Positions 1-64,000 of a stretch of 64,000 nucleotides of DNA are shown here, one piece after another (the stretch's first letter is position 1; each line of letters begins with the position of its first letter). The DNA is from an uncultured Eubacteriales bacterium (GTDB lineage Bacteria; Bacillota; Clostridia; Oscillospirales; QAMX01). Both the position numbers and the translations under genes were made by a program. The notes under the pieces are model-generated. The model saw nothing but the letters and a program-made list of their open reading frames with translations. It made no database searches and had not been told where the DNA came from. Location: the NCBI GenBank assembly GCA_934546935.1, contig CAKTEH010000001.1, positions 44,460-108,459 of the forward strand, given 5' to 3'.

Positions 1-2
1 TG

Positions 3-188
3 GGCCGCAAGTGCACGCTCTACCGCCGGGATGGCGCGATCGAACATTTTGACTGTCCTGTGGAAAACGGTTTTGTATTTGAGGTTCAGGAAGTAATGGA
101 CTGCGTGCGCGCCGGGCGTTTGGAAAGCGCAGTTGTGCCATGGGATTTGACACGCAGTTGCGCAAAGCTTTTTGACGGTCTGCGCTGA
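3..188 (+). CDS. Gfo/Idh/MocA-like oxidoreductase, C-terminal fragment (5' part outside window)
   Basis: Frame 3 is open from the window edge to TGA at 186-188. It reads ...CTLYRRDGAIEHFDCPVENGFVFEVQEVMDCVRAGRLESAVVPWDLTRSCAKLFDGLR, which resembles the C-terminal tail of Gfo/Idh/MocA oxidoreductases. Family call is by eye only. Confidence 0.3.
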   Translation, partial: GRKCTLYRRDGAIEHFDCPVENGFVFEVQEVMDCVRAGRLESAVVPWDLTRSCAKLFDGLR

Positions 189-304
189 GGGCGGCATCAA
201 GCCTTTAAAGCGTCCGGCGCATATTTATTATGTATAAGCTTTCATAAAGATCACATTGTAGCCAAGGAAGTGAATATGTCCAAAACTGAAGATTGAGGTG
301 TGGT

Positions 305-1588
305 GTGAAGGAAACGGGGAAATTGCTTGTTTTGCTTTTTGCGCTTTTGCTGCTGTCCTCCTGCACCCTTCCTAAAATGGAGGGTGCGCAGAATCCGGCG
401 GGTGAAAATCCAGCATCAGATGCCGGTCCGGCTGCGGATGAGGTGAAAATTCAAAGTGATAATGATGCACAGCCGATATACCGGATTCCGGCGGCTGATG
501 AGCGCCTTCCTTCGTTGAAGGAGCATTTTGAAGGCATAATGCGTGTCGGCGCGGCAGTCAATACCCGGGATCTGCGGGAAAATACGAAATTATATGAGAC
601 AGTTCTGAAGCATTATAGTGTTCTTGTCCTGGAAAATGAGATGAAGCCGGAAAATATGAATCCTGCACCGGATGTGTATCATTTTGATGCGGCCGATGCA
701 TTTGCAGAGTTCGGCCAAGAAAATGGTATTGCACTGCGCGGGCATACGCTTATATGGCATTCCCAGGTGCCCGCCTGGTGGTTTGAGGGCTCGGGCGAGG
801 ATGGCCGCGCTACGCGTGAAGAGCTGCTTGCCCGCATGGAGGAGTACATTACTACGGTGGTCACCCGCTACAAGGGCCGTATCCATACTTGGGACGTTGT
901 AAACGAGGCGGTTTCTGATAATGGGGACGGGCTGCGCGGCGAAGAGGAAAACTCGCTTTGGACCTCAATCATTGGCGATTTAGACGGTGATGGGAAAAAT
1001 ACCGATTATATTGAACAGGCCTTTTATCTTGCGCGTGCTGCCGATCCGGACGCACAGCTGATCCTCAACGATTATAATCTTGAAGGCGATGCAGCAAAGT
1101 TGGAAGCGTTTTATCTGACAGTGAAAGCAATGTTGGAGAAAGGCGTCCCAATCGATGGCGTTGGAATCCAAGGGCATATAAATACTGGATGGCCATCTGT
1201 TGAAAACTTTGAAGCGGCGATTGAAAAGCTTGCGTCTTTAAAAGACTTTGATCCGGATTTTGTTGTCCAGGTTACAGAGCTTGATATGTCGCTTTTTTCC
1301 TGGGGTGACGAAAGCCTGGAAAAGGAAATGGATGTGATTTTGCAAACGCAGTTTGCCGTCCGGTATGCTGACTTGTTTGACATGTTCCGCCGGCAGGCAG
1401 AAAAAGGGAATCTTGATATGGTGCTGACCTGGGGTGTGTATGACGGTGCAAGCTGGCTGAACAACTATCCTGTGGAAGGGCGCATAGATGCGCCGCTGCT
1501 GTTTGACCGGGATATGCAGGCTAAACCAGCGTTTTGGGCGGTGATTGACAGAACGTGGCTTCGGGCTGTTTTTGCGGAATACAAATAG
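305..1588 (+). CDS. Glycoside hydrolase family 10 endo-1,4-beta-xylanase, probable lipoprotein
   Basis: ORF 293..1588. Signal peptide ends in a lipobox-like LLLLSSC. GH10 hallmarks are GHTLIWHSQVPAWW, WDVVNEA (acid/base Glu) and VTELDM (nucleophile Glu). GTG at 305 is preceded by GAGGTG; TTG at 293 is an alternative start. Confidence 0.9.
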   Translation: MKETGKLLVLLFALLLLSSCTLPKMEGAQNPAGENPASDAGPAADEVKIQSDNDAQPIYRIPAADERLPSLKEHFEGIMRVGAAVNTRDLRENTKLYETVLKHYSVLVLENEMKPENMNPAPDVYHFDAADAFAEFGQENGIALRGHTLIWHSQVPAWWFEGSGEDGRATREELLARMEEYITTVVTRYKGRIHTWDVVNEAVSDNGDGLRGEEENSLWTSIIGDLDGDGKNTDYIEQAFYLARAADPDAQLILNDYNLEGDAAKLEAFYLTVKAMLEKGVPIDGVGIQGHINTGWPSVENFEAAIEKLASLKDFDPDFVVQVTELDMSLFSWGDESLEKEMDVILQTQFAVRYADLFDMFRRQAEKGNLDMVLTWGVYDGASWLNNYPVEGRIDAPLLFDRDMQAKPAFWAVIDRTWLRAVFAEYK

Positions 1589-1646
1589 GGTTGGTTTTAT
1601 ATCAGTTCGTGCTTCATCCCTGCTATGGCGTCGTTCCTGGAAGAAG

Positions 1647-1677
1647 AAAAAGGCGTACCCAAAGGGTACGCCTTTTT
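1647..1677. terminator. Bidirectional rho-independent terminator between xylanase (+) and rubredoxin (-)
   Basis: aaaaaGGCGTACCCaaaGGGTACGCCttttt: a 9-bp GC-rich stem flanked by an A-run and a T-run. Confidence 0.75.
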
Positions 1678-1685
1678 ACTCTGTT

Positions 1686-1820
1686 TTATTCTTCCGGGCT
1701 GAATTCATCCTTGCCTGCGCCGCAAAGCTCACAGGCAAAATCTTCTGGAAGATCTTCCCACTTTACACCGGCTTCATCCTCGTCATAGACCCAGCCGCAC
1801 AGGTTGCATACGTATTTCAT
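1686..1820 (-). CDS. Rubredoxin (44 aa; absent from ORF track because <60 aa)
   Basis: Hand translation of the minus strand gives MKYVCNLCGWVYDEDEAGVKWEDLPEDFACELCGAGKDEFSPEE. It has two CxxCG knuckles (CNLCG, CELCG) and the WxDLP motif. GGAGGA lies 7 nt upstream of the ATG, and the stop is TAA at 1686-1688. Confidence 0.85.
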   Translation of the reverse strand: MKYVCNLCGWVYDEDEAGVKWEDLPEDFACELCGAGKDEFSPEE

Positions 1821-1835
1821 AAAAATTCCTCCGGA

Positions 1836-2390
1836 TTACTTGTTGAAGTAGCGCTTCAGCAGGCCTGCAAAAGCCTTGCCGTGCCGCGCTTCGTCACGGG
1901 CCATTTCATGGACGGTGTCGTGGATCGCGTCGAGGCCAAGCTCCTTGGCTTTTTTTGCAAGTTCAAACTTGCCGGCAGTTGCGCCGTTTTCTGCGTCAAC
2001 GCGCATTTTCAGGTTTTTCTCCGTGCTGTCGGTGATCACTTCACCGAGAAGCTCAGCAAATTTTGCTGCATGCTCCGCCTCTTCGTAGGCGGCTTTCTCC
2101 CAATACAGGCCGATTTCCGGATAACCTTCGCGATGGGCGACACGGGCCATGGCAAGATACATACCGACTTCGCTGCATTCGCCTTCAAAGTTGGCGCGCA
2201 GGCCGGCGATAATTTCTTCCGGGACATCCTTGGCGACACCGACAATGTGCTCGGCAGCCCAGCTCATTTCGTTTTCTTCTTTAACAATGAATTTGCTGCC
2301 GGGGACTTTACACTGCGGGCAGACAAAGCCTTCCGGAAGAGCATCGCCTTCGTATACATAGCCACAGACAGGACATACAAATTTCTTCAT
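1836..2390 (-). CDS. rbr: Rubrerythrin, reverse domain order (N-terminal rubredoxin-like Cys4 domain plus ferritin-like diiron domain)
   Basis: ORF 1836..2402. The internal start [16 protein letters not shown]...CPQC follows GAGGTG. The diiron ligand pattern is present: E...[20 protein letters not shown]. Confidence 0.85.
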
Positions 2391-2597
2391 AAAGCACCTC
2401 ATATTCTTTAAAATTTGTTTGATTTCGGGTTACAAATAAAATATACTAAATCACTCCACAAAAGTCAATACCTTTTTGAAAAAATTTTGTTTAAAACCCC
2501 CTTTTTCTATGCTATACTAAAAATATGGATTTTTGTTCCTGATGTGGAGTGTTATGCCGCGCGCCGTGCGCCGGTCTGAATATTTTGGAGGTTTATA

Positions 2598-4820
2598 ATG
2601 AAAGTCCTCAATCTCATCGGCGGCGGTGATGTCGGCGGTGCCAAGACGCATATCATTTCCCTGGCGTCCCGGCTCTCGCATTATTGCCAGGTCAAGGTGG
2701 TCAGTTTCCGGGACGGGCCCTTTGTTGAAGATACACGCGCGGCAGGCATTGATGTGGAGGTTGTGCATAACCGCAGCCCGCTGCGCGACCTGCGTGCGCT
2801 GCGCCGCATTGTTGAGGTGTACGCGCCGGATGTAATTCACTGCCATGGTGCGCGTGCGAATATGATGGGCGTCATGCTGAAGCGATGGACGCATGTCCCG
2901 CTGGTGACAACGGTGCATTCGGATTACAGGCTGGATTATATGGGTCAGCCGTTAAAGCAGGCGAGCTTCGGTATGATCAACAAATACTGCCTGCGGAAGA
3001 TTGATTATTATACCTGCGTGGCGCAGCGTACCGCGCGCATGATGGCCTCGCGCGGGTTCCCGGCGCACCGTCTGTATACGATATACAATGGTATTGATTT
3101 TTCCGGGACGCATCGCAGTGTTAGCCGTCAGGAGTATCTGGCGCGATTTGGCGCAGGCTGTGAGCAGGGGGATGTTTTGTGCGGCATAGCAGCCCGGCTG
3201 ACGCCGGTTAAGGATGTCCCGACCCTGCTGCGTGCGGCGGAGCAGGCTTTGCGCCGTTGCCCGAAGCTGAAAATTGTGATTGCAGGCGACGGGGAAGACC
3301 GGCAGAGACTGGAGGCTATGGCGCAGGAGCTGGGAATCCGGAAAAATGTACTGTTCCTTGGCTGGATTGAGGATATACATGATTTTTTCTCTGCAATGGA
3401 TATCAATGTGATCTGTTCGCTGTCAGAAACCTTCCCTTATGTAATCCTGGAGGGAATCCAGGAGCGCTGTGCAGCCATCAGTTCGGATGTCGGGGGAATG
3501 GCGGAACTGATCGACGATGGCGTTAACGGCTTTATTTTCCAGCCTGGCGATTACCGGACGTTGGCGAGATGCCTGGAGACCCTGTGCAGCGACGCTCAGC
3601 TTCGGGAAGCGTTTTCCTCCCGCCTGTTTGAGAAGGCAAGCGCGCAGTTTTCTTTGGACGTTATGGCGCGCACGCAGTTTTCAATCTATACGTCAATCCT
3701 GTCTGCGCAGCAGGCGCAGTTTAAACGCGACGGGGTGCTTATCTGCGGCGCATATGGAAAGGGAAATGCCGGGGACGACGCGATTTTAAAGGCGATTGTA
3801 GCGCAGGCACATGAAATTAACCCGCATATGCCTGTATGTGTGATGTCGCGTGACCCGAAAAAAACGGCATATGAATACGGCGTCAACTCTATTTTCACAT
3901 TCAATATCGGAAAAATGCTGTGCGCAATGCGCCGCTGTGCGGTATATATAAATGGCGGGGGCAGTTTGATTCAGGATGTTACTTCCAGCCGTTCGCTGCT
4001 GTTTTATCTTTTTACGCTGTTTGCGGCGCATCATGCCGGTGCAGGCGTTATTATGTATGGCTGCGGGATCGGGCCGGTGAATTCCCCGGCAAATCGCGCA
4101 CGCGCGGCCAAAGTGCTGAATACCTGTGTAGATGTCATTACCCTGCGCGAGGATGATTCCGCGACGGAGCTTGGCGTCCTGGGGGTAACGGAGCCGGAAA
4201 TTTATCTTGCGGCGGATCCGGCCATGACCCTGGGCGCCGCGTCTGAAGCCCGGGTATCTGCAGCGATGAAAGCGCAGGGAGTGCCGGAGGGGAAACCATA
4301 TCTTGTTTTGTGCGTACGCAACTGGCTGGCGTTTGACCTTAAAGCGCCTGCCATTGCCGGCGCGGCAAATTATGCTTATCATCGCTATGGCCTGGAGACC
4401 CTTATTCTTCCTGTAGAGGTGCCGCGCGATCTGGAAGCCGGGGAAATGATCCGGATGAAGCTTGACCATAGGCCGTATATTATAGACCGGCGCTTTGATC
4501 CGGAAATTACCATCGGCATTATTACGCAAAGCCGTGCAATGCTGGCAATGCGGCTGCATGCGCTGGTCTTTGCGGTGCAGGCGGAGATCCCCTGTGCCGG
4601 CATTGTTTACGACCGTAAGGTTACCGGGTTCATGCGTTATATCCATGAAGACCTGTATGTGGATTTAAACGATGCAGATGAAAAGACGCTGTGCCTTTTT
4701 ATAGACCGGATGATGGGAATGTCGGTTAAGCAGCGCAATGAAAATGCCGCGCGCCTGCGTGAGCTGGAAAAGGTGAACCGGCGCGAACTGAAAAAACTGA
4801 TTATGGAGCATAAAAAATGA
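2598..4820 (+). CDS. Fusion protein: GT4-family glycosyltransferase (N-terminal) plus polysaccharide pyruvyl transferase, CsaB-like (C-terminal)
   Basis: 740 aa. The N-terminal half resembles GT4/GT-B (GGDVGGAKTHI..., ...LSETFPYVILEGIQERCAAISSDVGGMAELI..G.NGF). The C-terminal half starts with ICGAYGKGNAGDDAILKAIV and continues ...YINGGGSLIQD..., typical of PS_pyruv_trans/CsaB. Confidence 0.7.
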   Translation: MKVLNLIGGGDVGGAKTHIISLASRLSHYCQVKVVSFRDGPFVEDTRAAGIDVEVVHNRSPLRDLRALRRIVEVYAPDVIHCHGARANMMGVMLKRWTHVPLVTTVHSDYRLDYMGQPLKQASFGMINKYCLRKIDYYTCVAQRTARMMASRGFPAHRLYTIYNGIDFSGTHRSVSRQEYLARFGAGCEQGDVLCGIAARLTPVKDVPTLLRAAEQALRRCPKLKIVIAGDGEDRQRLEAMAQELGIRKNVLFLGWIEDIHDFFSAMDINVICSLSETFPYVILEGIQERCAAISSDVGGMAELIDDGVNGFIFQPGDYRTLARCLETLCSDAQLREAFSSRLFEKASAQFSLDVMARTQFSIYTSILSAQQAQFKRDGVLICGAYGKGNAGDDAILKAIVAQAHEINPHMPVCVMSRDPKKTAYEYGVNSIFTFNIGKMLCAMRRCAVYINGGGSLIQDVTSSRSLLFYLFTLFAAHHAGAGVIMYGCGIGPVNSPANRARAAKVLNTCVDVITLREDDSATELGVLGVTEPEIYLAADPAMTLGAASEARVSAAMKAQGVPEGKPYLVLCVRNWLAFDLKAPAIAGAANYAYHRYGLETLILPVEVPRDLEAGEMIRMKLDHRPYIIDRRFDPEITIGIITQSRAMLAMRLHALVFAVQAEIPCAGIVYDRKVTGFMRYIHEDLYVDLNDADEKTLCLFIDRMMGMSVKQRNENAARLRELEKVNRRELKKLIMEHKK

Positions 4821-5323
4821 AACAGTATTTGGAGGCAGGTGTTGTCGCTACCACCCACGGCGTACGCGGGGAAATAAAAGTAAATCCTTGGAGTGACGGC
4901 CCGGAATTTTTAAAGCGTTTTTCCCGTGTTTTTATCGATGGGCACGAGTACAGGCTTCTTTCTGCACGCGCCCATAAATCGCAGACGTTGATACAACTTG
5001 AAGGCGTCTGCGATGTAGACCAGGCGATGCGCCTGCGGGGCAAGGTGGTGTATATCTGCCGTGATGATATCAAGCTTGAGGAAGGCACGTATTTTGTACA
5101 GGATTTAATCGGCTTTCAGGTTTATGACTGGCGCACACAGGCGGTGATCGGGAAGCTGGAGGAGGTGCTCAACCTGCCTGCGGGCGATGTCTATGTTATC
5201 CGCGCTGGGGAGCGGGAATGCATGATCCCGGTTAATCCTGTTTTTGTTAAGGAAACGGATCTGGAAAACGCCGTGCTCTACGTCGAAACAATTAAAGGGA
5301 TGCTGGGCGATGACGATGCATAA
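4817..5323 (+). CDS. rimM: 16S rRNA processing protein RimM
   Basis: GVVATTHGVRGEIKV N-terminal motif plus a PRC-barrel-like C-terminus. The ATG overlaps the upstream stop (ATGA at 4817-4820). Confidence 0.85.
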   Translation: MKQYLEAGVVATTHGVRGEIKVNPWSDGPEFLKRFSRVFIDGHEYRLLSARAHKSQTLIQLEGVCDVDQAMRLRGKVVYICRDDIKLEEGTYFVQDLIGFQVYDWRTQAVIGKLEEVLNLPAGDVYVIRAGERECMIPVNPVFVKETDLENAVLYVETIKGMLGDDDA

Positions 5324-5330
5324 AGCTGGA

Positions 5331-6080
5331 ATGAAAATCGATATCATGACGCTTTTTCCCGATATGGTCCGTATGGTAATGGACACAAGCATAATCGGCC
5401 ATGCACAGGGAAACGGGCTCGTGGAAATCAATACCGTCAATATCCGCGAATATTCCCCTTCCCGCAGCCGCCGGACGGATGATTACCCCTATGGCGGCGG
5501 CCAGGGGCTGGTTATGCTTGCAGAGCCGCTGTACCGCTGCCATGCCGCGCTGTGCGAAAAGGCCGGCGGCCGGCCGCATACGGTACTGATGTCGGCGCAG
5601 GGACAGCCCTACAACCAAGAAAAAGCCCGGCAGCTGCTTGCACGCGGCCATATTATCCTGGTGTGCGGCCATTATGAAGGAATCGACGAACGTTTCATAG
5701 AGGAGTGTGTCGATGAGGAGATATCGCTGGGGGATTTTGTCATGACCGGGGGTGAGATCCCCGCCATGGCCATCGCTGACAGTATTTGCCGCATGGTGCC
5801 GGGCGTTTTAAGCGAGGAAGCGGGCTTTACGGATGAGAGCCATTGGGCCGGGCTTCTGGAATACCCGCAATATACCCGGCCCGAGGTTTGGCATGGACGT
5901 GCCGTACCGGAGATCCTGCTTTCCGGGCACCATGTCAAAATTGAGAAATGGCGCCGCATGCAGATGTTGATGCGGACATTGAAACGCCGCCCTGCGCTTT
6001 TACAGCGTGCGCAGCTCACGCCGCAGGATACGCTGACAATTCTGCGGGAACTGGAAAAGGAGGAGGCTCCGGATATATGA
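5331..6080 (+). CDS. trmD: tRNA (guanine37-N1)-methyltransferase TrmD
   Basis: ORF 5244..6080. The conserved N-terminus MKIDIMTLFPDM starts at 5331 (5310 is also in frame). Also DDYPYGGGQGLVM and VCGHYEGIDERF. Confidence 0.9.
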   Translation: MKIDIMTLFPDMVRMVMDTSIIGHAQGNGLVEINTVNIREYSPSRSRRTDDYPYGGGQGLVMLAEPLYRCHAALCEKAGGRPHTVLMSAQGQPYNQEKARQLLARGHIILVCGHYEGIDERFIEECVDEEISLGDFVMTGGEIPAMAIADSICRMVPGVLSEEAGFTDESHWAGLLEYPQYTRPEVWHGRAVPEILLSGHHVKIEKWRRMQMLMRTLKRRPALLQRAQLTPQDTLTILRELEKEEAPDI

Positions 6081-6616
6081 TCTTGTTGATTGCCGGGGGC
6101 ACGCATCTTGGAAAGACAAACTTTGCGCAAAAGCTGCTGGAAAAATACCACTATTCCTATCTGTCGATCGATCATCTTAAGATGGGGTTGATCCGCGCGG
6201 GCTATACCAACCTGAGGCCCGAAGACAGCGAGGAAGTACTAACGGGATATTTATGGCCGGTAGTGCGGGAAATAATCAAAACTTGTATTGAAAACGAGCA
6301 GAATTTGATTGTGGAAGGCTGTTATATCCCATTTGACTGGAAAAAGGATTTTACCGGCGAATATGCGGGCCGTATCCGGTATTTGTGCCTGATTTTCTCT
6401 GAACGTTATATCCGGATGCATTATGAAGATATCCGCCGTTGGGCGGGCGTGATCGAGGACCGCGGCGAAGACGGGGATCTGACCATGGAAACGCTGTTGG
6501 AAGATACCCGGAAAAATTTTGAGAGTTGCCGGGAATTCGGATGTGCATACTACCTGATTGACGGACAGTATGACCTGGATGCGGATAGCTGGGATTTTTG
6601 TGGCCAGGACGCTTAA
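6077..6616 (+). CDS. P-loop NTPase / small-molecule kinase-like protein
   Basis: ORF 5948..6616. The likely start is MILLIAGGTHLGKTNFAQKLL (Walker A GxxxxGKT) at 6077, overlapping the trmD stop (ATGA). It resembles 2-phosphoglycerate-kinase-like AAA proteins; substrate unknown. Confidence 0.55.
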   Translation: MILLIAGGTHLGKTNFAQKLLEKYHYSYLSIDHLKMGLIRAGYTNLRPEDSEEVLTGYLWPVVREIIKTCIENEQNLIVEGCYIPFDWKKDFTGEYAGRIRYLCLIFSERYIRMHYEDIRRWAGVIEDRGEDGDLTMETLLEDTRKNFESCREFGCAYYLIDGQYDLDADSWDFCGQDA

Positions 6617-6619
6617 GCG

Positions 6620-7120
6620 ATGAAAAGACTGTATATAATCGGAGGGACGATGGGCGTGGGTAAGACCACTGTCTGCCAGCTCCTCAAGAGGGAACTTGAG
6701 GCGAGTGTTTTTCTGGACGCCGACGCGCTGTGGGATATGCATCCTTTTGTTGTTACAGAAGAAACAAAATCAATGGTTATGGCGGACATCCATTTCGTAC
6801 TGAATGGATTTTTGCATTGCAGTGCCTTTAAGAATATAATATTCTGCTGGGTTATGCATGAAAAATCCATACTGGATGCGGTTCTCTCCGGGCTGGATAT
6901 GAAAGACTGTGCCGTGGACGCGATATCGTTGACCTGCACACCGCAGGTACTGCAGCAGCGCCTAGCACGGGATGTCGAAGCAAGACTGCGCACGCCGGAT
7001 GTGGTCGCGCGCAGCCTTGCCCGTCTTCCTCTGTATGCAACCATGCCGACGCGGCATATTGATACGAGCGGGAAAAGCCCGCAGCAGGTATGTATGGAAA
7101 TCCTGCACTCGGTCAGATAG
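6620..7120 (+). CDS. AAA/P-loop nucleotide-kinase-like protein
   Basis: MKRLYIIGGTMGVGKTTVCQLL is a Walker A, followed by FLDADALW (Walker B-like). Starts 3 nt after the preceding stop. Confidence 0.55.
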   Translation: MKRLYIIGGTMGVGKTTVCQLLKRELEASVFLDADALWDMHPFVVTEETKSMVMADIHFVLNGFLHCSAFKNIIFCWVMHEKSILDAVLSGLDMKDCAVDAISLTCTPQVLQQRLARDVEARLRTPDVVARSLARLPLYATMPTRHIDTSGKSPQQVCMEILHSVR

Positions 7121-7132
7121 GAGGGGATCACG

Positions 7133-7573
7133 ATGGCCTGTGTTTATTTGGAGGAGATCACACCGGACAACTGGCGTACCGGATTGCAGGTGCGGGAAGA
7201 TCAGAAGCGTTATGTTTCGGACGCGCCAGGAATTCTTGCCCGTGCCTATGCTTACAGGGAAAGCCGAAGCCGTGCGCGGCTGATATATGTGGACGATAAA
7301 CCGGTGGGTATGCTGCTTTATTATGATCTTGCACAATTGGGGAGTTATGACCTCAGCCAGTTTTTTATTGACCGCAATTTCCAGGGAAAAGGCTATGGGG
7401 AACAGGCCATGCGCCTGGCGCTTGAAGAAATGCGCCGGGACGGGCAGTATTCGGGTGTCGACTTATGTTATATAGAGGGTAATGAAGCCGCGCGGCGGTT
7501 GTATGAAAAGCTGGGCTTCCAACCAACCGGGGAAGTGGACGAAGATGAGATTGTAATGCATCTGGATCTTTGA
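7133..7573 (+). CDS. GNAT-family N-acetyltransferase
   Basis: 146 aa. Acetyl-CoA binding motif FFIDRNFQGKGYGEQAMRLALEEM, and ...ARRLYEKLGFQPTGE. Confidence 0.8.
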   Translation: MACVYLEEITPDNWRTGLQVREDQKRYVSDAPGILARAYAYRESRSRARLIYVDDKPVGMLLYYDLAQLGSYDLSQFFIDRNFQGKGYGEQAMRLALEEMRRDGQYSGVDLCYIEGNEAARRLYEKLGFQPTGEVDEDEIVMHLDL

Positions 7574-7835
7574 TACAGAATGGGAAATTCTTTCCTGGTT
7601 CATCCTGCCGGTTCTTCGGTAGGGAAGTATATCCCTGTCTGCCTCTGCATGTCCTGGAAAATCGGAAATGGAGGCGAAAGAAGTACATACGGCATGAAAT
7701 AAGCGGTCTCGGCCAGTTATTGTTTCTGATTGCTTTTGCTGCGGCATATCTGGCCCGCTGTCATTTGATTCCAGGTTTGGAGAGTCATAAATTAGATGCG
7801 CCTATTTGCTGTATTTTATAGGAAGCATGCGGCAT

Positions 7836-7958
7836 ATGACTGCTGCGGGAATTTTAATTTTGGTTGCTGCTGGTTTAAGCATAGCTGCAACTTCGCTTGT
7901 CGGCGGCAAACTGGAAAGGTTAAAAAAACGTCCTGTTTTAAACAGGACGTTTTTTTAA
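7836..7958 (+). CDS. Possible small hydrophobic peptide (40 aa)
   Basis: Hand translation gives MTAAGILILVAAGLSIAATSLVGGKLERLKKRPVLNRTFF: one predicted TM helix and a basic tail. GGAAG lies ~10 nt upstream. The ORF runs through the hairpin at 7922-7957. No homology evidence. Confidence 0.2.
   Translation: MTAAGILILVAAGLSIAATSLVGGKLERLKKRPVLNRTFF
7922..7957 (+). terminator. Rho-independent terminator-like hairpin
   Basis: aaaaaaACGTCCTGTTTaaAACAGGACGTttttttt: perfect palindrome with flanking A- and T-runs. It sits 5 nt upstream of the IS200-like repeat. Confidence 0.7.
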
Positions 7959-7962
7959 CCTT

Positions 7963-8591
7963 CCTTTAAGCCGTCGTGCAGAAAAAAGGATAAAAATGCC
8001 CCGCAGGCGGGAGGGCCTAAGCTTGAGAAGAATACTGGGTAAGCATGATGGAATAATGGAGGTTCGGGCTATTCAAGCTGACAAAGAAGAAAGCGTCCAG
8101 TGTCAAACCGTTTGGCACATACAAAATGGATATGGAATTACCAGCCAGTCTTTAGGCAGGAAACAGGAGAAAAGCGATATATAACGGCGCAAAGGCAGAT
8201 ATCTGGGAAATTACCCGGAGTCTGCACAGGTGGAAAAACGGGAAAATACAGGGGCGCCGTCTGCTGTCGGAGCATACCCGCAAACAGGCGGCGGTCCCGG
8301 TAAAGTACAGCGTATCGCGGTTTTACGAAGAACAAATATGGCAACCGGTACTTTTTGGAAGGCGAGTAGTGGCATACGTGAAGCAACGCAAGAGATCGAA
8401 AGGACTTTTTAAGGGGAAGTCAGGTAATGCGTCCGCAATGGCTTGAAGAAAGTAAAGGCCAGCGCCTAAATGACGCTGGCCAGGATACGCTGAGGAGGGA
8501 CATACCGCAAACTTTTCCGCCCGACAATGCTGTTGCTATGCACAGCGGGCAGATTTGCCGCATACTCCCCTCCGGGAGTATGCGGCAAATC
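7963..8591 (+). mobile_element. Decayed IS200-like (IS200/IS605 family) element
   Basis: The ~190-bp 5' segment (7963-8154) recurs at 63697-63890. It is followed by frame-shifted remnants of a Y1 transposase (8100-8412). An 18-bp perfect hairpin closes the element (GATTTGCCGCATACTCCC ctcc GGGAGTATGCGGCAAATC, 8552-8591). The ~630 bp size fits IS200. Confidence 0.6.
8100..8412 (+). pseudogene. IS200-type Y1 transposase (tnpA) pseudogene
   Basis: Frame A reads SNRLAHTKWIWNYQPVF..GEKR...ISGKLPGVC...CCRSIP; compare IS200 SLAHTRWNCKYHIVFAPKYRR..YGEKRR.VGSILRKLC...DHIHML.EIPPK. After a +1 shift it reads GKVQRIAVLRR...GTFWKASSG...EATQEIE; compare GKSSLML....REFWCRGYY....IQDYI. The HUH (DHIHM) segment is missing and frame A has a stop at 8301-8303. 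Confidence 0.6.
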
Positions 8592-8640
8592 ATATTGGCC
8601 TTTTTGCACTTTCACACGGCGGCTTCCTTCCGTTGAGGCT

Positions 8641-9198
8641 CTAAAACAATGACAATGTCTGCTGCCCGCGTAGAGGAAGATAAAAGAACAGCGCGGTTTC
8701 CTCTGCGGACGGTCCTGCGGCGTAAAGCATCCGGTCAATTCCGCCGAGGCGGAAACCATATTTTAGATAAAACCGGCAGGCAAGCAGATTTAGGTCCTGC
8801 GTTTCAAGATAAATGCCGAAAAGGCCGGATTCCTTTGCCCAGGCAGCTGCGGCATCCATCAGGCTGGTACCCAGCCCCTGCCCGCGGTATGCACGGTCAA
8901 CGGCAAGATCTTCGACAAAAGCCATCTCGTTCCAGCTTCGGCGTGTACGGATACTGCCGACGCAGCGCCCACTGCATATTGCCAAAAATGCAGCCTGATC
9001 CGGGTTTTCAAGATAGGCATCCGGATCATAGGTATCGCCCGGATAAGTCTTCTCACTGGGCGTCCCAAATATCTGTTCGGATATAGCCCAGTTTTCTCCA
9101 TCATAATGTGGGATCAAGCGCCCGATAATAGCGAAAGGTTCTTGCGGATGCGGAAGCAGCGGGCGTGTTGCCGCGCTGAATTGTACGATGGATTTCAT
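8641..9198 (-). CDS. GNAT acetyltransferase of the streptothricin/nourseothricin acetyltransferase (Sat/Nat) type
   Basis: Colinear by eye with Sat/Nat proteins. RSWNEMAFVEDLAVDRAYRGQGLG matches SxWNxRLTxEDIEVAPxHRGxGxG. YLETQDLNLLACRFYLKYGFRLGGIDRMLY matches LWLExTNVNAPAIHAYRRMGFxxCGLDxALY. The C-terminal ETALFFYLPL matches E.ALYMSMP. Confidence 0.65.
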   Translation of the reverse strand: MKSIVQFSAATRPLLPHPQEPFAIIGRLIPHYDGENWAISEQIFGTPSEKTYPGDTYDPDAYLENPDQAAFLAICSGRCVGSIRTRRSWNEMAFVEDLAVDRAYRGQGLGTSLMDAAAAWAKESGLFGIYLETQDLNLLACRFYLKYGFRLGGIDRMLYAAGPSAEETALFFYLPLRGQQTLSLF

Positions 9199-9463
9199 AG
9201 CCCATTCCTCTCTTGTATTGTATTTTGGAATTTGATCTGTCTAAACGGGCACGGGTGCAGGCCTTTACGCCCATTATACAGCAAAAACAGCAGGATATCC
9301 AGGTTTTTTCCAGGTTTATCCCGCTTCCGGTCCGCTGTGTTAAAATTCCGCAAATTTTTTTTGAATTCCCCATTGCAAAAGCCCTCAAAATAAGGTAAGA
9401 TAAATTCCGTTATTATTTATCATGATATATATGAAAAAAAGTAATGTATTAGGGGATGTACAT

Positions 9464-10933
9464 ATGACAACGGAGCTGGTTGTATTTTTAATTTATCTGG
9501 TTTTTATGATCGGTATTGGCGTATTCTTTTTCCTGCGTTCCAAAGGCGGGGATGAGAAGATGTATTTTCTGGGCGGCCGGAAGATGGGCGCATGGGTGTC
9601 CGCGCTTTCGGCTGGAGCCAGCGACATGAGTGCATGGGTTTTGATGGGGCTTCCGGCTTCGATTTATGCATTGGGGATCGGCCAGGCCTGGATTGCCATT
9701 GGTCTGGCGGTTGGATATGCGATGAGCTGGATTTTTGAAGCGCCGCGCCTGCGCCGTTTTTCTATTGTTGCAAACGATTCGATTACGATCCCACAGTATT
9801 TAACCAATCGTTTCCTTTCAAAATCGCGCGCACTGCAGATCATCTGTGCGGTCATTTTTCTTTTCGCTTATACAATTTATGCTGCATCCAGTATCAAGGC
9901 CTGTGGTACGCTGTTTCATACGGTTCTTGGCATTGACGCATCGCTTGCTATGTATCTGTCTGCGTTTATTATTGTCGCTTATACGTTCCTGGGCGGCTTC
10001 TCCGCTGTGTGTTGGACAGACTTTTTCCAGGGCCTTTTGATGCTTGCCGCGCTTTTGGTTGCTCCGATTTTTGCGTTGGCGCTTTACAGCGCGGGTGAAG
10101 GCGCAACGGCGAGTGTAAGTTATCCGGCGCACTACTGGAGCCTGCTGTCCACCGGTAAGTTGGACTGGGGCAGTATTTCCGACATTCTTTCCGGGCTTGG
10201 ATGGGGCCTTGGCTATTTTGGAATGCCGCACATCATTATCCGTTTTATGTCTCTGAGATCCCAGCGGGAGCTGCGCAAATCCAGTGTAATTGGGATTTGC
10301 TGGACCACGCTGATTCTGATCTTTTCTGTTGCGGCCGGCTGTATCGGCCGGGCCTTTCTTGGCGAAATTGCGGATTCCTCCATTGTATTTATTACTATGG
10401 TCCGGCGGATTTTCCCGGCGGTTATTTCTGGTATCCTGCTTTCGGCAATCCTGTCCGCATCTATGTCTACGGCGGACAGCCAGCTTCTTGCGTCTGCCTC
10501 AGCTTTTGCCAGTGATGTATATAAGCCGGTTTTCCGCAGGAAAGCCAGCGACAGGGAAATGCTTTGGGCCGGCCGCTTTGTTGTTATAGCAATTTCTGTG
10601 ATCGCGGTTATTATTGCGGCCAACCCAGGCAGCGGTACAATTATGGGACTGGTTGAGAATGCATGGGGCGTATTTGGCGCGGCGTTCGGCCCGGTAATCC
10701 TGCTTTCCCTGTTTTGGCGGCGTTTCAATTTTGCAGGAGCGGTTGCAGGGATCCTGGCGGGTGCGGCCGTGGATATCCTATGGCTGGCGGTGTTCAGTTC
10801 CACGGGTATTTATGAAATTATCCCCGGTTTCTTTGCCGGGCTTGCGGTTGCAGTACTTGCTTCGTTGGCGACGAAGGCGCCGGGAAAGGAAGTTGAAGCG
10901 CTGTTTGACCGTGCTGTAAAATCGGATGTGTAA
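9464..10933 (+). CDS. putP: Sodium/proline symporter (SSF family)
   Basis: ORF 9422..10933. The start MTTELVVFLIYLVFMIGIG at 9464 follows AGGGGA. FLGGRKMGAWVSALSAGASDMSAWVLMGLP is typical of PutP. Multi-TM throughout. Confidence 0.85.
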   Translation: MTTELVVFLIYLVFMIGIGVFFFLRSKGGDEKMYFLGGRKMGAWVSALSAGASDMSAWVLMGLPASIYALGIGQAWIAIGLAVGYAMSWIFEAPRLRRFSIVANDSITIPQYLTNRFLSKSRALQIICAVIFLFAYTIYAASSIKACGTLFHTVLGIDASLAMYLSAFIIVAYTFLGGFSAVCWTDFFQGLLMLAALLVAPIFALALYSAGEGATASVSYPAHYWSLLSTGKLDWGSISDILSGLGWGLGYFGMPHIIIRFMSLRSQRELRKSSVIGICWTTLILIFSVAAGCIGRAFLGEIADSSIVFITMVRRIFPAVISGILLSAILSASMSTADSQLLASASAFASDVYKPVFRRKASDREMLWAGRFVVIAISVIAVIIAANPGSGTIMGLVENAWGVFGAAFGPVILLSLFWRRFNFAGAVAGILAGAAVDILWLAVFSSTGIYEIIPGFFAGLAVAVLASLATKAPGKEVEALFDRAVKSDV

Positions 10934-10999
10934 AATAGAGTCATGTTTCCTTCCGGTCAGGCGCAGATAATGCCGGCCCTAGAGGGAAAAAACCAGAAT

Positions 11000-11046
11000 A
11001 AAACCGTCCTGTCAGGATAAGCAGCATTCTGACAGGACGGTTTTTA
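11000..11046. terminator. Bidirectional terminator between putP (+) and the PPTase (-)
   Basis: AAAACCGTCCTGTCAG gataagcagcatt CTGACAGGACGGTTTTT: 16-bp stem flanked by A/T runs. Confidence 0.75.
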
Positions 11047-11103
11047 TACTTTTTATAGGATGTTTGTATTATAGCCCGATTGGGGCCGGGTTCTGGCGGC
11101 AAA

Positions 11104-11718
11104 TCATAAGTGCACAGTTAAAATCTGAAGGTCCATCTGTGTGTCCTGCACGCAGACGGCTGCTGCAAAGCCCTGTATGGGAAGATAGGCGCGCAGATTC
11201 CAGCCTGCCGCGTTATTTTCGCCATTAGGAAGGGCCCAGAAATCCGTCCCAACTCCAGAAAGGCCGATTCCCAGCGCTTTTCCGTATGCTTCCCGCAAAC
11301 ACCAGATCTGTGCCGCCGCTGCATGGCGCTGCTGCGGTGTGCATCTGGAAAGGAAGGCGCACTCAATCGGATGGAAAAAACGGGTACAGACGGCTTCGCT
11401 GACCCGGCCCACCGCTTCCAAATCCGCACCGCAGGGTTTGCAGTACGCTGCGCACAGGACATAGCCGCGTGCGTGTGAAAGCGAAAAATGGAAATCCGGA
11501 TACTTAGGGAAATAAGGCTTCCCGGCTGCTGTACGCGGATAATCGAAGGGATATTTTTCTCCGGGAAAGGCATGGGCAAATGCATGCCATAAAAGCGCTT
11601 CCGCACCGCGTTTTTGCCGGATTAATGAGGGATTGCGCAGTGCCTCCAGTTCCTGAAAGCGCACGTGGGAACAGGGCGCATTTTCAGGCAGGGATACAAG
11701 ATCAAGAAGGTAAATCAT
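11104..11718 (-). CDS. 4'-phosphopantetheinyl transferase, Sfp type
   Basis: FSLSHARGYVLCA, GADLE, and WCLREAYGKALGIGL (the W..KEA..K motif). The ATG overlaps the upstream ABC gene stop (ATGA at 11715-11718). Confidence 0.8.
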   Translation of the reverse strand: MIYLLDLVSLPENAPCSHVRFQELEALRNPSLIRQKRGAEALLWHAFAHAFPGEKYPFDYPRTAAGKPYFPKYPDFHFSLSHARGYVLCAAYCKPCGADLEAVGRVSEAVCTRFFHPIECAFLSRCTPQQRHAAAAQIWCLREAYGKALGIGLSGVGTDFWALPNGENNAAGWNLRAYLPIQGFAAAVCVQDTQMDLQILTVHL

Positions 11719-13622
11719 ACGCCTGCATACCGATCGATATCGTCGTTTTGCAGCTCAAGCTGTGCCTGCGCTTCGAGACCTGCCAGCCCCATCTGCGCCG
11801 TATACATCTTATAATAGAACCCGCCCAGCGCCATCAGTTCTTCATGTGTGCCGCGTTCCACAATATGCCCGCCTTCGACAACCATAATTACATCCGCGTC
11901 ACGGATGGTGCCAAGCCGGTGTGCGATGACAAAGGTTGTGCGGCCGCGCATCAGCTCAGCCATGACCTTTTGGATGTGCATTTCTGTACGTGTATCAATG
12001 TTGGACGTAGCTTCATCGAGAATCAGGATTGGCGGGCTTGCCAGTACTGCACGGGAAATGGCCAGCATTTGGCGCTGGCCGGCGGAAAGATTCTGCCCGT
12101 TATCAGCGATAACGGTGTCATAACCGTTTTCCAGCCGGGAGATAAAGCTGTCCGCGCCGGCAATTCGTGCTGCTTCGATAACCTCTTCGTCTGTTGCATC
12201 GAGCTTGCCGTAGCGGATATTGTCACGGATGCTGCCTTCAAACAGATAGGTTTCCTGCAAGACCACGCCGAAGGTAGATCGGATGAAATCACGTGTATAG
12301 TCGCGCAGGTCAACACCGTCCAGCGTAATGGACCCGCTGTCGATATCGTAAAAGCGGGTTAAAAGGTTAATAATCGTCGTTTTTCCAGCGCCGGTCGGCC
12401 CGACAAATGCCGCACGCATGTGGGGACGGATATCAAGGGAAACGCCGTCAAGGACCCGGACGTCTTCGCGGTATCCAAAGCTGACATTGTGAAATTCCAC
12501 GTGCCCCACCGTGTTGTGTGAAGCAACTGCGCCGGGCCGGTCTGCCGTTTCTTCCGGTTCCGACATGATTTCAAAAACCCGCTCCGCGCCGGCAATGGCA
12601 GAAAGGAAGTTGTTATAAGTGTTGGCAAGCTCGTTAAGCGGCCTGGTGAATTGTTTGGCGAGACTGACAAATGATGCAATAACGCCGACGGAAAGGACTT
12701 CATGAATGCACAATACGCCGCCTATGGCGCTTATAAGCGCGTAGCCGAAGTTGTTGATTACATTAAGCACCGGCATCACAAACCCAGACCAGATATGCGC
12801 GCGTGTGCCGACGGCCCGCAGCGATTCGCTCAGTGCGTCAAAGCGGGCGACAACCTGCGCTTCCCGTCCATAAGCACGTACTGTCTGGATCCCGGTAATG
12901 GATTCCTCAATGTGGCTGTTGAGCTCCCCGAGATAGGCCTGCTGCTCGCGGAAGTAACGTCCAGTGCGTTTGGTTACGATTTTTGTCATCAGATAGATCA
13001 GCGGCGTCGTCAGCAGTACAGTAACCGCAAGGATCGGGCTGAGCAAGAACATGGAAATCAATGTCCCGAGGATTGTCAGGCTTCCGGAAATCAGCTGGGT
13101 AACGGACTGGGCAACAGAACCGGAAATATTGTCCATGTCATTTGTCAGGCGGCTCATAATATCCCCTGACTCATGGGTGTCGAAAAAGGCCAGCGGCAAT
13201 TTCTGCAGTTTGGCGAATAATTCTGTGCGCAGGCGGTTGACGAACTGCTGGGACACGCCGGCCATGATGTAGCCGCGCAGGAAAATCAGGATCAGGTCAG
13301 TCAGATAGACAACAGCAAGCACAAGGATGATTTTGTGAAGCAGCCCAAAATCGGCCTGTCCGGCTGCGAGCCCCATTGCATCGACAATTTTGCCTACGAG
13401 GATCGGGATTGCGATACCCAGCGCTGAAACTGCCGCTGCAATGCCCACAACAAGGAAAAGCCAATATTTCAGGTTCCCCATGAAGTGCCACAGCATTTTG
13501 CAGGTACCTTTGAAATCTTTGGCATGGCGCACCGGCGCGCCGCGCATGCGCCCGCCGCCACCGCCCATACCGCGCATACCGCCGATTGACGCGCGGGCAT
13601 CAGATTGATACTTATCCATCAA
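11715..13622 (-). CDS. ABC exporter, fused permease/ATPase subunit (type I exporter half-transporter)
   Basis: N-terminal 6-TM domain. Walker A GPTGAGKTT, signature LSAGQRQ, Walker B ILILDEATS, H-loop AHRL. Confidence 0.9.
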   Translation of the reverse strand: MMDKYQSDARASIGGMRGMGGGGGRMRGAPVRHAKDFKGTCKMLWHFMGNLKYWLFLVVGIAAAVSALGIAIPILVGKIVDAMGLAAGQADFGLLHKIILVLAVVYLTDLILIFLRGYIMAGVSQQFVNRLRTELFAKLQKLPLAFFDTHESGDIMSRLTNDMDNISGSVAQSVTQLISGSLTILGTLISMFLLSPILAVTVLLTTPLIYLMTKIVTKRTGRYFREQQAYLGELNSHIEESITGIQTVRAYGREAQVVARFDALSESLRAVGTRAHIWSGFVMPVLNVINNFGYALISAIGGVLCIHEVLSVGVIASFVSLAKQFTRPLNELANTYNNFLSAIAGAERVFEIMSEPEETADRPGAVASHNTVGHVEFHNVSFGYREDVRVLDGVSLDIRPHMRAAFVGPTGAGKTTIINLLTRFYDIDSGSITLDGVDLRDYTRDFIRSTFGVVLQETYLFEGSIRDNIRYGKLDATDEEVIEAARIAGADSFISRLENGYDTVIADNGQNLSAGQRQMLAISRAVLASPPILILDEATSNIDTRTEMHIQKVMAELMRGRTTFVIAHRLGTIRDADVIMVVEGGHIVERGTHEELMALGGFYYKMYTAQMGLAGLEAQAQLELQNDDIDRYAGV

Positions 13623-15367
13623 AGCGCCTCCCTTCCACAGACCGCCTGCGCCAGCGCTTCACGGCCATACTGGCTTGCATAGATATCCCGGTAAACCTGC
13701 GAACTTTGCAGAAGCTCCTTATGGGTGCCAACGCCGTCGCAGACGCCGTCGTCCAAAACAACGATTCGGTCGCAATCAAGGATGGAGCTGATTTTCTGCG
13801 AAATGATCAGCAGGCCGCGTTTGTGCGCCTCTTCTGCCAATGCATCCCGGATTGAGGCTTCCGTTAGTGCATCGACTGCGCTGAGACAGTCATCGAGGAT
13901 CAGGATTTTTGGCTTTTTAATCAGTGCGCGTGCAATTGCGACGCGCTGGCGCTGCCCGCCGGAAAGGTTGACGCCGCTATGCCCAAGCATAGTATCATAG
14001 CCCTCCTGGAAGCTTTGAATAAACCCGTCGGCCTGCGCTGCCTGCGCCGCGGTACGCACCTGTTCCATATCTGCGTCTTCATTTCCCCAGCGGATATTCT
14101 CAAGGATGCTGCCGGTGAACAGTGTAATGCGTTGGGTTACGACGGCGAGATGGTCCCGGACCTCGGCAGGGGAACAGCGCGTTGCATCCGCACCGAAAAT
14201 GCTGACGCGTCCTTCGCTTGGCTGGTAAAATTGTAGGATCAGGGAAATCAGCGTCGTCTTTCCGGAACCGGTCGAACCGATAACGCCGACTTTTTCGCCG
14301 ACACCGCAGGAAAAGCTGAGATTTTTCAGAGCGGGCTTTTTGCCGCGGTAAGAGAAACTGACATTTTCGAAACGAATTCCCTGTTCCAAATCAAGCGGCT
14401 CCGGATCGGACGGGTTGAGCTGAAGGCGGGCAGAGCTTAAGACCTCATTGATTCTGGCAACGCTGGCCTTAACACGGACAACCCGGTTAAAAATATTGGA
14501 AATCATATTCAGGGACATCAGTATCTGCGTCATATAAGAATAAAACGCGATAATATCGCCGCTTTGCATCGCACCATCATTGACCAGCGTGCCGCCGCGG
14601 GTAAAGATCATCACAATGCCGAAATAAATAATCAGCGTTACAGTTGGGTTGAAGACGGAGATCACGCGCGCGGCATGTACAGAGGTGCGCCGCAGTTCCT
14701 CGTTGGGTACGGCAAAACGGGCAACCTCGTATTTAAAGCGGTTAAATGCCTTGACTACGCGCACGCCGGACAGATATTCACGCATAACGGTATTGACACG
14801 GTCCAGCGCAGCCTGGACTTTGGCATAGAGCGGGAACCCAATGCGCAGGTTCAGATAAATCACAAGGAAGATAACCGGGATCAGGCACAGCGGGATAATG
14901 GCCAGGCGCGCATTGATGCGAAAAGCCATAATGACACTGCCAATACACAGGATCGGCGCACGAATGAATGCACGCATCATACTGTGAGAAAGGTTCTGGA
15001 TTTGGGTGACATCGTTGGTCATGCGCGTCATCAGGGTGCCGGTTCCAAAACGGTCCAGCTCATCCGGCGCAAGCGTCTGGATTTTCCGGTATAAATCGGA
15101 GCGCAGCATGTAGCCGACGCGTTCGGAACCCATGCTGGAAAAAACGGAGCGCCCAACTGCGGCAAAGCCGGTTACAGCGACGATGGCAATCATCACCGCG
15201 GCCGTGCGCAGTACGTAGGGCATGTCGTGGTTGGCAATCCCAATATCTACGATATCGCTCAAAAGCGAGGGCTGCAAAAGATCCGCGACCGTTTCAGCTA
15301 CGACGCACAGGACGGAAAGCAGGTATACCGGCCATACTTTTTTCAGGTATGTAAGCAGTAGTTTCAA
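13619..15367 (-). CDS. ABC exporter, fused permease/ATPase subunit (partner half-transporter)
   Basis: TM domain, then GSTGSGKTT, LSGGQRQR and ILILDDCLS. There is a 4-nt overlap with the downstream ABC gene, consistent with a heterodimer. Confidence 0.9.
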   Translation of the reverse strand: MKLLLTYLKKVWPVYLLSVLCVVAETVADLLQPSLLSDIVDIGIANHDMPYVLRTAAVMIAIVAVTGFAAVGRSVFSSMGSERVGYMLRSDLYRKIQTLAPDELDRFGTGTLMTRMTNDVTQIQNLSHSMMRAFIRAPILCIGSVIMAFRINARLAIIPLCLIPVIFLVIYLNLRIGFPLYAKVQAALDRVNTVMREYLSGVRVVKAFNRFKYEVARFAVPNEELRRTSVHAARVISVFNPTVTLIIYFGIVMIFTRGGTLVNDGAMQSGDIIAFYSYMTQILMSLNMISNIFNRVVRVKASVARINEVLSSARLQLNPSDPEPLDLEQGIRFENVSFSYRGKKPALKNLSFSCGVGEKVGVIGSTGSGKTTLISLILQFYQPSEGRVSIFGADATRCSPAEVRDHLAVVTQRITLFTGSILENIRWGNEDADMEQVRTAAQAAQADGFIQSFQEGYDTMLGHSGVNLSGGQRQRVAIARALIKKPKILILDDCLSAVDALTEASIRDALAEEAHKRGLLIISQKISSILDCDRIVVLDDGVCDGVGTHKELLQSSQVYRDIYASQYGREALAQAVCGREAL

Positions 15368-15409
15368 TGTTCTGTATCTCCTTTAAAAATGGACTGCGCC
15401 GTCCGGCGC

Positions 15410-15715
15410 TTAAAACAGGAAGGAAAACCATCCGGGTTGTGTGCGGATCCAGAAAAAAAGCGCAAGCCCGATTTGTGCAGACAGGATCAGCGGAATGCCG
15501 ACGGTGAATTTTTTATGCAGGGTCTTGTGATGGAAGACCCGCATGCCCAAAAGCGCGCCGATGCTGCCGCCAATAGCGGCGGTTAAAAGCAAAAAGTTTT
15601 CAGAAATCCGCCAGGCATGCTTTTTCGCCTTGAATTTATCCAGCCCATAGGTGAAAAATGCAAACAGATTAACTGCCGCAAGATATACGGCAGCGAAGAC
15701 CCACCAGTTTTTCAT
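15410..15715 (-). CDS. DUF1294-family small membrane protein
   Basis: 101 aa. YGLDKFKAKKHAWRISE..LL..A.IGGSIGALLGMRVFHHKT.HKKF matches the DUF1294 signature as I recall it. Confidence 0.65.
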   Translation of the reverse strand: MKNWWVFAAVYLAAVNLFAFFTYGLDKFKAKKHAWRISENFLLLTAAIGGSIGALLGMRVFHHKTLHKKFTVGIPLILSAQIGLALFFWIRTQPGWFSFLF

Positions 15716-16281
15716 TGCGTATTCCCACTAAGCCCCAGTGCATCGCTGTACCGGCGCATGCCCTCGATGCACAGCTGCATTACGTCCCCGGGCTCCATAT
15801 CCAGCATTTCGCAGCCCCTCAGGATCAGCTCGCGGCCGCATTTTGCAGCGAAGCGCCGGTCTTTGAATTTTTTCTTCAGGCTCGAAAGGCCGAGATCGGA
15901 AATGCCGGTTGGGCGCATCAGCGCCGCAGCAGAAATAATCCCGGTCAGTTCGTCAACGGTATATAGGCATTTCTCCATCGGGCTTAGCGGCTCCACATCG
16001 CTGCATATACCCCAGCCATGCGACTCAATTGCCCGCAAATCGGCTTCATCCAGCCCATAGGGCGCCAACAGCTCGCGTACATGACGGCAATGTTCGTCCG
16101 GATAGCGTTCGAAATCCACGTCATGGGCATAACCGACTGCCGCCCAATGCGCCGGGTCTTCTCCGAAATGGCCGGCCATGGCTTCCATCGCGGCGCTGAC
16201 CGCCTGCGCATGACGCAGCAGATGTTCCTCGTGTACGTTTTTTGCCACCGCGTCGTGCGCGATGTCCATTGTGATCTGCAT
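15712..16281 (-). CDS. HD-domain metal-dependent phosphohydrolase
   Basis: 189 aa. LLRHAQAV...GYAHDVDFE contains the H...HD motif. There is a 4-nt overlap with the downstream gene. Confidence 0.7.
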   Translation of the reverse strand: MQITMDIAHDAVAKNVHEEHLLRHAQAVSAAMEAMAGHFGEDPAHWAAVGYAHDVDFERYPDEHCRHVRELLAPYGLDEADLRAIESHGWGICSDVEPLSPMEKCLYTVDELTGIISAAALMRPTGISDLGLSSLKKKFKDRRFAAKCGRELILRGCEMLDMEPGDVMQLCIEGMRRYSDALGLSGNTQ

Positions 16282-16667
16282 ATTCTGCCTCCTGATGGGT
16301 TTTTAAGATTCGAAAGGGCTGTCTTAATGATCCGTTTTTACCTGACGCGGGCGCATACCTGCCGGCTGTCCATTATTTTGTATTCCGGCAGCGCAGGCGG
16401 CATATCGGGCGGACAGGGAAAATGCTGTAAACGTGTATGCAGCCTGTTCCCCGCAGATGTGCGCCTGTCAGGTAAACGGAAAATAAAGAAAAGTAGGGAC
16501 AATAATGAAAAACGTGTAAAAAGCTTTTCAGCCGGAGAAAAATCCAGTATAATAAAAACAGCATACACAAAAACGTCTGTTTCCGGACGTCTTTGTTTCT
16601 GCGCTTTACCGGCCTTGACAAGGCTGGCGGCATAAAAACTGAAGCAGGCAAAAGGAGAGAATGAAAG

Positions 16668-17111
16668 ATGATATCCTGTCTTGGAAAACACACCGGTAGG
16701 GTGTTGGTTATCGCGCTGGAGCGCGGCGAGCTTCTGCTGGAAAGCATTGAAGAAGAATGCCGGAAGGCGGGTTTCCAGTATGCAACTGTGGAAACCGCGG
16801 TCGGTACCCTGCAAAAAACGGTTTATCACCGTGTTTTAACCCTCGAACGCAAATCGACGCAGTATTTCGAAACGCTGGAAACCCCGATTGAGCTTGGAAA
16901 TATCGACGGTATTATTGCTGAAGGCCATGCGCACCTGCATTTCGCCGCCTCTGACCCTGAAAAAAGCTATGTTGCCCATCTGGAGTACGGCTGCGAAGTG
17001 CTTTACCTTGCAGAAATCGTATTGGCCGAGCTGGAGCCGATGCCCATCGGACGCCGCAAAAACGAACTTGGCCAAAATCTTATGGCCCGCCTTGACGGGG
17101 AAAAAGAATAA
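16668..17111 (+). CDS. PPC (DUF296) domain protein
   Basis: 147 aa. The pattern GRVLVIALERGELLLESIEEECRKAGFQYATV....G.L..........HAHLHFAASD resembles PPC/DUF296 proteins. Confidence 0.5.
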   Translation: MISCLGKHTGRVLVIALERGELLLESIEEECRKAGFQYATVETAVGTLQKTVYHRVLTLERKSTQYFETLETPIELGNIDGIIAEGHAHLHFAASDPEKSYVAHLEYGCEVLYLAEIVLAELEPMPIGRRKNELGQNLMARLDGEKE

Positions 17112-17115
17112 CCGC

Positions 17116-17153
17116 AAAAAGCGCAGACGGACAGGCTTCCGCCTGCGCTTTTT
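17116..17153. terminator. Bidirectional terminator between the PPC gene (+) and marR (-)
   Basis: AAAAAGCGCAG acggacaggcttccgc CTGCGCTTTTT. Confidence 0.65.
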
Positions 17154-17697
17154 ATTCAGCGCCGCGCCGGCCTTCCCCGGGCGCTTCCGGGCCTTCCCCG
17201 GGCGCGTCCGCGTGATAGCGGTGCTTCCAGTCTGCATTGAGCTTTTCCAGCAGCCTAAGCAGGACGTCTTTTTCTTCCTCGGACAGGCAGGAAAACATCT
17301 CCTGCCGCCGCGCCTGTGCCTGCTGCGCCGCAAGCTGCGCCTGTGCAAGCCCCTGTGGCGTCAGGCGGATGTCGCTGGTGCGGCGGTCGTCGGGATTAGG
17401 CGTGCGCAGGATCAGCCCGGCAGTTTCAAGCTTTCCAATCACCTCGCTGACAGAACCGGGCTGCACGCCCAGGCGGCCTGTCAGCGCGTGCTGGGTTATG
17501 CATCCGGATTCCTCGATCAGCCGAAGAATCCGCTTCTGGCTTGCCCGGCCCTCGGAAAGCGCGCGGATCGTGCGTCCAAGGCCGCGGATATTGCGCAGAA
17601 GCTGGCGGTTTTTGTCCGGCGCCTGCGGCGCGCGCAGGCCTTGCGCGGCTTCCGCTTTCCGGTTGGGTTTGCAGCGGGCGGCGTTTTCCGAATCCAT
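17152..17697 (-). CDS. MarR-family transcriptional regulator
   Basis: ORF 17152..17817. The start MDSENAAR at 17697 follows AAGGGGGA. Winged-HTH core: ILRLIEESGCITQHALTGRLGVQPGSVSEVIGKLETAGLILRTPNPDDRRTSDIRLT. Confidence 0.8.
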   Translation of the reverse strand: MDSENAARCKPNRKAEAAQGLRAPQAPDKNRQLLRNIRGLGRTIRALSEGRASQKRILRLIEESGCITQHALTGRLGVQPGSVSEVIGKLETAGLILRTPNPDDRRTSDIRLTPQGLAQAQLAAQQAQARRQEMFSCLSEEEKDVLLRLLEKLNADWKHRYHADAPGEGPEAPGEGRRGAE

Positions 17698-17723
17698 GCC
17701 AAAATCCCCCTTAAAAATGCTTA

Positions 17724-17769
17724 GGTACCTTGACATCATAGCACGCCGCCGGGTAAATGTCAAGGTACC
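17724..17769. promoter_or_regulatory. Candidate MarR operator: 13-bp perfect inverted repeat
   Basis: GGTACCTTGACAT (17724-17736) and ATGTCAAGGTACC (17757-17769), separated by 20 bp. It lies 27 bp upstream of the marR start codon. Confidence 0.45.
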
Positions 17770-17922
17770 GAACAAAACGGGAATACGGCCGCCCCGTTTG
17801 GAATCGACGGCGGCCACCCAAAGTATCTCCTTCTCAGGGATGCATATGCCAGAGGGAATAATAAAGGAATAAAAAACAATCCATATTGCAGAGTTCCTGT
17901 TGCGTAAGGATTTCTAAAAACC

Positions 17923-17978
17923 CAAAGCGCGGGCGCGCAGCAAACCGGGAAATCCGGATGCCGCGCGCCCGCGCTTTG
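17923..17978. other. Long GC-rich hairpin (16-bp perfect stem) of unknown function
   Basis: CAAAGCGCGGGCGCGC (17923-17938) pairs with GCGCGCCCGCGCTTTG (17963-17978). The loop contains a mini-hairpin CCGGgaaatCCGG. Confidence 0.6.
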
Positions 17979-18048
17979 TGCGGCGTTTGCCGCATATTCC
18001 CGCCTCGGGCGAAAAAAACCAAAATCCCCGTTTTTTTGCGCGGGGGTA

Positions 18049-18077
18049 TTGCTTTTTTTCAAAATATAAACTATAAT
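18049..18077 (+). promoter_or_regulatory. Near-consensus sigma-A promoter driving the non-coding repeat region
   Basis: TTGCTT, 17 nt, TATAAT. No credible ORF follows for ~880 nt. Confidence 0.55.
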
Positions 18078-18102
18078 ATTCCACATAGGAATGCGGATGC
18101 AT

Positions 18103-18229
18103 AAAAAAACGCGGCAGCCGGAAGAGCTGGAACCTCTCCCGGACCTGCACAAGTGTAAGGGCACCCATACAGCAGATTTTTCATCTGCGCCGCAAGGACA
18201 GTATACACGTTTTTTCCCTTTTTCGCAAG
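18103..18229 (+). repeat. Copy 1 of a ~126-nt structured non-coding repeat
   Basis: Aligns with 18548-18673. Contains hairpin CCGGAAGAG..CTCTCCCGG (18118-18142) and hairpin GCAGAT ttttc ATCTGC (18172-18188). Ends in a T-rich tract ACACGTTTTTTCCCTTTTTC. Confidence 0.7.
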
Positions 18230-18547
18230 CACATCTTCTATCCCGTAACCGGATTGCAACATGTTGGTTTTCCGGTACGTCGGCTTTTTGTTTGCTGTCT
18301 GTGCGTTTCTTTTTATGCCTTTTTCACACTGTGCGGAGAGTCTTCTTCCCTTTCTCTGGTTTTCAGGAGAGGAAAGAAGATGTTTGTCTGCGCGGTGTGT
18401 TTTTTATTTCCCGCTTTTCTCCGTTTTTAACGATTCAAAAAAATTCTTTTTTTCTCTTTCCCGCAAAAAAAGCGGGGGATCTTTCCGCACTCGGGAAAAG
18501 CATCCGCCGCTGCACTTCCTTTTTTTATCACTTTTCGGGAAAACAGA

Positions 18548-18673
18548 AAAAAAACACGGCAGCCCGGAAGAGCTGGAACCTCTTCCGGAGCCTGCGCAGG
18601 TGTAAGGGCACCTACACAGCAGACAAGTCTGCGCCGCGAGGGTAGTATACACGATTTTCCGCTTTTTCACAAG
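18548..18673 (+). repeat. Copy 2 of the ~126-nt structured non-coding repeat
   Basis: Lies 445 bp downstream of copy 1. Hairpin CCGGAAGAG..CTCTTCCGG (18564-18588, perfect here) and hairpin GCAGAC aa GTCTGC (18619-18632). The T->C and A->G changes relative to copy 1 keep the pairing. Stops occur in all frames across the two copies. Confidence 0.7.
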
Positions 18674-18963
18674 AGGGAGCGGCGAATTTTGTCGTACTTT
18701 TCCAACCGCGTGTGTGGTCAAAAAGGCGCTGTGTAGTGCGCGCGGCAGGTTTTTTATCCTGCCGCAATGCGCCTGCACAGTGTCTTTTCTGTTTTCTCCA
18801 AAGCCGCGCGGGGGAGGGGAGCCGGGCGCCGCCCGGCCTATCCCCCCCCCTGCAACGCCGAAGGAGAATAGACCGCCCCCACGCACGGGCGCCGGCGTCT
18901 GTCCGGCGTCCGGGATCAGGCACGCGGCCGCAGCGGCCCGTCCGGAAAGGACGCCAAAACGCA

Positions 18964-19521
18964 ATGAGTTTTTATCCAACTGCATTTCCAGGCCTTGCGC
19001 CTGCACGCTATCTTGATTATCTGAGTTTTGCCTGTGAGCGCGCGTTGTATGAAATTGCCTTTTCCCATGGCAACGCGGATATGGGCTGGCAGGAGTTTGT
19101 GCTTCTGCTGCGCAGCCAGGCGAAGCTGCGCACGGCTGCGCGCGCGGTAATCCGCCATGCGCTGCGCACCTGTCCGAGCGGCCAGCTCCATTTTGACAGC
19201 TTTGCGCTGGTAGATTTCTTCGGCCCGGATGCGCCGGAAACGCTGGAGGCGGCCCGGCTGTTTGACGAGAAGGAGGCCGGGCGCCTGCTTTTCCGTTTCC
19301 GCCAACGCTGTATGCAGGCGCAGTATGCGCTCCTGTATGCGCGCGACCCTGCCTATCGTGAGATAGATTATACCCGCGATGTCCAGCTTGACGAGATCGT
19401 GCGCGGACGTCTGCGCCATGGCTTTGAAGATGCGCTGCGCAGGTTCGATTTCAAGGCCCTGTGGGTCTGCGATGAAATCAAAGAAACCCGTTTCCTCTGG
19501 GACGATACGCCGCCGCAGTAA
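18964..19521 (+). CDS. Hypothetical protein (185 aa)
   Basis: ORF 18712..19521. The upstream 84 codons run through GC-rich hairpins, so I prefer the ATG at 18964 (MSFYPTAFPGLAPARYLDYL...). No recognisable motif. Confidence 0.5.
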   Translation: MSFYPTAFPGLAPARYLDYLSFACERALYEIAFSHGNADMGWQEFVLLLRSQAKLRTAARAVIRHALRTCPSGQLHFDSFALVDFFGPDAPETLEAARLFDEKEAGRLLFRFRQRCMQAQYALLYARDPAYREIDYTRDVQLDEIVRGRLRHGFEDALRRFDFKALWVCDEIKETRFLWDDTPPQ

Positions 19522-19650
19522 AGCCCCGGCGCCCTGCGGGGGCAAAAGCCGTACCCTGCGGCGTTCGGTTTCTGCAAGGGCGCTTCGCGGTACACAGCCG
19601 CGCCCCGTGGCGTTAAGCTTCTGCAAGAGCGCTTCGCGGCGCAGTGCCGC
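19431..19650 (+). repeat. 220-bp direct repeat, copy 1 (includes the last ~30 codons and stop of the hypothetical gene)
   Basis: Roughly 90% identical by eye to 21731-21950. It contains an internal duplicated motif, TTCTGCAAG(G/A)GCGCTTCGCGG. Confidence 0.85.
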
Positions 19651-19862
19651 GTTGCGTATCGGCGCTCTGCCTTTTGCGATGGTGTTTTGCCTGCTGTGCC
19701 GGCAGCCGTCCAGAGAGGGCAGGCGCTTTTTTCTTTGTAAAACTTCCCGCCTTAAATTGCAGCAGTGCGATAGATACAGTATAACAGAGCTGACGCCTAC
19801 TGCGCAGCCGGTTTGCTGCATACTGCCGGATTTTGCAAATATTCGCATTCTGGAAATATGCG

Positions 19863-19892
19863 AAAGGACGCGCCCGTGGGCGCGTCCTTTTT
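19863..19892. terminator. Bidirectional terminator downstream of the esterase gene
   Basis: AAAGGACGCGCCCgtGGGCGCGTCCTTTTT, 12 nt beyond the esterase stop. Confidence 0.75.
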
Positions 19893-19903
19893 AAACTATG
19901 TAC

Positions 19904-21448
19904 TTATTTGCGCCAGAGCTTGCCGGCCGCCGTCTTATAGAGGAAGTCGATGGCCGGGGAAAGCGCCGCCGGATCCATCTCGGCCTTCTCGCGGAAGGTA
20001 ATGCCGCGGGAATCGTCGCCCGTGAAAGGACGCCACGTGGGCATCGGCGTGCCGTCGGCGTCGGGGCCGTTCGGGTCGCCGGTTTTTGCAAAGTTCGTCC
20101 AGTAATTGCACATCTGGCGGGCCAGGTCGTAATGCTTGCCCGTGAAGGGACGCCAGCACTTGGCGAGCGTTTCAAACATGAACCACAGCTCGGAGGAGTG
20201 GAACGCGCCAGCGTTGTCGCCGCCGGGCATTTCGGGACCGAAGGAGTAGAAGTAGGCGGGCAGGCCCGCTTCTGCCGCGCGCATGGAGAAGAGCCGCGCG
20301 CCAAAGGCGGAGCCGTTGACGGTCGCGTTTTCCATCACGGCGGCCTCGTCCAGCTTGCCCTTGCCGCAAATCGACAGGAACTCATCCGCCGCGTCGCCCA
20401 GACGCGCGCGCACCATCGTCTCAAACTCCTCGTAGGTCTTGGCGGGGAACACATTGGCGAACTCGTCGTCCGTGTTGCCGATCATGACCGGAATCTGGAG
20501 ACGGCGGTTTTCGCAGAGCATCCGGTTCGGCTGGTCCGGCAGGAACGTGCCGTCCACGCACAGGCCCCAGCGATGGATGCCCGCGTTGCGGAACGCGCTT
20601 GCCTTATCGCGCAGGGTTTCCGCGTCGATCCGGCGCGCCTCCTCGAGCGTTTTTACGCCGAGATACTCGAAGAACTTCACGCCGGCCTGCTCGGCCTCCG
20701 CGAGCGTGGGATATTCGCCGCCGCGCACGCCGGTACCGAAGCTGATGCCGCCGCCGGACTGCGAAATGGCGTGGGTAATGCCGTTATTTTCGTTCAGAGG
20801 CGTGACGATTTGGCACAGCGTGCTGCGTCCGCCCGCAGACTGGCCGAACACGGTGATGTTGTCCGGATCGCCGCCGAAGTTTGTGATGTTGCGGCGCACC
20901 CAGTCGATGCCGGCCTTCTGGTCGTAGAGGCCGAAGTTTGCACAGTTCACGCCGCCATTTTCCGCCGTAATTTCCGGATGCGCAAGGAAGCCGAACGCGT
21001 TGATGCGGTAGTTGACGCTGACGAGCACGACGCCGCGGCGCGCGATGCGCTCGCCGTCGAACTCCATCTCGGACGGGTGGCCCCAGTTGAGCCCGCCGCC
21101 GTAAATCCACACCATGACGGGCAGGCGCTCGTCAGCCGACTTTGCGGGCGTCCAGACGTTTAACTGAAGGCAGTCCTCGCTCATCACGGCCATTTCGTCG
21201 CGCGCGGGGTCGTTGTGCCACTCCTTGTCGTAGAAACCGCCGCCGCTGGGGATGTCCTGCATGGCGATGGCGCCAAAGCGGAAGCAGTCGCGCACGCCCT
21301 CCCAGTTTGCAGCGGGCTGCGGGACGCGCCAGCGGTTGCGTCCGACCGGCGGCGCGGCGAAGGGGATGCCCTTAAACGCGGTGATAAACGTATCGGCGGC
21401 CGGCAGGCCGCGTACCATACCGTTTTCTGTTTTTGTAACACGAAGCAT
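19904..21448 (-). CDS. Type-B carboxylesterase (para-nitrobenzyl esterase-like)
   Basis: 514 aa. LPVMVWIYGGGL (oxyanion hole), FGQSAGG (GxSxG nucleophile elbow), EDCLQLNVW. Confidence 0.9.
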   Translation of the reverse strand: MLRVTKTENGMVRGLPAADTFITAFKGIPFAAPPVGRNRWRVPQPAANWEGVRDCFRFGAIAMQDIPSGGGFYDKEWHNDPARDEMAVMSEDCLQLNVWTPAKSADERLPVMVWIYGGGLNWGHPSEMEFDGERIARRGVVLVSVNYRINAFGFLAHPEITAENGGVNCANFGLYDQKAGIDWVRRNITNFGGDPDNITVFGQSAGGRSTLCQIVTPLNENNGITHAISQSGGGISFGTGVRGGEYPTLAEAEQAGVKFFEYLGVKTLEEARRIDAETLRDKASAFRNAGIHRWGLCVDGTFLPDQPNRMLCENRRLQIPVMIGNTDDEFANVFPAKTYEEFETMVRARLGDAADEFLSICGKGKLDEAAVMENATVNGSAFGARLFSMRAAEAGLPAYFYSFGPEMPGGDNAGAFHSSELWFMFETLAKCWRPFTGKHYDLARQMCNYWTNFAKTGDPNGPDADGTPMPTWRPFTGDDSRGITFREKAEMDPAALSPAIDFLYKTAAGKLWRK

Positions 21449-21730
21449 AAAATTGACCCTTCCTTATTCGATTTATTTGTGTAAATTTATGATATCGTGT
21501 CTTCTTTCTCTTGTCAATAGAAAATGAACCGGAAATCTATGAAGAAAGTTATGAAAAGCAGTGTGCGTATCGTATAATTGGAAAAGCGAATGCACAGATG
21601 GATTTGATATAGAAAGGGAATTTTCTTGATCCATATCAAAGAAAAACTTTCCATGCCGGTGTATTTCTCCTGGAATTTGGAACCACAACCGGCCGTCTTG
21701 CTGGCGCCGCTGTGGCATGTGGTGGCGTGG

Positions 21731-21950
21731 ATGTCTGCGCAGGTTCGATTTTAAGGCCCTGCGGGTCTGCGATGAAATCAAAGAAACCCGTTTCCTCTGG
21801 GACGATACGCCGCCGCAGTAAAGCCCCAGCGCTCTGCGGCGGCAAAACGCCGTACCCTGCGGCGTTCGGTTTCTGCAAGGGCGCTTCGCGGTACACAGCC
21901 GCGCCCCGTAGTGTTAAGCTTCTGCAAGAACTTCCACGGCGCAGTGCCGC
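21731..21950 (+). repeat. 220-bp direct repeat, copy 2 (orphan 3' gene fragment)
   Basis: Exactly 2300 bp downstream of copy 1. It encodes ...RFDFKALRVCDEIKETRFLWDDTPPQ* with no upstream coding continuation. Confidence 0.85.
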
Positions 21951-22449
21951 TTGCCATCCCGTGCAGAAGGGTGGTATAGATTTGCAATATGCAAGTGATT
22001 TGCAGATGAAAATTCTTGCATACTGCAATATTGTCCTGCATATAATTTGCTTAATGCAAATACTATGCTTTTTTTCACTGGATACCTCCAAAATCCGGAA
22101 GTATCCTTCCTTTTCCCATTTGTGAATCCGATTAATAAATTGTGAAATGCAAATATTGATGTTTGCATTTGCATTTTGCAATTAACTTTCTGCCGTGCTT
22201 TCACAAGATGTTTTCGTACCAAAGCTGTGATTTTCCCCGCGCCGGCGCTTTCTTCATTGCTGGCAGAGGATTGCCTGGCGTCTTTATCTCTTGCCGCAGA
22301 TGCAGTATCCAGCCGGATGGCCCCGGCATCCCGCCTTTTATTTGCCTGCCCTGCCTTTCACGCCGCTTTCACCATGGTGTACCTGCCATATAGAAATCCC
22401 CATCCCCGTCCATATCTTCTGCTGCGACTGCTGCGGCGTTGTGGACGGC

Positions 22450-22488
22450 AAAAAAAAGCGTTTCTGTCCGTCGGACAGAAACGCTTTT
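22450..22488 (-). terminator. Rho-independent terminator of the pncB-cysK-cysE operon
   Basis: On the minus strand: AAAAGCGTTTCTGTCCGaCGGACAGAAACGCTTTTTTTT, 18 nt after the cysE stop. Confidence 0.8.
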
Positions 22489-22505
22489 CCTATTTCCCGG
22501 GATTT

Positions 22506-23402
22506 TTACAGCCTGGTAATATTCAAAACCGGCGGTGTATTGTATACCTTTGAATCCGGCGCGACCGAGCGTGTCAGCCAGACATTGCCGCCGATGACGC
22601 TGCGGTCTCCGATTTTCGTATCGCCGCCGAGCACAGTTGCGCCGGAGTAGATCACAACGTCGTTGCCGATATCCGGATGGCGCTTAATCCCTTTGACCGG
22701 ATTGCCGTCCTCGTCCAGGGCGAAGCTGCGTGCGCCGAGGGTGACCCCCTGATACATCTTCACACGGTCGCCGATAGTACAGGTTTCACCGATTACCACA
22801 CCTGTGCCGTGGTCGATAAAGAAGCTTTTTCCGATCGTCGCGCCGGGATGGATATCGATGCCGGTATTAGTGTGCGCGTATTCGGTCATAATGCGCGGGA
22901 TTGTCGGAACACCCAGCACATACAGCTCGTGCGCCAGCCGGTAGACCATCACCGCTTCAAATCCGGGATAGGAGAGTATAATTTCCTCCTGCCCACGTGC
23001 GGCAGGGTCACCGTTGTAAGCTGCCTGGATATCCAACCCGAGAAGCATGCGGATTTCCGGCAGCTTTTTTAAAAACGCAAGGCTGATTTCGTCAGCACGG
23101 CGGCGGCAGTCCTCGCCGCATTGCCCATAGCCGCGCAGCGCCGCGTAGACAAGCGAACGCAGCTCGATCCCCGCGTCGCGCAACCGTGCGGCAATAAAGA
23201 CGTCGACGCTGTCGCCGTCGTCGGGGAAGCTTTCGTATATGCCGGGGAACAGCGCTGAGCGCAAAAGCCCGATCAGCTCATGGACACGGGTCTTGCCCGC
23301 CGCGCCGATGGTCGATTCCCTGTCGGCAAAGTCGCGGTATTGCTGGTAGATCTGCTGCGATACCGCCGGCAGTTCCTGGTCAAATCTTTCGCCAAGCCTC
23401 AT
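22506..23402 (-). CDS. cysE: Serine O-acetyltransferase (long form)
   Basis: Hexapeptide-repeat core [43 protein letters not shown], with an N-terminal SATase helical domain. Confidence 0.9.
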
Positions 23403-23405
23403 GCT

Positions 23406-24338
23406 TTACACCTCATACAGTTCGGTGGACAGATAGCGTTCGCCCGTGTCGGGCAGGAGCGTAAGGATCTGTCTTCCGGAAAATTCGGGCGTCCGCGCCA
23501 GCCGCGCAGCGGCGGCGAGCGCCGCGCCCGAGGAGATCCCGGCGAAAACGCCGTCTTCCCGCGCGGCCAGCCGCGCGGCGGCACAACTTTCCTCTGTCCC
23601 TGCCGTTTCCACCTGGTCAATCACGCCGCGGTCAAGCAGGTCAGGGATAAAATTGGCGCCGGTCCCCTGTATTTTATGCGCGCCGGTGCGCCCCTGTGAC
23701 AACAGGGGGGAATCTTCCGGCTCCACGGCGATGATCCGGATCCCCGGATCCTGCTGCTTCAGATAGCGTCCCACACCGGAAATCGTTCCGCCAGTACCGA
23801 ATGTAGCGACGAAAGCAGCCGGATGCCATCCCGACGCCATGCAGTCGCGCCAGATTTCAGGCCCGGTGGTTTCATAATGCGCGCGGGCGTTGTCGGGGTT
23901 GGAAAACTGGTCGGGAATATAGCCGCCGCGCGTTTGGGCAATATGCTGCGCGGCTTCAACTGCGCCGGCCATGCCCTGTTTCGCGTCGGTCAGCACCAGT
24001 TCGGCGCCCAGCGCATGCAGCAGCTTTCGCCGCTCAACGGACATGCTCTCCGGCATGGTCAGAACCACCGGGAAGCCAAAGCGTTTTGCAATATATGCAA
24101 GCCCAACGCCGGTATTGCCGGAAGTCGGCTCCACAATGATCATACCCTGCCGCAGCTCATCCCGCTCCATCGCGCCGCGGATCATATACAGCGCCGCACG
24201 ATCCTTTGCCGAGGACAGCGGGTTGAAAAATTCGCATTTTGCGGCGATTTCCGCTCCCAGTCCCTGCGCCGCGGCAAAGCCGGAAAGGCACACCAGCGGC
24301 GTGCAGCCAATTGCCTCCGACAGGTGCGAAAGAATCAT
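23406..24338 (-). CDS. cysK: Cysteine synthase A (O-acetylserine sulfhydrylase)
   Basis: ORF 23406..24524. The start MILSHLSEAIGCTPLV at 24338 follows GGAGGAGG. PLP motifs are NPLSSAKDR and TSGNTG ... GTGGTISG. The ATG overlaps the pncB stop (ATGA). Confidence 0.9.
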   Translation of the reverse strand: MILSHLSEAIGCTPLVCLSGFAAAQGLGAEIAAKCEFFNPLSSAKDRAALYMIRGAMERDELRQGMIIVEPTSGNTGVGLAYIAKRFGFPVVLTMPESMSVERRKLLHALGAELVLTDAKQGMAGAVEAAQHIAQTRGGYIPDQFSNPDNARAHYETTGPEIWRDCMASGWHPAAFVATFGTGGTISGVGRYLKQQDPGIRIIAVEPEDSPLLSQGRTGAHKIQGTGANFIPDLLDRGVIDQVETAGTEESCAAARLAAREDGVFAGISSGAALAAAARLARTPEFSGRQILTLLPDTGERYLSTELYEV

Positions 24339-25807
24339 AGGTTTTCCTCCTCCACGCGGTGGGAACGCATAATCAGAGCCTCTTTGATGTCCCAGAGCTT
24401 CTGGGAAAGGTCGACGTAATAGCGGTGCGGGTTTTCCAAGCGCAGGACTTCGTCCCAGAGGGTGTCGCACTGTTGGGTGCAGTAGCGCTGGATTTCGCGA
24501 ACGTCCGGGGAACTGTAGCAGCATTCTCCACGGCGGAACAGCTGGACCGGAAGCCGCACGGCTGTAAAGTCGGAAACGCTCTTGCGTTTCCAGATATGTT
24601 CAGGGTCAAAGAGCATATAGGGTTTTCCGCTTTCAATTTCCTCGTCGAACAAGGTAATTACGTCGGCAATCGCCTTGCCGGTCTGGTTGTCAAACAGCCG
24701 CCAGACCGTCTTAAACGCCGGCGTGGTAATTTTTCCGACGTTTTCGGAAATTTTCATCTTTGGTTCCAGCACGCCGTCTTTTTCCACGGCGGCCAGTTTG
24801 TAGACTCCGCCGAATACCGGGGCGGAGGAAGAGGTAATCAGACGCTCGCCGACGCCGAAAGAATTGATCGGCGCGCCCTGCTGCATCAGATCCTTGATTA
24901 AAAATTCATCAAGGGCGTTGGAAACGACGATGCCGCAGTCCGGGAAACCTGCCTCGTCGAGCTTTGTGCGAACCTGACGCGACAGATAGGCCAGGTCGCC
25001 GGAATCGATGCGGATACCTTTGGGCCGGTAGCCCTTTGGCAGGAGCACCTCGTTGAATACGCGGATCGCGTTGGGCAGACCGGAATGCATAACGCTGTAG
25101 GTGTCGATTAAGAGCGTGCAGTTATCTGGATATTCCTCTGCATAGGCACGGAAGGCTTCATATTCAGAATCAAACATCATTACCCAACTGTGCGCCATTG
25201 TCCCAACGGCAGGGATGCCGTATTCCCGGTCGGCAATGGTGCAGGCTGTGGCGCCGCAGCCGCCGATGAACGCCGCGCGCGCGCCAAGGATCGCGCCATC
25301 CCCGCCCTGCGCGCGCCGGGATCCGAATTCCATAACGGCGCTGCCGCGTGCGGCGCGGGTAATGCGTTTGGCTTTTGTGGCGATCAGGCTCTGATGGTTG
25401 ATCAGCAGCAGGACCATGGTTTCGATAAACTGTGCCTGGATTACCGGGCCGCGCACGGTAACGATCGGCTCGCCGGGGAAAATCGGCGTGCCCTCCGGGA
25501 TTGCCCAGACGTCGCAGGCAAAACGGAAATTGCGCAGGTAATCCAGGAATTCCTCGCAGAAGCAGCCGCGCGCCCGCAGGTAATCCAGGTCATCCTCGTC
25601 AAAGCGCAGGTTCTTCAGGTATTCGGCCAGCTGTTCCACGCCTGCCATGATCGCATAGCCGCCGTGATCTGGTACTGTGCGGAAGAACATATCGAAGCAG
25701 ACTTCGCGTTCGCCAAAGCCGCGGCGCAGATAGCCGTTGGCCATGGTCAGCTCGTAAAAGTCAGTCAGCATCGTCAGGTTTGTCGTTAATTTCGTTTCCA
25801 TTTTCAA
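24335..25807 (-). CDS. pncB: Nicotinate phosphoribosyltransferase
   Basis: 490 aa. LTDFYELTMANGY, GTMAHSWVM, IRIDSGDL. Confidence 0.9.
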   Translation of the reverse strand: MKMETKLTTNLTMLTDFYELTMANGYLRRGFGEREVCFDMFFRTVPDHGGYAIMAGVEQLAEYLKNLRFDEDDLDYLRARGCFCEEFLDYLRNFRFACDVWAIPEGTPIFPGEPIVTVRGPVIQAQFIETMVLLLINHQSLIATKAKRITRAARGSAVMEFGSRRAQGGDGAILGARAAFIGGCGATACTIADREYGIPAVGTMAHSWVMMFDSEYEAFRAYAEEYPDNCTLLIDTYSVMHSGLPNAIRVFNEVLLPKGYRPKGIRIDSGDLAYLSRQVRTKLDEAGFPDCGIVVSNALDEFLIKDLMQQGAPINSFGVGERLITSSSAPVFGGVYKLAAVEKDGVLEPKMKISENVGKITTPAFKTVWRLFDNQTGKAIADVITLFDEEIESGKPYMLFDPEHIWKRKSVSDFTAVRLPVQLFRRGECCYSSPDVREIQRYCTQQCDTLWDEVLRLENPHRYYVDLSQKLWDIKEALIMRSHRVEEENL

Positions 25808-25869
25808 GCCTCCCCGGGGCTTTTGTCTTTCCGGCCGTTTTTACAGGCGGAAAGCGCCGTTATATACCA

Positions 25870-25899
25870 AATTTCGGCGGAATTGCTTCCGCCGAAATT
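25870..25899 (-). terminator. Hairpin downstream of pduL (weak terminator)
   Basis: AATTTCGGCGGAA ttgc TTCCGCCGAAATT. Only a short T-run (TTT) follows on the minus strand. Confidence 0.4.
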
Positions 25900-25920
25900 G
25901 CAGTATGGTTTTCTTTTTCT

Positions 25921-26490
25921 TTACTTGATAATTTCGCCGTATACGACGCCCGAAGCGCCGGCGGCATTGGATTCATCGGTGTCGATGTGCATAGCAGGCA
26001 TGAACTTCTCGCTGACACGTACAACTACGTCGCCAAAAACAAGCGGACGGCCCGCGTCAATTTTCACACTGACAATTTCCCCGTTTTCCACGCCGAATTC
26101 ACTGGCGTCGGACGGACGAAGGTGGATGTGACGCTTTGCAACAATAACGCCTTCTTTAAGCTCTACCGAGCCTGCGGGGCCAACGAGGGTGCAGCCGGCA
26201 CTTCCGGCGATATCGCCGCTTTCCCGGACAGGCGCACTTACGCCGAGGGTGCGCGCATCAGAAAGGCTGATCTCCACCTGGGTTGCCGAACGTACCGGCC
26301 CGAGGATTGACATGGCTGGGAATTCCCCTTTCGGGCCGACGACGCGCACGCGCTCGTTCGCTGCATACTGCCCAGGCTGGGACAGTTCCTTTTTTACTGT
26401 CAGCTCATAGCCTTCGCCGAACAATATATCCAGTGCCTCACGGCTGACGTGCAGATGTCTGGCTGAAGTTTCCACCAAAACCTTTGCCAT
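25921..26490 (-). CDS. pduL: Phosphate propanoyl/acetyl-transferase PduL
   Basis: 189 aa. The N-terminus VETSARHLHVSREALDILFG and the second repeat AKRHIHLRPSDA form the PduL double-domain signature. Confidence 0.85.
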   Translation of the reverse strand: MAKVLVETSARHLHVSREALDILFGEGYELTVKKELSQPGQYAANERVRVVGPKGEFPAMSILGPVRSATQVEISLSDARTLGVSAPVRESGDIAGSAGCTLVGPAGSVELKEGVIVAKRHIHLRPSDASEFGVENGEIVSVKIDAGRPLVFGDVVVRVSEKFMPAMHIDTDESNAAGASGVVYGEIIK

Positions 26491-26653
26491 AATTTTCCTC
26501 CTGATTTTTGAGGCTTATGCCCCTTTTGTTTCGAATTTCCAGATTATTTTAACACACACATCTTTTTTTTTCAATAGACCATGGGAACTTTTTGCCTTTT
26601 GCCGCGTCGAATTATACAGGTGAACCCAAAAAATGAATTTCGGAGGACAAAAT

Positions 26654-27739
26654 ATGAGAAAGAGACGAATTGCCCTAGCCCTTATTCTGGTATTCATTGC
26701 CATACTTTTTTCCGGATGCGCATCCGGCTTCAAATCGTCTGACAGCACAGCTGCCGATAACGGTTCGTATTATTATGGATATGACAACAATGCGCCGCAG
26801 GCAAGCGCCAGCGAAGGGTATGATTACAAGTCTGAGGATTCCTATGACGATGCGAGTATGGAAGAAAGCGGTTCAACCGGCTCCCTTGCTACTATGGCAA
26901 TCGACTCTGCACTGCAGTCCTCTCGCAAGATTATCCTGACTGCGGATATTAATATGGAAACCAAGGCGTTTGACGATTCCGTTGCCGCGCTTCAGGAAGC
27001 GGTAGAATCCCTTGGCGGTTATATCTCCGGCGCCAATACGTATGTATATAATTCCACCTATTCGCTGCGCAGTGCCAATTATACTGTACGTATCCCGGTG
27101 GAAAATTTCAGCGCCTTTATCACAAAAAGCGAGCAGATGGGGAATGTAACCAATGCCAATATCTGGCAGGATGATGTGACCGCCAGATATACGGACATTG
27201 AGACCCGGCTCGCAGCGCTGGAAACGAAAAAGGAACGCCTGCTTGCCCTGATGGAGCAGGCAACGGAAATGTCCGATATAATAGAGCTGGAAAGCGCGCT
27301 GTCGGATACCATTTATCAGATTGAATCGCTGACTGGCCAGCGCAATACTTATGACGATCAGATCCGCTATTCCACTGCGCATGTTTATATAGATGAGGTT
27401 CGTGATCTGACCGACGTTGTCACGCCGCCCAAAACGCTTGGAGAACGTATCGGCCAGACGTTCCGCAGCTCCTGGAAGAGTTTTGTCAATTTCTGCGAGG
27501 ATGCGTTGGTCTTCCTGGTTGGGGCGCTGCCGGTTCTCATTATCCTGGTCATTCTTGCCGTTGCGCTTATTTTGATCCTGCGGCATACGGCGCCCCGCCG
27601 TGCTGCACGCCGGGAGGAACGCGCTGAACGTCAGCGCCAGGCTGCGGCGCAGTATCGTGCCCGGCGGGATGCTGCCCTTGCCGACGCTGCTGCGCAGAAA
27701 GAGGAAAAACCGAAATCTGATAAGCCAGAGGACCGGTAA
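26654..27739 (+). CDS. DUF4349-like lipoprotein with C-terminal membrane anchor
   Basis: ORF 26633..27739. The start MRKRRIALALILVFIAILFSGC (lipobox) at 26654 follows GGAGGA. A central coiled-coil region is followed by a C-terminal TM (LVFLVGALPVLIILVILAVALILIL) and a basic tail. Confidence 0.6.
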   Translation: MRKRRIALALILVFIAILFSGCASGFKSSDSTAADNGSYYYGYDNNAPQASASEGYDYKSEDSYDDASMEESGSTGSLATMAIDSALQSSRKIILTADINMETKAFDDSVAALQEAVESLGGYISGANTYVYNSTYSLRSANYTVRIPVENFSAFITKSEQMGNVTNANIWQDDVTARYTDIETRLAALETKKERLLALMEQATEMSDIIELESALSDTIYQIESLTGQRNTYDDQIRYSTAHVYIDEVRDLTDVVTPPKTLGERIGQTFRSSWKSFVNFCEDALVFLVGALPVLIILVILAVALILILRHTAPRRAARREERAERQRQAAAQYRARRDAALADAAAQKEEKPKSDKPEDR

Positions 27740-27761
27740 AGGCATATCCTGTATCTTCACA

Positions 27762-27808
27762 ATCTGCCGCGCAGGCTGTAAAAGCCTGCGCGGCAGATTC
27801 TTTCTTTC
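27762..27808 (+). terminator. Terminator after the DUF4349-like gene
   Basis: ATCTGCCGCGCAGGC tgtaaaa GCCTGCGCGGCAGAT followed by TCTTTCTTTC. Confidence 0.65.
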
Positions 27809-28125
27809 GCAGCACACCGTATTTTTTGAAACAGCCGGATGGGGAGCATAGGCGGAAACGGCCTTTTTTCTTTTGCCATCAGTGCGATATAAAAGTGGGG
27901 CTGTTGCGAAATCTGTTTCAAGCGCCACAGCAAAGGCGCAGGTGAAAATTGGGAAGTAGAAAAACGAAAAGTAAATGAGGAAAAGCCCGGCTTTCTTCAC
28001 GTTGATTTCAAAGAAGTGAAGTGGTATGATTTTCATTTACGTTTTTGCTTTCGAACGTGTATTTTTGCTATCAAATCCGATACCACAGAAACAAAACCGA
28101 AATCCAAAAAATCCAGCTGCAAGCA

Positions 28126-28160
28126 CAAAAAACCCAACTTCCTAGGTGGAAGCTGGGTTT
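28126..28160 (-). terminator. Terminator of the tRNA-Ser pair
   Basis: On the minus strand: AACCCAGCTTCC accta GGAAGTTGGGTTTTTTGT, immediately 3' of tRNA-Ser(GCU). Confidence 0.65.
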
Positions 28161-28166
28161 TTCATT

Positions 28167-28256
28167 TGGCGGAGAAGGAGGGAATCGAACCCTCGCGCCG
28201 CTTTCGCGACCTACTCCCTTAGCAGGGGAGCCCCGTCACCGCTTGGGTACTTCTCC
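28167..28256 (-). tRNA. tRNA-Ser (anticodon GCU), CCA encoded
   Basis: The reverse complement folds by hand. Acceptor GGAGAAG/CTTCTCC; anticodon stem CTCCC/GGGAG with loop CTGCTAA; long variable arm; T-arm GAGGG TTCGATT CCCTC; 3' GCCA. Confidence 0.9.
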
Positions 28257-28292
28257 GTATTTTTTATCGTTGCTATGGCTGCTGTTAAAAGC

Positions 28293-28381
28293 TGGCGGAG
28301 AGAGAGGGATTCGAACCCCCGGCCCCTTGCGGAGTCACTGGTTTTCAAGACCAGCTCCATAAACCACTCGGACATCTCTCC
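28293..28381 (-). tRNA. tRNA-Ser (anticodon UGA), CCA encoded
   Basis: Acceptor GGAGAGA/TCTCTCC; anticodon stem CTGGT/ACCAG with loop CTTGAAA; long variable arm; T-loop TTCGAAT; 3' GCCA. Confidence 0.9.
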
Positions 28382-28411
28382 GCATCAAGCGCCGCTTCAT
28401 GGACAGCACTC

Positions 28412-28440
28412 ATTCTAACATAAGCGCAGAGTTTTGTCAA
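28412..28440 (-). promoter_or_regulatory. Sigma-A promoter for the tRNA-Ser genes
   Basis: On the minus strand: TTGACA, 17 nt, TAGAAT, ending ~30 nt upstream of the tRNA 5' end. Confidence 0.6.
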
Positions 28441-28476
28441 CCTTTTTCAATCACGCCTGTTTCCGTTTTTCCCGGC

Positions 28477-29229
28477 TTACCAGTCATAAGGATCGCGGAA
28501 GTTGTTGGAAACAATATCCTGATCCTTTGGATAGTCATAGCTTGTCCAGTTTTCATATGCTTCAACCAAGGCGGCGGCGTCGTCATCAGAAAGTGTTGAG
28601 ATCAGACGTCGGCATTTCTCCACAATGGCTTCGGGCTTGTCCGGCGCCGCAATTACCCTGGCTTCCAGTTTCCGAAAGCCGGGAAAAAGCAGTTCGTTTT
28701 CCAGCAGGATCAGCCGGTAAAGCGAATAAATCATGCCATCAGCTACATGTATGCGTGCATAGCCTTCCGGTTTGCATGCTTTCCAGAAATACCGATGGAA
28801 CATTTTGAAGGTGCAGTAATGCTGCTTCAGTTTCTCAGCTTTTTCTGCCCGCGGATAGACGGGGATTGCGCTGGCAAGCTCTAAAAGTTCCGGATCATCA
28901 CAGAAGAGCGGCTGTGCACAGGAAAACATATTGCGCATGGGTTCGGAGCCATGGTCTGCCAGTTCGCGCAGGATGTCCTTGGTCAGGAAATGGATATCAA
29001 AGTAACCGCCTTCATAGGTACAGTGGCCGCGTACGACTTCCATTGTACCGGCGCCGGCCTGTTTTTGGGCGTAGTATTCAGATGGGATGACGGCAACGCC
29101 GTCGAGATCGGAGTCCGGACGTTCTGTATGCGTTGCGACGGAGCCAATAAGAAACAGAGCTTGGATTTGGGGATCTTTCCGGAAATATTCGGTCATACGT
29201 ATAATAGACTGGGCATGATGAGGATACAT
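28477..29229 (-). CDS. Nucleotidyltransferase-domain protein (Pol-beta superfamily; substrate unknown)
   Basis: 250 aa. LFLIGSVATHTERPDSDLDGVAVI is the GS-x(9-13)-D-x-D NTase motif. The helical C-terminal domain is as in small-molecule/antibiotic NTases. Confidence 0.6.
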   Translation of the reverse strand: MYPHHAQSIIRMTEYFRKDPQIQALFLIGSVATHTERPDSDLDGVAVIPSEYYAQKQAGAGTMEVVRGHCTYEGGYFDIHFLTKDILRELADHGSEPMRNMFSCAQPLFCDDPELLELASAIPVYPRAEKAEKLKQHYCTFKMFHRYFWKACKPEGYARIHVADGMIYSLYRLILLENELLFPGFRKLEARVIAAPDKPEAIVEKCRRLISTLSDDDAAALVEAYENWTSYDYPKDQDIVSNNFRDPYDW

Positions 29230-29284
29230 AAGACAATACCTCCTGGTTTTTGGATATTAAAGATAAGAGTTTGGCGCCAGGCGC

Positions 29285-30166
29285 TCATATACCCGTAAGG
29301 TCGAACGGCGGGATGTACTCTTCTTTTGCGCTTGAGAGTTCTTGCATATAACCTGCAAAATCCTGATATTCCACAAACTGCCGGATACGCCGGTATTCCG
29401 CCGCGCTTAAGCGCCGGTTCAACGGCGGGGTGTCTGCTGCCGGGCCGCAGGGGGTATATTGGGACATGATGCTGTATACGATCCCATCCGGCAGATTCTC
29501 TGCACACCAGCGCAGGACCCGCAGGGAATCGGCGCTGAGGCCGGGCAGCACCAGATGCCGTACGATTACCCCACGCGTTAACAATCCGTCGGCGTCAAAT
29601 ACGGCTGGCCCGGTTTGCGCATACATTTCCCGGACCGCAGCGGCTGCGTATGTAAAATAGTCGGCGGCATCCGAACAACGCGCCGAAACGAGCGGGGAGA
29701 CGTATTTCAAGTCTGTCAGATAGACGTCAACCGCACCGGCCAGTGCCCGGAGCGTCTGCGTCTTTTCATATCCGGCACAATTGTATATAAGCGGAAGCCC
29801 GGCTGGTTTATGCCGGGCAAGGTCAGGGATAAGATGTGCATAGTGCGTGGGCGTTACAAGGTTGATGTTATGCGCGCCCTGTCCGGCCAGCTCATGCATA
29901 ATCTCGTAAAGCCGCGCAACCGTCACGGTTTTCCCAAAATTCTCATGGCTTACCGCATAATTCTGGCAATAAAGGCAGCCAAGGCTGCATCCGGTAAAGA
30001 AAATCGCACCGGAGCCGCGCGTACCGCTGATACACGGCTCTTCCCACATGTGCAGCGCGGCCCGGGCAAGACGCGGCAGCGCAGGCGCGCCGCAATAGCC
30101 GTCCCCATGGTCATCGTCGCGCAGCGCCGCGCAGGCACGGGGGCAGAGCGTACAGGTCATTTTCAT
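29285..30166 (-). CDS. Radical SAM protein, PflX-like (COG1313-type activase homologue)
   Basis: CSLGCLYCQN (CxxxCxxC), N-terminal CTLCPRAC, and the PflA-like FFTGC. Confidence 0.75.
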   Translation of the reverse strand: MKMTCTLCPRACAALRDDDHGDGYCGAPALPRLARAALHMWEEPCISGTRGSGAIFFTGCSLGCLYCQNYAVSHENFGKTVTVARLYEIMHELAGQGAHNINLVTPTHYAHLIPDLARHKPAGLPLIYNCAGYEKTQTLRALAGAVDVYLTDLKYVSPLVSARCSDAADYFTYAAAAVREMYAQTGPAVFDADGLLTRGVIVRHLVLPGLSADSLRVLRWCAENLPDGIVYSIMSQYTPCGPAADTPPLNRRLSAAEYRRIRQFVEYQDFAGYMQELSSAKEEYIPPFDLTGI

Positions 30167-30816
30167 GCCAGGCCTCCGTTTCCCTGCACATCGCAGGCGG
30201 GATGGCGTTGGCGGAAAGAATACACGCAGCCGCAGTAATCCTGACGGTAAAGGCCGTATTGCCGCGAAAGCTCAACAGAACGGCGGTAACCGTTTTTTTT
30301 CTTAAAATCATTTGGCAGCCATGCCACCTGATAGCTTTCTGCAAGTGCCTGCCCGATTTCATTGAGCTTCTGCGCATTTTTATAGGGGCTCAGCGAAAGG
30401 GTGGATGCAAAATAGTCAAAGCCGCCTTCACTTGCCCGGCGTGCGGTCTCTTCAAGCCGGAGCCGGTAGCATGCAAAGCAGCGTTCTCCGCCTTCCGGAA
30501 GCCCTTCCATCCCCTGGGCAAGGTTGTAAAAATCAGCCGGCGCATATGTTCCTTCCAGAAATTCCACTGGATTCTTTGTGGGCATTTCCCGGATCAGCCG
30601 CAGCTGTTCATAAAGGCGTGCACGGTATTCTTTCTGCGGACTGATATTCGGATTATAAGCAAAAACTGTGATTTTAAAATACGGGGACAAATACTCCAGC
30701 ACATAGCTTGAGCATGGCGCGCAGCAGGCATGCAAAAGCAGCGATGGAGTGTGTCCCTGTGATGCAAGCTGGGCGAGCAGCCCGTCAAGCTCTTTCTGAT
30801 AGTTGGGTTTTTCCAA
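30163..30816 (-). CDS. queH: Epoxyqueuosine reductase QueH (DUF208)
   Basis: LLLHACCAPCSSYVLEYL, CFACYRLRL, DYCGCVYS. There is a 4-nt overlap with the downstream radical SAM gene. Confidence 0.85.
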   Translation of the reverse strand: MEKPNYQKELDGLLAQLASQGHTPSLLLHACCAPCSSYVLEYLSPYFKITVFAYNPNISPQKEYRARLYEQLRLIREMPTKNPVEFLEGTYAPADFYNLAQGMEGLPEGGERCFACYRLRLEETARRASEGGFDYFASTLSLSPYKNAQKLNEIGQALAESYQVAWLPNDFKKKNGYRRSVELSRQYGLYRQDYCGCVYSFRQRHPACDVQGNGGLA

Positions 30817-31059
30817 AGCAGGAACCTCTTTTATAATCAGCTTTTCTTCATTTTAACATATACCCTTTCACCTGTCCAGTCTGTGTGCGGAAGACAAGGT
30901 TTTTTATTCCCTGAATCGTGCGGAATGCAAATGTAAAAAATTAAATTGTTCTGTACTTTTTGTAAAGAATATAGTATGATGATGAAAGGTATTGTATGTG
31001 TTTTGCTGTTGCAGTTTTATCTGCAGCCGCAACGCAAGATTAAAAGAATGAGGTAAGTC

Positions 31060-32523
31060 ATGAGCTATCCGAGCCTGATGTTCCTGTCTGCGCCTTCCGG
31101 CGTGCGTATGCGCGCCGATGCATTTGAGGATTTAAAACTTTCGCTGCTTGTAAGCGAGCCGGTGATTGATTCCATGCGCGATATGTGTACGCGCGAGGAT
31201 ATTCTTGCACGGCAGGAGCTGTTCCGCGCGCTGGAGAACGATGAAACCCGCGCAAGCGCTGCCCGGCTTTCCGCCTGTATGGGCGGGTTGTACCGGTTTT
31301 ACGATGCATATATGGATTCCACCAATGAAGATGAGCGGCGCGTGATTTTCGTCGGCCTGATGAAAGCTGCGGTGGAATTTACAGAGCAGGCGGCTGCCTT
31401 TCAGGCAGGCGGCGTGTTTTATGAACGTTTCCATGCTTTTTTTGCCGAAGAAATCGAGCGGCCGGAATACAAAACCCTTTCTGCGGATATAGAGGCGGTT
31501 TTCCCGCATATCGCGCAGCTTCAACATGCGGGGTTTGTTGTAAGCGGCGATGATCTGCGTATTACTACAGCGCTTGGACAGCCCTATGAGGCCAGGCTTC
31601 TGGAATGCGCCAAAAACCTTGGGATGGAAAATGTCCCTGATCCGCGCAGCTTTTCACGTCCGATGACCGGCGCGATTATTGACGCAATTGCTGCGCTGTA
31701 CCCGGAGTCGTTTGAATATCTCGATGAGTTTTATGACCGGTATATTGATTTCTTTAATGAGGACATTATGCGCTATTATCGTGAATTGTCCTTTTATATT
31801 GAGCTTTCCCAAATCTTTGCGCGGATCCGAAAAAATGGGATTCCTGTTTGTTATCCTCAGATTCTGGAGGAGAAACGTATTGAAGTCCATGAGGCATATG
31901 ATGTGACGCTGCTTGCAAAAAACGAGACCAATATTATCCCAAACGATATTCATTTCAGCGGCTCCGAACCGTTTTTCTATCTTACTGGGGCTAACGGCGG
32001 GGGAAAAACGACATATCTGCGCGCTGTTGGTGCGGTAACAGTCTTTTTCCTGACCGGATGTCCTATTGCCGCGCGCAGTGCCGCATTTTATCCGCTGCAG
32101 AAAGTACTCACGCATTTCCCGCGTGACGAGCGTTTTGACTCAGGCGGACGCTTTCAAAATGAAAATGCGCTGGTCAATGAAATCCTCGAAGAGGAAAATG
32201 GGGAAAGCCTGGTTTTGCTGAATGAAACTTATTCCGCTACGAGCGAAGAACTTGCCGTACCGCTGACGGTTGCATTGGCTGAACGCCTGTATAAAAGCGG
32301 CAGTTTTGGCATCTATATCACACATCAGCATGGCGTTGGACAGACGAATATCCCGTTTCTGAATGTTGTTGTCGATGCGGCGGACGAAAACCGCCGTACC
32401 TATAAAATTGCACGCCGTCAAGGCGCCCAGGGCTCGCTTGCGTTGGATATCCTGAAAAAATATGGTCTTGACCGCGATGCGCTGCGTATGCGTTTCCAGG
32501 ATGGGGAGGGGGAAGAAGCATGA
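31060..32523 (+). CDS. MutS-related ATPase (domain III/V only; no mismatch-binding or Smr domain), subunit 1
   Basis: 487 aa. Walker A LTGANGGGKTTYLRAVG; Walker B-like LVLLNETYSATS (MutS has LLDE.GRGTS); ITHQH. Confidence 0.65.
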   Translation: MSYPSLMFLSAPSGVRMRADAFEDLKLSLLVSEPVIDSMRDMCTREDILARQELFRALENDETRASAARLSACMGGLYRFYDAYMDSTNEDERRVIFVGLMKAAVEFTEQAAAFQAGGVFYERFHAFFAEEIERPEYKTLSADIEAVFPHIAQLQHAGFVVSGDDLRITTALGQPYEARLLECAKNLGMENVPDPRSFSRPMTGAIIDAIAALYPESFEYLDEFYDRYIDFFNEDIMRYYRELSFYIELSQIFARIRKNGIPVCYPQILEEKRIEVHEAYDVTLLAKNETNIIPNDIHFSGSEPFFYLTGANGGGKTTYLRAVGAVTVFFLTGCPIAARSAAFYPLQKVLTHFPRDERFDSGGRFQNENALVNEILEEENGESLVLLNETYSATSEELAVPLTVALAERLYKSGSFGIYITHQHGVGQTNIPFLNVVVDAADENRRTYKIARRQGAQGSLALDILKKYGLDRDALRMRFQDGEGEEA

Positions 32524-34028
32524 GGTTCAGCCTGTTATATAAGACGCCCGAAGATGCGGATAACAGTGTAATGGGCGACATGCGCGAGGCGATTTATAAC
32601 CTTTCCGTCGACCGGCTGACAGCCGAGATTTCCGGTAATGAATACCGAAGCGAGGTCTTTCTAAAGATTTTATCAAACCCGCTGCACAAAGCGGAAAATA
32701 TCACATACCGGCAGCAGATCGTAGAAAATTTCTACCGTCAGCCACAGCTTCTGCTCGAGCTGCAGCGGCTGTTCCGCCGTTATGACTCTATCCGCGGGGA
32801 TTGGAGTGAGATGCGCTCCAATGTCCATCCCTACGGCGCTTCGGTCAGCTATAAAGCTTTGATGGAATATACCTTCGACCTGACAAAAGTCAGCGCAAAG
32901 TTTGTCAAGATGATTGCCGAATATTTTAAATCCTGCTTTGAAACGCTGGACAAATATGAGCTGACCGCCGAAGGCCTGCTTGGTATCAAGCAGTACTGCG
33001 TGGAGATGATTAATAACGACTCTCTCAACGAAATTGTCGATATCGCTTCGCAGTTTGTCCTTTATGATGCCGGGCAGTATGAATATACGCTTTCGGCCAC
33101 ATTGGACGATACGCTGCGCGTATGCGTCTGTGATTTAACCCGGATTGTAGAGCAAAAGCAGGCGGCAAAGGAACGCGGGCTGTGGAGCCAACTGAAGAAT
33201 TTTAAAAACCGTACGGAACGGGCGCCGGAGTATGATTTGGGCGATAGCCTTATTGACGATACAAATTTTATGCTCAACGAAGCGCTGTACCGTATGTATA
33301 TGATACTCACAGAGATCGCGGAGCATATCTATGGCTTGTTTTATGGCCTTTCTAATGAATTAAGCTTTTATGAAGTCGCGGTTTCGTATATCGAATACCT
33401 GCGCGAAAAAAAGGTGGTTTATTGCGTGCCGCATATCCGCCCACATGCCGACGAGGTATTTAATGCCGACGGCTTGTTTGATTTTATGCTTCTGATAGAG
33501 GGGAAAAGCCGCGACGAGATCATTACCAATTCCGTGCGTCTGTCCGGCGAACAGGCGGGCATCCTGATCCGAGGCAATAACTCCACCGGGAAAACCGTTT
33601 ATCTGCGCTCTATTGGCGTTGCGCAGATTATGGCGCAGGCCGGGCTTCCCGTATGTGCCCGCCGCGCAAGCATCAGCATGCGTTCGGCAATTTTTACGCA
33701 GTTTTCTTCTGCGGAGAAGGATTTTGTGGTTGGCGACACTGCCGGCCGTTTTGAAGGCGAGGTGCAGGAAGTTGCGCATATCCTTGACTGTATCCAGCCG
33801 CATTCCCTGGTGCTGTTCAATGAGACCTTTCAGACGACTTCCTATTCCGAGGGCTCTGAGGGAATGTTTGAGATCCTGAAGGTTTTGCCGAAACTGTCCT
33901 CAAAGTTTATCTTCGTTACCCGTATGACCCGGCTATTCCAGATGTGTTACCATACGGATATCAAGCTGATGGAGTCCGGAGAAAATGGGGAGGAACACTA
34001 TAAAATCCGGCCGGTACAGGTGGACTGA
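32520..34028 (+). CDS. MutS-related ATPase (domain III/V only), subunit 2
   Basis: 502 aa. IRGNNSTGKTVYLRSIGVAQIMAQAGLPVCA is very MutS-like. Also GRFEGEV and LVLFNETFQTTS. The ATG overlaps the upstream stop (ATGA at 32520-32523). Confidence 0.65.
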   Translation: MRFSLLYKTPEDADNSVMGDMREAIYNLSVDRLTAEISGNEYRSEVFLKILSNPLHKAENITYRQQIVENFYRQPQLLLELQRLFRRYDSIRGDWSEMRSNVHPYGASVSYKALMEYTFDLTKVSAKFVKMIAEYFKSCFETLDKYELTAEGLLGIKQYCVEMINNDSLNEIVDIASQFVLYDAGQYEYTLSATLDDTLRVCVCDLTRIVEQKQAAKERGLWSQLKNFKNRTERAPEYDLGDSLIDDTNFMLNEALYRMYMILTEIAEHIYGLFYGLSNELSFYEVAVSYIEYLREKKVVYCVPHIRPHADEVFNADGLFDFMLLIEGKSRDEIITNSVRLSGEQAGILIRGNNSTGKTVYLRSIGVAQIMAQAGLPVCARRASISMRSAIFTQFSSAEKDFVVGDTAGRFEGEVQEVAHILDCIQPHSLVLFNETFQTTSYSEGSEGMFEILKVLPKLSSKFIFVTRMTRLFQMCYHTDIKLMESGENGEEHYKIRPVQVD

Positions 34029-34052
34029 AGGATCTTTTTCTGAAAGCAATGT

Positions 34053-34090
34053 GACCCGCGCAGCTGATGCTGCGCGGGTCATGTTTGTAT
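34053..34090 (+). terminator. Terminator after the MutS-like pair
   Basis: TGACCCGCGCAGC tgat GCTGCGCGGGTCA followed by TGTTTGT. Confidence 0.55.
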
Positions 34091-34244
34091 CCGGATGGTT
34101 TTTGTCGGCCCTGTGTTTTTGATAGGGCCCGGTATGTGTATATAGCGCCGGAAAGCGGCGCGACTGTAATAAAAAATCCCCCGCAAGCGCGGACCTTTTT
34201 CGGACGGATTTATTTCGCTTTCCGGGGGATTCCTGCCAAAATTT

Positions 34245-35156
34245 TTATTGTTTAAGCGCGTCGATATACCGGCATGCAGCTAGTGCAGCTACTGCACCGT
34301 CGGAAATGGCGGTCGCAAGCTGCCGGACTGATTTACGGCGGCAGTCGCCGGCAACGAAAATACCGGGTGTTTTCGTCAGGCAGTCTTCGCCTGCATCAAT
34401 ATAGCCTGCCGGATCAAGGCCTGCATATCCGGAAAAAGCCTCGTTTGCCGGAACCCGGCCGATTGCAACGAACAGGGCTTCCAGATCGATCGTTTTTTCT
34501 TCGCCGGAATTGGAACGTACGCGCACGGCGCGCAGCTCGTCCTCACCAATAAGCGCTTCAACTACTGTGCCAAGCAGGATTTCCACATTATCCCGCGCAC
34601 GCAGTGCCTGTACCATCTGTTCCTCTCCTGTGAAGAAATCAAGATTCTGGATGACGTAAAGCTTTTTGACAATGTCGGCTAAAAGCAACGCTTCCTGTAG
34701 TGCGCTGTTGCCGCCGCCGACAATGCCTGCGGTGCGGCCGCGCTGGAATGCGCCGTCACAGACTGCGCAGTAATAAATTCCCCGGCCGGATAATGTGTCT
34801 TCCCGCATGACGCCCAGACGCCGGGGTTCGGCGCCTGCGGCGATAATAACACTTTTGCACGGAAAGCTGCTGTCTTCGGTGACAACGCAGAAAGCACCGT
34901 TGCGTACTTCAATCCCGGTAACCGTTTCCAGTTCGATCTCGGCACCCTGGAAAAGCGCCTGTTCAGTCATGCGGTCGGCAAGCTCTGCTCCGGAAATTTC
35001 TGTAAATCCTGGATAGTTCTCAATTTTCGGGGAATGGGTGATTTGACCGCCAAAGCTGGCCTTTTCCAGTACAGCGACGGTTTTGCCTGCCCGCCGGGCG
35101 TAAACAGCCGCGGTAAGCCCGGCGGGGCCCGCGCCGATGATCACAAGATCATGCAT
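34245..35156 (-). CDS. trxB: Thioredoxin-disulfide reductase
   Basis: GAGPAGLTAAVY (FAD), redox-active CAVCDG, GGGNSALQEA (NADPH). The start overlaps the nrdD 3' end by 8 nt. Confidence 0.9.
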   Translation of the reverse strand: MHDLVIIGAGPAGLTAAVYARRAGKTVAVLEKASFGGQITHSPKIENYPGFTEISGAELADRMTEQALFQGAEIELETVTGIEVRNGAFCVVTEDSSFPCKSVIIAAGAEPRRLGVMREDTLSGRGIYYCAVCDGAFQRGRTAGIVGGGNSALQEALLLADIVKKLYVIQNLDFFTGEEQMVQALRARDNVEILLGTVVEALIGEDELRAVRVRSNSGEEKTIDLEALFVAIGRVPANEAFSGYAGLDPAGYIDAGEDCLTKTPGIFVAGDCRRKSVRQLATAISDGAVAALAACRYIDALKQ

Positions 35157-37536
35157 GGGCGTTCACCTTGGCAGAGGCGATGAATTTTTTGATCTCCGGC
35201 ACAGATACGAATGTCTCCACGCCCTGCGTGCCGTCAATTATAAGTGTCGGAGCCTGACGAAGGTGGTAGCTGCGGGCAAGCGCTTCATTTTCCTCTACAT
35301 AAAGCTTTTCAAAGGCTATGCCGGCTTTCTCAAGCATGGAAACGGCAACCTTACAGTTTGGGCAGGTTTTGGTAGCAAAGAGCAGGATTTTTGCGTCCTG
35401 AATCTCTTCTTCAACCGGCTGCGGCTGCGCGTCGGGATTGCATACGCCCTCATGTTTGAGTACGGAAGTAGCGGGGTTATACTCCTTGCGCTGTTTATAT
35501 TCTTGGCTTTTTCCGTCATTCCAGTGCTGGATTGGACGATAATAACCAGTAATGCGGCTGTATACTTCGGTTTTTTCGCCACATTCAGGGCAGACGAACT
35601 GTTCGCCGGTCAGGTAGCCGTGATTGCGGCAGACGGAATAGGTTGGACTCATTGTATAGTAGGGAAGCTTGTAATTTTCAGCGATTTTACGCACCAGCGC
35701 GGCAGCGCTTTCCCAACTCGGAAGCTTCTCGCCGAGGAAAGCATGGAAAACGGTGCCGGAGGTATACCGGGTCTGCAGATCATCCTGGATATCCAGCGCA
35801 TCGAAAATGTCGGAGCTGAAGCTGACGGGCAGATGGGAAGAATTGGTATAATAGGGGGTGCCGCCTTTTTCCGCAGCGGTGATAATATCCGGGAAATCGG
35901 CGACGTCATGCTTGGCAAAACGGTAAGAGGTCGACTCAGCAGGCGTCGCCTCAAGGTTATACAGATCGCCGTAAAGCTCCTGATAGTCAGAAAGGCGTTC
36001 ACGCATATGATCCAGCACCTCCTTGGAGAACTGCTGGACGCGCGGGTCGGTCATATCTGCGCGCAGCCATTTTGCATTGAGGCCGGCTTCATTCATGCCG
36101 ACCAGGCCGATGGTAGAGAAGTGATTGTCGAAAGTGCCGAGGTAACGCTTGGTATACGGGTACAGCCCCGCATCCAAAAGCTTTGTGATTGTTGTACGCT
36201 TAACCTTTAGCGACCGCGCGGCGATGTCCATAATACGGTCGAGGCGGCGGTAGAAATCGGCTTCATCAGAGGCCAGGTAGGCAATGCGCGGCATATTGAC
36301 TGTGACAACGCCGATGGAACCAGTGCTTTCACCGCTTCCAAAGAAACCGCCGGATTTTTTACGCAGTTCACGCAGATCCAGACGCAGACGGCAGCACATG
36401 GAGCGTACGTCGCTGGGTTCCATATCAGAATTGATATAATTGGAGAAATACGGGGTACCGTATTTGGCAGTCATCTCGAACAGAAGCTTGTTATTTTCTG
36501 TTGGGGACCAGTCGAAATCGCGGGTGATGGAATAGGTCGGGATCGGATATTGGAACCCGCGGCCATTGGCATCGCCTTCAATCATGATTTCGATGAAAGC
36601 GCGGTTGACCATATCCATTTCCGCCTTGCAGTCGCGGTAGCAGAAATCCAGTTCTTTTCCGCCGACAATGCAAGGCTGGTCGGCGAGGTCGGCCGGAACT
36701 GTCCAGTCTAGGGTGATGTTGGAGAATGGCGACTGCGTTCCCCAGCGCGACGGGGTATTGACGCCGTAAACAAAAGACTGGATGCACTGTTTGACTTCCT
36801 TATAGGAAAGCTTGTCTACTTTTACAAACGGTGCAAGATAAGTGTCAAAGGAAGAAAATGCCTGTGCTCCCGCCCATTCGTTCTGCATGATGCCCAGGAA
36901 GTTAACCATCTGGTTGCACAGCGTCGACAGGTGACTGGCGGGGGAGGAGGTGATCTTGCCTGGAACGCCGCCGAGGCCTTCCTTAATTAATTGCCGGAGG
37001 CTCCAACCGGCGCAATAGCCTGTCAGCATCGACAGATCGTGCAGATGCAGGTCGCAATGGCGATGGGCATTGGCAATTTCATCGTCATAAATTTCGCTGA
37101 GCCAGTAATTGGCGGTGATGGCGCCGGAGTTGGAGAGGATGAGGCCGCCGACAGAATAGGTGACGGTGGAATTCTCCTTAACGCGCCAGTCGTTAAGGTT
37201 TACATAATTGTCAACAGTTGCTTTATAGTCAAGCAAAGTCGTGTTCAGATTGCGAAGCTTCTCCCGCTGGCGGCGGTAGAGGATATAAGCCTTGGCGACA
37301 TCGCCGTAGCCAGCCTGGATCAGCACAGATTCAACGCTGTCCTGGATATCCTCGACGGCAATGCAGTCATTTTCAATTTTAGGCTCAAAATCAGCCGTAA
37401 CCTTTAATGCGAGCAGGTCAATTACGCTGGAGTGATATTGTTTTTCCAGCGCTTCAAAAGCTTTGACAATTGCAGCGCTGATTTTACTGATATCAAAATC
37501 TACGGTTTTTCCGTCTCGTTTTACAACGCGGTACAT
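35149..37536 (-). CDS. nrdD: Anaerobic (class III) ribonucleoside-triphosphate reductase with C-terminal thioredoxin/glutaredoxin-like CxxC domain
   Basis: 795 aa. N-terminal ATP-cone (VVKRDGKTVDFDISKI); Zn ribbon CRNHGY...CPECG; glycyl-radical motif SRITGYYRP. An extra ~100 aa follows, containing KILLFATKTCPNCKVA...APTLIIDG. Confidence 0.9.
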   Translation of the reverse strand: MYRVVKRDGKTVDFDISKISAAIVKAFEALEKQYHSSVIDLLALKVTADFEPKIENDCIAVEDIQDSVESVLIQAGYGDVAKAYILYRRQREKLRNLNTTLLDYKATVDNYVNLNDWRVKENSTVTYSVGGLILSNSGAITANYWLSEIYDDEIANAHRHCDLHLHDLSMLTGYCAGWSLRQLIKEGLGGVPGKITSSPASHLSTLCNQMVNFLGIMQNEWAGAQAFSSFDTYLAPFVKVDKLSYKEVKQCIQSFVYGVNTPSRWGTQSPFSNITLDWTVPADLADQPCIVGGKELDFCYRDCKAEMDMVNRAFIEIMIEGDANGRGFQYPIPTYSITRDFDWSPTENNKLLFEMTAKYGTPYFSNYINSDMEPSDVRSMCCRLRLDLRELRKKSGGFFGSGESTGSIGVVTVNMPRIAYLASDEADFYRRLDRIMDIAARSLKVKRTTITKLLDAGLYPYTKRYLGTFDNHFSTIGLVGMNEAGLNAKWLRADMTDPRVQQFSKEVLDHMRERLSDYQELYGDLYNLEATPAESTSYRFAKHDVADFPDIITAAEKGGTPYYTNSSHLPVSFSSDIFDALDIQDDLQTRYTSGTVFHAFLGEKLPSWESAAALVRKIAENYKLPYYTMSPTYSVCRNHGYLTGEQFVCPECGEKTEVYSRITGYYRPIQHWNDGKSQEYKQRKEYNPATSVLKHEGVCNPDAQPQPVEEEIQDAKILLFATKTCPNCKVAVSMLEKAGIAFEKLYVEENEALARSYHLRQAPTLIIDGTQGVETFVSVPEIKKFIASAKVNAHA

Positions 37537-37581
37537 AAGCGGGGACCTCCTTAAGCGTCAATCAGAATATGAGCTGAGATG

Positions 37582-37610
37582 ATTATACTATAGATCGGGG
37601 AAAAAAGCAA
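37582..37610 (-). promoter_or_regulatory. Sigma-A promoter between nrdG and nrdD
   Basis: On the minus strand: TTGCTT, 17 nt, TATAAT, ~45 nt upstream of the nrdD ATG (RBS AAGGAGG). Confidence 0.55.
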
Positions 37611-37618
37611 GAGGGAAT

Positions 37619-37634
37619 GCACAATATATTGTGT
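37619..37634. promoter_or_regulatory. NrdR-box-like palindrome
   Basis: ACACAATATATTGTGC (minus strand) fits the NrdR box consensus acaCwAtATaTwGtgt as I recall it. It lies 8 nt upstream of the -35 element. Confidence 0.55.
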
Positions 37635-37665
37635 TAAATTTAAACTTGGCATACAAGATGATGAA

Positions 37666-38355
37666 TCATATGCCGCGGAGCTGTGTGTTGGGAACGACTG
37701 TGCGTGCAGCCTCGGCCATAGCGTGCATCTGTTGGGGCGTACAGGCGGAGAGACCGGGGGCAATCAGGGCCCCGGAGTCCACGAAGCATTGGAGAAAATA
37801 GCGTTTTGCACCCCGGATCAGTTCTGCTGCCTGCCGGATCGACTGTGTTGTGTGGAAGCCGGAGACAATGGTGGTACGGAACTCATAATCAGGTGCCTGT
37901 TCCAGAATCAGCGCGATGCTGCTGCGGATCTGATCAAAGTCGACAGCAGTCCCCGCGGTTTTTTCATAAAGCGCCTGTGAATTTTTAATGTCCATTGCTA
38001 CGTAATCGAGAAGCCCGTCCTTTAAAAGCATTGCAAGCCGGTCCGGGAATGCGCCGTTGGTGTCAAGCTTAACAGCAAAGCCTCGCGAACGGATGGCACG
38101 CAGGAATGCGTCCAGTTCCGGCTGCAGCAGCGGTTCGCCGCCTGTAATGCATACGCCGTCCAGTACGCCCTTTCTTTTATCCAGAAAGCGAAAGAATTCG
38201 TCCTCTTCAATCTGCGCGGTTGCGCCTGGATTCAACACAAGCCCCGCGTTATGGCAAAAAGGGCAGCGGAAGTTGCAGCCGCCGAAAAACACGGTGCAGG
38301 CCACGCGTCCCGGGTAGTCCAGCAGCGTCAGTTTGGCAAGCCCTTGCAGTTTCAT
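37666..38355 (-). CDS. nrdG: Anaerobic ribonucleotide reductase activating protein (radical SAM)
   Basis: CNFRCPFCHN cluster motif and GVCITGGEPLLQ. Confidence 0.9.
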   Translation of the reverse strand: MKLQGLAKLTLLDYPGRVACTVFFGGCNFRCPFCHNAGLVLNPGATAQIEEDEFFRFLDKRKGVLDGVCITGGEPLLQPELDAFLRAIRSRGFAVKLDTNGAFPDRLAMLLKDGLLDYVAMDIKNSQALYEKTAGTAVDFDQIRSSIALILEQAPDYEFRTTIVSGFHTTQSIRQAAELIRGAKRYFLQCFVDSGALIAPGLSACTPQQMHAMAEAARTVVPNTQLRGI

Positions 38356-38550
38356 ATGGAATCTCCCTGGAAATTGTTGTGAATTCTCAAAGCTTGCTTA
38401 TCATATCATATCTAGTTGAAAAAAGCAAGTGCGGATACAAGATGTGGTAGTTGCGCTTTTTTATGCATATATACGTACAAAGAAATAAAATAATAGTTGC
38501 GGTGTGTCCGCCGTGTGCCCTGCATATGTTTATTATTCCCGGTACGGCAC

Positions 38551-38582
38551 AAAGAAATCCCGGAAATCAGGATTTCCGGGAT
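38551..38582 (-). terminator. Terminator after the WG-repeat gene
   Basis: ATCCCGGAAA tcagga TTTCCGGGAT, followed on the minus strand by TTCTTT. Confidence 0.55.
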
Positions 38583-38654
38583 GCGCCAGAGAAAACAATT
38601 CTTTAACAGGATTCGATTATTTATACGTTTGCAGAAAACGGGCAATGAAATTTT

Positions 38655-40097
38655 TTAATCCCGTATTCTCCTTCGGGAAGAAATCACGGCAGCCGGAGCT
38701 GCAGCGGGTTTTTTCCGATGTATACGGCGGCGCTTGCGCGCAGATTGCAGGCTCAGGCGGATTACAGCGCAGAAAATGCTGTAAAGAATGATAAAACCGG
38801 CGATTCCCATGGCGATATAGGAGACAATACCGCGCTTCTTTTCCTGCTTCGTTTCCGCTTTGATGAAGGGTTTCAATGCTGTATTTTCCACTTCTTTGCC
38901 ATCGGAAGGGCGTTCTTCACCTGCAGCGTAGTAGATTTTCAGCTTTCCGGTATCATCTGTGATTGCATAGACGTTCTGAAGCACGACGAGCGCACTGTTG
39001 GAAGAAAAATCAGAAACCGTTTCGTAAACACAGGGAATGACCTGGGCCCCGAGCGTATCAATAAACCCCCACAGCCCGTCTGTGCATACCGCGGCCCGGC
39101 CGTCGGAGAAGTCACGCGCATCTTTATAGGTGACGGTTTCGCTGACCGGCGTTCCGGAAGCATTCAGATAAGTATAGTTAAAATCTGGGACATAGCCGCT
39201 GTATACGTAGCTGGTGGGAAGAGTTTCCCCATCGGGGAGCTTGGCGACCCGGGCAAAACCGCCCTGATAAGGTGCGGCGAAATCCCAGATAAATTCTGAG
39301 GCAGTATTTCCCTGAAAATCAATATATCCCCATTTTCCATCTTTCTTTACGGCAATTTTGCCGCCTGACGGCGTCCCTGCATCCTCCCAGACCGGCTGGA
39401 TAACAACGGCGCCGGACTCGTTGACAAAACCGTACAGCGTACTGCCGGATTCGGTGGTTGTGCTGATTTTTGCCAACCCTTCATATATATCCGAGCATAC
39501 GCCTGAGTAGATAACCTCGCCTTCGACGCTGATGAGCTGTCCCACGCCGCCGGAAACCACATAGGCTGCATTTTCCGTAAAATCATATGCTTCATCATAC
39601 TGCGCAGTAATGAAAAACTGCCCGGTATAATCGATATATCCGTAAAGGCTTTCTTCGCTGACGGCTATAAAACCGTTTTTTGCGTCGCGCGCGTCGGTCC
39701 ATTTTGCTTCCGTAATGATCTGCCCATTTTTATCCACGAAACCATAATAATCGCCGCGTTTGAAACGGGCGATGCCGTCGGAAAACGGAAAGACCGCATC
39801 ACAACTCAGCGTAAACAGAATTTGACCTGTTTTGTCGATGCACCGCCATCCAAGGCCGTCCTTGACAAATGCCAGCCCTTCTGAAAACGGACCGGCTTGC
39901 GTATACTGGCAGCCGATAGCCAGGTTGTCCGCGCTGTCGATATAGCCCCAGAGGCCGGAAACCTTCACTGCAGCCATACCGTCTTGGAATACAAGATTTT
40001 CATGAACAGAAACATTTTCAAAGCTTTCGGTTACAGCAAATGCCGATGCGGAGAAAATAAAAAAAGCGCCGATGGCGCAGAGAAATTTTTTAAACAT
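38655..40097 (-). CDS. WG-repeat (KWG) protein with signal peptide and C-terminal membrane anchor
   Basis: The motif recurs many times: LWGYIDSADN, YGFVDKNGQ, YGYIDYTGQ, YGFVNESGA, KWGYIDFQGN, LWGFIDTLGA. N-terminal signal MFKKFLCAIGAFFIFSASAFA; C-terminal TM plus an RKRRRIHRKK tail. Confidence 0.8.
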   Translation of the reverse strand: MFKKFLCAIGAFFIFSASAFAVTESFENVSVHENLVFQDGMAAVKVSGLWGYIDSADNLAIGCQYTQAGPFSEGLAFVKDGLGWRCIDKTGQILFTLSCDAVFPFSDGIARFKRGDYYGFVDKNGQIITEAKWTDARDAKNGFIAVSEESLYGYIDYTGQFFITAQYDEAYDFTENAAYVVSGGVGQLISVEGEVIYSGVCSDIYEGLAKISTTTESGSTLYGFVNESGAVVIQPVWEDAGTPSGGKIAVKKDGKWGYIDFQGNTASEFIWDFAAPYQGGFARVAKLPDGETLPTSYVYSGYVPDFNYTYLNASGTPVSETVTYKDARDFSDGRAAVCTDGLWGFIDTLGAQVIPCVYETVSDFSSNSALVVLQNVYAITDDTGKLKIYYAAGEERPSDGKEVENTALKPFIKAETKQEKKRGIVSYIAMGIAGFIILYSIFCAVIRLSLQSARKRRRIHRKKPAAAPAAVISSRRRIRD

Positions 40098-40247
40098 ACA
40101 ATCGCCCCCTTTTTTATTTTAACAATGAAAAGAAGGAATGTCAATAAAACACTGGAAAGCCTGGGAAAAAGATGGTATGATAATGACGGTATACCTCAGC
40201 CCATCTGGATGGCAGAAGCAAACGGAAAAGGACGAAACAAAGAACAT

Positions 40248-41111
40248 ATGAAGGAATTGCTGCACAGAATAGAAAATTCGAGATGGATGCAAACGCCGTT
40301 TGCCGGCTTTGTCCGCAACTGCATCGAGGATAAAATCGGCCGTTCCAGCGCGGCGCTTGCGTATTATTTCCTGTTTTCTTTTTTTCCGCTGATTTTATTT
40401 GTTGGATTGCTGCTGTCCGGGCTGAGTGAAAATGCCGACGTTACTCAGCTGCTCTCTAACCGGATGATTCCCACTGAGGTTATTGATACCATTATTTCGC
40501 TGCTGGATTACAGCTCGGAATTGGGCCGCAATACGCTGATGTTTGCCGGGGTAGTTATGTCGCTTTACGGCGGCTCGCGTGCGGTAGCCTGCCTTTCGGA
40601 ATCGATTAACCGCAGCTATAACCTCACGGAAACCCGCCATCCGGTTATACAGTTTCTGATTAATCTGGCATTTTCCGCGTTGTTCCTGGTCGCATTGTCG
40701 GTAACTTTAGTTGTTGTTGTCTCTACCCCGGATTTCCTGGGCGCTTTGGAGCGCATTTTTGGTATCGGCGGCTGGTTTGTCGACGTCTGGGGTTACCTCC
40801 GTTTTATCTTGATTCTTGTGATTTTTTTGGTGCTGCTGGTGATTCTGTATTCTGTGGTGCCAAACCGGCGCATTAAATTCCGGCAGGCCCTGCCTGGCGC
40901 GGCGGCGGCCTCGCTGGGATGGGTGGCAGTTTCCGCAGCATTTTCTCTGTATGTCAGTAATATGGCGCGTTACAGCCTGCTTTATGGCTCAATCGGCGCG
41001 GTTGTTGTGCTGATGCTTTGGCTTTATTTTACCGGCGTTGTACTTATTGCCGGCGCGGAATTTAACCATACGGTCATGCAGCTGCATGCGCGTCGTAAAA
41101 AAGAAATCTGA
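40248..41111 (+). CDS. YihY/BrkB-family inner membrane protein
   Basis: ORF 39897..41111; its 5' third overlaps the convergent WG gene. AALAYYFLFSFFPLILF and later LLYGSIGAVVVLMLWLYFTGVVLIAGAEFN are family hallmarks. The start is uncertain (40248 preferred; 40125 possible). Confidence 0.75.
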   Translation: MKELLHRIENSRWMQTPFAGFVRNCIEDKIGRSSAALAYYFLFSFFPLILFVGLLLSGLSENADVTQLLSNRMIPTEVIDTIISLLDYSSELGRNTLMFAGVVMSLYGGSRAVACLSESINRSYNLTETRHPVIQFLINLAFSALFLVALSVTLVVVVSTPDFLGALERIFGIGGWFVDVWGYLRFILILVIFLVLLVILYSVVPNRRIKFRQALPGAAAASLGWVAVSAAFSLYVSNMARYSLLYGSIGAVVVLMLWLYFTGVVLIAGAEFNHTVMQLHARRKKEI

Positions 41112-41407
41112 AAGTTGAGGTTTGCTGTTTTGCACACCATGCGTGTTGTGTTATGTGCGCAGCGCATGGCGGCTATATCAAAACATAAAGGCGGGGAATT
41201 TGCTTTCAAAACCATTTTTGAACTGAAAAGGTAAATAATTATTCGAGTTTTGTTTTTAAATCAAAGATTTTGGAGCAGTTACACACAAATAAGGAATATT
41301 TATGCAGCCAGAAAATAAAAGAGTATAAATATATACAATCGTTTGCGTATTTTGTGTTTTAAATCTGTTTTTTTCTTACAATCCCTCGCTTTTACCGGTA
41401 TTTTTCC

Positions 41408-41434
41408 TTGACAATATCTAGTCGCTGTTATAAA
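41408..41434 (+). promoter_or_regulatory. Candidate gdhA promoter
   Basis: TTGACA, 15 nt, TGtTATAAA (extended -10), ~65 nt upstream of the gdhA ATG. The spacer is short. Confidence 0.35.
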
Positions 41435-41449
41435 CTGAAATGGTATTAG

Positions 41450-42847
<1,398 letters not shown>

Positions 42848-42885
42848 GTCTCGAAAATACACATTGGAACTTTAAACAGTACATG

Positions 42886-42921
42886 AAGAAGACGGAGCAT
42901 CGTGCACCGTCTTCTTTTTTT
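42886..42921 (+). terminator. gdhA terminator
   Basis: AAGAAGACGG agcatcgtgca CCGTCTTCTT followed by TTTTT. Confidence 0.8.
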
Positions 42922-43021
42922 GCTGTGTATCCTGCTGCCGGCATTTAATCTTCTCAGCTTGCTTGTGACGCGGGTTTTACAAATATCCTGCCGTGGATGC
43001 TAAGGTTTTCCGGCAGGGGGG

Positions 43022-43050
43022 TTTCGCCGTATGTGGGATTGTGCTATAAT
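43022..43050 (+). promoter_or_regulatory. Candidate promoter of the trkH-trkA operon (extended -10)
   Basis: TGcTATAAT at 43042-43050 with a weak -35 (TTTCGC). It leaves a ~105-nt leader before the trkH ATG. Confidence 0.4.
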
Positions 43051-43161
43051 AATCAGGAATACGCGGGGGATTCAGGCTCCTGCTAAACTCTGCGGGCGTG
43101 CCTGCATAGCTGCGGAAGAAAACGTTCCCGCAAATATCGGATTTGGTTTTGGGGGTTATCC

Positions 43162-44487
43162 ATGAAAAAAAGGCTGTCTTATCTGCAAATCATCGCCCTG
43201 GGATATTTCCTCATAATTACTTCGGGGACCCTGCTTTTGATGCTGCCGCCGGCTTCCGCCGCTCCCGGCGGAGCGGATTTCCGTACTGCTCTTTTCACGG
43301 CGACATCAGCATCCTGTGTTACCGGGCTGGTTTTGTGCGACACCGCGACAAGCTGGACAGCGTTTGGGCAGGGCGTGATTCTGTGCCTTATCCAGATCGG
43401 CGGACTGGGTTTCATGACTTTTGCTACCTTGTTCTACATCCTGCTGCGCCGGAAGATGGGGTTGCGGGAGCGTTCGGTTATGGTAGAAAGTATCAATACC
43501 ACACAAATCGGCGGAATCCTGAACCTGACCAGGAAAATTGTAATCGGTACGCTGTTTTTTGAAAGCTTTGGCGCGCTACTGCTTTCCATCCGGTTTATTC
43601 CGCGCATGGGCTTTGCGCGGGGTGTCTGGTATGGGGTTTTTCATGCAGTTTCCGCATTCTGCAACGCCGGTTTCGACCTGATGGGCGTATACGACGGTGC
43701 TTATGCTTCTTTTGTCGGCTACTCTGGAGACTGGCTGGTCAACCTTGTGCTGATGGCTCTGATTACGGTCGGCGGGCTTGGCTTTCTGGTTTGGGACGAC
43801 TTGTCGTGCAAAAAATTTCATTTCCGCCGCTATGCCCTGCAGACCAAGCTTGTGCTTTCTGTTTCTGCCATCCTGACCTTTGGCGGCGCGCTGCTTCTCT
43901 TCTTTTTTGAACCGCAGGGCAATTTGTCCTTTGATGAGCGGGTGCTGACTTCGCTGTTCGGATCTGTTACAGCCCGGACCGCCGGCTTTAATACCATAGA
44001 CACCGCTGCAATGAGCAGCGGCGGTAAGCTACTGACTATGATTCTGATGTTTATTGGCGGCAGCCCTGGTTCTACAGCCGGCGGCGTAAAGACAACGACG
44101 TTGGCCGTGCTGCTGCTTCATACGTTTGCCGGGATCCGCCATGAGCAGAGCGCGGGGGCCTTCGGGCGCAGCCTTGGCGAGGAAACGCTGAAGAAAGCGG
44201 CCAGTGTGTTTTTTGTCAATCTTCTGCTTGCATTGACAGGCACGCTTGCGATCTGTATGATTCAACCGCTGGCGCTGGAAGATGTGCTGTTTGAATGTTT
44301 TTCCGCCATTGGTACTGTTGGGATGACAACCGGGGTTACCCGGGCGCTCGCGCCATCATCAAGCTTTATTATCGCGTTTCTCATGTTCTGCGGCCGGGTG
44401 GGCAGCATCTCGTTTGCCGTCGCGTTGTTGGAAAAACGGGCCCGGCCGCCGGTACGCCGTCCAACGGAACAAATTACGATCGGATAG
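43162..44487 (+). CDS. trkH: Trk/Ktr-type potassium uptake membrane subunit
   Basis: 441 aa, multi-TM, with four pore-loop-like glycine motifs: SCVTGL, FCNAGFD, RTAGFNT, GTVGMTTG. Confidence 0.88.
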   Translation: MKKRLSYLQIIALGYFLIITSGTLLLMLPPASAAPGGADFRTALFTATSASCVTGLVLCDTATSWTAFGQGVILCLIQIGGLGFMTFATLFYILLRRKMGLRERSVMVESINTTQIGGILNLTRKIVIGTLFFESFGALLLSIRFIPRMGFARGVWYGVFHAVSAFCNAGFDLMGVYDGAYASFVGYSGDWLVNLVLMALITVGGLGFLVWDDLSCKKFHFRRYALQTKLVLSVSAILTFGGALLLFFFEPQGNLSFDERVLTSLFGSVTARTAGFNTIDTAAMSSGGKLLTMILMFIGGSPGSTAGGVKTTTLAVLLLHTFAGIRHEQSAGAFGRSLGEETLKKAASVFFVNLLLALTGTLAICMIQPLALEDVLFECFSAIGTVGMTTGVTRALAPSSSFIIAFLMFCGRVGSISFAVALLEKRARPPVRRPTEQITIG

Positions 44488-44502
44488 GGAGGAATTGGGG
44501 AT

Positions 44503-45147
44503 ATGAAAACATTTTTAATTGTGGGTATGGGAACTTTTGGCCATCATCTGTGCCGCTGCCTGTCCCAGTATAAGTGCGAGATTATGATCGTCGATGCGGA
44601 AGCGTCGCGGGTTGAGGACATGCTTCCTTATGTGGCCAGTGCAAAAGTCGGGGACTGCACGAACCCGGCAGTACTGCAGAGCTTCGATATTCCCAGCTTC
44701 GACGCCTGTTTTGTATGTATTGGGGAAAATTTCCAGAACAGCCTGGAGGTAACGAGCCGGCTGAAAGAAGCAGGGGCGAAAAAGGTCTTTTCCAAAGCGG
44801 AAGAGGATATCCAGGCGAAATTTTTGCTTCGCTGTGGCGCTGACGAAGTGATTTATCCAGAGCAGGATGTTGCCCGGCGCGTTGCCGCGCGGGAAAGCTC
44901 GGACAGTATTTTTGATTATTTTGAGGTTGCCCGCGATTGTGCGATTTATGAGATTGAAGTCAATCCCAAATGGGTCGGTAAAACGATCAGCCAGATTGAC
45001 GTGCGCCGTAAGTATAAGATCTCCATTGTTGCATTAAAGGCGCAGGATAAGGTTCAGCTGGTTACTACCGCGGATTATACATTCCGTTCCGGCGACCACC
45101 TTCTTGTCCTGGGTTCGAATGAGGATATTCAGCGTGTAATCCGCTGA
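44503..45147 (+). CDS. trkA: Trk/Ktr potassium uptake regulatory subunit (RCK: TrkA-N plus TrkA-C)
   Basis: IVGMGTFGHHL Rossmann GxGxxG, and a C-terminal TrkA-C-like segment (...GKTISQIDVRRKYKISIVALK...GDHLLVLG). Confidence 0.88.
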   Translation: MKTFLIVGMGTFGHHLCRCLSQYKCEIMIVDAEASRVEDMLPYVASAKVGDCTNPAVLQSFDIPSFDACFVCIGENFQNSLEVTSRLKEAGAKKVFSKAEEDIQAKFLLRCGADEVIYPEQDVARRVAARESSDSIFDYFEVARDCAIYEIEVNPKWVGKTISQIDVRRKYKISIVALKAQDKVQLVTTADYTFRSGDHLLVLGSNEDIQRVIR

Positions 45148-45192
45148 AGAAAACGGTTTTCGGAATCCTGACGCACAGCGATAAAAGAAAAA

Positions 45193-45226
45193 AGCGCCCC
45201 GATGCAGAAATGCATCGGGACGCTTT
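45193..45226. terminator. Bidirectional terminator between trkA (+) and recG (-)
   Basis: AGCGCCCCGATGCA gaaa TGCATCGGGACGCT with one mismatch, flanked by A-run and T-run. Confidence 0.65.
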
Positions 45227-45276
45227 GTATATTCCCAGGTTTTATATCTGAAAGATATGCCTGCAAGGCAGGATAT

Positions 45277-47307
45277 TCATTCGATATCAAACATTTTTTT
45301 AAGCTTTTGTTGGATCATTGCATGTGCAGGATCGCAAAGCGCAGGATCTGCAGCCGCAACAGCCTTCGCGGCTGCATCCGCTTCAGATAAAAGCTGCATA
45401 TCCGCGCCAAGGTCTGCAATTTTCAGCCCCGGCACGCCGGACTGTCGTTGGCCGAAGAATTCGCCCGGCCCGCGTATTCGCAGGTCTTCGCGCGCAATTG
45501 CAAAGCCATCGTTGGATGCGCACAAAACCTTCAGGCGCTCCTGCACGGCCTCGGAGTGCGATGCGGAAAGAAGTACGCAGTAAGATTTATAGGTGGAACG
45601 TCCAACCCGGCCGCGCAGCTGATGCAGCTGTGAAAGGCCAAAACGTTCAGCATTTTCAATTACGATCATATTGGCATTGGGAACATTGACGCCGACTTCA
45701 ATTACGGTTGTGGAAACCAGGACCCGGATTTCCCCGGCGGCAAAGCGTCGCATCACCGCGTCTTTATCCCGTGCAGGCATGCGCCCATGCAGCAGCGCAA
45801 TTGGGATATCGGGGAAATAGGTTTCCTGCAGCTGACAGGAAAAGGCCTCTACGGCCTTCATTTCGTCATTTTCACCCTCTTCAACCAGAGGGCAGATGAC
45901 ATATCCCTGCCTGCCCGCCAAAACCTGCCGTCGCAGAAAGCCGTAAACTGCGTCGCGCTTGTCCTCTCCGGGCGCGCGGGTATCGACAGGGATCCGTCCC
46001 GGCGGCAGCTCGTCGATCACAGACAGGTCCAGGTCTCCGTAAAGTACCATGGCAAGTGTGCGTGGGATCGGGGTGGCGCTCATGACCAGCATGTGAGCAA
46101 GACAATCTGCCTTTTGCCGCAGCAGCGCGCGCTGGCGAACGCCGAAGCGGTGCTGTTCGTCGGTTATGGCAAGACGCAGCGCGCGGAACCTGGTGTTTTC
46201 CGATAAAAGTGCATGCGTACCGACGATGAAATCAATCTCTCCGGCGGCAAGCTGTGCAGCGGTATCCCTGCGCCGGGAAGGCGAGATCCCACCGCTGAGC
46301 AGCCCGACACGGATGCCTAGGGGTGCAAAAAGGGCGGAAAGATCATGATAGTGCTGGGCTGCGAGGATTTCGGTCGGAGCCATCATAGCTGCCTGGAAGC
46401 CGCTTTGGACGACGGCATAAACAGCCGCTGCTGCAACAAGCGTTTTTCCGGAGCCCACGTCTCCCTGCACCATCCGGCGCATTGCCGGCGTATGCGGGTC
46501 GGCCATGTCGGCAAGGATTTCCGAAATCGCACGTACCTGTGCACCGGTGGGGGAAAAGGGCAACGCATTGTAAAAAGGCTGCATATCCGGCACGGGGATT
46601 TCTGCACCTGGTTCCCTGTGTCCACTGCGGATACCGGCAAAACCGAGCGACAGATAAAAGAGTTCTTCGAATGCGAAGCGCCGCCGCGCCTGCTCCAGCG
46701 CATGCATATTTTCCGGATGATGGATTTGCCGGTAAGCCTGGGCGACGGGCAGAAGGTTCCAGCGCTTCAGGACTTCCGCTGGAAGCGTTTCTGGCGCAGT
46801 ATCCGCAAAGCACAGAGCCTGGTCAAGCCAACGCACGAATCCCGCGTTGTTTAGCCCGCCGGTCAAGTCATATACAGGCCAGATCCGTCCGGCTTTTTTC
46901 CCAATTCCGGAGGGCTCGAACACGGGGTTGACCATGCTCAGATGCGTACCATAAAGCTCACACTTTCCATAAAAATCATAGCTTTCCCCTTCGGTAAGCT
47001 TCAGGTAAGGCATGTTGAAAAAACTCAGCGTCATGGATGCGCTTTCGTCGGCAATTACGGCGCGGGTTATAAGCCGTCCGCCCGGTATGCGGTGAGATGA
47101 GGGCGGCCCGCTCACCCGTGCGCGAACGCAGGCGCTTTCCCCGGGATGCAGCGCGCGAATCGGGAGAAAGGCGCTGCGATCCTCGTAACGGCGCGGAAAA
47201 TGGTCGAGGAGGTCCGCAACCGTGAAGATACCGAGCTTCGCCAGCAGCTTCTCGCGGGCTTCCCCGACCCCTTTAAGATATCGGATTTGAAGTTGGAGAT
47301 TTTCCAT
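45277..47307 (-). CDS. recG: ATP-dependent DNA helicase RecG
   Basis: 676 aa. Wedge/OB N-terminus, GDVGSGKT (motif I), DEQHRFG (motif II), GRVGR. Confidence 0.92.
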   Translation of the reverse strand: MENLQLQIRYLKGVGEAREKLLAKLGIFTVADLLDHFPRRYEDRSAFLPIRALHPGESACVRARVSGPPSSHRIPGGRLITRAVIADESASMTLSFFNMPYLKLTEGESYDFYGKCELYGTHLSMVNPVFEPSGIGKKAGRIWPVYDLTGGLNNAGFVRWLDQALCFADTAPETLPAEVLKRWNLLPVAQAYRQIHHPENMHALEQARRRFAFEELFYLSLGFAGIRSGHREPGAEIPVPDMQPFYNALPFSPTGAQVRAISEILADMADPHTPAMRRMVQGDVGSGKTLVAAAAVYAVVQSGFQAAMMAPTEILAAQHYHDLSALFAPLGIRVGLLSGGISPSRRRDTAAQLAAGEIDFIVGTHALLSENTRFRALRLAITDEQHRFGVRQRALLRQKADCLAHMLVMSATPIPRTLAMVLYGDLDLSVIDELPPGRIPVDTRAPGEDKRDAVYGFLRRQVLAGRQGYVICPLVEEGENDEMKAVEAFSCQLQETYFPDIPIALLHGRMPARDKDAVMRRFAAGEIRVLVSTTVIEVGVNVPNANMIVIENAERFGLSQLHQLRGRVGRSTYKSYCVLLSASHSEAVQERLKVLCASNDGFAIAREDLRIRGPGEFFGQRQSGVPGLKIADLGADMQLLSEADAAAKAVAAADPALCDPAHAMIQQKLKKMFDIE

Positions 47308-47313
47308 GGCCGC

Positions 47314-47736
47314 TTACTCCGACAGCGGCATGCCTGCGTCGCCGGCTTGCCTGAGGATCTGCCGGATTTGCCGGTGGATTGCGGGTGTAATGCGCCGGCG
47401 GAAGAGCGAAAGGGACAGCGGTGCAAATACCGGCTGGCGTGTGAATTCCTGCAGGCCGATGAAATACTGCAAGTAGGGGTTTTCCTGGATTTGCCGTACG
47501 GTCTCCGCATCGGAAATGTTCAGCAGATCGCTGATCATCATTGCGCCGAGCATCATGCGCAGCGGTTTGGCAGGCGCGCCGCGTGAAGAATACAGCTGCG
47601 GTGCAATATGCTGCTCCAGCAGGTCCCAAGGCGTTGCCTTTGCCCGCACGACCCAACGGTTTTCGGGATCAAGCATGTCTTCGAGCGGGTGAATCAGCGT
47701 GAAAATATCCAGTTGTCCATCCGGCAGCTTATACAC
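47314..47736 (-). CDS. Transposase N-terminal domain only (DUF772-like, IS5/IS1182 type); truncated or domesticated
   Basis: 140 aa. GAPAKPLRMMLGAMMISDLLNISDAETVRQIQENPYLQYFIGL resembles the InsH/IS1182 N-terminal domain. There is no DDE domain. The stop lies 6 nt before the recG ATG. Confidence 0.6.
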   Translation of the reverse strand: MYKLPDGQLDIFTLIHPLEDMLDPENRWVVRAKATPWDLLEQHIAPQLYSSRGAPAKPLRMMLGAMMISDLLNISDAETVRQIQENPYLQYFIGLQEFTRQPVFAPLSLSLFRRRITPAIHRQIRQILRQAGDAGMPLSE

Positions 47737-47748
47737 GGCTGTCCTCCT

Positions 47749-48573
47749 TTAGAATTTTTCAATATCAATCCGCTCTACCGGGCCTTCAAGCGGGTGCTGT
47801 AAAAAAATGGATGCAGATCCAGTGAAATCTTCAACGCTGTCGCTGACGTAATAGCGTACGCCGCCTTTGTGATCCGGAAGGTTGGAGAGGCCCTTTTCTG
47901 CAAGAATCGAAGCGACATGCACGGCAGCTTCCACACCGGAATCGATCAATGCGGCTTCCGGCGCTTCCTGGGCGATCGCGGGGGCAAGCAGAGGGTAGTG
48001 CGTACAGCCGAGGATAATCGTATCGGCGCCGAAAGCGCGCACCGGAGCAAGATACTCCTGCGTAAGGATCCGGACAATGGGATCTTCTTTACTAAAACGT
48101 CCCGCTTCAACAACCGGGACAAAAAGGCGGCAGGGTTGTTCCAGGACACAAAGATCCGGACGAAGGGATTTTAAAAAATCACTGTAGACATGTCCGGAGA
48201 CTGTGGCTGCGGTTGCCAGTACTGCAATGCGCCCATTGTGTGTCTGCGCGCAGGCACGGCGTGAAGCGTCCTCAATAACGCCGCATACGGGAACGGGAAG
48301 CTCCTGCGCCAGGGTGTCCAGTGCGGCATAGCAGGCGGTGTTGCAGGCGATAAACAAGAGTTTAATCCCAAAACCCATCAGGAAGCTGGCGTCCTGGCGG
48401 GCATATTTAGTGATAATATCGCGGCCGCGCGTGCCGTAGGGGACGCGGCCGGTATCCCCAAAGTAAATCAAGTCTTCCCCGGGCAGCAGTGCACGTAGTT
48501 TCTGGAAACCGGTAAGGCCGCCAAGCCCGGAGTCGAAAACGCCGATGGGGCGCGGATCATAACCCATTGTCAT
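47749..48573 (-). CDS. murI: Glutamate racemase
   Basis: FDSGLGGLT, ACNTACY, GCTHYP. Confidence 0.92.
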   Translation of the reverse strand: MTMGYDPRPIGVFDSGLGGLTGFQKLRALLPGEDLIYFGDTGRVPYGTRGRDIITKYARQDASFLMGFGIKLLFIACNTACYAALDTLAQELPVPVCGVIEDASRRACAQTHNGRIAVLATAATVSGHVYSDFLKSLRPDLCVLEQPCRLFVPVVEAGRFSKEDPIVRILTQEYLAPVRAFGADTIILGCTHYPLLAPAIAQEAPEAALIDSGVEAAVHVASILAEKGLSNLPDHKGGVRYYVSDSVEDFTGSASIFLQHPLEGPVERIDIEKF

Positions 48574-49629
48574 TCACCGCTTTTGCGCAAGCGCAATCAG
48601 CCGGTCGATCAGCTCTGGATAGGGAAGGCCGGAAGCCTCGAACAACTGCGGATACATACTGATGGAAGTAAAACCGGGGATAGAGTTAATTTCGTTGAAA
48701 ATTACCTCTCCATTTTCAGAAAGGAAGAAGTCACAGCGCGAAAGGCCGAAGCATTCCAGCGCCCGGTAAACCGCTTCTGCCGCAGCACGTACTTTTTCCG
48801 CCGCAGTGGGCGGGATGCGTGCCGGGATATACAAAAGCGAGCCTTCGTCGTCATATTTTGCGGAGTAGGTGTAAAATTCCTGTGCCGGACAGATTTCCCC
48901 GACAATGGAGGTCAGGACATCTCCGTGCGCATCGCCGAAAACCGCACATTCGATTTCCTGGCCGGTTACACATGCTTCCAAAATAAGCTTTTCGTCATAT
49001 TGGCGGGCAAAGGAGACTGCTTGTGCGAGATCCTGCGCTTTTTTCACTTTGGATACGCCGACAGAGGAGCCTGTGCGCGCAGGTTTGACAAAGATAGGCA
49101 GGGAAAGTGAAGCGACTGCCCGTTCGGTATGCATCTGCACATCAGAGAGAAAGTCCGAGGCGAAGCAGACAATGCTTTTAGCCTGGGCAACGCCTGCCCG
49201 TTCGGCAAAGATCTTGGTAATGGCTTTGTCCATTGTATTGGCGCTGGCTGCCACGCCGCAGCCGACAAAAGGAATGCCGGAAAGCGTTAAAAGCCCCTGT
49301 ATGGCGCCATCTTCACATTTTTCCCCATGCAAAACCGGGAAAACCACATCGATATGTTCGACATGCCCATCATGGAACAACAGGCCGTGGTGGGACGTAT
49401 CGGGTGAGAGCACACAAGGGGTGTTATCCGGGTCGCGGATCCAGGATCCGTCCTCTATGTGTGCATAGGGGCCAAAATATCGGAGCCATTCCCCGCTGCG
49501 GGTAATGCCGACGGTGGAAATTTCATATTTTTCCGCGTGGAGATGGGACAGGACGCTTGCGGCGGAACGAAGGGAAACTTCATACTCGCTGGAAGCGCCG
49601 CCAAAAAGCACGCAAAGTCTGGTTTTCAT
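48574..49629 (-). CDS. ddl: D-alanine--D-alanine ligase
   Basis: LFGGASSEYEVSLRSA, FPVLHGEKCEDGAIQGLL, ATP-grasp core, NEINSIPGFT. Confidence 0.9.
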   Translation of the reverse strand: MKTRLCVLFGGASSEYEVSLRSAASVLSHLHAEKYEISTVGITRSGEWLRYFGPYAHIEDGSWIRDPDNTPCVLSPDTSHHGLLFHDGHVEHIDVVFPVLHGEKCEDGAIQGLLTLSGIPFVGCGVAASANTMDKAITKIFAERAGVAQAKSIVCFASDFLSDVQMHTERAVASLSLPIFVKPARTGSSVGVSKVKKAQDLAQAVSFARQYDEKLILEACVTGQEIECAVFGDAHGDVLTSIVGEICPAQEFYTYSAKYDDEGSLLYIPARIPPTAAEKVRAAAEAVYRALECFGLSRCDFFLSENGEVIFNEINSIPGFTSISMYPQLFEASGLPYPELIDRLIALAQKR

Positions 49630-49781
49630 GATAAGACTTCCTTTTAAGATTGAAATAAGAATAAATCAGAAGCCGGAGATATCTGCGGCAGGGAAATCTG
49701 CCGCTGTGTATCCGGGATACTGTCCGGTAAGCAATTTTATGCCAGCTGCCTGCCAGCTATTCCGGCGGGCCTGTTTTTTCC

Positions 49782-49810
49782 AGTATAGCATGGCAGCTCC
49801 TATTTTTCAA
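49782..49810 (-). promoter_or_regulatory. Candidate promoter of the ddl-murI operon
   Basis: On the minus strand: TTGAAA, 17 nt, TATACT, ~150 nt upstream of the ddl ATG. Confidence 0.45.
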
Positions 49811-49862
49811 ACAGAAAAGGAAAATATGGGGGAGATTTTCCGTCTGTACCGCTATACGGCGT

Positions 49863-50162
49863 TCATAAGTCCGGTTGGCTGTCGTCTGACCCGTTTTGAT
49901 CTGGCTTATTCCATTCGGCGTCTATATTGGCGGGCTCGTCGAAATCCAGAAAGATTTTTGGAGGCACCTGAAAATAATCGGCGATGGCGAACAAGGTTTT
50001 CAGTGACAGCGGCTGAGGATAGGAGGATGTTTCGATCTGGGAAAGGTACCCCGGGCTGATGTCGACATAGCTTGCGAGCTGTTCCTGTGTCAGCTTATGA
50101 TAATTGCGGTAGTATGCGATTTTCAAGCCGATTTTGATATACCGGTCTGCGTTAATATCCAT
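49863..50162 (-). CDS. XRE-family HTH transcriptional regulator (99 aa)
   Basis: IGLKIAYYRNYHKLTQEQLASYVDISPGYLSQIE is a Cro/C1-type HTH. Confidence 0.8.
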   Translation of the reverse strand: MDINADRYIKIGLKIAYYRNYHKLTQEQLASYVDISPGYLSQIETSSYPQPLSLKTLFAIADYFQVPPKIFLDFDEPANIDAEWNKPDQNGSDDSQPDL

Positions 50163-50316
50163 AGATTCACCTCACACAAAGATTTGCACAGTTATCTTTC
50201 CAATATAGTTTACGACTTTCCTGCGAGATTGAACACGGGATATTATATTGAATTTTCTGGATAATAGTTATAGTAATATGAAATATATAATCAAAACAAT
50301 AGAAAATATCGTGAAA

Positions 50317-50352
50317 AATAAAAAGCAGGCCGGGATAAGATTCCCGGCCTGC
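50317..50352 (-). terminator. Terminator after the membrane-tethered XRE gene
   Basis: On the minus strand: GCAGGCCGGGA atctta TCCCGGCCTGC followed by TTTTTATTTTT. Confidence 0.75.
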
Positions 50353-50368
50353 AGGGTGTGAAGGCTGT

Positions 50369-51574
50369 TTATGAAAGCTGCGCAATGGAAAGCCTGTGTT
50401 CGTAACGGTTGCCGTCGCTGTCAGTCAGTGTGAACATCCAGTAGATTTCTGCGCCGGAGATATAGTCGAACCGTTTATCTTCAATCTCGAAAACATCGGG
50501 GTAGTAGGTGACTGAACCGTAAGCCAAAGCGATTTCTGAATCGTAATCGTTTGCAGGAAAATCCTCTTCAAGATCGATCTGCTTGGAAAAAATTTTATCT
50601 GTATTGTAATAAAGGCTGCATTCGATCGAAAGGGGCTTGGGAGCCGCAGAAGAACTGGGAGGAGTAAAGGATACTGCAGGGGCGCCGGAAAAGGCAATGG
50701 TACGGTAGTCCCAGGCTGTGTAGCTGAATTTATCCTTATATACTTCAAAGTATGGAACAAACTGCGTGCTCAGGTCATGAAGCTGCGCGGCCAGTTCCTG
50801 CTGTGTAGAACCGCCGGGTGTTGCGTACTGGATGTAAACGTCAAGCTCCGCGCACAATGGGATTTCCGCCTGTGCGCGAAACTGTCCCTCGGAAACCGAC
50901 GCTGCAATTGTAATCGGCTCTTTAAGCGTATCGGATGCCCCTGAAGCTGGAGACAGTAGGAAGCTGAGCGTATCTTCCGGAGAAAATTCCCGCGGCGTGG
51001 CACGCAGGACAATGCGCATGGTTTGTTTTTTCAGGTCGCAGCCAGAAAGCTCCCAGTCAAAATAAAACTGGTCCGGCTCAATGAGGGTAAATTCATTCTC
51101 CAGCCGGTTGAGTATCTGTTGATAAAGGGCGGCGGTATCCGCGGGGTGTGAGGCAAGCGCGTCGATGCGCTCAGTCAGCGCATCGTATTTCTGTCCAAGC
51201 GTATGCGTCCGGACGGCAAAGAAAACGGCAAAGATTACAAGTGCCGTGCCGATAATCCCCACGCTAGCCGTCAGCAGTACCGGCGTATGTTTTGCCTGCG
51301 CCTTGTCGATGCGCTGAAGCAGTGCATCGACGCTTTGCGCGCTGAGCGGCGAGCTGTCTTCTCCGGTATTCTGTGCAGGCTGTCCGGTGATCAGTTCATC
51401 GATGCTGAGATGGAAAATTTTTGCCAGCTGCGTCAGGTTTTCCAAGGTTGGAAGCGATGTGCCGGATTCCCATTTGCCCAGCGCCTGCCGGCTGATTCCA
51501 AGCATTTCCGCCAGCGCCTCCTGAGAAAGCCCGGCTTTTTTGCGAAGCTCCTGTATACGGGAAGCAAGATCCAT
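50369..51574 (-). CDS. Membrane-tethered XRE-family regulator with large extracytoplasmic C-terminal domain
   Basis: ORF 50369..51649. The start MDLASRIQELRKKAGLSQEALAEMLGISRQALGKWESG at 51574 follows GGAGGA. A single TM (VLLTASVGIIGTALVIFAVFFAV) is followed by a ~260-aa domain with no recognisable motif. Confidence 0.7.
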   Translation of the reverse strand: MDLASRIQELRKKAGLSQEALAEMLGISRQALGKWESGTSLPTLENLTQLAKIFHLSIDELITGQPAQNTGEDSSPLSAQSVDALLQRIDKAQAKHTPVLLTASVGIIGTALVIFAVFFAVRTHTLGQKYDALTERIDALASHPADTAALYQQILNRLENEFTLIEPDQFYFDWELSGCDLKKQTMRIVLRATPREFSPEDTLSFLLSPASGASDTLKEPITIAASVSEGQFRAQAEIPLCAELDVYIQYATPGGSTQQELAAQLHDLSTQFVPYFEVYKDKFSYTAWDYRTIAFSGAPAVSFTPPSSSAAPKPLSIECSLYYNTDKIFSKQIDLEEDFPANDYDSEIALAYGSVTYYPDVFEIEDKRFDYISGAEIYWMFTLTDSDGNRYEHRLSIAQLS

Positions 51575-51709
51575 AATCTGTTTTTTCCTCCGTGTCGGTG
51601 TGTTTTGATACTTTGATTTTAACATTGTCCGCCTGCAAAATACCACCAATTGCAGCTGTCAATTCCGGCAACCATTGGTTGCCTGGGACATTTTTTTTGA
51701 TTTTCTGAT

Positions 51710-51747
51710 AAAAGTCCCGCCGCACCTGAAGCTGCGGCGGGACTTTT
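51710..51747. terminator. Terminator after the HAD hydrolase gene
   Basis: AAAAGTCCCGCCGCA cctgaagc TGCGGCGGGACTTTT: 15-bp stem. Confidence 0.75.
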
Positions 51748-51749
51748 GC

Positions 51750-52586
51750 TTATGTTGGGATTTCGCTGTTCGCGGCAAGCCACAACGCTACACCGTCAGC
51801 GTCATTCGAGGCGATGACGGCGTTCGCCCGTTTCTTCAGCGCATCCGCTGCATTTGCTACGGCATAAGCCTCGTCCGCGGTCTCGAATAACGCAAGATCA
51901 TTGACCGCGTCTCCAAAGGCAATCATGCGGGAGAAGCCGAGCATCTGTTTGAGCGTGCGTGCGGCCTCGGCCTTTGTCGCGCGGCGCGGCATAATTTCAA
52001 GCCAGTATTCCGGACGGTAAAGCTCCTGCTGGAAGGTGCAGGTATACGCTGTGTCCTGTACCAGCTGCCGGTATAATGGGGCAAGGTCTGCCTGCTCTCC
52101 AACGAAGGTAAAATAAAACGGCTGGCCGTCAAAAAGTGTATCAAAAGTGTTTACCGGCCGCAGCCGTGGATCGTTTTTCCGGCTGGAAAGATAGTGAAGG
52201 AGCCCTTCGTTCTCCTGCCCGAAAAGCCAGGATACCCGTTCGGCGCCGTCTATCCAGGCATAGACAAGCAATCCGGTGCCTACACGGATAAGGGCACGTA
52301 TGCGGTCGCATTGTGCGCCGGTAAAAGTCAGGGAGAAAAACCGCTCCCCACTGTTTGGGTTAAGCAGCATGCAGCCGTTGTAGACAATAACTGGCAGCCT
52401 CAGCGTAAGCCCCTGGGTTACAATCCGTGCAGAGTGGACGGAGCGCGCAGTCGCATAGGTAAAAGCCAGACCGTTTTCGATCATCCGGTTTAAAATCCCG
52501 AGACTGTGCTCGCTGATGCGACCGTTGCGACCGAGGAGCGTCCCATCAAGATCGCAGAGATAAAGCGTGCGCCGGGAATTGTCCAT
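51750..52586 (-). CDS. HAD-IIB (Cof-type) phosphatase
   Basis: LYLCDLDGTLL (DxDGT), TARS, GDAVNDLALF. Confidence 0.85.
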   Translation of the reverse strand: MDNSRRTLYLCDLDGTLLGRNGRISEHSLGILNRMIENGLAFTYATARSVHSARIVTQGLTLRLPVIVYNGCMLLNPNSGERFFSLTFTGAQCDRIRALIRVGTGLLVYAWIDGAERVSWLFGQENEGLLHYLSSRKNDPRLRPVNTFDTLFDGQPFYFTFVGEQADLAPLYRQLVQDTAYTCTFQQELYRPEYWLEIMPRRATKAEAARTLKQMLGFSRMIAFGDAVNDLALFETADEAYAVANAADALKKRANAVIASNDADGVALWLAANSEIPT

Positions 52587-52589
52587 GAT

Positions 52590-53759
52590 TTATTTCTCAC
52601 CGGGCATCCAGATACGGTATTTCCCGGAAAGGGCCAGCATGGCGAACATATACAGGCAGTTGTCGTAATAACGGCGGATATCACGGCGCAGCGGCGTATT
52701 CCAAAATACGCGCACGCATTCACGGGCATAGGAATCATATTTTCCGCCTTCGGCCAATGTCGAGGCAATGGAAGCGGCGGCATTAGTGGAAATAATCGCC
52801 ACTGGATGCAGCGCCGGCTCGTTAATTATCGTACCGTCAATGTTATAGACATGATAACGGTGTTCCGGTTCGTTTTCGCAGAAGAATTTTTGCAGTTTAC
52901 CGTTGATCTCGTATTGCCACGGGTCAACGTTGAACCAGAGCGTATCCATGGCTATATTAGCCGGTACGCGGTAAGCGTCGGAGTAGTAGCGTTCGCGTCC
53001 CCTCTGCGTCGGCGCGCTGCCGTCGAACAGGGAATATTCCGGAGAAAGTCCTGTTTCCGGATGGCAGGCGGCGTGAAGGTATTTTCGGCTTGCGCCGGCA
53101 GCTTTTTTCCAGAACGGGCGGTCTTCCTCATTTGCCCAAAGGGCAAACAGCTCATAAAAATGCGGCAGGTGGTAGGACGGATCAGTATGGTCGGCTTCCG
53201 GGACAAAACGGATCAGGTAGTTTTCCGGATCCCACATTGCGCGGCCTTCTTCCCCGTTTTCACCCTTGTGCACGCACTCATGCAAAATTGCGCGCGCCTG
53301 CTCGGAATAATTGTACGGCGCTTCCCGGTCGCCCCAGCGGTGGGAGGCAAAAAACAGCGCCATCGCGTAATATTCTTCTCCGTCCGGTGCGGGTCCCTGC
53401 GCAAAACGGTTTCCATCGAGCCCGCAGCTCCAGGCAAAATAGCCACGGTATTTGCCCTCTTTATGGTACATGAAGCTCATGCAGAAATTCCACAGTTTGT
53501 CGAACTCTTCCTGCCGGTCCATCTGCACGCACATCATCATCGAGTAGCTCATACCTTCGGTTCTGGCGTCGCAGTTCCCCGTATCCTCAAAGCTTGCCTT
53601 GTCCGGCCAGTCCGGATGGTACAGGGCAATGTTTTTTGGGCCGTAGAAAATCTCGTTGAAGGTATCCTCAACGCGGCGGTCGATTTGAGCCGGATCATAC
53701 CCCAGCTCGGCAAATACGTTGCGGTAATTCCCGGTGTAAAATGCGCCTTTGGTTGACAT
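52590..53759 (-). CDS. Glycoside hydrolase family 8, reducing-end xylose-releasing exo-oligoxylanase-like
   Basis: 389 aa, cytoplasmic (no signal peptide). N-terminal GAFYTGNYRNVFAELGY and the RTEGMSYSMM catalytic-Glu region resemble Rex8-type GH8 enzymes. Confidence 0.75.
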   Translation of the reverse strand: MSTKGAFYTGNYRNVFAELGYDPAQIDRRVEDTFNEIFYGPKNIALYHPDWPDKASFEDTGNCDARTEGMSYSMMMCVQMDRQEEFDKLWNFCMSFMYHKEGKYRGYFAWSCGLDGNRFAQGPAPDGEEYYAMALFFASHRWGDREAPYNYSEQARAILHECVHKGENGEEGRAMWDPENYLIRFVPEADHTDPSYHLPHFYELFALWANEEDRPFWKKAAGASRKYLHAACHPETGLSPEYSLFDGSAPTQRGRERYYSDAYRVPANIAMDTLWFNVDPWQYEINGKLQKFFCENEPEHRYHVYNIDGTIINEPALHPVAIISTNAAASIASTLAEGGKYDSYARECVRVFWNTPLRRDIRRYYDNCLYMFAMLALSGKYRIWMPGEK

Positions 53760-53896
53760 AAGATTGATCCCCGCTTTCTTTATTTTATTTATTTTAATTT
53801 TTCGTTTTAGCTGCCCTGTACTGCCTTACAGGCCCGGAAAGGCCGGATATGCTATACGGAATTATATCGTTATTTTTCAATTAAATCAACAAGGGT

Positions 53897-54640
53897 TTAT
53901 GTTTCCCTGATCAGGTCGGCGAATGTACCGCCCATTACTTCACCGATGGGTTTGTCGATAAGCAGATCCGCCTGCCGGTCGAGCGGGGTGGGCGTTCGGT
54001 TGATTACAACAGTCGTTGCGCCGCGGAAATAGGTTAAAAGGCCCGCCGCCGGATAGACGGCAAGTGAGGTGCCGCCGATGATCAGGGTATCCGCTTGCGC
54101 GATGGCGCTGAGCGCGCCTTTAACAATTGCATCGTCGAGCGCTTCGCCGTAAAGCACGACCTCGGGCTTTATGACGCCTCCGCAGTGCGGGCAATGCGGC
54201 ACATCGTGGGTAGAGAGAACGAAGCGCAGACCGTATTTCGCACCGCAGCGCATGCATGCGTTGCGGTGTACGCTTCCGTGCAGTTCAAAAACGCGGCTGG
54301 AACCGGCGGCCTGATGCAGGCCGTCGATGTTCTGCGTGATTACGGCGTTGAGTTTCCCAATCCGCTCCAGCGCGGCGAGCGCAAGGTGGGCAGGGTTTGG
54401 CCGCGCATCTGGGAAAAGCATTTTCTCCCGGTAGAACCGGTAAAATTCCTCTGTATTTTGCAGGAAAAAATCATGGCTGATAATCGTCTCCGGCGGATAG
54501 CGCCAGGACTGGGCATACAGGCCGTCCGTTGAACGGAAGTCGGGGATTTTTGATTCTGTTGACACGCCGGCACCGCCGAAGAAGACGATGTTTTTGCTGG
54601 AATTTATAATGTTTCGAAGCTTTTCGCTGTACATCTGCAT
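53897..54640 (-). CDS. cobB: NAD-dependent protein deacylase (Sir2 family)
   Basis: ORF 53897..54799. The start MQMYSEKL at 54640 follows GGGGAGG. Also GAGVSTESKIPDFRS, TQNIDGLH, and Zn Cys pairs CMRCG / CPHCGG. Confidence 0.88.
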   Translation of the reverse strand: MQMYSEKLRNIINSSKNIVFFGGAGVSTESKIPDFRSTDGLYAQSWRYPPETIISHDFFLQNTEEFYRFYREKMLFPDARPNPAHLALAALERIGKLNAVITQNIDGLHQAAGSSRVFELHGSVHRNACMRCGAKYGLRFVLSTHDVPHCPHCGGVIKPEVVLYGEALDDAIVKGALSAIAQADTLIIGGTSLAVYPAAGLLTYFRGATTVVINRTPTPLDRQADLLIDKPIGEVMGGTFADLIRET

Positions 54641-54765
54641 AAACGCCTCCCCGTCTTTTTTATTATAAAGGCTGGTACAGGAAAAATCAAGTGCACGGCG
54701 GAAAGGGACAGCAAAGGCGGCGGCGTGCGGTTTATAATAGGGGCGATGCCGGAGGGGAGGGAACT

Positions 54766-55626
54766 GTGACGGCCATATATATGGATGAACTGATCGCATT
54801 GAACCTGATGGTGGATTATCTGCTGCTTTCTGCTGCAGCCGCGCTGGGTTCTGTTTATTCCGGGCGGGTACGCAGGCTGGCTGCAGCTGCGCTGGGCGCC
54901 GTATACGCAGCTGCAGCGTTTGTATTTCCCGGATTGCTTTCCAGTATGCCGGTTAAGCTGCTGTGTGCCTTGGGCATGGTGCTGATAGCCTTTGGATATG
55001 GCGGTTTTCGAAATTTTCTGCGGAGGAGCTTGCTGTTTGTCCTGTGCGGAGCGGTTTTTGGCGGTTTTATTCTGCTGATGGCCGGGTTCGGGCGCGGCGG
55101 GATCCAGGTTAACGACGGGATTTTATATGCGGACATCCCGGGGTTGGTGATTGCGGCGCTGTGTACCTGTGCGTATATCCTTTTGGACGCGCTTCTGCGT
55201 TTCTCCTCCCGGATTGCAGAGGAAAAACCGGGGCGGGCCCGGGTTCGGATCCGCCACCGGAGCCGGGAAGTGGAATTTGACGCGATGCTGGATACCGGGA
55301 ACCGCCTGCGCGACCCGTCAGGCGGAGAACGCGTGCTGATCTGCGAAGCCAAGGCTGCGGCAGCGCTTTTTCCAGAGACCGCCGCAGCGGTGCTGCTGCA
55401 GGACGCCGGCGCAGCACAGGCATTGCAGTCGCTTGCAGGGCTCGGCTGTGCGCGAGGGTTCCGGCTGATCCCGTACCGCGCCGTCGGCGTAGAGCACGGC
55501 CTGCTGCTCGCGTTTAAACCGGAGCAGGTCTATATTGCCGATAAACGCCGCCGCGATATTGTCGTTGCGCTGACGCCTTCGCCGATTGATGAGGATGCAC
55601 AATGCCGTGCAGTAATGGGAATTTAA
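54766..55626 (+). CDS. spoIIGA: Sigma-E processing peptidase SpoIIGA
   Basis: ORF 54691..55626. GTG at 54766 follows GGAGGGGAGGG. The N-terminal half is multi-TM ([18 protein letters not shown]...), followed by the aspartyl-protease-type motif [11 protein letters not shown]. Confidence 0.8.
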
Positions 55627-55648
55627 TGCGGACAAGGGAGGGTATAAA

Positions 55649-56356
55649 TTGAATTTATTCAAGAAGTTTTCATCATGGATACGCCGTATGCTCCGTATGC
55701 TTGGCGTATCGCCGCCCGTATTCTATATCGGCGGCGCAGACGTCCTGCCGCAGCCGCTGACGCCGGAGGAGGAAGCCGCGCTTCTGAAAAATTGTCGGGA
55801 TGAGCAGGCAAAAAACATCCTGATTGAACGGAATTTGCGGCTTGTGGTTTACATCGCGCGAAAATTCGACAATTCTGGCGTTGGGATTGAGGATCTGATC
55901 TCCATTGGGACAATTGGACTGATCAAAGCGGTCGGTACTTATGATCCGGAAAAGAATATTAAGTTGGCCACCTATGCCTCGCGCTGCATAGAAAATGAGA
56001 TCCTGATGTTTCTGCGCAAAAGCGTCAACCGCCGCCGGGAAATTTCCATCGATGAGCCGCTCAACCGGGATGGCGACGGTAATGAGCTGCTGCTTTCGGA
56101 TATCCTCGGAACGGAGCCCGACAGTGTAATCCGGCCGTTGGAGGATGATGTGGATCGCCGCCTGCTGCGTGCCGCGCTCGCCCGGCTTGGCGAACGGGAG
56201 CATGCGATTATCTGTATGCGCTTTGGGCTGGAGGGAAAGCGGGAGATGACGCAAAAGGAAGTTGCTGAATTGATGGGAATTTCGCAGTCTTATATTTCGC
56301 GTTTGGAGAAACGCATCATATTGAAGTTGAAAAAAGATATTGTCAAATATATATGA
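55649..56356 (+). CDS. sigE: Sporulation sigma factor SigE (pro-sigma-E)
   Basis: Pro-sequence, then [68 protein letters not shown]. Confidence 0.92.
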
Positions 56357-56389
56357 CACCATGTTGAAAGAAAATGGCGGATATGATAG

Positions 56390-56424
56390 AATTCCGGTAA
56401 GCGGGCGCTTCCGGAATTTTTTTT
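56390..56424 (+). terminator. sigE terminator
   Basis: AATTCCGG taagcgggcgctt CCGGAATT followed by TTTTTT. Confidence 0.6.
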
Positions 56425-56521
56425 GCCCCGTGAGAAAAAATTAAGGAAATTGTAATAATTCGGGTTGGAAATACGTCTGATAGTTTGAAACGGTCTGATA
56501 AACCGTTTGAGGTGAATGTAA

Positions 56522-57052
56522 ATGCTGCTTTTTGATATACCCGGTTCCGCATCGGCTCCGAACCTGGACTGGCTGATGGAGGTATACGGGACTTCGCTTC
56601 TTCGTTTATGTTATATGTATCTGAAAGATTATCATCTGGCGCAGGATGCAGTCCAGGAAACCTTTGTAAAGGTATATTTGAAATATTCCAGCTTTCGTGC
56701 AGAGTCAAGCGAAAAGACCTGGATCACGAGAATTGCCATGAATGTCTGCCGCGATATGATGCGTAAGCGTTCTTACAAAGAACGCGGGGAGGAAATTCCG
56801 GAATATCTGGCTGCGGAATCGGGCTCAGGCCCGGAAGACGAGGCATTGGAACAGGATAAAAACACCGCATTGCTTGTAGCGGTTCAGCAATTGCCCGAAA
56901 TCTACCGAGAGACGCTTCTTTTGTATTACTATGAAGATTTGAAGGCTGATCAGATTGCAAAGATTCAGCATACGGCAAGATCAACGGTAAATGTACGCTT
57001 AAAGCGCGGACGCGATATGCTGCGTGCGGCGCTTGGCGGCGAATCTTTATAA
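56522..57052 (+). CDS. ECF-type (group 4) sigma-70 family sigma factor
   Basis: 176 aa. Region 2 is AQDAVQETFVKVYLKY..F......TWITRIAMNVCRDMMRKR. Region 4 is YRETLLLYYYEDLKADQIAKIQHTARSTVNVRLKRGRDML. Confidence 0.88.
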   Translation: MLLFDIPGSASAPNLDWLMEVYGTSLLRLCYMYLKDYHLAQDAVQETFVKVYLKYSSFRAESSEKTWITRIAMNVCRDMMRKRSYKERGEEIPEYLAAESGSGPEDEALEQDKNTALLVAVQQLPEIYRETLLLYYYEDLKADQIAKIQHTARSTVNVRLKRGRDMLRAALGGESL

Positions 57053-57070
57053 AGAGGTGCCATAGTTGCA

Positions 57071-60000
57071 ATGGGTAAACTGGATAAGATAAAAAACCTG
57101 ATAGACCAAAGACTGCAGAAGATGGAGTTTACACAATACGACCGCGACTGCGTCTATGCGAAGATCAAGGCGCGCAGGAAACAAAGGCGCAGGCGCTATG
57201 CCGTCGGGTTTTCCGCGGCGGCCTTTGCCTGTGCGGCTGCAATGCTTGTAATATTGATCCTGCCTGCTTTCGGCGAGATGCAAAACGTTGGCCGCGATGC
57301 GGCCAACGGGGATTTGTCCGCTTATGATGGGGATGCCATGTTGGATGCCAGCGATGCACAGGAGAAGCTGAAGGATATTGCTTCTGCTTCCGGTGTGGAG
57401 GTTACGGCCCTGAATACATTGGGAAGCGGCTTGATTACGCGCGATTCAAGTTTCTATATTAATACGGAAAATTCGGACTTGAGCGCGCAGGAAGTTGGGG
57501 ATGCACTGCAAATCCAGCCGGAGGTCGCCTATACACTGACGATGGAGGACGAAAACCTGTGTCTGGTAACCCTTGACGAAGAACTTCCCGACGGGGAGAT
57601 TGTAACGCTTTCGCTCGATTCTGAAGACGGCGGGCAAAGCTGGGCGTTCCAGACGGAAAGTGCACTGACGGTTGTATCCACGACGCCGGCTGACCAATCC
57701 AGCGGCATGCCGCTGGATACCGGGATTGAAATCAATTTTTCCCGTATTATTGCACAGGATGCGCAGCAGTATGTGGAAATCTCCCCGAATGTTGCCGGGT
57801 CTTTCCAATACCGGGGAAAGACGCTGATTTTTGTTCCGGAAAAGGATCTGGAAAAGGATATTGTATATACGGTTCGGGTCAAGGCGGGGCTGCCTGCCCT
57901 GTCGGGCGAAACGCTTGCCGAAGATTATACCTTCAGCTTCCGTACGCCGTTTGATTATGCCGGTGGTTATTCCTATTTTTATTATACGGACAGCGTCAGC
58001 CAGACCTATACCCCTGGAGAGACGATCGCTTTTGCTGTAAATGCAACAGAGGATATCCGCAGCAGCGAACTGTCGGTGGATATCTATAAGCTCCCCGACG
58101 GGGATGCGTATATCCATTATGCGCAGCAGGCCCGCAGTATGATGCACCAGACGTTGGGCACTTCACGGGATGTACGTTTGGATTTATCTGCGGAAAATGC
58201 ATATATCCACACAAGCAGCACAATTACCCAGCTGGAGACGGACTATGGCAGTGTAGACTGCGTGATTCTTCCGGAACTGGAGGAAGGATGGTATGTGGCG
58301 CAGGTAAAAGTGCTATCCGGCTATGGTGAGCTGACCCTGCAGAAACTGATCCAGGTCAGTTCCCTTTCTGTATACTATCAAAGCATTGGCGGCGAGAACC
58401 TGCTGTGGGTGAACAGCGCGCGCAGCGGCGACGCCGTAGTGGGCGCGGGTGTCCGATACGCTTGTGGGGACGAAAATATAAGCACCCTGACGGATAAAGA
58501 CGGCCTTGCGGCGTTTACTTCTTCCGGAGCTTCGGAAACGGAATATGCGCGCGTATTCATTGAGAGCAGAGAAGGCAGCTATGCAGAGCTTTTCACGCCT
58601 TCCGCACAAAGCAAGCTGGGTCCTGCAGAGACGTACTACAGCTATCTGTATCTTGACCGTGCAGCTTATCTGCCCAGCGATACAATCCATTTCTGGGGGA
58701 TGCTGAGCGCACGGGAAAGCGGTACGGTCTTACCGGAAAGCCTTGAATTGCAAATTGCAGGTTCGGGTGCTTCTCCCCGGCACCTTACGGATATAAAGGT
58801 GTCCGCCGACGGCAGCTTTACCGGGAGCTTCTCTATTGAAAATTATATATCCGGCTATGTCATGCTTTATTTGTGCTGCGACGGTGAAACCATCCTGACA
58901 ACCTCGTTTACCGTCTGTGCGTATACCAAGCCGTCCTATGTACTGGATTTGGAGCTGGATCGCGCGTATTACCGCAGCGGGGATACGATCACCGCCACGG
59001 CAAAGGCGTCCTTCTATGACGGGACACCAGCGGCCGGCGTACAGATTTCGGTTGAGTATTACGGCGAGGTTCAGACGATGACCGCAGACAGCAGCGGTAC
59101 GGTCCGCTGTACATTCACGCCTGCTGAAGCGGTTTCCAACTGGCAGGGAAGCCATATTAATGTCAGCGCCTCCATCAGCGGCATGGAAGACGTGTATGTT
59201 TGGACTTATGCTTCCGCAAAGTATTTCCATGGCAGCGCCATGCTTACAGTGCAGCAGCGCGATGGCGCATTGAACCTGCAGGCCAATGCGATTGATTTTT
59301 CTGCGCTCGCCAAAAACCTTGATGTCTACTGTTCTGAGCCCGACCAGGTTCGCGGCGAGGCCGTTTCTTTGTCCGGACAGATAAAGATTATCAGACATTA
59401 TTATGAAAAGGTGGAAACCGGCTCCTATTATGATGAAATTGAAAAGCGCCGGGTGGATACCTATGACTATGTCTACAGGGAGGAAATTGTCCATACGGAA
59501 GCATTCACAACCGTGAACGGGCAATATACCACCAAGGCTTATAATCTTCCCGAACTCGATTACGGATGGTATACGGCGTGTATTGATTATACCGATCCAA
59601 ATGGAAATGCCATGCAGGACAGCGTCCATCTTGGTTGCGAAATCTATCCGTATGGAAGTCTGGGATATTATTTCTCTTACGAGGGGCAGGACGCATTCCT
59701 GAAGATGGATGAATCTATGGAAGTGCAGTTGTATGCACCAGACGGGAGCCGGGTTTCCAGCGGCCGGATGCTGTGTACGCTGGCGACAGATGAGGTGCTG
59801 TCCTCCAGTATCGAAAGTGATGGGCGGTATGAGATGGTGTATACCAAACAATGCATGCCGAATGTACGCCTGTATGCGGCGTATTTTGACGGCGAGCATG
59901 TTTATTCCGTACCCGCCTGCTGGTTTGAATATGACAGCTCGGAAAAGCAGCTGTTCATTGAGATCACGCCTTCGAACGATGCGGTGTCGCCGGGTGGGCG

Positions 60001-62065
60001 CATGGAGGTGGAGCTGACGGTCCGGGATGCGCAGGGCAATCCGGTGGAAAGCAATTTTGTGCTTTCTGTCGTCGATGAAGCTGCTTTTGCGGTGATGGAA
60101 CAGTATAATGTCAATCCGCTGACGGCGCTGTACCGCTCGATCTATTTGGATGAGCCTGTCCGTTATGCTTCCTATACGGATGTCCGAAAGACGAATCTTT
60201 ACGCTGAAGGCGGTGGAGAAGGCGGGACGGATGGACTGCGGGAAAATTTCAAGGATACCGCGGCTTTCCTCACCGGAAAAACAGATTCTGACGGGCATGC
60301 AGATGTGCGTTTTGAACTGCCTGAAAACCTGACTTCCTGGCGTATTACGGCTGTTGCGGTAACAGAAAATGCCGAGGGGGGGGTAGAAACAGAAAATTTC
60401 GTAACTACCCTGGACTATTTTGTCAGCCTCGTGCTGGATGATGCCTATACAGCCGGAGACGATGTTTCCCTGTCGGCACGTGTATATGGCGTGCAGGCTG
60501 GGGAACCCGTGGAATACGAGGTCTACCTGGATGGGGAATACCTGGATTCTTATTATGGGAAGAGCGGGGAGTACAGTTTCATCAAGCTCGGCGTTTTGGA
60601 TGCAGGCAGCTATGAAATTGGCGTGCGTGCAATTTGCGGCGGGCAGGAGGATGGTCTGATTCGCACGGTGGAGGTCAAGTCCAGCCGCCACAGTTTCCTG
60701 CATTATTCTTCCGGCCTCCTTTCTGAGGGTATAAAGCTCGAGGCGGACCGCTATCCTGTGACACTGTTTGCCTATGACACAGCCAATTCAACTTATATCC
60801 ATGCGTTGTCGGATCTGGTTACGGCAAATTTCTCCCGGGCTGACCGTTATTTTGGATATGCGCTTGCCTACGAAAAGCTTTCGGCGGACAGCTCCGGCGC
60901 TTTCCTTAATAAGCCTGCGAATATGAGTTGGCAGGACAGTTCCGGCGGCGTCTGCCTGATGACTTATGCCAAGCCTGACGCCTATACGACGGCAATGGCG
61001 CTGGTTACGGCAAAAGATTCCATTGATTCCGCTGCTGCGGTACGGTATTTGTATACGGTGCTTGACGACTACCATGCATCCTCAACGGAGGTCACGGCGG
61101 CTTATATGGGGTTGGCGGCAATGGGTGAGCCGGTTTTGCCGGATCTGCATGTCCTGATTACGGATTTCAATATCGGAGACATAGAGTATTATTATTTAAG
61201 CTGCGCACTTGCGCTTCTGGGCGACTGTACGCCTGCCGGCCAAAACTATGAAGCCATGTTTGGCCGCGGCTTTACGCAAAAGGGCGCGCTGGCCTATGTG
61301 GAAGCCGGGGATGCAGATGCAGATTATATTGAAACGGCGCATGCGCTCTTTTTGGGAACGCTTTTAGGCTGCACGGAAACAGAAAGCCTGGCGGCTTGGT
61401 TGTTGGATACCGGTTCGGACAGCTATCTGGCGAATTTTGAGCTGATGGCCTTTGTTTCCCACTATAAGCTGCGTTCTTCGGACTCCGCCTTTACCTGCCT
61501 GTACAACGGAAAGACTGTCCGGTTTGATTTTGCCGGCACCGGCGTGGTTGCGCTCCAGTTTAACAAAACAGAGCTGGAAAAGGCAAATTTCCATGTCAGA
61601 TCCGGTGAAGTATCTTATCTGGCCGTATACAGCGCCCCGCTTTCTTACCAGGACAACACTGCGGCGGGGGCATTCAGCGTCAGCCTGACGCCTGGGGTAA
61701 GGCAAACGGCAACCGGGCAAACTGTAAAATTTACACTTTCGCTGGAGGTTTCTGAAGGCAGCCGGGACGATATTTATATTGTGGATGTTGTCCTGCCCGC
61801 CGGTGTGCGTTATACGGGCTATCAGTATGACTGGGACGGCGGTTACAGCCTGATTTCCAATGAAAACGGCCGTTTGAGTTTTGCGGTTTCCCGAACAAAT
61901 AAATCTCAACCCGGTGTAAATGCGTCAGCCGCGTTTACAGTCAGCTTCCAGATATATGCGACGGCGGTTCTGCCCGGATCATTTGTCGTTGAAGAAGCGG
62001 TTGCCCAGGCGCCCGGCTCCAATCTTATGGCAATCGGCTCGCGTCAGAGCCTGCAGATTCAATGA
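57071..62065 (+). CDS. Membrane-anchored alpha-2-macroglobulin-like giant protein (candidate anti-sigma factor)
   Basis: 1664 aa. A short N-terminal cytoplasmic segment with RRKQRRRRY precedes one TM (AVGFSAAAFACAAAMLVILILPAF). Then comes an SbsA-type Ig-like domain (VVSTTPADQSSGMPLDTGIEINFS...YTVRVKAGLPALSGETL...FSFRT). A2M/MG hallmarks are FVLSVVDEAAFAVME and NFKDTAAFLTGKTDSDGHADVRFELPENLTSWRITAVAVT. I found no CxEQ thioester motif by eye. Confidence 0.7.
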   Translation: MGKLDKIKNLIDQRLQKMEFTQYDRDCVYAKIKARRKQRRRRYAVGFSAAAFACAAAMLVILILPAFGEMQNVGRDAANGDLSAYDGDAMLDASDAQEKLKDIASASGVEVTALNTLGSGLITRDSSFYINTENSDLSAQEVGDALQIQPEVAYTLTMEDENLCLVTLDEELPDGEIVTLSLDSEDGGQSWAFQTESALTVVSTTPADQSSGMPLDTGIEINFSRIIAQDAQQYVEISPNVAGSFQYRGKTLIFVPEKDLEKDIVYTVRVKAGLPALSGETLAEDYTFSFRTPFDYAGGYSYFYYTDSVSQTYTPGETIAFAVNATEDIRSSELSVDIYKLPDGDAYIHYAQQARSMMHQTLGTSRDVRLDLSAENAYIHTSSTITQLETDYGSVDCVILPELEEGWYVAQVKVLSGYGELTLQKLIQVSSLSVYYQSIGGENLLWVNSARSGDAVVGAGVRYACGDENISTLTDKDGLAAFTSSGASETEYARVFIESREGSYAELFTPSAQSKLGPAETYYSYLYLDRAAYLPSDTIHFWGMLSARESGTVLPESLELQIAGSGASPRHLTDIKVSADGSFTGSFSIENYISGYVMLYLCCDGETILTTSFTVCAYTKPSYVLDLELDRAYYRSGDTITATAKASFYDGTPAAGVQISVEYYGEVQTMTADSSGTVRCTFTPAEAVSNWQGSHINVSASISGMEDVYVWTYASAKYFHGSAMLTVQQRDGALNLQANAIDFSALAKNLDVYCSEPDQVRGEAVSLSGQIKIIRHYYEKVETGSYYDEIEKRRVDTYDYVYREEIVHTEAFTTVNGQYTTKAYNLPELDYGWYTACIDYTDPNGNAMQDSVHLGCEIYPYGSLGYYFSYEGQDAFLKMDESMEVQLYAPDGSRVSSGRMLCTLATDEVLSSSIESDGRYEMVYTKQCMPNVRLYAAYFDGEHVYSVPACWFEYDSSEKQLFIEITPSNDAVSPGGRMEVELTVRDAQGNPVESNFVLSVVDEAAFAVMEQYNVNPLTALYRSIYLDEPVRYASYTDVRKTNLYAEGGGEGGTDGLRENFKDTAAFLTGKTDSDGHADVRFELPENLTSWRITAVAVTENAEGGVETENFVTTLDYFVSLVLDDAYTAGDDVSLSARVYGVQAGEPVEYEVYLDGEYLDSYYGKSGEYSFIKLGVLDAGSYEIGVRAICGGQEDGLIRTVEVKSSRHSFLHYSSGLLSEGIKLEADRYPVTLFAYDTANSTYIHALSDLVTANFSRADRYFGYALAYEKLSADSSGAFLNKPANMSWQDSSGGVCLMTYAKPDAYTTAMALVTAKDSIDSAAAVRYLYTVLDDYHASSTEVTAAYMGLAAMGEPVLPDLHVLITDFNIGDIEYYYLSCALALLGDCTPAGQNYEAMFGRGFTQKGALAYVEAGDADADYIETAHALFLGTLLGCTETESLAAWLLDTGSDSYLANFELMAFVSHYKLRSSDSAFTCLYNGKTVRFDFAGTGVVALQFNKTELEKANFHVRSGEVSYLAVYSAPLSYQDNTAAGAFSVSLTPGVRQTATGQTVKFTLSLEVSEGSRDDIYIVDVVLPAGVRYTGYQYDWDGGYSLISNENGRLSFAVSRTNKSQPGVNASAAFTVSFQIYATAVLPGSFVVEEAVAQAPGSNLMAIGSRQSLQIQ

Positions 62066-63018
62066 GAAAAAGAAATAAGACTTTAAAAATCGCCGCCTGC
62101 CTGATCATTTTACTGCTCCAGGCGGCGGCGATGATCCTGTTTTCCTTCGGCGGATGCGCTGCATCTGAAAGCACTGGCGCAGAACCTGCCGGGAGTATAC
62201 CTGATGTTTCTCCTGTCCCGGAGGATTTTTCTAATCAGGAGAGTCAGGCGCACAGGTATTTGGAGTGCCTTTATGCGGACACAGCGAAAGAGGAAAGCTT
62301 TGCGCGCGCTGCCAGGCCGGATACACGATATGCACAGGTGAGTGCAGTGCTTCTTCCGCATTATGGAAATGCATTGGGTATGTGCTGCGACCTGTTGTCA
62401 AGCATTGAGCGGGAAATCGATTTGCTTGTCCTCATCGGGCCAAATCATGCCGGAGCCGGGGATGCGGTCCAGATTTCCGGCGCGGACTGGTATTGGAGTA
62501 CCGGGCAGATGCCCGGGGATCCGGAAGCTGCGCAGGCGCTTGCCGATGCTGCGGGGACTTTGACGGATACGCAGATTGCGCAGGACTGGTCGGTCCAAAC
62601 TCTAATCCCCTATATGCGCCGGTATTTCCCGGAAGCGCGGTTGGTTACGGTATTGCTCTCCCGTGACGCAGATGTACAGTCTTTGACGCTGCTTGCAGAG
62701 GCGGTTCAAACGCTTTCTTCTCAGCAGGAGCTGCTGCTTGCAGGCTCCGTAGATTTTTCCCATTATCTGGATCCGGCGTCGGCAAAGGAAAATGATGAAA
62801 AAACCTGCGCATGGATTGAAACGGGGGATATCCCGGCCATTTTAAGGCTGGATAATGGATATCTGGATTCACCGGAAACAGTCGCAGCTGTTTTGTCTTA
62901 TACGCAGGCTTTGGGGCAGACGCTGAGGCTGTGCGATGGGCTTTTTGAACAGTTTTGGGAAAATGGACAGGAAAAAGCCGGCTCCTACTACACCTTTGCG
63001 GCATGGCAGGAGCCATAA
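62062..63018 (+). CDS. Exported Memo-like / AmmeMemoRadiSam-system-protein-B-like protein
   Basis: 318 aa. Signal/lipobox-like N-terminus (LLLQAAAMILFSFGGC). Memo-family metal-site motifs VLLPHYGNA, LIGPNHAG and VDFSHYL. The ATG overlaps the upstream stop (ATGA at 62062-62065). Confidence 0.6.
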   Translation: MRKRNKTLKIAACLIILLLQAAAMILFSFGGCAASESTGAEPAGSIPDVSPVPEDFSNQESQAHRYLECLYADTAKEESFARAARPDTRYAQVSAVLLPHYGNALGMCCDLLSSIEREIDLLVLIGPNHAGAGDAVQISGADWYWSTGQMPGDPEAAQALADAAGTLTDTQIAQDWSVQTLIPYMRRYFPEARLVTVLLSRDADVQSLTLLAEAVQTLSSQQELLLAGSVDFSHYLDPASAKENDEKTCAWIETGDIPAILRLDNGYLDSPETVAAVLSYTQALGQTLRLCDGLFEQFWENGQEKAGSYYTFAAWQEP

Positions 63019-63078
63019 ATAAAAATATATAAAACAAAAACCCATAGAAAGACTGCGGCTGCGGCGCCTTCCGCAGAT

Positions 63079-63369
63079 TTACAGGAGGATGCGCCGCCGG
63101 CGCTCTTTTGGCTTTTTGCGCGGTACTGGCGCTACCTCAAAGCGGACGAGGATGATATCCCCGCCGATTTTTTCGATCTGGCACCAGGGTACGACAAATT
63201 CTTCACCATGTGAGAACAGGTTGGAAAAGCTCCATGGTCCCGGCACGACAATGGCAAGCAGACGTCCGGTGTTGATATCAAGCTCAACGTCGTTGACGTA
63301 TCCCATACGCTCGCCGGTGCAGACATTGATAACTTCTTTGCATTGCAGATCTGCGATTCTTGTATTCAT
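63079..63369 (-). CDS. YlmC/YmxH-family sporulation protein (PRC-barrel)
   Basis: 96 aa. RIADLQCKEVINVCTGERMGYVNDVELDINTGRLLAIVVPG is the typical family N-terminus. Confidence 0.85.
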   Translation of the reverse strand: MNTRIADLQCKEVINVCTGERMGYVNDVELDINTGRLLAIVVPGPWSFSNLFSHGEEFVVPWCQIEKIGGDIILVRFEVAPVPRKKPKERRRRILL

Positions 63370-63696
63370 AAGACGCTCACCTCAAAGTACAGCTTGTATA
63401 TTTCAAGATATGCGCCTGTCCGGGAAATATGCCTGTCTGTGCCAAGATAAGGAATCACCGCCGGAATCCGTCCAGTAGTGGGCACGGAAAAATATTCGAG
63501 ATGTAAGCCGGGATGCAAAATATCCCGACGTATGTGCAGGCCATCTCCTGAAGAAGGGCAGGAGCCTGATTAAAAAGGAAACAATATCTGCTCCCTGCCT
63601 GGAAGGTGAAGGCATCCGGGATTCAGGATAAATTTTTGAAAATATGCAGAAAAAACCGCAATGGGGACTATAATTCCCCTGCGGTTTTTTTGATCT

Positions 63697-63890
63697 CCCT
63701 TTCGGGACGCCGCGCAGAAGAAAAGGACAAAAATGCCCCGCAGGCGGGTGGGCCCAAGCTTGAGAAGAACACTGGATAAGCGTGATGGAATAACGGGGCT
63801 TGGGCTACGCAAGCTGACAAAGGGGAAAGCGTCCAGTGTCGAACTGTTTGGCACATACAAAATGGATATGGAATTACCAGACAGCCTTTG
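63697..63890 (+). repeat. Second copy of the IS200-like left-end segment (downstream part diverges or is truncated at the window edge)
   Basis: About 85% identical by eye to 7963-8154, including codons for SN(C/R)LAHTKWIWNYQ. Like copy A, it starts ~5 nt after a terminator-like hairpin plus T-run (63656-63691). After 63890 there is no similarity to copy A. Confidence 0.7.
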
Positions 63891-64000
63891 CAATGATATT
63901 TTCAATCACACATTGTTGTGTGAATTTTATCAAGGCAGGCTATTGCTCCATATAACCATCCCATTTGAAGAAAAACCGAAAAGCAAGCTCCCCGGCAATA

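Follow-up and report, generated by a model that had tools for sequence, protein, structure and literature searches.

The roughly 1.1 kb between marR and an orphan open reading frame (ORF) at 18964 raises the question of what this DNA encodes. It lies within the window, a 64,000-nt stretch from an uncultured Eubacteriales bacterium. A first-pass annotation offered three answers: a long structured leader of the downstream gene, tandem cis-regulatory elements for that gene, or one or two independent small noncoding RNAs. The last of these was favored by the present analysis, while a leader or tandem cis-elements serving the 18964 ORF went unsupported.

Strand, promoters and fold of the two modules

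Comparison of the two modules in this region (18103-18229 and 18548-18673) bore out the homology that had been claimed for them, with 83% identity in a wider 190-column alignment. The reported hairpin CCGGAAGAG/CTCT(C/T)CCGG was present, and the compensatory change from GCAGAT/ATCTGC in one copy to GCAGAC/GTCTGC in the other was real. A 25-nt core of the module matched twice in the 64-kb window versus 0 matches expected, and no copy beyond these two was found in the window or in the other loci retrieved. A dispersed repeat of the MITE or REP kind would be expected in many copies per genome, with terminal inverted repeats or target duplications.

The plus-strand orientation that had been assumed for the modules did not hold. 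Read on the minus strand, copies 1 and 2 were predicted to fold at -44.4 kcal/mol (z -4.47) and -49.0 kcal/mol (z -5.31), compared with -29.8 kcal/mol (z -2.2) and -38.4 kcal/mol (z -3.4) on the plus strand, where the folds were 10-15 kcal/mol weaker. The T-rich tract described as closing each module was found to form the interval between the hexamers of a predicted minus-strand promoter (TTGCGA/TTGTGA-17-TATACT), and the A-run at the other module end is a U-tail on the minus strand. The homology between the copies spans exactly the stretch from the -35 hexamer to the U-run when read in this direction. The modules were assigned to the minus strand because the G.U pairs of the minus-strand folds (7 in copy 1 and 4 in copy 2) would become A.C mismatches on the plus strand, and because promoter hexamers, U-tails and homology boundaries all fit the minus strand. 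These data suggest that the first-pass annotation, although partly supported overall, misread the strand of the modules. The two predicted genes and the adjoining hairpins comprise the following features.

18104..18228, minus strand: sRNA gene 1, putative full transcription unit (promoter scan, fold, pair counts, covariance model 108.5 bits)
18228-18223, minus strand: -35 hexamer TTGCGA of gene 1 (promoter scan)
18205-18200, minus strand: -10 hexamer TATACT of gene 1 (promoter scan)
18193->18104, minus strand: predicted gene 1 RNA of ~90 nt, starting at G18193
18110-18104, minus strand: U7 tail of gene 1 (sequence)
Gene 1 stems, minus strand (fold): P1 GCGGC/GCCGC, P2 GCAGAU/AUCUGC, P3 UGUAUGGGUG/CACUUGUGCA, P4 CCGGGAGAG/CUCUUCCGG
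18548..18672, minus strand: sRNA gene 2, putative paralogue (promoter scan, fold, pair counts, covariance model 113 bits)
18672-18667, minus strand: -35 hexamer TTGTGA of gene 2 (promoter scan)
18649-18644, minus strand: -10 hexamer TATACT of gene 2 (promoter scan)
18637->18548, minus strand: predicted gene 2 RNA of ~90 nt, starting at G18637, with a four-way junction like gene 1 and a U8 tail
18127..18133 (copy 1) and 18573-18579 (copy 2), minus strand: P4 loop GUUCCAG, invariant in both copies and all strains
17912..18047, minus strand: putative backup terminator-like hairpins with T-runs, downstream of gene 1 and before marR (sequence, inverted repeat, scan)
18047-18024, minus strand: terminator-like hairpin 1, then TTTTGGTTTTTTT (sequence, scan)
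17978-17923, minus strand: terminator-like hairpin 2, then GGGTTTTT (inverted repeat search)

The promoter scan called 3 sites against 0.9 expected, two of which are those of the sRNA genes and the third that of marR. Hexamer spacing is 17 nt in both copies. Between copies the hexamers differ at 1 of 12 bases, with the -10 identical, while the spacer and discriminator differ at 6 of 23. The predicted start is the first base of the P1 closing stem in both cases. Thus, by consensus match only, each copy has its own correctly spaced promoter upstream of a structured RNA. No marR operator half-site was found near the sRNA promoters.

The 3' ends are less canonical. P1 directly abuts the run of U7-8, yet this stem of 5-6 bp forms the base of a branched fold and not of a simple hairpin; it is not a textbook intrinsic terminator, which counts against the sRNA reading. 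The GC hairpin previously noted at 17923-17978 is present, with 20-nt arms that are 95% complementary. The hairpin at 18024-18047 is terminator-like on the plus strand as well.

The predicted minus-strand RNA is a four-way junction in which P1 encloses hairpins P2, P3 and P4. This fold is both the minimum free energy and the centroid structure and occupies 34-37% of the ensemble (37% for copy 1). All 33 of its 33 base pairs are kept in both copies and in all 6 distinct sequences, compared with 32-57% in slid controls. Each of the 9 stem substitutions preserves pairing, including 2 double compensatory and 5 one-sided G.U-compatible changes, and none is disruptive; the double compensatory change additional to that in P2 converts an A-U to a G-C pair in P3. 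The copies diverge by ~10% over the ~90-nt RNA and by ~17% over the wider module. This covariation evidence rests essentially on two lineages, copy 1 and copy 2, and a shuffle control on the two copies was not significant (123/500).

Coding potential, spacer and distribution

The statement that no credible ORF lies in this region required qualification. ORFs do exist and are annotated by gene callers (182 aa on the plus strand and 53 aa on the minus strand); the frame is lost between strains, so the substance of the claim holds. The 182-aa product shows 68% protein identity between strains at 98% DNA identity, and the module copies differ by non-triplet indels, as expected from the earlier description of the modules as noncoding. 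Plus-strand ORFs across the modules do not keep their frame, with a 157-nt deletion and a premature stop in strains. The ORF at ATG 18097 encodes 182, 167, 160 or about 68 aa depending on the strain, with frame changes, and plus-strand ORFs in the spacer are open only because this strand is A-poor. No matches were found in PDB, nor were coding matches found in Pfam, NCBIfam, PHROGs or PADLOC. A protein-coding gene, decayed or live, was rejected, as neither frame nor amino-acid sequence is conserved across copies and strains. When the minus-frame translation was searched with HMMER in a set of 1.8 billion representatives, it returned its own locus only, besides P0150, a Pro/Ala-rich 23-aa tandem repeat that would break P3 and was rejected as a spurious homologue.

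The DNA between the two genes is far less constrained in the strain alignments.

18229..18547, no strand assigned: inter-gene spacer, fast-evolving and dispensable (strain alignments)

Within it, 18264-18388 is swapped for an unrelated 230 nt in L092/L093, 157 nt (about 18347-18503) are deleted in L094, and L089-91 carry a cluster of single-nucleotide polymorphisms (SNPs) and 1-nt indels. Overall, 240 nt separating the copies are replaceable or deletable in strains.

Rfam 15, whose families include tRNA, C4, ROOL, GOLLD, raiA and riboswitches, identified only two tRNAs (28170-28381) in the whole window at gathering thresholds. At E<=10, the interval 17700-19100 gave only far-sub-threshold matches of miRNA/snoRNA type, and each module alone (106-nt stretches) scored at best 17 bits against a threshold of 96. 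These results agree with the earlier inability to place the module in a known class. ARAGORN reported no tRNA or tmRNA. Readings as a tRNA-like element, hammerhead, integron attC site, TIGR/bridge-RNA, retron or DGR were dropped, as defining motifs or partner genes were lacking.

Only one uncultured species yielded the unit, which lies there within a 4.67-kb islet missing from a sister species. No homologue was found outside this species in DNA scans that were weakened by their two-loop pattern, GCTGGAACCYY-N12-24-GTAAGGGCAC, which included the hypervariable P3 loop. This pattern gave 4 matches in GTDB genomes and 6 in JGI metagenomes, all attributable to chance and none reaching E<=10 with covariance model R1, and 0 matches in IMG/VR. 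A P4 15-mer gave 70 matches in IMG/VR, likewise all chance, scoring <=22 bits versus 100-113 for true copies. The 1.1-kb sequence had no BLAST matches among phages and plasmids. In relatives of marR at 78-83% identity the marR operator is kept and the modules are absent. Replication, transfer, phage or defence proteins were not present, and recombinase, transposase or Rep genes were not found nearby. Close by, a gene found in some strains and missing from others is bracketed by a direct repeat of 195-219 bp.

Variation of the P3 loop and its explanations

Strain variants from independent samples, retrieved through a protein search with the spurious plus-strand ORF, differed in the apical loop of P3.

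18156..18161, minus strand: P3 apical loop of copy 1; CCCUUA in the reference, ACUAGC in L092/L093, CCCUGGUU in L095/L096
18603..18608, minus strand: P3 apical loop of copy 2; CCCUUA in the reference, CCUGGAU in L089-L091 and L095/L096

The RNA scaffold showed 0 changes among these variants, and the P3 loop was replaced en bloc (6/6, 7-nt and 8-nt blocks); the CCCUGGUU loop of copy 1 is accompanied by an adjacent G.U to G-C change. L095 differs at 30 positions over 5.6 kb, 7 of which are in or beside the 12 loop bases (Fisher p about 3e-12). Altogether, among strains whose divergence outside the loop is 0.2-1%, blocks of 6-8 contiguous loop bases have been replaced independently at least 3-4 times. 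A mere lack of constraint does not account for this variability, because in the reference strain the two paralogues, though old, have CCCUUA in common. All 4 loop alleles contain C-U-N-R (YUNR, U-turn-type), so that an allele-specific apical loop with YUNR is combined with retained stems, as in kissing-loop RNAs.

No second-site change accompanied the loop swaps nearby, and the surrounding DNA, out to about 3 kb, yielded no target site that co-varies with the loop. The Shine-Dalgarno (SD) sequence of marR, UAAGGG at 17713, is complementary to CCCUUA and was rejected as its target, since L089 and L095 show no corresponding change in it. When the tops of P3 and P4 were scanned for duplexes with 159 start regions of the window, nothing prominent emerged. 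The seeds of trans-acting sRNAs are usually their most conserved part, not their most variable one, and the hypervariability of the P3 loop counts against the sRNA reading. The sequence CUGG(A), found in two alleles, is complementary to the neighboring P4 loop.

Collectively, these data suggest, with a probability of about 0.55, that the modules are two sibling minus-strand genes for base-pairing sRNAs in which the P3 loop sets target specificity. Whereas the analysis establishes the islet context, the repeat with its homology boundaries, the fold and its strand, the consensus of promoter and terminator, the loop alleles, the dispensable spacer and the absence of coding, we infer that the RNAs are made, that the loop pairs with a target and which target this would be. 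Each unit would be self-contained, with a sigma-70-type promoter, a start at P1, an RNA of ~90 nt and a tail of U7-8. The four-way junction would act as an unchanging scaffold that presents the 6-8-nt P3 apical loop as the specificity element, exchanged en bloc between strains as are the recognition loops of loop-seeding antisense RNAs. Because the loops are swapped without a nearby second-site change, the simplest target would be a complementary plus-strand transcript, possibly a long leader of the 18964 ORF. The plus-strand elements relevant to this proposal are as follows.

18049..18077, plus strand: candidate convergent promoter TTGCTT-17-TATAAT (sequence, alignment); conserved throughout the strains except for a single SNP within the spacer in L089-91
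18680..18963, plus strand: very stable GC-rich structure immediately preceding the orphan ORF at 18964; MFE -166.9, z -9.36 on the plus strand versus -4.65 on the minus strand

The first of these had been reported as a consensus promoter. The sequence is there and its -10 is perfect; the -35 matches at only 3 of 6 positions, and the scan did not call the site. A transcript from it would be fully complementary to sRNA1, and to sRNA2 upon read-through. The candidate target thus depends on a promoter whose -35 is weak, and the DNA facing the sRNAs contains no conserved ORF. A target that is distal or foreign would be just as likely as this cis-encoded transcript. No plus-strand promoter belonging to copy 2 was found.

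An extension of the sRNA reading would make the P3 loop an "address," either under diversifying selection (self/non-self recognition, RNA-only exclusion, immunity or a kin-discrimination islet) or rewritten by a dedicated mechanism. A reprogrammable 6-8-nt code on a constant scaffold would explain repeated loop replacement in near-identical strains, though we regard this extension as a long shot.

The structure at 18680-18963 is the sole part of the region that behaves like a plus-strand structured leader in the folding models. Pairing of 18697-18703 with 18944-18950 forms a long-range helix over the purine-rich stretch ahead of ATG 18964, and the G-run/C-run stem noted earlier was located at 18808-18853. 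The 5 in-stem strain SNPs comprise 3 C>U changes opposite G and 2 that break pairs. The ORF itself encodes 185 aa, forms a single cluster and gave an unusable AlphaFold model (pLDDT 43). Its strain SNPs (4 nonsynonymous versus 2 synonymous) and a frameshift in L089 indicate relaxed constraint.

Given this structure, the modules could instead belong to a plus-strand RNA from 18049-18077, as tandem cis-regulatory elements or as parts of a ~900-nt leader of the 18964 ORF. The perfect -10 would serve such an RNA, the scan found no alternative plus-strand promoter before 18964, the entire leader is able to fold end to end, and its very stable 3' part (z -9.4) would mask the region ahead of the ATG. 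However, the module stems acquire 7 and 4 A.C mismatches on this strand and lose 10-15 kcal/mol of folding energy, the T-run is set 17 nt beyond the closing stem and so is not a terminator, and 157-230 nt are deleted or replaced in strains. The structure does not lie on the same strand as the downstream gene, no expression platform directly follows an aptamer, and no riboswitch or leader family matched. With an orphan ORF under relaxed constraint downstream, this explanation appears unlikely.

A type I toxin-antitoxin-like or plasmid/phage countertranscript module, with loop alleles preventing cross-talk, would account for the allele-specific loops, which are typical of such systems, and for an islet missing from the sister species, as many such modules are. 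The plus-strand promoter is convergent on sRNA gene 1, and two plus-strand gene candidates are available. The ATG 18097 ORF has AGGAA 6 nt upstream, and sRNA1 would pair with it from codon 3; a 16-aa hydrophobic ORF at 18381 has a strong SD (GGAGAGG) sequestered in a hairpin at 18325-18399. However, no plus-strand ORF is conserved, and no conserved small hydrophobic ORF overlaps or adjoins either sRNA. The 18097 ORF varies in length and frame and has a hydrophilic conserved N-terminus, while L092/93 have other DNA in place of the 18381 ORF and L094 has lost it by deletion, with both sRNA genes intact. The absence of replication, transfer, phage and defence proteins, and of any phage or plasmid BLAST match, likewise makes a module of this kind improbable.

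Confinement to one species and to a fast-changing islet would also fit a nonfunctional relic, that is, duplicated acquired DNA that folds by chance and whose loop changes are mutational artifacts of hairpins (template switching at quasi-palindromes). Mutations that replace blocks of bases at hairpins are a recognized class, and the complementarity of CUGG(A) to the P4 loop in two alleles could reflect templated mutation. Yet at ~17% divergence all pairs, promoter hexamers, U-tails and P3 and P4 loops are kept while the spacer decays freely, and no new loop is a reverse complement of the loop that it replaced. A relic is accordingly doubtful.

Least probable is a DNA-level element (protein or recombinase sites, an origin-like structure or mobile-element remains), which would fit the resemblance of P3 to 10-bp imperfect inverted arms around a variable 6-8-bp core, the insertion of the locus relative to the sister species and the direct repeat around the presence/absence gene, but not the occurrence of only two copies in 64 kb, the lack of a recombinase, transposase or Rep gene nearby, strain breakpoints (18264, 18388, 18347 and 18503) that lie outside the modules, a wobble pattern that is strand-specific, as for RNA rather than duplex DNA, or unit boundaries for which promoter and U-tail account.

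Significance and comparison with known RNA systems

If expressed, the two sibling sRNAs would constitute an unclassified family from an uncultured gut Firmicute and a rare chromosomal case of allele switching, described earlier mainly for plasmid antisense RNAs. Their natural alleles would pin the specificity determinant to one loop, providing a ready-made experiment in RNA target recognition. The analysis also illustrates that G.U asymmetry and homology boundaries can assign a strand and overturn a plausible "structured leader" reading.

Like the RoxS/RsaE and LhrC families of trans-acting sRNAs in Firmicutes, the unit has several paralogues, each with its own predicted promoter and terminator. 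Those RNAs have C-rich loops, and the reference CCCUUA is likewise anti-Shine-Dalgarno-like and matches the marR SD. However, their C-rich seed is conserved, whereas in the present unit it is the loop that varies, and the marR SD shows no change along with it.

The c4 RNA of phages P1/P7 and the CI RNA of P4 are cloverleaf-like RNAs of ~70-90 nt closed by a stem between the 5' and 3' ends; the loops base-pair with sites in the target, and hetero-immunity arises where loops differ. In contrast, the unit described here has no Rfam C4 match (E<=10), no phage context and no co-varying downstream target sites. The c4 and CI RNAs are processed from a leader, whereas each RNA here has a putative promoter of its own.

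Among the tandem cis-encoded Sib RNAs, short variable regions discriminate cognate from noncognate targets (PMC2943612). The Sib/Ibs loci of Escherichia coli thus resemble the present pair in being tandem paralogous sRNA genes with a short variable region. Sib RNAs overlap conserved toxin ORFs of 18-19 aa, whereas the present genes face no conserved ORF and are separated by a dispensable region.

FinP, CopA/CopT of R1 and RNA I/RNA II of ColE1 are small structured RNAs with their own promoter and terminator and YUNR-type loops. These systems are plasmid borne and consist of two or three independent hairpins, whereas the present unit is chromosomal, in a Clostridia-like gut bacterium, and is predicted to form a closed four-way junction in two tandem copies. 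It also differs from them in having no tra, rep or conserved target gene and a sense transcript that is only putative, and it has no sequence or covariance-model similarity to them. Kissing-loop seeding and finP alleles have been described (PMC9977716), and with reference to Finlay 1986 that source relates that finP alleles keep their stems and differ in their loops, which determines specificity. The unit described here resembles FinP, CopA and RNA I in being a structured small RNA with a putative promoter and terminator of its own and with loop alleles carried on constant stems.

A duplicated unit with predicted promoter and terminator on the minus strand

Alignment of the two modules, at ~18103-18229 (copy 1) and ~18548-18673 (copy 2), demonstrated 83% identity across a span of 190 columns that is wider than the modules, and their 25-nt core occurred twice in the 64-kb window with none expected, bearing out the first-pass annotation's description of two homologous repeats. 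Similarity between the copies was bounded by a -35 hexamer and a U-run, and neither end aligned beyond these limits, suggesting that the duplicated unit is a single promoter-to-terminator gene. A promoter scan detected three sites, compared with 0.9 in shuffled sequences; the third is the promoter of marR itself. In both copies, the G opening the outer stem P1 lies 7 bases past the minus-strand -10, so that the predicted transcript would be exactly the junction and its U-tail.

Predicted promoters and stems of the proposed minus-strand small RNA (sRNA) genes
18228 to 18200, minus strand: promoter of gene 1 (copy 1), TTGCGA-17-TATACT, promoter scan
18672 to 18644, minus strand: promoter of gene 2 (copy 2), TTGTGA-17-TATACT, promoter scan
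P1, minus strand: stem GCGGC/GCCGC enclosing P2 to P4, predicted fold
P2, minus strand: hairpin GCAGAU/AUCUGC, predicted fold
P3, minus strand: hairpin of 10 bp with a 6-nt loop, predicted fold
P4, minus strand: hairpin of 9-11 bp with loop GUUCCAG, predicted fold

The 90-nt minus-strand RNAs were predicted to fold into a closed four-way junction followed by a U7-8 tail, with energies of -44.4 (copy 1) and -49.0 (copy 2) kcal/mol (z -4.5 and -5.3); the minimum free energy (MFE) structure was also the centroid and made up 34-37% of the ensemble. Plus-strand folds of the same modules reached -29.8 and -38.4 kcal/mol (z -2.2 and -3.4), and were poorer because the G.U pairs (7 in copy 1, 4 in copy 2) become A.C mismatches on that strand. 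In the two-RNA alignment, 33/33 pairs were standard in both copies, as against 32-57% when partners were slid by 1-3 columns. Seven pairs varied between the copies, two of them on both sides (U-A to C-G in P2 and A-U to G-C in P3) and five on one side via G.U, and no substitution broke a pair. The P2 change is the compensatory hairpin substitution noted earlier, and is real. A shuffle control on pairing was not significant (123/500), with only two lineages to compare. The pairing pattern supports both the structure and the strand assignment well, short of proof.

Collectively, sequence and fold models assign the modules to the minus strand. The features listed in the first-pass annotation were present, including the GC hairpin at 17923-17978 (20-nt arms, 95% complementary) and TTGCTT-17-TATAAT at 18049-18077. 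That annotation was largely right as observation; its plus-strand assignment and its framing of the modules as a leader did not withstand the minus-strand fold and promoters, and the T-rich module end corresponds to the spacer of the minus-strand promoter, seen from the opposite strand.

Gene callers placed a 182-aa plus-strand ORF spanning the two modules, and over the GC hairpin a minus-strand ORF of 53 aa. The plus-strand product was only 68% identical in a strain with 98.3% identical DNA, and in other strains 157 nt were deleted or the frame closed after ~68 codons, upholding the earlier claim that, judged from sequence, the module region is non-coding. The A-poor composition of the strand keeps ORFs open in any frame, and protein library searches with the module-region ORFs gave no match. 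Module 1 translated in a minus frame had a single non-self match (E 5e-6), to P0150, a predicted protein of 130 aa with four tandem repeats of 23 aa (DLLYPRPETCSTPGQRPALPQAR). This match was judged probably spurious, because the sequence it implies would break P3.

Strain variation in the P3 apical loop

The same locus was recovered from other samples by protein search with the spurious plus-strand ORF. Background divergence among these strain loci was 0.2-1%. Thirty covariance-model matches comprised 6 distinct sequences, all 100% paired, and the unit including its promoter was invariant across them except in the P3 apical loop.

Four P3 loop combinations among the strain loci, and two loci with copy 2 alone
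Copy 1 CCCUUA, copy 2 CCCUUA: window, L001, L002, L094, L099-L101
Copy 1 CCCUUA, copy 2 CCUGGAU: L089-L091
Copy 1 ACUAGC, copy 2 CCCUUA: L092/L093, two independent projects
Copy 1 CCCUGGUU, copy 2 CCUGGAU: L095/L096
Copy 2 only, CCCUUA: L097/L098

An adjacent G.U to G-C change accompanied the CCCUGGUU allele. In L095, 7 of the 30 positions differing over 5.6 kb lay in or beside 12 loop bases (Fisher p ~3e-12); the P4 loop GUUCCAG never varied. YUNR is a motif of antisense recognition loops, and C-U-N-R, which conforms to it, was present in every P3 allele (chance ~0.002-0.008 by rough calculation). In the reference strain, both paralogues carry CCCUUA despite ~17% divergence, suggesting a loop that is constrained long-term and switched abruptly rather than simply drifting.

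The spacer between the sRNA genes was replaced at 18264-18388 by an unrelated 230 nt in L092/L093, deleted at ~18347-18503 in L094, and marked by SNP and indel clusters in L089-L091; on these sequences it is expendable. Cassette exchange at the repeats was argued against by the strain breakpoints, none of which fell at the modules. Two similar hairpins in opposite orientation, with 7-nt homopolymer loops (18026-18045, CCCCG-T7-GCGCGGGG; 18460-18478, CCCGC-A7-GCGGGGG), each lie ~60-90 nt downstream of one sRNA gene on the minus strand; the second is missing from L094 owing to the deletion.

Genomic setting of the proposed sRNA genes

In sister species (marR 78-83% identical, flanks ~85% DNA identity), the marR operator and promoter (17705-17776) are retained but the modules are absent. 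The syntenic locus in sister species L007 has 265 bp where the window has the 4.67 kb of 17777-22450, pointing to a species-specific islet.

Contents of the islet
17777-22450: sRNA genes, orphan ORF, carboxylesterase and flanks
19904-21448, minus strand: carboxylesterase gene

GC content was 59-64% at 19-21 kb versus ~52% around. A direct repeat of ~195-219 bp (19435-19628 and 21735-21929, 96% identical) flanks the carboxylesterase gene; it contains an internal tandem of 49 nt and overlaps the orphan ORF by that ORF's final 87 nt. Strain locus L002 has a single copy and lacks the carboxylesterase, an arrangement that fits insertion or deletion via recombination between the repeats.

A 16-nt inverted repeat at 17721-17772 (TTAGGTACCTTGACAT / ATGTCAAGGTACCGAA, 94% complementary) overlaps the marR promoter TTGACA-17-TATGAT and is probably the MarR autoregulatory operator, because it is the sole intergenic part conserved in sister species L007-L009. 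No half-site was found near the sRNA promoters. A strong Shine-Dalgarno-like GAAGGAGA (17817-17835) lies 7-8 nt before the GTG called as the marR start (221 aa). The resulting N-terminal extension is probably not real, unless used by upstream read-through, since the marR promoter lies downstream of the GTG and the start in relatives is close to the ATG at 17700.

Separate from the modules, 18680-18963 behaves in fold models like a plus-strand leader of the orphan ORF: its plus strand folds at -166.9 kcal/mol (z -9.4; minus strand z -4.65), with a long-range helix over the purine-rich segment that precedes the ATG. Three of the five in-stem strain SNPs were C>U opposite G, and the other two break pairs. 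The ORF itself (18964-19521; 185 or 146 aa by gene caller) formed one cluster in 5.8 billion, with no family or structure match, no homologue outside the species and an unusable AlphaFold model. Strains differed by 4 nonsynonymous versus 2 synonymous SNPs, with a frameshift in L089; the ORF looks weakly constrained and may not encode a functional protein. Positions 18086-18110, immediately 3' of sRNA gene 1, show imperfect reverse complementarity to the first codons of the orphan ORF at 18967-18989 (GGAAUGCGG/CUGCAUUUC and AUAAAAA/UUUUUAU); in the MFE fold, the 5' end of a full-length plus transcript would pair with the ORF start region, possibly by chance.

Known families and proposed mechanism

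In the Rfam check proposed earlier, the modules had no match in Rfam 15 at gathering thresholds, at E<=10 over 17700-19100, or when each was searched alone, and ARAGORN detected no tRNA or tmRNA. Two tRNA genes at 28170-28381 (minus strand) were the only gathering-level matches in the window. When GTDB genomes, JGI metagenomes and IMG/VR were scanned with a sequence pattern, chance matches alone were returned. The covariance model had no genome or metagenome scan match at E<=10, and IMG/VR matches scored <=22 bits versus 100-113 for true copies; BLAST against phages and plasmids was empty. Absence of the unit elsewhere is weakly supported, because the P3 loop, later found hypervariable, was part of the pattern used.

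Two unclassified sRNA genes whose recognition loop switches between alleles are the most likely identity of the element; we put the sRNA-gene reading at slightly better than even (about 55%), and any specific mechanism is less certain. The products would be two sibling base-pairing sRNAs with the P3 loop as specificity element. No partner site switching together with this loop was found within ~3 kb. The marR Shine-Dalgarno UAAGGG (17713) is complementary to CCCUUA and was unchanged in the strain where both loops switched, and no conspicuous pairing emerged when start regions across the window were scanned for duplexes. Loop change without second-site change is as expected of a cis-encoded target, which a plus transcript from the candidate convergent TATAAT promoter at 18049-18077 would provide; the scan gave no other plus promoter before the orphan ORF. 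This step is doubtful, given the weak -35 of the candidate promoter, the lack of a separate plus promoter for copy 2 and the absence of any conserved ORF opposite the sRNA genes.

The pair would represent a known kind of regulator in unusual form and setting. Its proposed loop-set specificity shares its logic with finP alleles (PMC9977716), CopA, RNA I and the Sib family (PMC2943612).

Follow-up and report, generated by a model that had tools for sequence, protein, structure and literature searches.

Does an ECF σ factor whose gene is followed by that of a very large α2-macroglobulin (A2M)-like membrane protein find in this protein its anti-σ factor, and what would such a protein sense? A preliminary description of the locus had proposed this role for the A2M-like protein, with an external protease as the possible signal. 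The locus was analysed within a 64-kb stretch of DNA (the window) from a gut-type Clostridia genome. Three ORFs of 176, 1664 and 318 aa on the + strand, the ATGA overlap (4 nt) of the second with the third, and the quoted peptides RRKQRRRRY, VVDEAAFAVME, NFKDTAAF...ENLTSWRITAVAVT and SSGGVCLMTYAKPDAYTTAMALV were found as described earlier. The distance between the σ stop codon and the start of the A2M-like gene is 18 nt instead of 19 nt, and the ATG of the latter gene is preceded at 11 nt by a GAGGTG ribosome-binding site. Of the domain families named in the preliminary description, A2M, MG2, Big_5, Sigma70_r2/r4_2 and Memo PF01875 were matched in Pfam. Terminator-like hairpins just 3' of the third gene are the likely operon end, on weak evidence since such matches occur at chance frequency in this region. 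The three genes probably constitute a self-contained, autoregulated ECF σ/anti-σ operon (Table 1).

Table 1. Features of the ECF σ/A2M-like/Memo-like locus (window positions).
Feature	Position	Strand	Basis
Intrinsic-terminator-like hairpin and T-run, end of upstream sigE unit	56394..56424	+	By eye
ECF-type promoter candidate, TGTAAT-N17-CGTCT	56451..56478	+	Conserved intergenic motif; function inferred
ECF (group 4) σ factor, 176 aa	56522..57052	+	Pfam, NCBIfam, structure match
A2M-like single-pass membrane protein, 1664 aa	57071..62065	+	ORF, Pfam
Cytoplasmic N-terminal module, aa 1-34, proposed σ-binding anti-σ segment	57071..57172	+	Conservation, profile search
Poly-basic stop-transfer (aa 35-42, RRKQRRRR) and single TM helix (aa 44-67)	57173..57271	+	Translation
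Variable, gap-rich extracytoplasmic tether, aa 68-120	57272..57430	+	Conservation
N-terminal macroglobulin-type beta-sandwich array	57431..60160	+	Pfam; family profile vs ECAM
Disordered loop at bait-region position, aa 1031-1054, SYTDVRKTNLYAEGGGEGGTDGLR	60161..60232	+	pLDDT, ECAM alignment
A2M domain (1070-1141), CUB-like beta domain, helical TED-like domain (1237-1464), C-terminal beta-sandwich domains	60233..62065	+	AF2, Foldseek
Exported Memo-like protein, 318 aa	62062..63018	+	Pfam, NCBIfam, AF2 model
Terminator-like hairpins 3' of Memo-like gene	63091..63112	+	Simple consensus scan

The first gene product matched Sigma70_r2 (9.8e-15), Sigma70_r4_2 (7.9e-13) and NCBIfam TIGR02937 (sigma70-ECF; 90.9 bits, cut-off 42.9), and its nearest solved structure is SigW of B. 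subtilis (5wuq, E 1.7e-18). The candidate promoter consists of a -35 element TGTAAT (56451-56456), a 17-nt spacer and a -10 element CGTCT (56474-56478), and ends 43 nt before the σ start codon. Five orthologous intergenic regions, whose mean column identity is otherwise 56%, all share GTAA and CGTCT without change. The same -10 element, CGTCTAA, precedes the serpin-type and paralogous σ genes described below, and the single other match to the motif in the window is intragenic. From this conservation we infer that the operon has its own ECF-type promoter.

The usual position of sigG is directly after spoIIGA-sigE. As this is where the operon lies, it might serve sporulation rather than defence. 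Its products might, for instance, check the proteases of sporulation signalling, or shield against them, in the mother cell or in the intermembrane space. There is no sigG within the window, and the order Peptidase_U4 (SpoIIGA) - sigE - ECF σ - A2M-like - Memo-like - convergent PRC-barrel gene recurs in the orthologous loci L081, L082 and L083, down to 38% A2M identity; in L001 (40% A2M identity) a second σ-like ORF lies just upstream of the ECF σ gene. However, a terminator-like hairpin and the separate ECF-type promoter come between sigE and the ECF σ gene. This hairpin, assigned by eye and absent from the listing of a simple terminator scan, is kept with its T-run in the closest orthologous loci (L081, L082). 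Other members of the family, σ-linked or not, are found in unrelated neighbourhoods, and the family also occurs in Patescibacteria and Chloroflexota, lineages that are not known to sporulate. The synteny may reflect mere shared ancestry within one Clostridia family, and we consider a sporulation device highly unlikely.

The large protein matched the Pfam domains Big_5 (196-292; 2.6e-14), MG2 (524-591), MG4 (632-685), A2M_BRD (877-1007; 2.7e-11) and A2M (1070-1141; 1.3e-11), all above curated cut-offs, as well as bMG3 weakly. The family profile aligned to E. coli ECAM/YfhM (5a42/4ziq, E 1.7e-30). In Foldseek searches with the AF2 model (pLDDT 87.6) the best match was again ECAM 5a42 (E 2e-34), with CD109, A2ML1 and Salmonella A2M as the next. 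The loop at residues 1031-1054 has a pLDDT below 50 within the otherwise confident model. It aligns, just before the A2M-domain match, with a Gly-rich segment of ECAM (residues ~897-925) which we take to be the ECAM bait. Its first half is variable, but a conserved AEGGGEG follows, in contrast to classical baits, which are fully hypervariable. The ectodomain is thus a member of the A2M superfamily in which MG domains, a disordered bait-position loop and a TED-like domain are kept.

The absence of a CxEQ thioester motif claimed earlier was confirmed by a search of the full 1664-aa protein, and no Cys is conserved anywhere in the A2M-like family. The sole CxEQ among homologues P0002-P0086, a CGEQ at residue 1194 of P0002, lies outside the TED-like region, and we read it as chance. 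In this the family differs from the more distant YfaS/ECAM-type matches (P0087 and beyond), which mostly carry GCxEQ. According to the family consensus and the model, the assignment of SSGGVCLMTYAKPDAYTTAMALV as the CxEQ equivalent is probably wrong. This peptide resembles the hairpin 'YQ..GG..L.Y....LTA' that comes later in the TED, and the thioester position is probably located ~50 residues upstream, near 'FAYDTANSTY'.

The part of the protein predicted to face the cytoplasm is very short (~34 aa). The TM boundary was taken from the translation of the window gene; in the orthologues L001-L004 a hydropathy scan placed the first TM at residues 45-51. Identity of the N-terminal module (0.36) is about level with that of the folded ectodomain (0.40 overall), and the tether is the least conserved part (identity 0.17, gaps 0.19). 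The module itself matched no Pfam, NCBIfam or PDB family. This shortness and the lack of a match to a known anti-σ family would suit a protein that is cargo only, i.e. a surface protease trap transcribed by the neighbouring ECF σ factor and held by a plain signal anchor, with the σ factor under the control of another protein or having no anti-σ factor. Most relatives are indeed either lipoproteins or held by a plain signal anchor, and have no σ gene. Against this, a mere anchor needs no conserved 34-aa cytoplasmic sequence, which disfavours a plain anchor. Furthermore, no other ORF is present between or beside the σ gene and the large gene among the ORFs of the window, although a separate anti-σ gene could lie elsewhere in the genome, beyond these 64 kb.

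Genome contigs were scanned for homologous loci, 75 of which could be assessed for a co-directional ECF σ gene within 100 nt upstream and for an N-terminal extension that puts 40 or more residues ahead of the first TM. An adjacent σ gene was found in 16 of 24 loci with a cytoplasmic extension and in none of 51 without (Fisher p = 8.6e-11, a value that overstates the evidence as the loci are phylogenetically non-independent). The eight loci with a long N-terminal segment and no detectable σ gene may include over-extended ORF calls or low-complexity tails. The N-termini of the σ-linked relatives belong to no fewer than three or four unrelated types: a short KLxxLKxIvD...MTE type (window clade), a long ELxxLEKE...APLRxEFQExL type, a CPR type, and a canonical zinc anti-σ motif in L073 and, weakly, P0068. 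In L073 the Pfam anti-σ domain zf-HC2 occupies the N-terminal position (E 9e-7; 29.3 bits, cut-off 22.2). The σ factor has thus been recruited lineage-specifically, together with each of these N-terminal types.

In a search of 1.84e9 proteins, a profile covering 43 positions of the window-type N-terminus recovered A2M-like proteins of about 1640-1690 aa and also P0268 and P0270 (E 3e-6 and 7.5e-6), in which the same module and TM are followed by a complete Serpin domain (E 6e-87 and 1e-83). The genes of these two overlap by 4 nt with ECF σ genes, whose products share 48% and 44% identity with the σ factor of the window; a Memo-like gene is absent from both operons. For all five sampled σ paralogues (42-47% identity) the protein encoded next opens with the pattern of the module, in the same register; the C-terminal parts of these partners are unrelated. 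Their module scores are individually weak (3.5-14.8 bits; 6.8-14.8 in four of the five), and none of ~7,340 unrelated ORFs scored above 7.4 bits. A module common to partners with unrelated ectodomains, the adjacency pattern and the zf-HC2 domain of L073 all argue against mere cargo, which we regard as unlikely. The same observations support the anti-σ role proposed in the preliminary description, and on these comparisons the 1664-aa protein is very probably the anti-σ factor.

To our knowledge, the only biochemical activity of serpins is their reaction with proteases. The thioester-less A2M MagD traps a protease after bait cleavage (PMC5764988). As the same module thus stands on two unrelated protease-trap folds, a protease may be the signal, a point on which we regard the evidence as evenly balanced.

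The third gene product has the features of the exported Memo/AmmeMemoRadiSam-B-like protein that had been proposed. It matched Memo PF01875 (1.8e-11) and TIGR04336 (AmmeMemoSam_B; 73.9 bits, cut-off 26), and comprises a signal peptide, a lipobox-like FGGC (Cys32), a disordered linker (29-60) and a Memo fold (61-318). Its AF2 model (pLDDT 87.7) matched MEMO1 (7kq8, E 5e-14, TM 0.67/0.72), and the metal-site residues H100, H129, D231 and H234 are invariant. In 52 loci, the partner gene in every case encodes a hydrophobic N-terminus of the signal type, often with a lipobox-like Cys. Of the supposed three-gene unit, the A2M-like/Memo-like pair proved widespread (53 of 80 loci, mostly without any σ gene) and the σ gene was confined to a minority; no further neighbour is conserved in the other A2M-like loci. 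By this distribution, the exported Memo-like protein is the core partner of the A2M-like family and the σ factor a lineage-specific add-on.

Since the pair is conserved regardless of σ, the Memo-like protein would be an integral part of how the ectodomain functions. The A2M-like anti-σ factor might therefore respond to a signal other than a foreign protease: both proteins could monitor wall or envelope damage, metal or redox state via the Memo-like site, or a bound ligand. The σ factor would then be freed by a conformational route, as from RsiV, which releases its σ factor on binding lysozyme. The invariant metal site in a confidently MEMO1-like fold is consistent with this, as are the conserved AEGGGEG, unusual for a promiscuous bait, and the pairing of type I bacterial A2M with the cell-wall enzyme PBP1c (PMC5764988). 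Trapping by MagD and the occurrence of the same module with a related σ factor on serpins, in operons without a Memo-like gene, speak against it, and we consider such a signal possible though rather doubtful.

The model that we favour slightly, as a whole, is that of a protease-triggered, autoregulated anti-σ operon, with putative σ binding, trigger, proteolytic cascade and regulon. The σ factor would be held in the cytoplasm by residues 1 to ~34, ahead of the TM helix, and the ~1600-aa thioester-less ectodomain would be both sensor and main regulon product. The exported Memo-like metallo-lipoprotein, its ancestral partner, would be co-made by translational coupling. Most likely, an extracellular protease would attack the ectodomain at the bait-position loop or the tether. 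The ectodomain would then change its conformation or be shed, which would allow membrane proteases to complete the degradation of the anti-σ factor, similar to regulated intramembrane proteolysis as known for RsiW, RsiV and RseA. Once free, the σ factor would drive transcription of its own operon at the TGTAAT-N17-CGTCT promoter and thereby place more trap and partner on the cell surface. Some features fit this model less well: a cut at ~1040 leaves about 970 ectodomain residues, which would have to be trimmed further for a site-2 protease, the cytoplasmic segment resembles no described anti-σ family, and the AEGGGEG of the loop is conserved. As most family members lack a σ gene, the primary job of the ectodomain would be other than signalling. 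No description of an A2M-like protein as anti-σ factor was found in the searchable literature. If the model is true, protease inhibitors may serve bacteria as sensors of attacking proteases, A2M-like proteins and serpins being mounted on the same switch.

The ECF σ gene, the A2M-like ORF and the Memo-like ORF named in the preliminary description are all present on the plus strand, with unaltered coordinates (see table below). The spacing between the first two, which had been put at 19 nt, is 18 nt and includes a GAGGTG ribosome-binding site; the junction between the A2M-like and the Memo-like gene is an ATGA overlap. The operon follows a spoIIGA-sigE pair (54691-57052 in the window when the ECF σ gene is included), as it does in the orthologous loci L081, L082, L083 and L001, and this order is retained in orthologues down to 38% identity of the A2M-like protein. 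Past the Memo-like gene, a convergent PRC-barrel (YlmC/YmxH-like) gene is found in the window, in L081 and in L083; L082 stops short. In the gene order of Bacillus and Clostridium the slot after spoIIGA-sigE is usually occupied by sigG. No second sporulation-type σ factor was found within the 64-kb window, and an Rfam scan of the 55-64 kb region gave no match.

Coordinates of the operon and of the features flanking it
Feature	Position	Strand	Size	Location or basis
spoIIGA-like gene	54691-55626			Upstream of operon; called-gene Pfam matches in orthologous loci
sigE-like gene	55649-56356			Upstream of operon; called-gene Pfam matches in orthologous loci
Terminator-like hairpin and T-run	56394-56424			Between sigE and ECF σ gene
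Candidate ECF-type promoter, TGTAAT-N17-CGTCT	56451-56478			Ends 43 nt ahead of σ start codon
ECF σ factor	56522-57052	+	176 aa	ORF
Large A2M-like protein	57071-62065	+	1664 aa	ORF
Memo-like protein	62062-63018	+	318 aa	ORF
PRC-barrel YlmC/YmxH-like gene	63079-63369	opposite		Downstream; called-gene Pfam matches in orthologous loci

A sporulation-specific role of the module would fit the conserved spoIIGA-sigE synteny. We regard such a role as very improbable, given that the ECF σ gene is preceded by a terminator and a promoter of its own, and that members of the family occur in unrelated neighbourhoods and in lineages believed not to sporulate.

The 176-aa σ factor consists of regions 2 and 4 only (Pfam Sigma70_r2, residues 19-84; r4_2, residues 116-166), which corresponds to the domain content and size (about 170-200 aa) of ECF (group 4) σ factors. 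It scored 90.9 bits against TIGR02937 (cut-off 42.9). Scores against the nearest NCBIfam subfamilies, PRK09415 ('sigma C') and PRK11924.1-5, were below their cut-offs, and the closest solved structure is that of SigW. In the candidate promoter, GTAA and CGTCT are invariant across five orthologous intergenic regions, in which column identity otherwise averages 56%. The motif is similar to the promoters of Bacillus ECF σ factors (TGnAAC-N16-17-CGTC). Related promoter-like motifs lie upstream of paralogous σ genes, and the σ genes of the serpin-type systems described below are preceded by TGTCAC/T-N17-CCGTCTAA. When the 64-kb window was searched for TGTAAY-N16-18-CGTC, one additional site was found (51212-51239, minus strand); at least two matches were obtained in 3 of 100 shuffles. 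This site was rejected as a regulon member, as it is located inside the coding region of a gene for a 426-aa HTH_3-type membrane protein (50369-51649, minus strand) and is probably due to chance. Since the sole other promoter match is intragenic, the regulon visible within the window appears to be the operon itself.

Pfam assigned Big_5, MG2, MG4, A2M_BRD and A2M domains to the large ORF, all above curated cut-offs. A family profile built from 34 homologues was compared with solved structures and matched E. coli ECAM/YfhM best (E 1.7e-30). The match runs over the MG array and A2M domain and takes in the C-terminal TED/MG part, where the profile aligns with the C-terminal half of the ECAM TED and with the last MG domain. 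In an AlphaFold2 model of residues 860-1664 (mean pLDDT 87.6), 24 residues (aa 1031-1054) form a disordered loop and aa 1237-1464 a helical domain; the model also has β-sandwich domains and, at its C-terminal end, β domains. According to model and profile, the helical domain (pLDDT about 90) is placed between β domains in the manner of a TED inserted in a CUB domain; Pfam TED models gave no match on the protein. In Foldseek the top match of this model is ECAM (E 2e-34); CD109, A2ML1 and Salmonella A2M come next. The A2M/MG nature of the large ORF, previously proposed from hallmark motifs, is thus borne out by Pfam, profile and Foldseek, which together support the MG array and A2M domain characteristic of the superfamily. 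Classification as a Big_5/SbsA-type adhesin was rejected, as Big_5 is also precomputed on ordinary YfaS-type A2Ms and the entire C-terminal half folds as A2M/TED.

Likewise, the full-length protein lacks the CxEQ thioester motif, as the preliminary description had noted. The close homologues (P0001-P0086) lack it too, with the single exception of P0002, which has CGEQ off position. This CGEQ, at residue 1194, was dismissed as a thioester: it is located outside the TED-like helical region, reads CGGQ in the window protein and belongs to a segment modelled there as a β-sandwich. No Cys is conserved across the A2M-like family, some members of which have one Cys in total. Most of the distant YfaS/ECAM-type homologues have GCxEQ. 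The large protein is a true member of the A2M superfamily that lacks the thioester. Its disordered loop lies at the position homologous to the bait region and aligns with a Gly-rich ECAM segment just ahead of the A2M-domain match. Half of this loop is made up of conserved AEGGGEG. The element (AEGGGEG/AEGGGGG; 60200-60220 in the window, aa 1044-1050) is kept throughout the family, from Bacillota to Chloroflexota; because the baits of classical A2Ms are hypervariable, it may serve as a specific recognition or hinge element. A C-terminal HINT/polymorphic-toxin-type domain (PF07591 and related, precomputed) is present on homologues P0036, P0054, P0055, P0064, P0069, P0070, P0073, P0076, P0080 and P0081. 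The named sources, those of P0069, P0076 and P0081, are bacteria of the Patescibacteria (CPR) type; a long cytoplasmic segment at the N-terminus occurs in several of these proteins.

A family scan with one genome per species yielded at least 587 relatives, of which the best 80 loci were retained and every flanking ORF was clustered. These best 80 loci are mostly from Bacillota, with some from Chloroflexota, Patescibacteria and Actinomycetota. Only two neighbour families recur in them, the Memo-like proteins and the ECF σ factors, any other family being found in at most seven loci. In 52 of the 80 loci by clustering, and in 53 by phmmer, the A2M-like gene is directly followed by a co-directional Memo-like gene (median gap -3 nt); the locus added by phmmer, L003, has a 189-nt overlap with the A2M gene, and in nine remaining Memo-negative loci the downstream sequence is too short to judge. 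The ECF σ family was detected by clustering in 17 of the 80 loci, and in 16 the σ gene is immediately upstream. The three genes together are thus not kept in most loci: the conserved unit is the A2M-like protein with its exported Memo-like partner, and the σ factor is an add-on.

The assignment of the third ORF to the Memo/AmmeMemoRadiSam-B family was confirmed by matches to PF01875 and NCBIfam TIGR04336 above their cut-offs. Its product has a signal peptide ending in FGGC. The N-terminus is hydrophobic and of signal type in all 52 Memo-like partners; many of them have a lipobox-like Cys, which is conserved in the window clade. The modelled structure (pLDDT 87.7) matches MEMO1 (7kq8; E 5e-14, TM 0.67/0.72), and residues H100, H129, D231 and H234, the His/His/Asp/His set expected in the Memo fold, are invariant in the group. 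Glu272 (DSPET; 62875-62877) is found in the exported proteins at a position, presumably that of MEMO1 Cys244, where the cytoplasmic AmmeMemoRadiSam-B-type members have Cys (ISMCG). From the invariant residues together with Glu272 at the Cys position, the metal site is probably kept. The resulting His/His/Asp/His/Glu set recalls the 2-His-1-carboxylate site of LigB-type dioxygenases. In L076 (8391-10253) the Memo-like partner belongs to a longer protein of 620 aa, which has an extra N-terminal region; this locus is labelled as an uncultured gammaproteobacterial MAG, yet its N-terminal and σ types are CPR-like. The tight gene coupling, and the analogy with MagB, which stabilises MagD (PMC5764988), suggest as a speculation that the Memo-like protein either associates with the ectodomain in a complex or brings about its maturation.

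The 34 N-terminal residues of the large protein are cytoplasmic and lead into the sequence RRKQRRRR; a single hydrophobic helix (aa 44-67) comes next, and then a tether of low conservation (aa 68-120). Conserved positions of the N-terminal segment include L15 and T21, with I/L-K-x-I-V-D and MTE-x-QK around them. In 75 assessable loci among the best 80, a co-directional σ gene at most 100 nt upstream was present in 16 of 24 loci encoding an N-terminal extension (at least 40 residues ahead of the first TM helix) and in none of 51 encoding a signal anchor or a lipoprotein signal (Fisher p = 8.6e-11, a generous value as the loci are related to one another). The σ-linked A2M-like proteins have several unrelated N-terminal types. 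That of locus L073 is a curated zinc-finger anti-σ domain (Pfam zf-HC2, E 9e-7, above cut-off). The window N-terminus, with its ~34 cytoplasmic residues, gave no zf-HC2 match and has no HxxxCxxC motif, the marks of Class I (ZAS) anti-σ factors, and searches of Pfam, NCBIfam and PDB sequences with the module returned no known family. A match to CU044_5270 (E 0.017-0.025) was far below its cut-off and was discarded. Within the window clade the N-terminal 36 residues are conserved to nearly the degree of the folded ectodomain (0.36 and 0.40, respectively), the value for the post-TM tether being 0.17.

Among 1.84 billion representative proteins, 22 matched a 43-position N-terminal profile. These include A2M-like proteins and fragments as well as P0268 (E 3e-6) and P0270 (E 7.5e-6), in which a full-length serpin domain (E 6e-87 and 1e-83, respectively) comes after the same module and TM helix. 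Judged by eye, the reactive-centre-loop hinges of both look inhibitory. Each of the two genes overlaps an ECF σ gene by 4 nt; identity of the encoded σ factors to that of the window is 48% and 44%. In L088-L090 the σ gene is at 4477-5004 and the serpin gene at 5001-6608 (coordinates in L088); in L091 they are at 4474-5004 and 5001-6512. A downstream lipoprotein gene is conserved between both operons (39% identity, no Pfam family). A scan of metagenome contigs with the serpin pair gave no confirmed locus. This serpin-type anti-σ architecture is apparently undescribed. It shares with the window the module and TM helix, a σ factor of 44-48% identity, the 4-nt gene overlap, a similar -10 CGTCTAA and a lipoprotein gene in the next position, but differs in that the ectodomain is a serpin of about 380 aa and the lipoprotein is unrelated to Memo.

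The proteins that follow five sampled paralogues of the σ factor (42-47% identity) all start with the pattern of the module, and the register is unchanged. The C-terminal parts of these partners are unrelated, four being small ectodomains and one a PadR-like domain. Against the N-terminal HMM, four partners reached 6.8-14.8 bits; among about 7,340 ORFs the unrelated ones scored 7.4 bits at most. In L084 (4495-4917, 4904-5689) a 140-aa protein comes after a σ paralogue (47% identity); it joins the N-terminal pattern to the PadR-like domain, has no TM helix and is itself followed by a 261-aa membrane protein. The 140-aa protein may be a soluble variant of the module.

The association of N-terminal extensions with σ genes, the zf-HC2 domain of L073, the conservation of the module, its sharing with serpins and the pattern of the paralogue partners together identify the ~34-aa segment, on comparative grounds, as the probable cognate partner module of this σ subgroup, and on the same grounds the ectodomain appears to behave as an exchangeable sensor. 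They also argue against the large protein being mere cargo with a plain anchor, which we therefore hold to be distinctly improbable.

Like RsiW/SigW and RsiV/SigV of B. subtilis and RseA/RpoE of E. coli, the window system combines an ECF σ factor with a probably co-transcribed single-pass protein whose N-terminus is cytoplasmic; its candidate ECF-type promoter may likewise be autoregulatory. It differs from these systems in that the cytoplasmic segment has only ~34 aa and neither HxxxCxxC nor a match to zf-HC2 or another described anti-σ family, and in its ectodomain of ~1600 aa with an A2M fold. With type II A2Ms (P. aeruginosa MagD, E. coli YfaS) the large protein shares MG domains, a bait-position loop, a TED-like domain, the absence of CxEQ and a membrane-associated, extracytoplasmic location. 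Thioester-less MagD traps proteases non-covalently after bait cleavage (PMC5764988). Unlike MagD, the window protein is anchored by its own N-terminal TM helix and not through MagB. Moreover, the six-gene mag/yfa operon (MagA, B, C, E, F) is not found; the only conserved partners in the 80 clustered loci are the Memo-like lipoprotein and, in some lineages, the ECF σ factor. In sequence, YfaS-type proteins are distant relatives: most matches cover 6-30% of the query and the maximum is 61%, at E values no better than 1e-32. The family belongs to monoderm or non-proteobacterial lineages (Bacillota, Chloroflexota, Patescibacteria, Actinomycetota), whereas a 2026 review covers bacterial A2Ms from Gram-negative bacteria only (PMC12939704). 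Type I A2Ms (E. coli ECAM/YfhM, Salmonella Sa-A2M) are the best profile and fold match, with the same domain order and an aligned Gly-rich loop. In contrast to them, the window protein lacks the thioester and the lipoprotein anchor, having a TM helix and cytoplasmic extension instead, and in the 80 loci the recurrent neighbours are only the Memo-like and σ genes rather than that of PBP1c. The Memo-like partner resembles MEMO1 and AmmeMemoRadiSam system protein B in family membership, fold (TM about 0.7) and the invariant His/His/Asp/His. It departs from them in its predicted export (signal peptide and lipobox-like Cys), in its neighbours, which are the A2M-like and PRC-barrel genes and not AMMECR1 or radical-SAM genes, and, relative to cytoplasmic members, in the replacement of Cys by Glu272.

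All evidence on the operon is computational. In the proposed mechanism, the N-terminal module would sequester the σ factor at the membrane in the resting state. A surface event on the ectodomain would lead to degradation of the anti-σ factor and release of the σ factor, which would then raise expression of the trap and of its Memo-like partner; the release step, from ectodomain event to intramembrane cleavage, is borrowed from the RsiW, RsiV and RseA systems. Protease attack is the surface event that we favour, with about even confidence, because two unrelated protease-reactive folds carry the same module, the bait-position loop is disordered and the tether is exposed and variable. Conservation of half of the bait-position loop is a caveat to bait cleavage, and since cleavage there would leave a long stub, release would have to involve additional trimming or proceed by a conformational route. 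An anti-σ factor that responds to a signal other than a protease is an alternative that we consider unlikely. A further caveat to the mechanism is that most members of the A2M-like family have no σ linkage.

Full-text literature searches linking anti-σ factors to macroglobulin, alpha-2-macroglobulin or serpins, and either form of macroglobulin to Memo or AmmeMemoRadiSam, returned nothing relevant, and no description of an A2M-fold ectodomain on any anti-σ factor was found. The main text of the ECF reclassification paper mentions none of A2M, MG2, Big_5 and Memo (PMC7826278). The σ/anti-σ logic itself is familiar; what is new is the sensor with a protease-inhibitor fold, the short N-terminal module and the A2M-like/Memo-like pairing in monoderm lineages. 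We tentatively propose, as a possibility falling somewhat short of an even chance, that a Clostridia ECF subgroup is controlled by anti-σ factors whose sensor is a suicide-substrate protease inhibitor, either an A2M-like trap or a serpin, such that cleavage of the decoy detects hostile proteases and causes more inhibitor to be made. Such a circuit would build on an A2M-like/Memo-like surface module that is widespread in monoderm bacteria and had gone unrecognised.

If true, this would constitute a bacterial 'bait-and-alarm' circuit. Pairs of ECF σ and anti-σ factors are a major bacterial signalling system, and to our knowledge the input signal of most ECF groups is unknown. The known biochemistry of the A2M fold is reaction with proteases; an A2M-fold sensor, together with the same module on a serpin, would make extracellular proteolysis a specific and directly testable input. 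Bacterial alpha-2-macroglobulins would then occur outside the periplasm of Gram-negative bacteria as well, on the surface of Bacillota, Chloroflexota and bacteria of candidate phyla. The exported Memo-like metalloprotein would be a new, obligate-looking partner of these A2M-like proteins, and the poorly understood Memo family would gain a concrete extracytoplasmic context. As gut Clostridia live amid host and microbial proteases, the circuit could matter for colonisation.
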